Below, piece after piece: positions 1 to 16,822 of a stretch of 16,822 nucleotides of DNA (within the stretch, counting starts at the first letter, position 1; every line of letters starts with the position of its first letter). The stretch covers positions 1 through 16,822 of the forward strand of contig JBBIMK010000034.1 in the NCBI GenBank assembly GCA_037444445.1, written 5' to 3'. Source of the DNA: a bacterium (GTDB lineage: Bacteria; UBP7; UBA6624; JBBIMK01). Position numbers and translations under genes: made by a program. The notes below the pieces were generated by a model that was not told the DNA's origin, did no database searches, and was given only the letters and a program-made list of their open reading frames with translations.

Positions 1-1
1 G

Positions 2-73
2 GATGCCTCTGATACGGTGACCGCAAGATATTACTGGGAGGGCTCAAGGTTCTTCTGTGGGGAAGAAAAATAA
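2..73 (+). CDS. C-terminal end of an unidentified CDS that begins left of the window (partial)
   Basis: Frame 2 is open from the window edge to TAA 71-73 (..DASDTVTARYYWEGSRFFCGEEK*). It is too short to assign a family and is absent from the ORF track because of its length. Confidence 0.3.
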   Translation, partial: DASDTVTARYYWEGSRFFCGEEK

Positions 74-450
74 TGGAAGATAAATCTATCCTTAAAAAGA
101 TTCCTGAACAAAGTTATAATGGCAGATTTTGTGCCACTTTTGAGCGTAGCCCGGGCGTTTTCCTTTAAGGGAGAAGGGCTGATAATTTTTTGTTGGGCTT
201 GTTATACTCTTTTCAGGGATACCTTTGTGGTTCTATCTCCTGCTTTCAAATCGTGGTGTTAGCTAAAGTCCTTCTGGGCTTTAGCGTAATCACAATCTCA
301 GGACTTTTATATCAATCCAAAATTTTAACTTTTGTGCCATTCATTTTCTTAACACTACTCTGGACATCTAATCATTATCTGGTATACCGTTTTGTTTTGA
401 TTTTCAGGTGGTATGAAAGGGGGTTTGGATGTGGGACTGGAATGCCGGGG

Positions 451-1197
451 CTACGATAGGGCGAGAAGCAAGGTTCGGATGCTTAAGGTGATGATGAGAG
501 CACTGACCAGAACCGTCAGGAGGCGGGAAGGGAGTGTTTTTGCAGAATAGGCGGCAAGGGGAGCGGCAATGATTCCTCCGAGGATTAACCCGGCAATGAC
601 TTTCCAGTGGGCAAGCCTCACGGTGATGATGAAGGTAGCGGATTCTGCAAGGGTCACAAAGAACTCCGCCAGATTGGCTGACCCGATGGCGAACCGGGGG
701 TGATTGCCCCCCGCCACTAAAGTGGAGGTGACGATGGGACCCCATCCGCCACCCCCTATGGCATCAAAGAAACCCCCGAAGAAACCTAATCCAGCAGGAA
801 AGGGGATGGTTTTTGCCTCCGCTTTCTGTTCTTTCTGGAAGGTTTTGTAAAGAATCCGCAAACCCATCAAAAGAAGGTAAAAAGCGATGAAGGGTTTGAT
901 TTTCTCTCCGGGCAGGGCGCTGAGGATGTAGGCACCCAGAATTCCACCCATCATTCCTGGAAGAAAGAGACTTTTGAATAGATTTTTATCCACATTCCCG
1001 AAGCGAAGATGAAAGAGGCCTGATACACCGCTGGTGAATATCTCCGCTGTGTGGACACTGGCGCTGACGGGTGCAGGCGGGATGCCGAGGGTGAGTAAAA
1101 AGGTGGCACAGGTAACCCCATAGCCCATCCCGAGGGCGCCGTCTATTACCTGGGCGATAAATCCCGCCAGGATAAACATCCACACCGCTGGTTCCAT
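451..1197 (-). CDS. TauE/SafE (DUF81, TSUP family) anion exporter-type membrane permease
   Basis: 248-aa ORF with ATG at 1197 and a GGGGA Shine-Dalgarno a few nt upstream. It is hydrophobic throughout with multiple TM segments. Gly-rich motifs (DGALGMGYG near the N-terminus, GGFFDAIGGGGWGPI in the second half) are typical of the two-repeat TSUP fold. Confidence 0.9.
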   Translation of the reverse strand: MEPAVWMFILAGFIAQVIDGALGMGYGVTCATFLLTLGIPPAPVSASVHTAEIFTSGVSGLFHLRFGNVDKNLFKSLFLPGMMGGILGAYILSALPGEKIKPFIAFYLLLMGLRILYKTFQKEQKAEAKTIPFPAGLGFFGGFFDAIGGGGWGPIVTSTLVAGGNHPRFAIGSANLAEFFVTLAESATFIITVRLAHWKVIAGLILGGIIAAPLAAYSAKTLPSRLLTVLVSALIITLSIRTLLLALS

Positions 1198-1309
1198 ACT
1201 ATCCCCTTTCCCCTTTCACCACATCTATACTATAGCAGTTGGGGGCAGAAGGAAAGAAAGGCTTGAAAAAGGATTAGACAACAATAAAGGCAAGCCCCGA
1301 ATAGAATTA

Positions 1310-1636
1310 TCAACCCATTGAATTTCGTGTTAGACCTTTTAACAATGCTTTTGCTCGTTGAACCTGGTCTTTCCTGACCATCAATCTTGCGGGCTCTACT
1401 ACAAGTCCTATGGATTGAAAATGCTCTCCTTTGAAAAGGTAACTTAACTTCTCACTATGTAGAATGGACTTGATGATGGCAATATCTCCCGCATTGTAAG
1501 TAGAAAGCACTTCTTCAAACTCCACATCATATTCTGGCGCTGGCGAAGGGGGAAGTTTGAAGACCAGAGGAACTTCGCAATCCGCACATTCCGTAAATCC
1601 TTCCCTGTATTCTACCCTACATTTGGGGCAAAACAC
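1310..1636 (-). CDS. Zinc-ribbon + DUF2007 (putative signal-transducing) domain protein
   Basis: GTG start at 1636 with GAGGAG 6 nt upstream. N-terminal CPKC..x..CADC zinc ribbon. The C-terminal ~65 aa (EEVLSTYNAGDIAIIKSILHSEKLSYLFKG...ARLMVRKDQVQRAKALL) fit the DUF2007 pattern. Confidence 0.75.
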   Translation of the reverse strand: MFCPKCRVEYREGFTECADCEVPLVFKLPPSPAPEYDVEFEEVLSTYNAGDIAIIKSILHSEKLSYLFKGEHFQSIGLVVEPARLMVRKDQVQRAKALLKGLTRNSMG

Positions 1637-1707
1637 AATTTTCTCCTCTTTTTAATCACCACTTTTTTATTCTATCAGATAAGATGGGTTATTATCAAAG
1701 GGTCAGC

Positions 1708-1735
1708 ATAAATAAAGATGGGTCACGGTGCAAAA
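1708..1735. repeat. Left copy of an imperfect direct repeat flanking the 1769-2463 cassette
   Basis: ATAAATAAAGATGGGTCACGGTGCAAAA versus the copy at 2654-2682. About 25 of 29 aligned positions match with one indel. The exact core AAAGATGGGTCA lies at 1714-1725. A partial third AGATGGGT lies at 1682-1689. Confidence 0.6.
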
Positions 1736-1768
1736 TTGACTGAAGGGTGTGCTGGGCTGGGTGGGCGG

Positions 1769-1996
1769 TTATTGGTGTTTCGTAGTCGGTGTCTTTTTCC
1801 TGTTTTCTGCGGCTTGACGACCTTCAAGTTTCCTCTGGCCCCACTGCCGTGCAAATTGGTTCAACACCGTGGCGATTTCTATCTTCTTTTCAAAAGGCAA
1901 CCTGGCTTGCTCTTTGCGATGGGCTTCCTTCGCCTTGAACAGTTTTCGACGGTATTCTTCTATTTCTTTGTTGTTTCTGGCAACGACCTTCATCAT
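1769..1996 (-). CDS. Small basic helical protein, downstream partner of the NTase-fold gene (hypothetical)
   Basis: 75-aa ORF whose ATG (1996-1994) overlaps the TGA (1995-1993) of the upstream gene as ATGA, indicating translational coupling. Lys/Arg/Glu-rich helical composition. I recognised no family. Confidence 0.6.
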   Translation of the reverse strand: MMKVVARNNKEIEEYRRKLFKAKEAHRKEQARLPFEKKIEIATVLNQFARQWGQRKLEGRQAAENRKKTPTTKHQ

Positions 1997-2463
1997 CGTT
2001 CACCCATAAAAATTTTAAATTTTCCCTTCAGTCTATGTCTACGCAAAATACTTGACAGGAGTTTTCTATCTATTTTTGTTTGTTCCAAAAGCCTAACAAT
2101 TTTCTCCCTGTCTTTCAACCGGAACACAGAGAGAAAAATCGCGAACAGGTATTCTGGTCGCAAGATTTTTACCTGGATATTTTTATATTTCACGGAAACA
2201 GCATGGTGGACAGCTTCTTTTTCCAGCGCCGTCGTAGCGGGTATAAATAGTATGGGCGTTTCGCCTATCAAGATATACTCTTTGTAAGTCTTATACCCTT
2301 TTTGGGTTAGGTAATCATAGAAGGGCGTCAGCAAGAGTAAACCCTGTTCTTCAGGTGGAATAAAAAAAATGTCCACATGGCGTGTGGCAAAAGGTTCTGT
2401 ATAATAGATGGTAGCGATTGCACCGCCGGTGGCGTAATTATCAAGGATTCCTTCTGCATGCAT
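1993..2463 (-). CDS. Minimal nucleotidyltransferase-fold (MNT/DUF6036-like) protein, hypothetical
   Basis: 156-aa ORF with ATG at 2463. The N-terminal ATGGAIATIYYTEPFATRHVDIFF resembles the hG[GS]...DxD strand-helix-strand of minimal NTases, but only one Asp is retained. A C-terminal RLKDREKIVRLL helix is as in AbiEii/MNT-like proteins. Weak Shine-Dalgarno. Confidence 0.6.
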   Translation of the reverse strand: MHAEGILDNYATGGAIATIYYTEPFATRHVDIFFIPPEEQGLLLLTPFYDYLTQKGYKTYKEYILIGETPILFIPATTALEKEAVHHAVSVKYKNIQVKILRPEYLFAIFLSVFRLKDREKIVRLLEQTKIDRKLLSSILRRHRLKGKFKIFMGER

Positions 2464-2653
2464 TCTGCTTATGATTCTTCATGCGCGTTCCATATTAGAA
2501 GTTCATACTTTCTTGCGTAAGTATGAAAACCCATTACGTCTTCTTGCGGGCCCAAAGCCCTCCGGGGCAAGGGATAAAATCTTACCGGCAAGATGGCGAT
2601 GTTTCAGAGGGCGTTTTCATTGGCCTGGCTCCGTTCACCATCACAATTTTACC

Positions 2654-2682
2654 ATAGATAAAAGATGGGTCAAGGTGCGAAA
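2654..2682. repeat. Right copy of the imperfect direct repeat flanking the 1769-2463 cassette
   Basis: ATAGATAAAAGATGGGTCAAGGTGCGAAA, with the exact core at 2661-2672. Weaker similarity continues ~30 nt rightwards in both copies (..CTGAAGGGTG..CTGGGTGGGCGG versus ..CTAAAGCCTGATGGGTGGATGG). Confidence 0.6.
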
Positions 2683-2737
2683 GGGTCTAAAGCCTGATGG
2701 GTGGATGGAGGAAGTGGAATGAATGTCCACCTCACTT

Positions 2738-2767
2738 TTGATTTTTTCACAGAGTATATACTATAAT
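2738..2767 (+). promoter_or_regulatory. Sigma-70-type promoter upstream of the superoxide dismutase gene
   Basis: TTGATT (2738-2743), 18-nt spacer, then a perfect TATAAT (2762-2767). The predicted start near 2774 lies upstream of the TTG 2798 start and its GAGAGGTGAGAGGAAG purine tract. Confidence 0.5.
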
Positions 2768-2797
2768 TTATGGTGGTAGTTGAGAGGTGAGAGGAAG

Positions 2798-3517
2798 TTG
2801 GTTGGTTTGAACCGGAGGCAATTTCTAACAGGTGCCGTTTCCTCTCTCTTCTCGTGGTGGTGGGTTTTTCCGAAAATGTCAGGGGAAAAGAAAAATCTGA
2901 AAGCCCCGTTCGGAGTCGGGGCAAGGAGGAGAAAAATGAAATACGAGTTACCCCCTTTACCTTATTCTTATGATGCTCTGGAGCCTTATATTGACTCCAG
3001 GACGATGGAGATTCATCACACGAAGCACCATCAGGCGTATGTGAATAATCTCAACGCCGTTCTGGAGAAGTATCCGGACCTGCAGGATAAAGCACTGGAG
3101 GACCTGTTGAGGAATCTTTCCAGCCTGAAGATGGAGGAGAAGGACCGCACGATTCTAAAGAATCATGGGGGCGGGCATATCAATCACTCCCTCTTCTGGC
3201 AGATTATGGGACCATCCAAGCAGGTGGATGAGGTCCTGAGGGCAGAAATCCAGAAGGAATTTGGGTCCTTTGATGAGTTCAAGAAGGTCTTCAGCCAGAC
3301 TGCCATTGCCCATTTTGGCTCGGGCTGGGCGTGGCTGGTGCGGGATGAAAATCAGAAATTGAAAGTCTATTCTCTTCCCAACCAGGATTCTCCATATCTC
3401 CAGGGGCATATTCCCATCATCGGGCTGGATGTGTGGGAGCACGCCTATTATCTCAAGTATCAGAATCGGCGGAATGAGTATGTGGAAGCCTGGTGGAATG
3501 TGCTAAAACTTTTATAG
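2798..3517 (+). CDS. sodA: Mn-type Fe/Mn-family superoxide dismutase, possibly with a twin-arginine signal/anchor
   Basis: Mature part [36 protein letters not shown].., [16 protein letters not shown] and [15 protein letters not shown] contain the metal ligands and the Mn-type signature (GGGH.NHS.FW plus Q in NQD). The start is ambiguous. ATG 2936 has a perfect AGGAGG 6 nt upstream and gives 193 aa. In-frame TTG 2798 (or 2780) adds a leader containing [20 protein letters not shown]. Confidence 0.93.
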
Positions 3518-3540
3518 AACGAGGGCGTCAATATATGGCG

Positions 3541-5658
3541 TCAGTCGGGGACGATTTCTATGAAGTCGCTCCCCAGTTTTACAATCAGGGATTTCCCTAA
3601 GGAGAGATAGGAGGCTATATCGGGGTGATTTTTTAAGAGTTCAAAGTATTCCTCACTGAGGAAGACGACCTTTTTTGTGGTTTCACCCTGGTATTCTGTA
3701 TCTTCCCAGCGACCTTTTCGGAGGACGAAGGCTTTCTCGCCGATTACCCGAAGGGATTCACCTGTCTGTTCAGGAGGGGAAATCGCTCTCTCTGCGGATT
3801 TTAAGGCGGCCATCTCTTGTGAGGTGGACATAGCGGGTGCGCCTGCGGCTGCCGATTGCCCAAGGTAACGGTCCGTCATCATTTGCGCCATAGGTGTGGG
3901 CACGGGCTGTTCCTGGACCAAAAAGGAGGTGTAAGGGGTGAGGATGCCATATTTTCTGGAGAGGGCGACGACGGAGGAAATCAGTTCCGGGTTAGAGCCT
4001 TTGAGTCGGATTTCATCCAAGAGGTGGCCGATTTTCCTGGTTGCCCAGAGGCGAGCCACATAGGGCTTGTCTTCATCTCGGGCGGGGAAGTAGAGGGTGT
4101 AAGAGGACGATTGAATTTTCTGCCCCACCCTGCCTTGAAGGCGGATGGTGACACTTCCGGAGCCGGAATACCGCCCGGCGATGACTGCCTGCGAGCCGCC
4201 GAAAATGTCTGGCAATCCTTGCGGGTACAGGTCATACACCCCGATTCCGTCGTAGGAAAGGGTGGGGCTGGATAGCACCGGGCTTTTGATTTTCATATAC
4301 AGTGCAGAGACCTTGCTTTCTATGTTCTCGGACGGGAAGACATAATCGGAAGAGCCACCGTTTTGCTGAGCCAGTTTATCCAGGAAGAAGACATTCACAT
4401 CGGTGCCCACGCCGAAGACGAAGAGCCTGCATCGGTTGGAGAATAACTTTTTCTGCTGCTCTGCCACATCCTGCAAAAGGGCCTCCAGGTCTGTTTTTCC
4501 CTCCGTGGGGTTGCCATCGGTGAGGAAGATGGCATAACAGGGGAGGGAAGAGCCTGCGGGCATAGAGAGGGCGGTAGACAGGGCATCGCCGATGTTGGTT
4601 CCGCCCACTGCCTCCACCTGGTCCACGAATTGCCGGGCCTGCGTCAGGGTTTCCTCATTCACGCGCTGTAAAGAATCAAAAAGGGTGCGGACCCCGCTGG
4701 AAAAGGCGATGAGATTAAACCGGTCCCGGGGGTTCAAATGCTCCAGAATAAAGCGAAGCCCCCCCTTCGCCTGCTGGATTTTCTCCCCCGACATACTGCC
4801 GGAAGTATCCAGAATGAAGAGGAAGTTCTTGGCTTCCACCTCCTGCTCTATCAGGCTTCCGGGGGAGAGAAGGAGTAGAAAGTAGCCGTCTTCACCGCTG
4901 ATGCGGTAGGGAATCATATCCACCGAGATTTTCTCATTTCCCGCGGAATAATACAGGGCGAAATTCTGGCTAAAATCCTTCTTCGTGCCTTCCAATGATA
5001 CGCTGGCTGAAGTGGGAGAATTCCGAACCACCTCCACAGAATGGGTGGGGGAATAGATGGTTTTCAGCGGCTGTTTGGAGGAGAGGGCAATGGAGATGGA
5101 GAGTGTTTCCGGGGGCGTTTCCGTGGTGGCTTTCAAAGGGAGGGCGAGTTGATAGAAGTTCCCGCTGGCAGGAACCACCTGGGAGTAGGAGATTTTCAGC
5201 GTTCTGCGGGCGCCTGGCGGGACGGGAAAGATGCGGGCAGAAAGCAAGCCATTCCCCAGGAAGGATAAGAGGGCTGGGTCGCGACGCCTGCGGACGATGC
5301 TTTCATATATCCCCCGCGCCTGGTTCGCATCCAGTAGTTCACCCCCCACCTCCACCCCATCCATCCAGATGGAAAATCGCTCTATGGAAATCTCCTGTGG
5401 CACGGGGAGTAGAAAGGTGCCTTCCGCAGGCAGTGAGCCGGTGTTTTCAAACACCTCTTCTATGGTGATGCGGGCGGTGGCGCCGGTTGCCTCCCCGCGA
5501 ATCTTCAAGTCCACCGGCTTCAATTCCCCGGGCCATACAGGCGGAGGAACAGGGGGCGGGGGTAGAGGGGGCAGGATTCGCTCTCCACCCGCCCCTGTAA
5601 GCAATCCGATGAACCCTAACAATACCCCATACACAAACACCCTTTTACTTTTTCTCAT
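3541..5658 (-). CDS. Secreted/membrane-anchored VIT domain + von Willebrand factor A domain protein
   Basis: 705-aa ORF. ATG 5658 has GAGGTGA 6 nt upstream and overlaps the anti-sigma gene by 14 nt. N-terminal signal/anchor (VFVYGVLLGFIGLLTGAGG) and a poly-Pro linker. VIT-like block (ARITIEEVFENTG..EGTFLLPVP..IYESIVRRRRDPALLSF..ARIFPVPPG..KISYSQVV). VWA block with MIDAS motif FILDTSGSMSG. Confidence 0.9.
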   Translation of the reverse strand: MRKSKRVFVYGVLLGFIGLLTGAGGERILPPLPPPPVPPPVWPGELKPVDLKIRGEATGATARITIEEVFENTGSLPAEGTFLLPVPQEISIERFSIWMDGVEVGGELLDANQARGIYESIVRRRRDPALLSFLGNGLLSARIFPVPPGARRTLKISYSQVVPASGNFYQLALPLKATTETPPETLSISIALSSKQPLKTIYSPTHSVEVVRNSPTSASVSLEGTKKDFSQNFALYYSAGNEKISVDMIPYRISGEDGYFLLLLSPGSLIEQEVEAKNFLFILDTSGSMSGEKIQQAKGGLRFILEHLNPRDRFNLIAFSSGVRTLFDSLQRVNEETLTQARQFVDQVEAVGGTNIGDALSTALSMPAGSSLPCYAIFLTDGNPTEGKTDLEALLQDVAEQQKKLFSNRCRLFVFGVGTDVNVFFLDKLAQQNGGSSDYVFPSENIESKVSALYMKIKSPVLSSPTLSYDGIGVYDLYPQGLPDIFGGSQAVIAGRYSGSGSVTIRLQGRVGQKIQSSSYTLYFPARDEDKPYVARLWATRKIGHLLDEIRLKGSNPELISSVVALSRKYGILTPYTSFLVQEQPVPTPMAQMMTDRYLGQSAAAGAPAMSTSQEMAALKSAERAISPPEQTGESLRVIGEKAFVLRKGRWEDTEYQGETTKKVVFLSEEYFELLKNHPDIASYLSLGKSLIVKLGSDFIEIVPD

Positions 5659-6568
5659 CCGATTTCACCTCGGGATATTTTTCTTTTGAAGTGGACACTT
5701 CACTTTTGCCCTGAGACCCGGCTTCCCGGATTTTCAATTTCAAAATCGTCTGGTCTCCCTGCTGAACGGCCTCTACGGTAAAATACCGGGATAACAAGGA
5801 TTTTAAAGATTTTAGAGAGTCGGGGGATAATTTCATCACGACTCGCTGTGGGGATTCTACTTTTGCTTTCTGCGCTTTCATAGCTCTTTTCTGGCTATCG
5901 TCCACAGAGGAAGCCTGTGGAGAAGGGGCGGAAGGTTCCAGCCCTTTCTCTTCCACCGCCTCCTTTTCTTCGGGTGTCTCAAACTCCAGAACCACGGGTT
6001 GCTCCAGGGGTGCTGATACGCATAACTCTACAGATTCTTGAGGAGGCAGAAACCCGGGAAGGAATGTTTCTGCAGGGGGTGAAGGGGGAGCGGATGGGGG
6101 TGAAGCGCCCTCCGCTCTGTCAGATATGGCCTGCCCCGGTGTAACCGGAGCCGGCTGAGCGGGAGGCGTTTCTTCTGCGAGGGGCCTGGCTGGCGAAGGT
6201 AGAGGCTCCTCAGAGGGGGCTTGCTTCATCTGATAGGCTCCCTTCGGCTCCTTTGCCATAGAAAAAAGTCGGGAGACTCCCGAGTAATATCCCGCATAAT
6301 AAGAAAGACCAATCAGGAAGAGAAAGGTTATCGTGGCGGGGGCGAGGAGAGGATAAAAAGATTTGCGAGGGCCACGGTATGCCAGTTCCCCACGGAAAAC
6401 CCTCCGGGGCAAGCCCCGAACTGCCTCAGAAACCTCCTGATAACTCCTCAGCGTGGCAGAACAGGTGGAACACACCAGAAGATGCTCTTCCACCCTCTTC
6501 CTTTCCTCCTCTGATATTTCCCCATCTAAATAAACGCTCAATTCTTCCGGCTGTAGATGATTATTCAT
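5645..6568 (-). CDS. zf-HC2 anti-sigma factor with single TM helix and Pro/Glu-rich extracytoplasmic region
   Basis: ATG 6568 with GGAGGGAG 6 nt upstream. The N-terminal LSVYLDGEISEEERKRVEEHLLVCSTCSATL carries the H-x3-C-x2-C zinc motif of ECF anti-sigmas. TM segment FYPLLAPATITFLFLIGLSYYAGYY. It lies 111 nt downstream of the ECF sigma gene. Confidence 0.8.
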   Translation of the reverse strand: MNNHLQPEELSVYLDGEISEEERKRVEEHLLVCSTCSATLRSYQEVSEAVRGLPRRVFRGELAYRGPRKSFYPLLAPATITFLFLIGLSYYAGYYSGVSRLFSMAKEPKGAYQMKQAPSEEPLPSPARPLAEETPPAQPAPVTPGQAISDRAEGASPPSAPPSPPAETFLPGFLPPQESVELCVSAPLEQPVVLEFETPEEKEAVEEKGLEPSAPSPQASSVDDSQKRAMKAQKAKVESPQRVVMKLSPDSLKSLKSLLSRYFTVEAVQQGDQTILKLKIREAGSQGKSEVSTSKEKYPEVKSDEKK

Positions 6569-6679
6569 TGAAATCTCCCTCCATTCTTGAACCCTTGTGC
6601 CTTGAATACGGCGAATGTATCTTCATTTTTGAATTCTTCTTTTTGAAGAGTGCCTCCTCTTTTCCCATCTAATTTCATC

Positions 6680-7240
6680 TCATCCCACTCCTTTTCCGTA
6701 TCCTAACAATCGTGCCAGGTTCTGCCTTGCGCGAGCGATTCTGGATTTCACGGTTCCGATGGAAAGGTTCAATGATTCGGCAATCTCCTCATAACTCATT
6801 CCTTCCATCTCTCGCAAAAGGAGGACGGAGCGGGCAGATTCAGGCAAAGAGGATAGGGCTTTCTGAACCTCCATCTGCGTTTCCAATCGCTCTATGCTTT
6901 CTTCCGGGTCTTCCATCCCTGCGGATGGATAGGAATCCGGCAGAGGGATGAAGGGTCTGAGAATCCATTTTCGGTAATGGCTTTTGAACAGGTTAGTAGC
7001 GATGCGGAACAGCCAGGGTTTGAATTTCTCCCGGTTCCGGAGAGATTTCAAGGACTGGTAGGCGCGGATGAAGGTTTCTTGAACCAGGTCCTCCGCCCTT
7101 TCATGATTTCGTGTGAGATAAAAGAGGTAATTGAACACGGCGTGCTGGTACCGAGCCATCAGGAGGTCAAAACTGTCCGTATCACCCACCAGGACATCTT
7201 CCACCAGCTGGGCATCCGTCATCTCTTCCTGTTCACCCAA
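6680..7240 (-). CDS. ECF-type (group 4) sigma-70 family RNA polymerase sigma factor
   Basis: Region 2 (FDLLMARYQHAVFNYLFYLTRNHERAEDLVQETFIRAY) and region 4 HTH (MSYEEIAESLNLSIGTVKSRIARARQNL). TTG start at 7240 is preceded by AGGAGGT with an 8-nt spacer. An alternative ATG lies at 7222. Confidence 0.9.
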   Translation of the reverse strand: MGEQEEMTDAQLVEDVLVGDTDSFDLLMARYQHAVFNYLFYLTRNHERAEDLVQETFIRAYQSLKSLRNREKFKPWLFRIATNLFKSHYRKWILRPFIPLPDSYPSAGMEDPEESIERLETQMEVQKALSSLPESARSVLLLREMEGMSYEEIAESLNLSIGTVKSRIARARQNLARLLGYGKGVG

Positions 7241-7380
7241 TAAATATGACCTCCTTTGAGGATGAAAAGTTCCACCCTCTGTATTTTCTCACATCCGGGA
7301 ATAAACTTCCACCCTGCCTCACCCTGTTTGGAAATGCAAAAATAGGGTATGATGGTAGACAGCAAAGGACAGGTGTAAAT

Positions 7381-8020
7381 ATGTTAAATCAAGTTCAAAT
7401 TAAAAATTTCAAGTTGCACGAGGAAAGTTCGTTCAAGTTTGCCCCCATCACGCTCTTCATCGGACCGAACAACACGGGGAAATCCAGCGTCTTCCAGGTT
7501 CTCCAACTCCTCAAGCAAGCCTCTGTGAATCCACGTTTTAATACTCCTATTATTATAAGCCCCAAGGAGAATTTCATATCCCTCATTTGCCTTGGTTCTT
7601 TCCCTTCTCATCAACGAAGGCTCTGGCGCCAACCAACTGCCTTACATCATTCTGCCCCTTTTCTTTACCCCTTCGGGCGGAAGCCTCATCCTTTATGAGC
7701 CCGAGGCTCACCTGCACCCCGGGGCGCAATCGGAATTGATGAAAGAAATCCTCTTGAAATCCCACAAAGCGGAAAACAAACAGTTGTTAATAGAAACCCA
7801 CAGCGAACATATCCTTCACAGCTTTCTTTATGCAGTTCGGAAAGGCGACCTTAAGCCGGAAGATGTGGCCATCTACTATTTTGACAACCCCGACCCGAAA
7901 GAAAGAAAGGCGAAATACGAGCGTCTGGAAATAACCAATGAAGGGCAAGTGAAAGGAGGACTTCCGGGATACTACGACCAGGCTCTGGTGGAACTTAAGC
8001 AAATGCTGGAACCCGTATAG
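7381..8020 (+). pseudogene. Frameshifted, internally shortened ABC/AAA_21-type ATPase with DUF3696-like C-terminus
   Basis: The frame-1 ORF (track 7246..7698, likely ATG 7381) encodes MLNQVQIKNFKLHE..ITLFIGPNNTGKSS (Walker A). The frame-2 ORF (7592..8020) encodes EGSGANQL (signature-like), LILYEPEAHLHP (Walker B), IETHSEHIL (H-loop) and EDVAIYYF..LPGYYDQ. Frame 2 opens only after TAA 7556-7558, so a +1 shift must lie in 7559-7600. After that point the frame-1 product reads like junk. Confidence 0.6.
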
Positions 8021-8022
8021 CC

Positions 8023-8499
8023 TTGCCCAAAAGGATATTCCTGGATAAGAATTTTTACCATTTCCTTTTAAATGGGAATCCGCTATGCAGACGTGCACTT
8101 ATGGACATTGGAGTTATCTGTCATAAAATCCTCACCGGTAAAACCACTTCTAAACGCATCTCCGAACTGTTAGACAGAGGAGTTCCATCTGTAGACCAAT
8201 GGTTTTTGAACTACTTCAGAGAATTGCTTGGAAATTCAGAAAAACTTCCCCTGAATTTTTCAGACCCCCCTCATTTTCCAAAAGAAGAGGAAGCCATCAA
8301 AAAAGTGAAAGATGAGGATGTTCAAATTCTGCGTGAGGTGAGATATTCATCCGCGGAGGCATTCGTGAGTTACGATGAGGGGCTGGTCAACGATATAAGG
8401 TCTTCCAGTAATTTGCACGACTTTCAATTTGCCGTGTTTCTCCTGCCCTCCGACGAGAGCGATTTCTTCCAATATCTTCAATCAGCATCCGGGGGATAA
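8023..8499 (+). CDS. PIN-like domain protein (putative nuclease), hypothetical
   Basis: 158-aa ORF. Its TTG start lies 2 nt after the ATPase TAG stop. Four acidic positions are spaced as in PIN domains: RIFLDKNFY (strand 1 Asp), ISELLD, KDEDVQILREV and AFVSYDEGL. The family call rests on pattern only. Confidence 0.5.
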   Translation: MPKRIFLDKNFYHFLLNGNPLCRRALMDIGVICHKILTGKTTSKRISELLDRGVPSVDQWFLNYFRELLGNSEKLPLNFSDPPHFPKEEEAIKKVKDEDVQILREVRYSSAEAFVSYDEGLVNDIRSSSNLHDFQFAVFLLPSDESDFFQYLQSASGG

Positions 8500-8672
8500 C
8501 CTCAAGAGGTCGCTTTGTTTGGATTGGGAATCCCGGGGATGGTTTAGATTCAGGAGCGAGGCGAGGATTTCCACAGCAGGGCACAGAATATAGAGGGTGC
8601 CTCGTTCATTCAGCCGGCACGCCGTCTGAGCGAACTACCAGTAAAGACATCGGGGCATAGGGAAAGAAAAAA

Positions 8673-8796
8673 GGTCCCGGGCAACGACCTACTTTCCCGT
8701 GCCGTTACCAGCACAGTATCATCGGCGGTAGCGGGCTTAGCTTCCGGGTTCGGGATGGTTCCGGGCGTTTCCCCGCTCCTATGGTCACCCAGGACC
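8673..8796 (-). rRNA. rrf: 5S ribosomal RNA
   Basis: The reverse complement reads GGTCCTGGGTGACCATAGGAGCGGGGAAACGCCCGGAACCATCCCGAACCCGGAAGCTAAGCCCGCTACCGCCGATGATACTGTGCTGGTAACGGCACGGGAAAGTAGGTCGTTGCCCGGGACC. It has the universal CCGAAC, GAAG..AAG, GCCGATG.TACTG and GGGA.AGTAGGTCG blocks, and the helix I ends are complementary. Exact ends are uncertain by a few nt. Confidence 0.92.
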
Positions 8797-8803
8797 ATCA
8801 TTA

Positions 8804-8832
8804 TATATACCACAATCTGAAGGATGTTGCAA
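8804..8832 (-). promoter_or_regulatory. Dedicated sigma-70 promoter of the 5S rRNA gene
   Basis: On the minus strand: TTGCAA (8832-8827), 17-nt spacer ending in TGG (extended -10), then TATATA (8809-8804, overlapping a TATAAT two nt further on). The predicted start falls within a few nt of the mature 5S 5' end. Confidence 0.6.
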
Positions 8833-8862
8833 GAGGGGGGAGGGAGAAAATCAATTTGTGGA

Positions 8863-8891
8863 TTGACAGAAGGAAATTCAGATAGTAAACT
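8863..8891 (+). promoter_or_regulatory. Sigma-70 promoter of the A-type Fe-S carrier gene, back-to-back with the 5S promoter
   Basis: Perfect TTGACA (8863-8868), 17-nt spacer, TAAACT (8886-8891), about 33 nt upstream of ATG 8925. Confidence 0.55.
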
Positions 8892-8924
8892 CCATAGTGG
8901 ATACGAGAGGAGGGAGAGGTAGAG

Positions 8925-9248
8925 ATGATTACGGTAGCAGAACGGGCGGCAGGAGAAATTAGACGCCTGATGGAAGACCAGAAGATGGAGGGGATGAATC
9001 TTCGCCTCCGCGTGGTGCCAGGCGGATGCTCCGGCTTCCAGTATTATATGGGGTTTGATGAAACGCTGGACCCGGATGACCTGGTGTTTGAAGCCAACGG
9101 CGTGAAGGTGGTGGTGGACCCGCAGAGCCACCTCTACCTGGATGGCGCAGAAATTGATTATGAGGAAGGCTTGATGGGCGCAGGATTTACCATCAGAAAC
9201 CCCCACGCCAGAGGCTCCTGCGGTTGCGGTTCCTCTTTCTCGGTCTAA
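8925..9248 (+). CDS. HesB/IscA/ErpA-family A-type iron-sulfur cluster carrier
   Basis: 107 aa with GGAGGGAGAGG upstream of the ATG. Contains LRLRVVPGGCSGFQY and the C-terminal NPHARGSCGCGSSFSV, which provide the three conserved cluster-ligand Cys. Confidence 0.92.
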   Translation: MITVAERAAGEIRRLMEDQKMEGMNLRLRVVPGGCSGFQYYMGFDETLDPDDLVFEANGVKVVVDPQSHLYLDGAEIDYEEGLMGAGFTIRNPHARGSCGCGSSFSV

Positions 9249-9276
9249 ATCCTATCCCGGACCAAAAGAGGTGGAA

Positions 9277-9519
9277 ATGACGCAGGTGGAGCAGAAGATT
9301 TTACTGAATTTGAGCGACCTGATGGATGGAAAGCTGTCGGAGGAATCTTTTCGGCGAAGACTGGCTGAACTGAATACAGAGGAGTATCGGGGAGCGGTGG
9401 TGCAGTTGAAGGGCTGTGCCCCCACCTGGGCCTATCTGATGGCCGCCCATACCCTGAAAAGCGTGGTGGCAGGGCTGGAATTCGTTTCCTACGACGGCAA
9501 AGCCATCCGGATTTTCTAA
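9277..9519 (+). CDS. Small protein with Csx3 (Crn3 ring-nuclease)-like core motif, hypothetical
   Basis: 80 aa from ATG 9277 (GAGG 5 nt upstream; the track starts at GTG 9271), 28 nt after the carrier gene. RGAVVQLKGCAPTWAYLMAAHTLKSVVAGLEFVSYDGKAIRIF resembles the Csx3 core G-V-V-I-S-G-R-G-P-I-W-L..L-A-H...V-Y-D-P-R-L-G. Coding status is likely. The family call is tentative. Confidence 0.55.
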   Translation: MTQVEQKILLNLSDLMDGKLSEESFRRRLAELNTEEYRGAVVQLKGCAPTWAYLMAAHTLKSVVAGLEFVSYDGKAIRIF

Positions 9520-9576
9520 CGTCCGAAGGCGAAATAATGTCCTACTTTGGGGTCAGACCCCAAAATCTCAGTTATT

Positions 9577-9604
9577 GAGAAAAGGCGGGGCCTCCCACCC
9601 CGCC
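9577..9604 (-). terminator. Rho-independent terminator acting on the minus strand
   Basis: The minus strand reads GGCGGGG-tgggagg-CCCCGCC followed by TTTTCTC. On the plus strand the same hairpin is followed by TGTTCAGG, which is not a U-tract. Confidence 0.55.
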
Positions 9605-9969
9605 TGTTCAGGTGCCAGGAATGTAAGGATGCGTGAAACAGGGGCTTTATCTCTTGCGTTGAGACAGGAGGAAGCGAACCAGGTCGGCGCCTGGAAAACT
9701 GAACGCCCGATGCTCCTTCTCCGAATCTATCGGGTACACGCGGGAGCGAACAGGACGAGGATGCCCCGGCGCCGTCTGAACCAGGGGCTTTCCCGTCTTC
9801 CCGTTTCCGCTGTTTTTTCGCTTCCCTGCCATTGTCAATTATCAGTCTACAGAGAGAAAGGTGGAAATTGAATACGGATGCGGTAGAAATTCGGTGGAGA
9901 AATGCGGTGAGGCAACCTGTGGTCGTCCCGCTCATTCTGAGCCGAAGTCCCGATGAAAGACATCGGGAA

Positions 9970-10003
9970 ATCTTACCACACTGGATTGAGAGTGTGGTAA
10001 AAT
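9970..10003. promoter_or_regulatory. Perfect 10-bp inverted repeat carrying two divergent extended -10 elements
   Basis: TTACCACACT (9973-9982) and AGTGTGGTAA (9991-10000). Rightward TGGTAAAAT (9995-10003) lies ~30 nt before the subtilase ATG. Leftward TGGTAAGAT runs 9978-9970. Both share the GTGG-TA form of the 5S promoter. The -35 elements are weak (TTACCA). Confidence 0.4.
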
Positions 10004-10034
10004 AGAAGTGGTATGGGTCGGGAGGGCTGGTAGA

Positions 10035-13000
10035 ATGAAAAAACTTCAGAAGATTTTGTTTTTTGCTCTTTTCCAGATGGTGGCAATTTCTGGGCTGGAA
10101 GCCAGCCAGGCGGGGCAAGCCGACTTCCCCGTTCATCAGGCGGTTGAGATGTGGCTGGATGAGGGTAGCGGGCAAGAAGTTCCAGTGATCGTCCATCAAG
10201 TAGTAGCGCGATTCTCTTCCCGGGTGTTTCGGTGGCGGGTGGAAGAAATCGCAGAGGAATTTGAGTTAACCATCCTTCGTGCCATTCCGGAGTTGAATGC
10301 CTATCTCTTTCAGATACCGGAAGGGAAAACCATTCGGCAGACGATAGGTTTCTTGCAAGGGAAAGAAGAGACACTTTATTCCGAGCCGCATTTTCTGGCT
10401 CATCTCCAACTGGTGCCCAATGATACCTATTATTCTTCCTACCAGTGGCCTCTGAAACCACCTTCTGCACCTTACTACGGCAGAATCAACGCAGAGCAGG
10501 CGTGGGATATACAGCGGGGAAGCGCCTCGGTAACGGTGGCGGTGATTGATTCCGGTGTGGACACCAGCCATCCGGATTTGCAAGCCAACTGGGCATCCTG
10601 GGGGCAGGATACGGTGGATTTCATCGGGCAAACAAACACCAACCCTCCGTGTCAGCCAGATAACGACCCATACGATGCCAGTGATGTGGGGCATGGAACT
10701 GCAACTTCGGGGATTGTTTCCGCAGTGACGAATAACAATTTAGGCGTGGCAGGAACTGCGTGGAATGTAAAAATCCTCCCTCTTCGGGTTATCGGCAACT
10801 GCGAGGGCGCGGACGGCCTCGGTGGTGTATTTTTTATCTCCCAGGCGATTGTCTACGCAGGAAGCCGGAGCGATGTGAAAGTCATCAATTTGAGTCTGGG
10901 AGGTTCTACTCCCTCGGAACTGGAAGAAGATGCGGTGGAATACGCTTATGTCAACGGGAAACTGGTGGTTGCCTCCGCTGGCAACGATGGAGTGACCACC
11001 AAGGAATATCCCGCCGCTTTCCCACATGTGATGGCAATTACTTCTGTGGATGAGGACGGATTCAAGTCCAACTTCAGTAATTATGGTAACTGGGTTGACA
11101 TTGCGGCACCAGGTGGATTGAACTACACAGGCACTCTGGGCATCACTACGACGGATATGCAGGGAAATCTGGGTTTGGTTTCGGGGGACTATAATGCGGG
11201 GTTTGCGGGAACATCTGCTTCGGCTCCCTTTGTGGCAGGGGTTGCGGCTCTCGTTTTCTCCCACTTCCCCACCTGGACCCCGGACCAGGTGGAGGCGCAC
11301 CTGAAAGCCACCTCCACTCAGCCACCGGGATGGAATAACCTCTGGGGTGCGGGCATCGTGAATGCCTATAACGCTGTCTCCGCCCTGAATGATACGGTTC
11401 CTCCAGCAGTGACGGGCGCAGAAGCCATAGCCAGCGACCGGGTGAATGTCTACTTCAGTGAAGTGATGGACCCGGTCTCAGCCAGCGATAAAACGAATTA
11501 TACCATCACCGGAGGAAGTGGCTTAACCGTCTGGGAGGTTTTCCTTTCCCCTGATGGGAAAACCGCACAACTGCTGACTTCTTCCCAGACGGGCGGAATA
11601 TCTTATACCGTCACCGTCTCTACCAATGTGAAGGACAATCACGGGAATCCTTTACCTTCTGCCATCGGCCTGCGCTCCGCCAACTTCGTGGGCACGAATC
11701 AGGATAGGAACATCGCCTTGCAGAGTAATGGCGGCGTTGCCTCTGCACGCTTCGGCGCCAGTGTAGATTTGTGCGACCCCGACGCTACTTCTGCTTATGC
11801 CAACGATGGAAACCTCTCCACTGCCTGGCAAAAGGCTTTAGACCCCAATTCTACGGACTTCCTGATGGTGCGATTCCCCTCCCCTTACCGAATTGAGAAA
11901 ATCGTGGTTCGCACGGACCCGGGCTATCCCCTGGAATACCACATTGAAGCCGGGTGGGCTCTATGCGGTATCATTACGAATATCGTGGTGCCGAGAGGAA
12001 GCTATAACGGAACGCAAACCTTCACCCTGAACACAGCAGAAAATGCCCGGGAGGTGATGGTTGTTTTCTATTCCGCCCAGGGGTCGCCCTCCGGCACGGC
12101 AAAGGTGATTGAACTGGAGGTCTACGGCGAGAAGCCCGTGGAGACGATTCCGCCGGATGTGGCGATAACAAGCCCCATTCCAGGAGCCTCCCTCCGTCAA
12201 ACGGTGAACATTCAGGCGAATGCCACCGATAACACGGCGGTGGAACGCGTGGAATTCTATCGCGACCTTTCTCTCCTGTGCACCGATACCACCTCTCCCT
12301 ATACCTGCTCCTATAACACCACTTTAGATAGCGATGGTGCCAAATCTCTCTCCGCAACAGCCTACGACATCTTCGGGAATGCAGGCTTCTCTAACCCGGT
12401 GAATGTGACCGTGGACAATACGCCGCCGGATACGAGCCTTATGCAGAAACCCCCTGTTTATGCCTCCTCTACCACGGCAGTATTTGAGTTCACCGGCACG
12501 GATAATCTCACGCCTTCCCCGGGCCTGACTTATGAATGCAAACTGGATGGGGGCAATTGGGAACCCTGCACCTCGCCCAGGTCTTTTACCGGGCTCTCCG
12601 AGGGCAGTCATACTTTCCAGGTTCAGGCTTTTGACCGAGCGGGGAACCCGGACTACTCTCCCGCATCTTATACCTGGACCGTGGATACCATACCCCCGGA
12701 TACGCAAATCACCTCCGGTCCTGAAGAAGGGAGCCTGACCCGTTCTCGCCAGGCAAATTTCTCCTTCATTTCTAATGAAAGCAGTGCCTCCTTTGAGTGT
12801 CAGTTAGATGCGGGTTCCTGGGCAGACTGCTTTTCACCCTACGGCTATGTGTCTCTGAGTGACGGCTCGCATACCTTCCGCACTCGCGCCACCGACCCAG
12901 CAGGGAATGTGGATAATACGCCGGCAGAACGAAACTGGCGTGTGGACGCCACACCTCCCATCATTACCATCACTTCAGGTCCGCAGGAGGGAGATTTTAT

Positions 13001-14627
13001 CCATACTTCCACCGTAGATTTTGCTTTCACTTCCGACGAATCACCCACCACCTTTGAATGCAACTTTGATTCAACGGGCTGGGGGAACTGCTCCTCCCCT
13101 GCCACCTATTCCAATCTCTCGGAAGGTGCTCATCGCTTTGAGGTTCGGGGCATGGACGAGGCGGGTAATCTCTCTTCCCCCCTTCAGCGGAACTTCACCA
13201 CGGATTACACTCCACCCATTCTTACCTTCACTTCCGCACCGCCGGAGGGCGGGCTGGTGAATTCTTCCAACCCACACTTTGAGTTCACCGCTGACGAGCC
13301 CGTTACTTACCTGTGCCAGCTGGATTCGGAACCTGAAATGCCCTGCAGTTCCCCTTATGACCGAACCGGCATAGCCGATGGAAATCACACCTTTCAGGTG
13401 AAGGGCGTGGACCGGGCAGAAAATTCCGCCACGATAACTCGCTCCTGGACCACAGACACGCAGGCGCCGGATACCCTCATAGATTCAGGCCCTCCATCGC
13501 TCACGAACCAGAACTTCGCCACCTTCACCTTCCATGCGGAGGGAACGACTTATGAATGCAAACTGGATGGGGGCAATTGGGAACCCTGCACCTCGCCCAG
13601 GTCTTATACCGGGCTCTCCGATGGGTCACACCACTTTGAAGTTCGCGGCACCGATACCGCCGGGAATACCGACCCCTCCCCCGCCGGGTATGACTGGACG
13701 ATTGATACGCAGGCGCCGGCGACAGTGCTTTTAGAGCGCCCTCCCAACTCCACCCCTTCCCCAATGGCACATTTTACTTTCGTTTCCGATGACCCCAACG
13801 CCACCTTCCTGTGCAAACTGGACAGCGAAAATTTTACACTCTGTAATAGCCCCTTTGACCGCCAGGTTGCCCCGGGTAGCCATCTCTTCTCCGTTCTGGC
13901 GAAGGATACCGCTGGAAACCTTGACCCCACACCAGAATCGTATTCCTGGAATGTCATCACCGGCAATCTGATGGTGGCACTGGGTCCCAATTCACCGACG
14001 AGCGGTAAAGTGATGAACCCTTCTTCCCCCGTTCCCATCCTTCAGTTGAAACTGACCTCCAGCGGTGTGGAAGGCTCAAAAATCACAGGCCTTGTTGTCA
14101 CTGCCAGCGGGAATGGGAACGATGCCACCGACATTGCCTCCGTTTTGCTGATTAGCGACACGAACGCCAACGGGAAAATAGATGAAGGTGAGCCCTCTCT
14201 GGGTGGCAGTCTCTACTCCACTGATGATGGCACAGCCACCTTCGCTCTGAACCAAACCCTGCCCGCCAGCCAGGATGCTTACTGGCTCGTGGCGTATACC
14301 TTCACTGGCACCCAGCCCTCCGCCAACCGTTTGGGGCGAAGAACCTTACCCGTTACTGCCTGTTGGCTACTGGCTTTCGTCTTCACTGGCTTGCTCGGCA
14401 TCCGCCGCTTCCGCGGTTCTCCCTTCCTCCTTCCTCTGTTACTCTTCAGTGCCATTCTCTGGCTGTCTTCCTGCGGCGGAGGAGGTGGAGCGCCTCCTCT
14501 CCCCGCCAGAACATTCACCGCCACTGTGTCCTCACCTTCCGGTATTCAGGCAGTGGGGGAAACCTCTGGCGTCCCCTTGCCCGTTACCGGTTCCTTCCCC
14601 CTCACTGGCGCCACCCTCTCCCGATAG
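10035..14627 (+). CDS. Giant secreted S8 (subtilisin-family) serine peptidase with propeptide, Ig-like, discoidin-like and six tandem Cys-pair repeat domains
   Basis: ATG 10035 with GGGAGGG ~8 nt upstream (the track ORF starts at GTG 10008). Signal peptide MKKLQKILFFALFQMVAISGLEASQA. Catalytic triad: Asp in VAVIDSGVD (10548-10550), His in HGTATSG (10692-10694), Ser in GTSASAP (11214-11216). SbsA-type Ig-like domain (~11400-11690). F5/8-type-C/discoidin-like domain (~11709-12137). Ig-like domain (PPDVAITSP..VTVDNT). Six ~85-aa repeats. The C-terminal beta-sandwich-like domain is followed by hydrophobic tails. Confidence 0.93.
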   Translation: MKKLQKILFFALFQMVAISGLEASQAGQADFPVHQAVEMWLDEGSGQEVPVIVHQVVARFSSRVFRWRVEEIAEEFELTILRAIPELNAYLFQIPEGKTIRQTIGFLQGKEETLYSEPHFLAHLQLVPNDTYYSSYQWPLKPPSAPYYGRINAEQAWDIQRGSASVTVAVIDSGVDTSHPDLQANWASWGQDTVDFIGQTNTNPPCQPDNDPYDASDVGHGTATSGIVSAVTNNNLGVAGTAWNVKILPLRVIGNCEGADGLGGVFFISQAIVYAGSRSDVKVINLSLGGSTPSELEEDAVEYAYVNGKLVVASAGNDGVTTKEYPAAFPHVMAITSVDEDGFKSNFSNYGNWVDIAAPGGLNYTGTLGITTTDMQGNLGLVSGDYNAGFAGTSASAPFVAGVAALVFSHFPTWTPDQVEAHLKATSTQPPGWNNLWGAGIVNAYNAVSALNDTVPPAVTGAEAIASDRVNVYFSEVMDPVSASDKTNYTITGGSGLTVWEVFLSPDGKTAQLLTSSQTGGISYTVTVSTNVKDNHGNPLPSAIGLRSANFVGTNQDRNIALQSNGGVASARFGASVDLCDPDATSAYANDGNLSTAWQKALDPNSTDFLMVRFPSPYRIEKIVVRTDPGYPLEYHIEAGWALCGIITNIVVPRGSYNGTQTFTLNTAENAREVMVVFYSAQGSPSGTAKVIELEVYGEKPVETIPPDVAITSPIPGASLRQTVNIQANATDNTAVERVEFYRDLSLLCTDTTSPYTCSYNTTLDSDGAKSLSATAYDIFGNAGFSNPVNVTVDNTPPDTSLMQKPPVYASSTTAVFEFTGTDNLTPSPGLTYECKLDGGNWEPCTSPRSFTGLSEGSHTFQVQAFDRAGNPDYSPASYTWTVDTIPPDTQITSGPEEGSLTRSRQANFSFISNESSASFECQLDAGSWADCFSPYGYVSLSDGSHTFRTRATDPAGNVDNTPAERNWRVDATPPIITITSGPQEGDFIHTSTVDFAFTSDESPTTFECNFDSTGWGNCSSPATYSNLSEGAHRFEVRGMDEAGNLSSPLQRNFTTDYTPPILTFTSAPPEGGLVNSSNPHFEFTADEPVTYLCQLDSEPEMPCSSPYDRTGIADGNHTFQVKGVDRAENSATITRSWTTDTQAPDTLIDSGPPSLTNQNFATFTFHAEGTTYECKLDGGNWEPCTSPRSYTGLSDGSHHFEVRGTDTAGNTDPSPAGYDWTIDTQAPATVLLERPPNSTPSPMAHFTFVSDDPNATFLCKLDSENFTLCNSPFDRQVAPGSHLFSVLAKDTAGNLDPTPESYSWNVITGNLMVALGPNSPTSGKVMNPSSPVPILQLKLTSSGVEGSKITGLVVTASGNGNDATDIASVLLISDTNANGKIDEGEPSLGGSLYSTDDGTATFALNQTLPASQDAYWLVAYTFTGTQPSANRLGRRTLPVTACWLLAFVFTGLLGIRRFRGSPFLLPLLLFSAILWLSSCGGGGGAPPLPARTFTATVSSPSGIQAVGETSGVPLPVTGSFPLTGATLSR
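12423..13964 (+). repeat. Six tandem ~257-nt (about 85-aa) coding repeats inside the subtilase gene
   Basis: Each unit follows PPDT.I.SGP...(x)..F.F..... (F/Y)(E/L)C.LD...W..C.SP..Y..LSDGSH.F.V.A.D.AGN.D..PA...W.VDT with two conserved Cys. Units start near 12423, 12690, 12951, 13209, 13464 and 13710. Confidence 0.85.
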
Positions 14628-14715
14628 GGTGCACAGCCCGTCCCACTCATTCTGACCCTGAACGAAAGGAACTCCTCACTCTTATTCCTCCCCCCTCCTG
14701 CCTAGGGCGAGAAAC

Positions 14716-14738
14716 GGCTAAAATCAACGATTTCAGCC
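14716..14738 (+). other. AT-rich inverted repeat between the subtilase and terminase genes (weak terminator or operator)
   Basis: GGCTAAAATC-aac-GATTTCAGCC, with 9 of 10 positions paired, followed by ATATTCTCTTAT. The stem is weak and the loop tight, so function is uncertain. Confidence 0.25.
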
Positions 14739-14756
14739 ATATTCTCTTATGCTGGG

Positions 14757-16247
14757 ATGAGGGGAAAAAGGGAAGCGATGCAGAAAGCGAAGGTATGGAG
14801 GCAGGACATCCTTTGCTTTATTCGGGAGATGTTCGGGGAGGAGGCAGACCCTCTGCAGGCGGAGGTGCTTCGCTCCATTCAAAATGAGGAGCGGGTAGCG
14901 GTGCGGTCAGGGCACGGGACCGGGAAAACCTGGCTCGCCTCCCGGGCTGGTCTCTGGTTCTTCACCACCCATCCCGAATCTAAGGTTCTCATCACCGCCC
15001 CCACCTGGCGTCAGGTGGAAAAGGTCTTCTGGGCGGAAATCCACGCCCGAGTCCATCAGACGATGTTAGCCACTTTAGCCGAATTTCAGAAAGCCCAGGC
15101 ATTTATGAAAATCCCACGGAAAAACGATGGCAAGAAGCGAACGCCAGCAGAGCACTGGTTTATGACCGGCATTTCCTCCGATGCCCCTGAAAACTTCCAG
15201 GGCTTTCACGGCCGGTATGTGATGTTCATCGTGGATGAAGCCAGCGGGGTGATGGATGAAATCTTTGATGCCATTGAGGCTTGCCGGGCCACAGGGGAAT
15301 CCAAGATTCTGGTGATAGGCAACCCCACGCGTCCTACGGGGCGGTTCTACGAAATTTTCCACCCCCGCACCCCTCATTCTCCCTGGGTTCTTCACCACCT
15401 TTCCTGCCTGAAAAGCCCCCGGGTGAACCCGAAATGGGTGGAAGAGAAGAAACGGGAATGGGGTGAGGATTCTAACCTGTATCGCGTCCGCGTCCTCGGC
15501 GAATTCCCCCATCAGGCAGATGACGCTCTTTTCTCCCTACATCTTTTAGAGAAAAGCCGACGGGAAGAAGAGGATGCACCTGCCGGCTTCGCCCTGAAAA
15601 ATATCGCATATTCCATCGGGGTGGATGTGGCGCGATTCGGGGAAGATAAAACCGTTCTCACCGTGGTGGAAGCCCTGCGAATACCCGGAGAATCATCCAC
15701 ACGCTATCGGGTGAGGGAAATCTATGCGTATGAGAAACTACCGGTGAGTGGCACAGTAAATATGGTTTTAGACCTCATTGAGCGAATGGTGAAGTCGGCA
15801 GAGTCCATCACCATCCTCGTGGATGACACCGGGCTGGGCGGTGGCGTCACGGACCTCTTGCACCGGGAACTGGAGGTGCGAGCTACCGGCGCCTGCGATA
15901 TTCGCGTGATGCCCGTGGTTTTCGGCTCCGCCCCCATCCCCCAGAACTCTTTCGCCCAGGCTTCTCTTTTCTTCTCCAACCTGAAAGCCCAACTGGTGTG
16001 GAATGTCAAAACACTGTTTGAATCCGGGAATGTGGAAATTTCGGGGGACATTCTGCCGGACTGGATTGACCTTCTATTCGCCCAGTTGCTGGATATTCGC
16101 TACGAATTCACTGCAGGGGGACGTTTGCAGGTCATTGACCCACCGGGCAAAAGCCCAGATTTCGCCCATTCCCTGGCTCTCGCCCTCGCTTCCGCCCTCC
16201 TCCAGCCACTGCATCCCCACCTCGGAGTCGTGAAACTCAACCCCTGA
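14757..16247 (+). CDS. Phage-type terminase large subunit (TerL-like ATPase + RNase H-fold nuclease)
   Basis: Walker A VRSGHGTGKTW and Walker B VMFIVDEASG in the N-terminal half. Nuclease-domain acidic motifs IGVDVARFGEDKTVLTVV, ILVDDTGLGGGVTD and SPDFAHSLALAL in the C-terminal half. The start is either ATG 14757 or ATG 14778 (purine-rich AGGGGAAAAAGGGAAG upstream). Confidence 0.85.
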   Translation: MRGKREAMQKAKVWRQDILCFIREMFGEEADPLQAEVLRSIQNEERVAVRSGHGTGKTWLASRAGLWFFTTHPESKVLITAPTWRQVEKVFWAEIHARVHQTMLATLAEFQKAQAFMKIPRKNDGKKRTPAEHWFMTGISSDAPENFQGFHGRYVMFIVDEASGVMDEIFDAIEACRATGESKILVIGNPTRPTGRFYEIFHPRTPHSPWVLHHLSCLKSPRVNPKWVEEKKREWGEDSNLYRVRVLGEFPHQADDALFSLHLLEKSRREEEDAPAGFALKNIAYSIGVDVARFGEDKTVLTVVEALRIPGESSTRYRVREIYAYEKLPVSGTVNMVLDLIERMVKSAESITILVDDTGLGGGVTDLLHRELEVRATGACDIRVMPVVFGSAPIPQNSFAQASLFFSNLKAQLVWNVKTLFESGNVEISGDILPDWIDLLFAQLLDIRYEFTAGGRLQVIDPPGKSPDFAHSLALALASALLQPLHPHLGVVKLNP

Positions 16248-16311
16248 GGTTGTGAGCCTGTGATGTCAGTTAAAAACAAAATTCGGAAACGAACACGGGA
16301 GGTAAATCACT

Positions 16312-16557
16312 ATGATAGAATTCTGGACTAAAGTCCTGGAGCAAATGCCAGCCCTCGCCGTCATTGCCGTTCTGTTTATCCTTCTGTTTAGAGGCTTCCT
16401 CTCCCTGCTCAAAAGCCATACTGAATCCCTGAACCACACTATGTCCGCCGGCTTTCAAGAACTGAAAGACGAATTGAAAGAATCCAGAGAGGATTTTCGG
16501 GTTTTTATGAACCGTCTCTTCGCCCTATTGGACAAACTCACCAACAGCGATGCCTGA
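16312..16557 (+). CDS. Small membrane protein with one N-terminal TM helix and a coiled-coil-like tail (hypothetical)
   Basis: 81 aa with GGGAGGT 8 nt upstream of the ATG. TM helix MPALAVIAVLFILLFRGFLSLL followed by a charged helical tail. I recognised no family. Confidence 0.6.
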   Translation: MIEFWTKVLEQMPALAVIAVLFILLFRGFLSLLKSHTESLNHTMSAGFQELKDELKESREDFRVFMNRLFALLDKLTNSDA

Positions 16558-16719
16558 AGTTATCCTCCTATGATTCTGTGAGATTTCCCGATGTCTTCTA
16601 TCAGACCACCCCGTCAAAGCGTCCGTCACCCTCGTCCTCCGATAATATGGACAGGGGTCGCTTGATTGAAGGGAGAAAGCGTGAGGTGGGAATTGTCTAT
16701 CTTCTGATAGGAGTATCAC

Positions 16720-16822
16720 TCAAACGGGCTCTGCCTGGTGCCGGTGGAATCTTCTGTGATGCCGAAAGCATCGTAGAGTTCATACGCCTGAAAAGTGCCC
16801 GCATCATCCCAGGAAGTGAGGG
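16720..16822 (-). CDS. C-terminal end of an unidentified minus-strand CDS that begins right of the window (partial)
   Basis: The reverse frame is open from the window edge to TGA (16722-16720): ..LTSWDDAGTFQAYELYDAFGITEDSTGTRQSPFE*. The composition is protein-like but the fragment is too short to classify. Confidence 0.3.

Follow-up and report, generated by a model that had tools for sequence, protein, structure and literature searches.

The segment at positions 7381-8499 of the window (the whole stretch of bacterial DNA analysed here, 16,822 nt) is very probably a degenerate form of a conserved operon of two genes, in which the gene for an NsnB-family ATPase has been broken by a 650 bp deletion and the PIN-like gene behind it has stayed intact. 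The intact form of this module is probably a Menshen-like ATPase-gated nuclease. The features of the segment and of the sequence just upstream are:

5645-6568, minus strand: zf-HC2 anti-sigma gene
6680-7240, minus strand: divergent ECF sigma gene, upstream of the module
7295-7380, no strand: upstream non-coding leader of the module, delimited by blastn of the window against loci L017 and L018 and by gene tables
7381-7602, plus strand: 5' ATPase remnant in frame 1, with the N-terminal strand and Walker A (GPNNTGKS), up to ...LGSF
7600-7601, no strand: deletion junction, from blastn and junction sequence comparison with locus L016
7603-7698, plus strand: out-of-frame tail of frame 1, with its stop at 7696-7698
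7601-8020, plus strand: 3' ATPase remnant in frame 2, with the signature-like NEGSGANQL, Walker B LILYEPE, H-loop ETHSEH and a DUF3696 tail
8023-8499, plus strand: intact PIN-like partner gene, 158 aa, with a TTG start 2 nt past the ATPase stop

The first-pass annotation, made from the sequence alone, had divided the ATPase motifs between two frames, and Pfam and PADLOC find them divided in that way. Frame 1, read from the ATG at 7381, encodes MLNQVQIKNFKLHEESSFKFAPITLFIGPNNTGKSS... and its product matches positions 1-50 of the 374 in Pfam AAA_15 (E 2.3e-13) and positions 1-49 of the 345 in the PADLOC model NsnB (E 2e-15). The frame 2 ORF (7592-8020) encodes NEGSGANQL, LILYEPEAHLHP and IETHSEHIL. 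Its product covers positions 332-373 of AAA_15, positions 216-344 of NsnB (E 2.6e-27) and positions 1-50 of the 52 in Pfam DUF3696 (E 2.7e-5). NsnB is the best PADLOC model for these remnants, as it is for the intact relatives (E 1e-43 to 1e-52), the intact orthologues scoring E 1e-48 to 1e-52. Homology in frame 1 ends at ...LGSF, and the tail that follows, encoding PSHQRRLWRQPTALH..., has none to ATPases. The motifs of a functional ABC ATPase, from Walker A and the Q-loop equivalent to the signature, Walker B and H-loop, are therefore not together in any one frame and, since the deletion separates Walker A in frame 1 from the remaining motifs in frame 2, the gene is a pseudogene.

The event responsible can be read from L016, a locus with the same gene order (sigma factor, ATPase, PIN, 5S rRNA, Fe-S gene) that carries an intact ATPase gene of 431 aa at the same site. 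In blastn, window positions 6198-7601 correspond to L016rc 200-1616 and positions 7600-9575 to L016rc 2265-4244, with 93.4% identity. The 650 bp of L016 between these blocks (L016rc 1615-2264) comprise about codons 76-291 and 2 nt of codon 292, and are absent from the assembled window. The 5' remnant is residues 1-76 of the L016 protein; it is colinear with L016rc to position 1616, with L002 in blastn (window 7377-7498) and with L001 in protein alignment (to ...GSF). The 3' remnant is residues 293-431, at 96% amino acid identity. The last homologous residue of frame 1 is an F at 7600-7602, and frame 2 is homologous from SLLINEGSG, the S of which is at 7601-7603; aligned as proteins, L001 and L002 place the junction at the same point. 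The frame switch had been assigned to positions 7559-7600, but it is the single junction at 7600-7601 rather than something spread along that interval. Because 650 is 3n+2, a single out-of-frame deletion explains the truncation and the frameshift together, in agreement with the suspicion that an internal deletion plus frameshift had killed the gene.

At both breakpoints of the intact copy there is a pyrimidine microhomology of 4-5 nt (TTCT/TCTT). A metagenome assembler might have skipped 650 bp at such a shared sequence in a genome that in fact carries the intact 431 aa ATPase, and the window is a single contig, with its proteins P0001 and P0024 each recorded on one contig only. It is nonetheless improbable that the deletion is an artefact of this kind. 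The microhomology is far shorter than the k-mers that assemblers use, the missing segment is unique and not a repeat, and on either side of it the window runs colinear with L016, for 1.4 kb and 2.0 kb. Deletions at short microhomologies are, moreover, a normal route to pseudogenes. Other lesions in the family also argue against an artefact, as the ATPase of L015 is frameshifted and L016 itself has a Gly-to-Asp change in the signature motif and reads CTG where the PIN start codon should be.

The other explanation that had been offered was a genuinely split or minimal ATPase, whose two fragments would both be made, or be joined by programmed frameshifting, and would still work with the PIN protein. 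The motifs are intact in both fragments, and the dN/dS of the 3' remnant against L016 is 0.10, a value that fits a recent deletion but would be compatible with continued selection on the fragment as well. Such an ATPase is nevertheless very improbable, as about 216 codons between Walker A and the other motifs are gone and with them family-invariant residues such as the PLRGxE motif. Intact relatives have 360-462 aa. The short homologues (135-280 aa) are all C-terminal fragments on short contigs, none of which joins Walker A to the signature, and among 5.8 billion proteins no homologue has the short architecture. The idea that ATPases of about 210 aa might be common and intact was rejected for the same reason. 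Translation of frame 2 could start only at the TTG at 7592, which has no Shine-Dalgarno sequence nearby, the nearest AAGGAG being 22 nt upstream, and the closest relative, L016, has the full gene at the very same site. No slippery or stop-codon context for a +1 shift is found in the sequence at 7600; programmed frameshifting was rejected on this ground and on that of the missing codons.

The partner gene had been read as a 158 aa ORF from the TTG at 8023, and this start is supported by the N-terminus RIFLDKNFYH that its homologues share. In the database the gene (P0024, 132 aa) is given a start too far downstream, so that the strand bearing the conserved D8 is lost. The protein is predicted to have a PIN fold (Rossmann-like alpha/beta/alpha), as had been proposed from the spacing of its acidic residues. 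Its AlphaFold2 model has a pLDDT of 89.1 and a pTM of 0.86. In a Foldseek search of the PDB with this model, PIN proteins such as PAE2754 and VapC fill ranks 1-20, with PAE2754 (1v8o/1v8p) at the top; the exception is rank 6, 8wmm, a chain of a Cas9-PcrIIC1 complex whose fold was not checked. Probabilities at these ranks are 0.96-1.0, TM-scores 0.45-0.64 and E values 1e-3 to 6e-2; the Foldseek E values as a whole are modest (1e-3 to 1e-1). The top Foldseek match in the viral library is likewise a PIN protein.

Conservation within the family points the same way: D8 is present in 36 of 36 sequences, C33-H34 in 41 of 41, K74 and D99 in 40 of 41 each, and D or E at position 118 in all 41. The canonical second acidic position of PIN domains is G in the window and D, N or H in the relatives, the other three acidic positions being conserved. 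With hhalign, D99 and D118 fall on the D...TxD motif of a VapC called by Pfam. The window protein itself has no match in Pfam (scanned at E up to 10), PADLOC, NCBIfam or PHROG. Among the 41 relatives, three match Pfam PIN (best E 3.6e-4) and two match PIN_3 (best E 1.1e-4), and there are weak matches to DUF5615, DUF4411 and PIN_5. Sequence searches of the PDB with profiles A1 and A4 gave nothing significant, only sub-threshold matches such as the NYN/PIN-like ZC3H12C (E 1.6). The family is rare and unannotated, with about 45 clusters, and is found mainly in metagenome-assembled genomes of Acidobacteriota/Terriglobia. Its members are single-domain proteins of 143-165 aa, and pattern scans of genome and metagenome contigs, based on alignment A1, found no further relatives. 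The PIN protein is presumed to be the nuclease effector of the module.

The PIN gene starts at a weak TTG without a Shine-Dalgarno sequence, and its translation in intact loci is probably coupled to that of the ATPase. Ribosomes entering the window copy would stop at 7698, so its PIN gene is probably poorly expressed and the module functionally dead. The dN/dS of the PIN gene against L016 is 0.75.

The two genes were expected to be syntenic in other genomes, and they are. The pairing was examined at about 35 loci. In L001, L002/3, L006-8, L009/10, L011/12, L013, L014, L015 and L016 the ORF immediately downstream of the ATPase belongs to the PIN family. This arrangement also occurs at 22 of the 23 closest loci of GTDB species representatives (E 1e-40 to 1e-62); at the remaining one (L024) the downstream PIN match is short, with 36.6 bits only. 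In the window the module stands beside a divergent ECF sigma operon, as first annotated. Its GC content is 0.45 and that of the flanks 0.52-0.60. The module is absent at the corresponding site in L017 and L018, with which blastn synteny stops at window position 7294, just past the ECF sigma gene. A single promoter-like site, by consensus match only, is at 7356-7385. Rfam and tRNA scans found an orphan 5S rRNA gene only, and no RNA element inside the module. Neighbours at some of the other loci include IS elements, VapBC, HsdR, RelB/YafQ, AbiEi/HEPN, an integrase and TrwBC, and many loci are set amid housekeeping genes, not in obvious defence islands.

By analogy with known systems, the intact module is probably anti-phage. 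The ATPase oligomer would hold the PIN protein through its DUF3696 tails until a phage-derived cue altered the binding or hydrolysis of ATP. The PIN nuclease, released or activated in this way, would then cleave RNA and stop the growth of the infected cell. This scheme is modelled on the predicted NsnB-NsnC complex of Menshen and on the solved complexes of PARIS and Septu. Unlike in Menshen, there is no NsnA sensor at the loci examined. As the candidate catalytic Asp residues are kept, the PIN domain would itself be the effector. A more specific proposal, tentatively advanced as one that could well be wrong, is that the intact module is an undescribed, self-contained anti-phage system in which the NsnB-family DUF3696 ATPase both senses infection and gates a lone PIN domain without NsnA, this domain being the RNase effector and not an adaptor for docking. 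Such a system would be a minimal relative or a precursor of Menshen.

It is also conceivable, if rather unlikely, that the intact module does not act against phage. It would then be a pair for RNA processing or of the toxin-antitoxin kind, with an ATPase that does no more than hold back or chaperone a PIN RNase. PIN proteins are the classic toxins of the VapBC type, and the fold matches of the partner are mostly to VapC. The housekeeping surroundings of many loci would suit such a role, as would the repeated lesions (in the window and in L015) that spare the PIN ORF together with the 3' end of the ATPase gene, where DUF3696 is encoded. Against this, the ABC-ATPase and nuclease pairs PARIS, Septu and Gabija are defence systems. 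Several loci, furthermore, belong to mobile elements or to islands that also contain restriction-modification, toxin-antitoxin or Abi genes, and the distribution among close relatives is patchy. The ATPase is also nearest to the NsnB of a validated defence system (PMC12065111). A more speculative extension of the proposal of a self-contained anti-phage system is that the module is addictive: since the lesions leave the DUF3696-encoding end and the PIN ORF, a retained DUF3696 fragment might still neutralise the PIN toxin.

For the window itself the finding is of little significance: what looked like a split mini ATPase is an ordinary pseudogene that arose by a single deletion, in an accessory gene pair that appears to be undergoing decay in this lineage. 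For annotation, it identifies a gene that has been called too short (132 aa instead of 158 aa), in a family without a Pfam, PADLOC, NCBIfam or PHROG model. The loci indicate a small, strictly paired gene family and the occurrence of the NsnB/DUF3696 ATPase without NsnA as well, here with a PIN domain that, judged by its residues, appears competent for catalysis. Should intact pairs protect against phage, they would provide a simpler system for the DUF3696-PIN gating predicted for Menshen, and would add one further type of ABC-ATPase-plus-nuclease defence.

Several known systems share parts of this architecture. Like PARIS (AriA with the Toprim protein AriB) and Septu (PtuA with the HNH protein PtuB), the module has an ABC ATPase of the AAA_15/AAA_21 kind followed by a small nuclease that is thought to be held and released, and among the PADLOC models AriA ranks second or third for the ATPase. 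Unlike in those systems, the predicted nuclease fold is PIN-like rather than Toprim/DUF4435 or HNH, with no AriB or Toprim (DUF4435) match in the partner protein, and the ATPase, which carries DUF3696, fits the NsnB model far better than the AriA or PtuA models. With the VapC toxins the partner shares its predicted fold, its size (about 130-160 aa) and three acidic positions at about 8, 99 and 118. It differs from them in having an ABC ATPase upstream instead of a VapB-like antitoxin, in not conserving the second canonical acidic residue, in the invariant C33-H34 and K74 of its own family, and in the failure of the window protein to match any Pfam PIN model. The PADLOC candidates HEC-03 and PDC-M55 resemble the module through their ATPase models, HEC-03B and PDC-M55A, which match by way of the DUF3696-like tail and score below NsnB; the PADLOC partner models do not match the 158 aa protein or its 40 relatives.

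The closest comparison is with Menshen, an experimentally validated defence system (PMC12065111). No described system could at first be named in which a DUF3696 ATPase is accompanied by a PIN-like protein, but Menshen is one: its NsnB is an ABC ATPase bearing DUF3696, and the N-terminal domain of its NsnC is PIN-like and predicted to dock between two DUF3696 domains (PMC12065111). The module ATPase is likewise of the NsnB type, with an ABC/AAA_15 core, a GxG signature and a C-terminal DUF3696 helical tail, although at 413-462 aa the ATPases are longer than the NsnB model (345 positions). The next gene downstream again encodes a predicted PIN-like fold, comparable to the N-terminal domain of NsnC, for which PAE2754 is also the top structural match (PMC12065111), and a distant ATPase relative (L097) is followed by a canonical NsnC. 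Sequence comparison does not join the two partners, as the PADLOC NsnC model matches neither the window protein nor its 40 relatives, and hhalign of the PIN family against canonical NsnC found no homology (E 0.55).

In Menshen, NsnA is directly upstream of NsnB, whereas the window has the divergent ECF sigma gene at this place. NsnA (ParB-DUF262) adjoins none of the loci examined, on the basis of Pfam scans of upstream ORFs and precomputed Pfam tables: DUF262 was not found within about 5 kb of L001, L006-L011 or L013-L016, and the ORFs found upstream at five GTDB loci encode PCMT, an aldo-keto reductase or DUF488, or have no match. The published survey of Menshen was seeded on NsnA and would therefore, by design, miss such loci. 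Unlike the two-domain NsnC, the partner is a single domain that lacks the C-terminal toxin/nuclease domain. The inPIN domains of NsnC are without catalytic residues (PMC12065111), whereas the PIN domain here retains D8, D99 and D/E118. The NsnA-less, PIN-only form is an undescribed variant of the Menshen-like pairing, and what is new in it is that NsnA is absent and that the partner is a lone PIN domain keeping its acidic residues.

Judged from its sequence, the ATPase gene at the start of the module (7381-8499, plus strand) is a pseudogene and not a mini or split enzyme. The features concerned, and the neighbouring sigma operon, are as follows.

5645-6568, minus strand: anti-sigma gene, paired with the ECF sigma gene
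6680-7240, minus strand: ECF sigma gene, divergent from the module
from ATG 7381, plus strand: 5' remnant of the ATPase gene in frame 1, with the N-terminal strand and Walker A (FIGPNNTGKSS)
7592-8020, plus strand: 3' remnant of the ATPase gene in frame 2, with NEGSGANQL, LILYEPEAHLHP, IETHSEHIL and the DUF3696 tail
from TTG 8023, plus strand: PIN-like ORF of 158 aa, starting 2 nt after the ATPase stop

The motifs in two frames, the ORF from TTG 8023 and the divergent sigma operon, as described in the first-pass annotation, are all present in the window. The frame-1 remnant matches only the first 50 of 374 positions of Pfam AAA_15 and the first 49 of 345 of the PADLOC NsnB model. Frame 2 matches AAA_15 332-373, DUF3696 1-50 of 52 and NsnB 216-344 (E 2.6e-27), leaving approximately 165 NsnB positions absent between the two. 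The sole possible start in frame 2 is TTG 7592, with the nearest AAGGAG 22 nt upstream, therefore the 3' fragment is unlikely to be translated on its own.

A first estimate of the lesion came from protein-level mapping against two homologous ATPases, L001 and L002. Frame-1 homology persists to ...LGSF (F at 7600-7602), residue 67 of both, and frame-2 homology starts at SLLINEGSG (S at 7601-7603), which corresponds to L002 residue 286. The decisive comparison was with L016, a 4.2-kb contig from a different sample located via its near-identical sigma factor. It shares 93.4% nucleotide identity with the window and carries its genes in the window's order (sigma, ATPase, PIN ORF, 5S rRNA, Fe-S gene), and its ATPase gene runs unbroken for 431 aa. 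Two segments of the window, 6198-7601 and 7600-9575, align with 200-1616 and 2265-4244, respectively, of the L016 reverse complement (L016rc), thus the window lacks 650 bp (3n+2) of the ATPase gene, the ends being joined at 7600-7601. The missing sequence extends over codons 76-291 and by two bases into codon 292; in the intact copy, a short TTCT/TCTT microhomology is present at both breakpoints. One single deletion accounts for both the missing middle and the change of frame. Invariant family residues fall inside the deleted part, among them the PLRGxE motif, a probable counterpart of NsnB's arginine-type Q-loop equivalent (PMC12065111).

Of the two readings offered in the first-pass annotation, it is deletion plus frameshift that is borne out; that of an unconventional split ATPase is wrong. 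Nor are ATPases of about 210 aa intact homologues. Those with both protein ends are 360-462 aa, and the matches of 135-280 aa are all C-terminal fragments on short contigs, none joining Walker A to the signature motif.

Pfam, NCBIfam, PADLOC and PHROG give no match to the 158-aa protein. Among 5.8 billion proteins, an initial search recovered just two relatives at full length; an exhaustive profile search followed by a profile-based search brought the family to about 45 clusters of unannotated proteins, 143-165 aa long. TTG 8023 is taken as the true start because the family shares the N-terminus RIFLDKNFYH. The deposited protein, P0024 (132 aa), is too short, starting at an internal ATG without the conserved first strand with Asp-8 (window 8023-8100).

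AlphaFold2, with a 7-sequence alignment, gave a confident model (pLDDT 89.1, pTM 0.86). In a Foldseek search of the PDB, ranks 1-20 go to PIN-domain proteins, among them PAE2754, Pfu-367848, PH0500 and the VapC of several species, apart from a chain of a Cas9-PcrIIC1 complex at rank 6; the matches have probability 0.96-1.0, TM-score 0.45-0.64 and E-values of only 1e-3 to 6e-2. The best match in a viral library was again a PIN protein. A few family members match Pfam PIN, PIN_3, PIN_5, DUF5615 or DUF4411, though weakly. Across 41 members, conservation is high at D8 (36/36), C33-H34 (41/41), K74 (40/41), D99 (40/41) and D/E118 (41/41), and the expected second acidic PIN position is variable. By hhalign, D99 and D118 align with the D...TxD motif in the VapC that Pfam calls in locus L013. 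Fold matches, conservation and hhalign placement support the initial PIN-like call, and with three of the four canonical acidic residues conserved, catalysis is plausible.

In all loci examined (L001, L002/3, L006-8, L009/10, L011/12, L013, L014, L015 and L016), the AAA_15 (+DUF3696) ATPase is directly followed by a PIN-family ORF, the spacing ranging between an overlap of 4 nt and a gap of 30 nt. When the ATPase alignment was scanned against one genome per GTDB species, the pairing held in 22 of the 23 closest loci (E 1e-40 to 1e-62), mostly in Acidobacteriota/Terriglobia metagenome-assembled genomes. L024 shows only a short PIN-family match of 36.6 bits, and in L030 (Nitrospira) the ATPase is paired with another protein, 351 aa long. 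Partners of more distant ATPases are likewise different, at about 320-350 aa, that of L097 being a canonical NsnC.

The surroundings include TrwB/TrwC, an integrase and AbiEi/HEPN in L001, IS elements, two VapBC pairs and HsdR in L013, and RelB/YafQ in L014; other loci lie among housekeeping genes. Two relatives, L017 and L018, have the same sigma operon without the module, synteny ending at window 7294, and module GC is slightly below that of the flanks. This patchiness, the lower GC and the mobile- and defence-rich settings of some loci indicate an accessory two-gene cassette, within which the window locus itself is an ordinary pseudogene. Where the module is absent, ARPP-1 (PF20208; L017 1540-2496), CBS and DUF2400 genes precede the ECF sigma gene, which makes this upstream flank of the sigma operon a variable spot.

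There are signs of decay beyond the window's deletion. The L016 ATPase reads NEGSDANQL (L016rc ~2291-2299), a Gly-to-Asp change at the signature-motif glycine conserved in all other ATPases aligned (G82). Its PIN ORF has CTG in place of the TTG start (L016rc 2688-2690), and was therefore missed by the gene caller. Either decay of the module in that strain as well or errors of assembly may account for both changes. At L015 3692-4970 a single frameshift splits the ATPase into 115-aa and 294-aa ORFs, the downstream PIN-family gene remaining open. Between window and L016, dN/dS, from small counts throughout, is 0.75 for the PIN gene (8.5 synonymous and 22.5 non-synonymous changes), 0.10 and 0.44 for the ATPase 3' and 5' remnants, 0.15 for the ECF sigma gene and 0.12 for the Fe-S gene. 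This pattern fits a recent deletion, with selection on the PIN gene either relaxed or diversifying; in the window that gene is probably silenced by lost translational coupling.

Elsewhere in the window, an orphan 5S rRNA gene (8676-8792, minus strand; Rfam 95.7 bits) separates the PIN-like gene from an IscA/ErpA-type Fe-S gene, with no 16S or 23S rRNA on the 16.8-kb contig; the region is colinear in L016. An S8 peptidase of 1539 aa with numerous Ig-like domains (10008-14627) precedes a 496-aa ORF (14757-16247, plus strand) like phage terminase large subunits (phrog_5902 E 2.5e-53, phrog_2 E 4.9e-38; weak Pfam Terminase_6N/6C matches). This 3' end of the contig may be a prophage edge.

The pairing of a DUF3696 ATPase with a PIN-like protein, for which the first-pass annotation could name no described system, is known from Menshen. 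There, NsnA is the sensor (ParB-DUF262), NsnB the ABC ATPase carrying DUF3696, and NsnC combines an inactive PIN-like domain at its N-terminus with a C-terminal nuclease; in AlphaFold3 models the PIN-like domain sits between two DUF3696 tails (PMC12065111). The PIN-only family has the NsnB-like ATPase, yet lacks two of the three defining features, NsnA and the two-domain NsnC. Gene tables and Pfam scans revealed no ParB-DUF262 gene near any PIN-associated locus checked, and the PIN domain keeps its acidic residues, whereas that of NsnC is inactive. The family is thus a variant that falls outside the definition of Menshen. The Menshen survey was seeded on NsnA (PMC12065111), therefore PIN-only loci would have escaped it. 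Unannotated proteins of 330-350 aa without a PADLOC match also follow NsnB-like ATPases with no obvious NsnA at L004 2184-3188, L030 5176-6228, L058 5437-6435, L065 5536-6561 and L075 5686-6708, and may represent further NsnA-less two-gene variants. The L004 ATPase (P0002), which the initial search placed with the closest intact homologues, is only ~36-37% identical to that of L016. An NsnB-like ATPase with a PIN-only partner and no NsnA is an uncharacterised, modestly interesting defence candidate, and the intact pair would act as an ATPase-gated nuclease, like NsnB-NsnC, PARIS or Septu.
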